From assembly GCA_000004695.1 (NCBI GenBank), contig CH709178.1, positions 1 through 2,239 of the forward strand: a DNA stretch of 2,239 nucleotides, in the 5' to 3' direction. Origin of the DNA: Dictyostelium discoideum. Lineage: Eukaryota. Below are positions 1 through 2,239 of this stretch, piece by piece. The stretch's first letter is position 1. Every line of letters starts with the position of its first letter. The notes under the pieces were generated by a model. It saw only the letters and a program-made list of their open reading frames with translations, did no database searches and was not told the DNA's origin. Both the position numbers and the translations under genes were made by a program.

Positions 1-7
1 TTTGAAT

Positions 8-22
8 TTGTAACAAATCTCC
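8..22 (+). repeat. 15-mer TTGTAACAAATCTCC, a near-identical direct copy of 695-709 (TTGTAACAAGATCTC; one 1-nt indel)
   Basis: A 9-mer exact match plus a 5-mer match is very unlikely by chance in 2.2 kb. The second copy forms the left arm of the 698-724 palindrome. Confidence 0.45.
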
Positions 23-24
23 GG

Positions 25-49
25 TTTTTTTTTTTTTTTTTTTTTTTTT
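25..49 (+). repeat. Poly(T) tract of 25 nt
   Basis: Homopolymer read directly. Confidence 0.95.
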
Positions 50-254
50 AATCAAAAATTTTATTTTTAGAATAGCATCTATTTTTTTACAAAAAAATAC
101 TTGTATCTTGAGCTGTTTATGCAATTAAGAATTTGAGTGCACTATAGGAGAGTTTTCAAAGTAATTTGGTATCTTCAAAAGAGAAGTGACTTGTTTTATA
201 CAAGACCATTTGGTAATTATATGTTTGAATGGAATGATGATTCCAATTAAATCC

Positions 255-271
255 AAAAAAAAAAAAAAAAA
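255..271 (+). repeat. Poly(A) tract of 17 nt
   Basis: Homopolymer read directly. Confidence 0.95.
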
Positions 272-389
272 TAATAATGATATTCGTTTTTTTATATATT
301 TAATATGATTTTGTGTATTTTTGGTGGTTTATTTATCTATACTAAATTCATATTAAAAATTAATAAATTCAAATTGTTATTTTAAGAAA

Positions 390-409
390 TTTTTTTTTTT
401 TTTTTTTTT
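390..409 (+). repeat. Poly(T) tract of 20 nt
   Basis: Homopolymer read directly. Confidence 0.95.
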
Positions 410-436
410 GTGTCTAATTTGAAAGATACTATCAAT

Positions 437-480
437 ATTTTATTTTATTTAATTTTATTTTTTTTATTTTATTTTTTTTA
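437..480 (+). repeat. Degenerate (TTTTA)n / T-rich microsatellite
   Basis: Reiterated ttttatttt units read directly. Confidence 0.7.
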
Positions 481-540
481 AACAAGTTTTTTAAATTAAA
501 AAAAAATAAAGGGATAAAATTTAAAAAAAATGGATATCGG

Positions 541-548
541 TATAAATA
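541..548 (+). promoter_or_regulatory. TATA-like element TATAAATA inside the GGATA cluster
   Basis: It matches the canonical TATA box but lies about 420 bp upstream of ATG 963 and is not followed by the usual oligo-T. It may serve an upstream or alternative start, or be fortuitous in AT-rich DNA. Confidence 0.2.
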
Positions 549-583
549 GTTAGGGTGGATAAAGTTAATCAAAAAAGACACTT

Positions 584-603
584 TTTATCCAAAAATGGAT
601 AAA
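584..603. promoter_or_regulatory. Perfect inverted repeat TTTATCCA-(AAAA)-TGGATAAA (8-bp arms)
   Basis: Read directly from the sequence. It is formed by the inverted and direct GGATAAA copies and is a candidate dimeric factor site. Confidence 0.35.
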
Positions 604-694
604 GGTAAAACAATAATCAGAATCTTCAAAAAATAAATTATACAATTAAATTTTATATATGAAAAATTAATTTGAATCTAAATTAATTAAAAAA

Positions 695-709
695 TTGTAA
701 CAAGATCTC
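695..709 (+). repeat. Second copy of the TTGTAACAA(G)ATCTC motif
   Basis: See the feature at 8-22. Confidence 0.45.
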
Positions 710-724
710 AAAAATATCTTGTTA
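698..724. promoter_or_regulatory. Perfect inverted repeat TAACAAGAT-(CTCAAAAAT)-ATCTTGTTA (9-bp arms, 9-nt spacer)
   Basis: Read directly. The left arm is part of a 15-mer that is also present at 8-22. Confidence 0.4.
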
Positions 725-749
725 ATACTAATATTTATTTAATTTTATG

Positions 750-771
750 AAATGTTCTAAAAAGAACATTT
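750..771. promoter_or_regulatory. Perfect inverted repeat AAATGTTCT-(AAAA)-AGAACATTT (9-bp arms)
   Basis: Read directly. It contains G/C, so it is unlikely to be a trivial AT palindrome. Confidence 0.4.
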
Positions 772-788
772 AAAAATAACTATTAATA

Positions 789-805
789 TTGAATTAATAA
801 TTCAA
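789..805. promoter_or_regulatory. 17-bp palindrome TTGAATTA-A-TAATTCAA (8-bp arms, 1-nt centre)
   Basis: Read directly. Confidence 0.35.
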
Positions 806-962
806 CCTCAGTAATAAATATATACAAATAATAAAAACACGATAGGGCTACGGTCATTAATTAATTTTGCGTACATTTATTTCTTAAATAATTAATCATT
901 TACTTTAATAATAATAGAATAAATAAATAATCAAATTTTATTAAATAATTTATTTTAAGAGA

Positions 963-1298
963 ATGTCAACTAATAATAACGAAGATATTGATAATGATGA
1001 ATTGCAACAACAGGATAATGAGGAACAACAACAACAACCACAGGTATCAACATTCAATGAACAGCAACGTCAGATAAGGGAACAGCAGCAAGTAATAGAT
1101 AAACAAAATCAACTTCTTCAACAACACATTCAATTAATAAATCAACAATCTCAACAACAATTAAATAATCATTCGACACCACCATCATCACCCAACATTA
1201 CAACACCAATAACTTCAGCAGCAATAACCAACACAATAAAGAAATCATTAGGAAAATTTAACACTGATGATACCGACCACCAGTTGTTACAAAAATAA
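963..1298 (+). CDS. Gln/Asn-rich low-complexity protein of 111 aa, single exon within the window; function unknown, possibly coiled-coil or prion-like
   Basis: ORF track 963..1298. Gln is encoded almost only by CAA, which is typical of dictyostelids. The composition is coding-like (G/C present, no long homopolymers), in contrast with the flanks. The in-frame GT at 1044 is not an intron because the sequence after it stays in frame and coding-like. Stop TAA is at 1296-1298, followed by several AATAAA motifs. Confidence 0.55.
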   Translation: MSTNNNEDIDNDELQQQDNEEQQQQPQVSTFNEQQRQIREQQQVIDKQNQLLQQHIQLINQQSQQQLNNHSTPPSSPNITTPITSAAITNTIKKSLGKFNTDDTDHQLLQK

Positions 1299-1320
1299 AA
1301 AGTAAAATAAAAAATAAAAT
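1294..1320 (+). promoter_or_regulatory. Several AATAAA polyadenylation-signal-like hexamers just after and overlapping the stop of the Gln-rich ORF
   Basis: AATAAA at 1294-1299, 1306-1311 and 1315-1320. Specificity is low in AT-rich DNA. Confidence 0.25.
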
Positions 1321-1360
1321 TTAAAAGTAATTTATTATTTACCTTCAATTTTTTTTGAGG

Positions 1361-1395
1361 TTTTTTTTTTTTTTCGCAACTGGCGCTTTTTTTTT
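1361..1395 (+). repeat. T14 - CGCAACTGGCGC - T9: an isolated 12-bp GC island flanked by oligo-T between the two genes
   Basis: Read directly. This is the only run of 5 or more G/C pairs in the intergenic region. A weak 3-bp stem CGC/GCG is possible. Confidence 0.5.
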
Positions 1396-1572
1396 AATTA
1401 AATTAAAAAAATAATATGAAAAATTTAAAAATAAATAAAATTTTTTTTTTTTACTTTATGGTTCGATTACAATAAAAACAATTTGAAATGGAGACAAAAA
1501 AACCATCAAACATAAGGTTAATAAATAAACTTCAAATTTTTTTTGAAGCTGAAAAAAAAAAATAAAAATTTT

Positions 1573-1638
1573 ATGGTGAAAAACTTTATTAAATATATTA
1601 TTGAAACACCGCAATATAGTCATCTAAATATTAAAGAG
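1573..1638 (+). CDS. Exon 1 (MVKNFIKYIIETPQYSHLNIKE) of a spliced gene for a pogo/Tigger-like (CENP-B-type HTH plus DDE_1) transposase-like protein
   Basis: ATG at 1573 is the first Met after an in-frame TAA at 1522-1524. The exon ends on a complete codon GAG, followed by GTACGA. Reading through the intron hits TAA after 5 codons, so splicing is required. The K..I..IIE.P...... I.EI pattern resembles the CENP-B N-terminal/psq HTH. Confidence 0.45.
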
Positions 1639-1715
1639 GTACGATTAATATTTTAATTTTAATATTGTATTATAAAAATTTTTTTAATTAAAATATAATT
1701 ATAATGGTAATTTAG
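1639..1715 (+). other. Intron 1 (77 nt, GTACGA...TTTAG, phase 0)
   Basis: It is over 85% A+T. The only AG in the interval is the terminal TTTAG at 1711-1715. The downstream open frame begins exactly at 1716, immediately after the in-frame TAG formed by the acceptor. Confidence 0.55.
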
Positions 1716-1895
1716 ATACATGAGGTAGTAGGAACTACTAGACAAAATGTCTCTAAATATTACAATATGTTTCATGGTGGTGTTTTAGATAATACAAGAG
1801 GATTATCAGACAACGATATTTTAGAGATGGATAAAATTTTGGGTGAAAACCATAAAATTAACTCACCATTAACAAAAGAAGAAACTAAAACAGAG
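1716..1895 (+). CDS. Exon 2 (IHEVVGTTRQNVSKYYNMFHGGVLDNTRGLSDNDILEMDKILGENHKINSPLTKEETKTE) of the transposase-like gene
   Basis: It contains the listed ORF 1767..1949 but is open from 1716, directly after the acceptor. IKE|IHEVVGTTRQNVSKY completes a helix-turn-helix-like motif (hydrophobic-x-x-G-x-(S/T)-x-x-x-V-S-K-Y). It ends at codon GAG 1893-1895 before GTACAT. Confidence 0.6.
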
Positions 1896-1965
1896 GTACA
1901 TATTAATTTAATTATAAAATTAAATATTAATCATTTAATGCTAATATAGTGAAAATTTTATTTAG
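1896..1965 (+). other. Intron 2 (70 nt, GTACAT...TTTAG, phase 0)
   Basis: Read-through stops at TAG 1947-1949. The alternative acceptors at 1949 and 1969 give the wrong frame. Only the acceptor at 1965 joins the 89-codon open frame starting at 1966. Confidence 0.6.
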
Positions 1966-2232
1966 TTAGCTAATATTATTAGAAAAAGAAACCCAAATTA
2001 CACACATCCATGTGTTTCTGATACTTTATATTACCAATATTTTAATCACGATAATAACATTAGACTTTTAAAAGGATCAATACGTACGGATGCCCGAACG
2101 AACGTCAATAGTGAACAGGTGGTACAATGGCCAAAGGATCAACAGGATTTTCTAATTAAAAATAAGGTACCGTTGGAAAGGATATGGAATTTGGACGAAA
2201 CAGCAATAAAACTTGATGAAACTGCAGTTAAG
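1966..2232 (+). CDS. Exon 3 (partial; gene continues beyond the window): LANIIRKRNPNYTHPCVSDTLYYQYFNHDNNIRLLKGSIRTDARTNVNSEQVVQWPKDQQDFLIKNKVPLERIWNLDETAIKLDETAVK. It contains an IWNLDETAI motif matching the first catalytic Asp region of pogo/Tigger DDE_1 transposases
   Basis: It is 89 codons with no stop in about 80% AT DNA. The frame opens exactly after the TTTAG acceptor. It ends at AAG|GTAAAAG at 2233, which may be the next donor or simply K-V-K if coding continues. A CG-rich codon patch (CGT ACG GAT GCC CGA ACG, 2083-2100) is atypical for the host. Confidence 0.6.
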
Positions 2233-2239
2233 GTAAAAG

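Follow-up and report, generated by a model that had tools for sequence, protein, structure and literature searches.

A 2,239-nucleotide stretch of Dictyostelium discoideum DNA (contig CH709178.1; the whole stretch is called the window here) ends in a spliced reading frame that runs off the contig. The initial annotation took this frame for the 5' part of a pogo/Tigger-like transposase gene, belonging either to a DNA transposon or to a host gene derived from one, with the remainder lying beyond the 3' edge. The locus therefore raises the question of what kind of gene this is, and whether the remainder is present past the contig end. Our analysis indicates that positions 1342-2239 are very probably the left 0.9 kb of a dead, ~2.2-kb cut-and-paste transposon that belongs to the pogo superfamily and shows Fot/Fot-like features. 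The features on which this reading is built are collected in Table 1.

Table 1. Coordinates of the element and its gene within the window.
Feature	Position	Strand	Remarks
Probable left copy of the 3-bp target-site duplication (TSD), TTA	1339-1341	+	homology to other copies begins at the next base
Left terminal inverted repeat (TIR), tip CCTTCAATTTTTTTT...	1342-1452	+	reverse-complement alignment to the right end of L008 (111 bp, 75.7%)
CGCAACTGGCGC, sole G+C-rich block in the TIR	1375-1386	+	candidate transposase-binding site
Ancestral 5' part of exon 1 (METKKPSNIRLINKLQIFFEAEKKK)	1488-1565	+	homologous to P0001 residues 1-26
Exon 1 as given in the initial annotation	1573-1638	+	HTH 1 (psq-like): helix 1 and start of helix 2
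Intron 1	1639-1715	+	GTACG...TTTAG; position common to L001
Exon 2	1716-1895	+	remainder of HTH 1 (recognition helix region VGTTRQNVSKYY) and HTH 2 helices one and two
Intron 2	1896-1965	+	GTACA...TTTAG; same position in L001
Exon 3	1966-2232	+	end of HTH 2 (Tc5/CENP-B type), linker helix, IWNLDETAI block
Intron 3 donor GTAAAAG	2233-2239	+	contig end; intron 3 here in L001, L005 and L008

Gene structure and ancestral start

When exons 1-3 are joined in a single frame over the two GT..AG introns with TTTAG acceptors, as the initial annotation had proposed, they encode a product of 171 aa ending in ...IWNLDETAIKLDETAVK (...ETAVK), or of 173 aa with read-through of the final 7 bases. A protein search found this product to be 100% identical to P0002, 'hypothetical protein DDB_G0294368, partial' (D. 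discoideum AX4), and P0001, a 201-aa protein from D. cf. discoideum, to be 86% identical across the entire window product (E 1.9e-94). The proposed joins are borne out by this homologue and by the codon-position bias: when the window exons were compared with those of the P0001 locus (L001), the differences at codon positions 1/2/3 were 20/6/75, with pN/pS of 0.12 and dN/dS of ~0.05. Identity between the two loci is 80% in the exons and 77% and 60% in the introns. The introns at 1639-1715 and 1896-1965 likewise stand, as both introns of L001 are at matching positions and the gene for P0005, a 57%-identical relative, has coding sequence that continues unbroken over both window exon junctions. 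The predicted three-exon reading is confirmed as genuine by comparative evidence rather than by transcripts.

The window as a whole is 78-89% A+T, with short coding islands that are richer in G+C. An Rfam search of the window gave 0 matches, and that of a full-length copy gave three chance-level matches (E 0.5-0.8). A tRNA scan found no tRNA genes, and a repeat scan of the window returned only low-complexity A/T matches.

The choice of ATG 1573 as the gene start did not survive the comparison. This ATG is not the ancestral start, because other copies of the gene have ATT (Ile) at the aligned codon. The ancestral reading frame starts instead at ATG 1488 (METKKPSNIRLINKL...), the counterpart of MERPIISNVRLINKL... 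in P0001, whose N-terminus lies 28 residues upstream of the start of the window product. The two starts are separated by a frameshift: one T has been inserted at 1563, within a coding A-run, giving the stop codon TAA at 1563-1565 and a +1 shift. L003, from the independently assembled genome of another strain of D. discoideum, has the same T, which is therefore a true mutation and no sequencing error.

Domain content of the transposase family

The Pfam search proposed in the initial annotation for CENP-B_N, HTH_Tnp_Tc5 and DDE_1 produced zero matches with the 173-aa window fragment, even at E<=10. Two sub-threshold matches of the fragment, to McrBC (E 0.018) and to DUF6926, were treated as noise. 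With respect to DDE_1, the search of the fragment was uninformative, because the Pfam model (PF03184) begins ~30 residues beyond the first catalytic Asp (its profile position 5 corresponds to residue 220 of the L001 reconstruction described below) and the fragment holds almost none of it.

The full-length members of the family do match this model. A second homologue search identified the longer relatives P0004, P0005 (519 aa, intact), P0006 and P0007, the last being AX4 DDB_G0292434, for which the UniRef name is already 'DDE-1 domain-containing'. P0005 matches DDE_1 with an E value of 1.7e-12 (47.7 bits) and the reconstructed L001 protein with an E value of 2.4e-14 (53.7 bits), the curated cut-off being 22 bits; the latter protein is a 394-aa product obtained by removing a 29-bp tandem duplication and frameshifts from the downstream exon of L001. 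Full-length copies thus match DDE_1, and weakly DDE_3, but not DDE_Tnp_4. These matches uphold the reading of the flagged interval as the 5' part of a pogo-type (DDE_1) transposase gene.

With P0005 as query, an exhaustive phmmer search returned 3,745 relatives at E<=1e-3, of which 321 reach E<=1e-10. Distant fungal and microsporidian relatives contain both PF03184 and PF03221, and one of them is named as Tigger-derived; among the named relatives from outside the dictyostelids, the nearest one found is fungal and combines a CENPB-type HTH with DDE_1. Synstelium (a dictyostelid) and other D. discoideum strains also have related proteins. We aligned 27 pogo-like proteins, i.e. 25 relatives together with P0005 and P0001 (alignment A2), of which 26/27 have DDE_1, 16/27 HTH_Tnp_Tc5 and 12/27 HTH_psq. 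The near-invariant columns of this alignment (27 proteins, P0005 numbering) are N181, D183, E184, D293, Q326, P327 and D329.

N181, D183 and E184 correspond to the W-N-x-D-E-T block to which the initial annotation had drawn attention, and its identification of IWNLDETAI (coded by 2182-2208) as the first catalytic-Asp block is supported by the near-invariance of N, D and E among the 27 proteins. The family triad is D183/D293/D329 in P0005, i.e. DD35D, where the spacing taken as pogo-like was DD29-59D. The second and third catalytic Asp that had been expected at such a spacing are present in the family relatives but not in the window copy, where the first Asp codon (GAC, 2194-2196) is the sole triad member and the triad is incomplete, as read from the syntenic locus L003.

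The N-terminal domains were compared by hhalign, with the N-terminal parts of P0001, P0005 and the window product on one side and 21 independently aligned pogo-like N-termini on the other. This gave a probability of 95.1% (E 2.9e-8) across 129 columns that cover both the psq and the Tc5 region, and 83% when the window sequence was used alone. Control comparisons were clean, with 0.1% for the reversed sequence and <=1.4% for 20 column shuffles. In the AlphaFold2 model of the window product (pLDDT 82.8), residues 2-42 and 54-108 each form a three-helix bundle, with a linker helix after the second; the best structural match is CENP-B(1-129). A bipartite HTH (psq-like plus Tc5/CENP-B type) is therefore found at the N-terminus, in agreement with the CENP-B-type HTH originally suggested, although a profile-profile comparison is weaker evidence than an HMM match.

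Intact relatives have a transposase of ~520-540 aa with a basic C-terminal tail that contains AT-hook-like motifs. As many as four introns interrupt the family gene, whose first exon begins directly inward of the TIR.

Element ends, target site and fate of the window copy

Complete elements of the family were found at L008 (2,181 bp), L009, L010, L005, L001 and L004 (2,748 bp). L008, L009 and L010 are full-length copies, and the 511-aa model P0163 is encoded by L008. L005 carries an internal deletion, and L001 is a complete 1.9-kb element that is a deletion derivative. L004 (5217-7964) is a distant element that codes for the intact P0005, and its tip and G+C-rich block are those of the other elements. 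We considered whether P0005 could itself be a domesticated gene, and this was rejected as its element shows the family TIR tips and is flanked by TAA/TAA. Copies from D. cf. discoideum (L001, L005, L009 and L010) share 94-99% identity with L008. The subfamily is therefore young, and this degree of identity points to recent activity in that species. The window copy is ~78% identical to the copies of D. cf. discoideum.

Homology between the window and the family elements begins exactly at 1342 (CCTTCAATTTT). The TIRs had been expected beyond the 3' edge; the left TIR in fact lies inside the window, at 1342-1452 and hence upstream of the flagged interval. Upstream of the element is a small 111-aa Q-rich ORF (963-1298), whose stop codon is 43 bp away. 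All copies have the tip motif CCT[TC]CA[AT]TTTTT at both ends, and the core GCAACTG(G/A)C is conserved at either end of every copy, the distant L004 among them. This block occurs 1 time in the window vs 0 expected (200 shuffles), and it is a candidate transposase-binding site. The TIRs of L008, L009, L010 and L005 are imperfect and ~110-128 bp long. L001 has 322-bp near-perfect inverted ends that include exon 1; a 322-bp TIR was rejected as the family norm because it is confined to this derivative, the full-length copies having ~110-128 bp.

With the element ends taken at CC...GG, the left/right flanks are TTA/TTA in L005, L009 and L010, TAA/TAA in L004, TGA/TGA in L001 and TAA/CAA (imperfect) in L008. 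Direct 3-bp flanks are thus seen in 5/6 complete elements, with TTA/TAA in 4/6 and TGA in 1. The TA target duplication anticipated in the initial annotation gave way to these 3-bp repeats, since a TA reading, with TIRs starting ACCTTCA, makes the flanks mismatch in L001 and L005 and leaves L001 with no fitting duplication. The target rule was read from 6 complete elements, one of them with TGA and one with an imperfect pair.

The expectation that the remainder of the DDE triad and the right TIR would follow past the 3' edge was contradicted by the syntenic locus. L003, which was reached via P0014, a cluster mate of DDB_G0294368, belongs to a 5.29-Mb chromosome from a different strain of D. discoideum; its identity to the window, over the entire length of the latter, is 99.8%. 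Past the point that matches the window end, intron 3 has shrunk to 21 bp and is followed by 76 bp of exon 4 (...NYSQHVTMI), after which the element ends at ~10753, 86 bp beyond the window end. In place of the rest of the element stand unrelated DNA and, in inverted orientation, a 114-bp duplicate of an exon 3 segment. A tblastn search of L003 with the full-length transposase found nothing beyond residue 196 and nothing further within 10 kb. The truncation is an observation on the assembly of the other strain, the AX4 contig itself ending at 2239. Judged from L003, the window insertion is a fossil that would be devoid of the second and third catalytic Asp and of the right TIR, because the L003 element stops 86 bp past the window.

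The following sequence of events would account for these results. The element would have inserted at a TTA in D. discoideum, 43 bp downstream of the small Q-rich gene. The intron-containing transposase gene would start just inside the left TIR, as in the intact relatives. By analogy with characterised pogo/Tc1-mariner transposases, we infer that the psq-like and Tc5/CENP-B-type HTHs would jointly bind the TIRs, probably at GCAACTG(G/A)C, and that the DDE_1 domain, with its RNase-H fold and D...D35D triad, would cut both ends of the element and insert it at TWA/TNA with a 3-bp duplication. In the window copy, the T insertion at 1563 strips off the first 28 codons. The truncation soon after the first catalytic Asp would leave a copy that makes no transposase and that is predicted not to be mobilised in trans.

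The initial annotation had also allowed for a host gene, and DDB_G0294368 could be proposed to be a domesticated pogo-derived gene whose product, made from ATG 1573, is a functional DNA-binding protein. The locus is annotated under that name, two strains of D. discoideum share it at 99.8% identity, its exons have a strong signature of purifying selection, and both HTH domains would be intact in the 171-aa product. However, neutral DNA would also be expected to be 99.8% identical between strains of one species, and the selection signature dates from the past as an active transposon, having been measured against a copy with its own TIRs and TSD. Moreover, the window copy keeps its TIR and a TSD-like flank, its ancestral start has been lost by frameshift, and in L003 it ends in the 21-bp intron remnant and the truncation, followed by the inverted exon 3 duplicate. 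The combination of a TIR, a broken ORF and a truncation makes domestication very unlikely. A still smaller probability, close to nil, attaches to the idea that the frames are chance ORFs in AT-rich, low-complexity DNA with fortuitous splice sites. The genome is ~78% A+T, TTTAG and GTA strings are frequent in it and the fragment has no Pfam match, as such an idea would predict, but it fails to explain the 86%-identical protein homologue (E 1.9e-94), the 20/6/75 bias towards codon position 3, the conserved intron positions and the thousands of remote homologues.

Duplications of the 3-bp type TTA/TAA are classical for PIF/Harbinger elements, and the TTA/TAA flanks seen here could on that ground be ascribed to a PIF/Harbinger-type transposon with 3-bp TWA duplications, the DETA motif being coincidental. 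Against this, the full-length copies match DDE_1 and not DDE_Tnp_4, the nearest named relatives are the fungal protein with CENPB-type HTH and DDE_1 and the protein named as Tigger-derived, and there is no second, Myb-like ORF. Furthermore, pogo itself includes elements known to duplicate TAA, namely Fot and Fot-like ones (PMC7386202), and we regard a PIF/Harbinger origin as next to impossible.

Relation to known transposons

The features of the Dictyostelium family fit the Fot/Fot-like clade of the pogo superfamily, a placement that rests on shared features. Members of that clade have DD35D, HTH_psq plus HTH_Tnp_Tc5 and TIRs of 40-100 bp (PMC7386202), and TAA duplications occur in most Fot and in some Fot-like elements (Gao et al. 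2020, PMC7386202). The Dictyostelium family resembles them in its DDE_1 domain with DD35D, in the N-terminal pair of psq-type and Tc5-type HTHs, in the 3-bp TAA (=TTA) duplication in place of TA, and in its TIRs, at ~110-128 bp vs the 40-100 bp of the clade. It differs in having HTH domains too diverged for Pfam, a gene with up to four introns whose first exon lies just inside the TIR, AT-hook-like motifs in the C-terminal tail and, in one insertion, a TGA duplication. Dictyostelium is absent from the main text and from part of the supplementary table of PMC7386202, where the Amoebozoa passages concern Entamoeba invadens.

The family shares its superfamily with pogo, Tigger and CENP-B, i.e. 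a DDE_1 core together with a bipartite CENP-B-type DNA-binding domain. However, sequence identity between these proteins and those of the Dictyostelium family is only 15-21%; pogo and Tigger have TA duplications and short TIRs, and the window copy, unlike CENP-B, is no domesticated gene. The C. elegans elements Tc4/Tc5, as described by Collins & Anderson in 1994, reportedly have a Tc5-type HTH, long TIRs and a TNA trinucleotide duplication. On that description, the TTA/TGA duplications and the derivative with 322-bp TIRs would be points of likeness, whereas the wider target of Tc4/Tc5, CTNAG, does not occur in the family flanks.

Among D. discoideum DNA transposons, Glockner et al. are said to have catalogued thug-S/T, DDT-A/B/S and Tdd-4/5 in 2001. 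It is possible, if not quite probable, that the family described here is a dictyostelid Fot-like pogo lineage absent from that catalogue, extinct in D. discoideum and recently or currently active in D. cf. discoideum. According to a 2017 review, the DNA transposons known from D. discoideum are Tdd, DDT and thug, their transposases are like no known ones, and thug accounts for ~0.1% of the genome (PMC5633606). Thug-S is an intron-containing DNA transposon with a miRNA-like locus in its intron (PMC4894637), and Tdd-4/5 carry integrase-like enzymes (PMC2836005). By description, thug resembles the present family in its host, its introns (thug-S) and its low copy number, and thug, DDT and Tdd differ from it, again by description only, in that the family here is clearly DDE_1. 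We looked for intron hairpins like the thug-S miRNA locus in the 2 window introns and in 4 intronic stretches of L008, and found none beyond shuffles (z -1.66 to +2.1).

The window element itself is thus an unremarkable, defunct representative of an already known type of transposon, and DDB_G0294368 would be better annotated as a transposon relic than as a hypothetical protein. With these results, at least one family of Dictyostelium DNA transposons can be linked to pogo, in contrast to the account in the 2017 review (PMC5633606). If this family were to be thug, the published claim that the transposases of Dictyostelium DNA transposons are like no known family would be overturned. The window copy is of significance as a fossil only; the only further lead is provided by the D. 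cf. discoideum copies, which look young and may be autonomous and which, together with the intact 519-aa transposase in that organism, are candidates for a native cut-and-paste tool in a model organism.

Distant and derivative members of the family

The distant member of the transposon family in locus L004 of D. cf. discoideum shares the terminal inverted repeat (TIR) tip CCTTC...GCAACTG with the rest of the family and is flanked by a TAA/TAA duplication. Its transposase gene has only one intron and an intact ORF (P0005, 519 aa), and we regard this element as a candidate autonomous element.

In the derivative element in L001, another D. cf. discoideum locus, the left 322 bp, taking in transposase exon 1, recur in inverted orientation in place of the right end, and it is this replacement that gives the element its near-perfect long TIRs. 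Its exon 4 carries a 29-bp tandem duplication together with frameshifts.

The coding A-run of exon 1, which encodes a run of Lys (window 1552-1568), varies in length between the copies in the window, L001, L005, L008, L009 and L010 and, as assembled, breaks the reading frame in L008 and L010. This variation could reflect either a real slippage hotspot or homopolymer errors in long reads.

Features of the window and of related loci
Feature	Location	Strand	Basis
Perfect palindrome TTTATCCAaaaaTGGATAAA	window 584-603		read from sequence
Perfect palindrome AAATGTTCTaaaaAGAACATTT	window 750-771		read from sequence
Perfect palindrome TTGAATTAaTAATTCAA	window 789-805		read from sequence
Gln/Asn-rich ORF, 111 aa (MSTNNNEDIDNDELQQQ...)	window 963-1298	+	ORF reading
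Derivative element, 1.9 kb	L001 9860-11761
Tyrosine-recombinase and RT genes (DIRS-like), adjoining decayed copy	L002 5177-6884 and 21057-21289
Unrelated repetitive sequence, then inverted exon piece, directly 3' of truncation point	L003 10754-10986
Distant family member, 2,748 bp, D. cf. discoideum	L004 5217-7964
DDE_3 (Tc1/mariner-type) gene adjoining family copy	L005 1-166	-

Sequence on either side of the truncated copy

In L003, the syntenic locus of another D. discoideum strain, the truncation point is followed by ∼120 bp of unrelated repetitive DNA (...taaccttaaaaattaccttt...) and then by a segment that repeats window 2031-2144 in inverted orientation with 97% identity, which implies a local rearrangement.

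Upstream, the stop codon of the Gln/Asn-rich ORF lies 43 bp from the left end of the transposon. The ORF gave only sub-threshold matches to Pfam, and at the syntenic locus it is annotated as a gene (L003 9391-9726). The three short palindromes were picked out by reading the A+T-rich intergenic sequence 5' of this ORF.

Genomic neighbors and transposase C-termini

The mobile elements found near family copies in L005 and L002 are consistent with the clustering of repeats in Dictyostelium.

Inspection by eye of the full-length transposases, i.e. P0004, P0005, P0006, AX4 P0007 (DDB_G0292434), P0008 and the L008 model P0163, revealed a basic C-terminal tail with AT-hook-like motifs, e.g. PKKRGRPSKVT and NGQPRKKYTKK. 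Motifs of this kind would fit binding in a genome with an extremely high A+T content.
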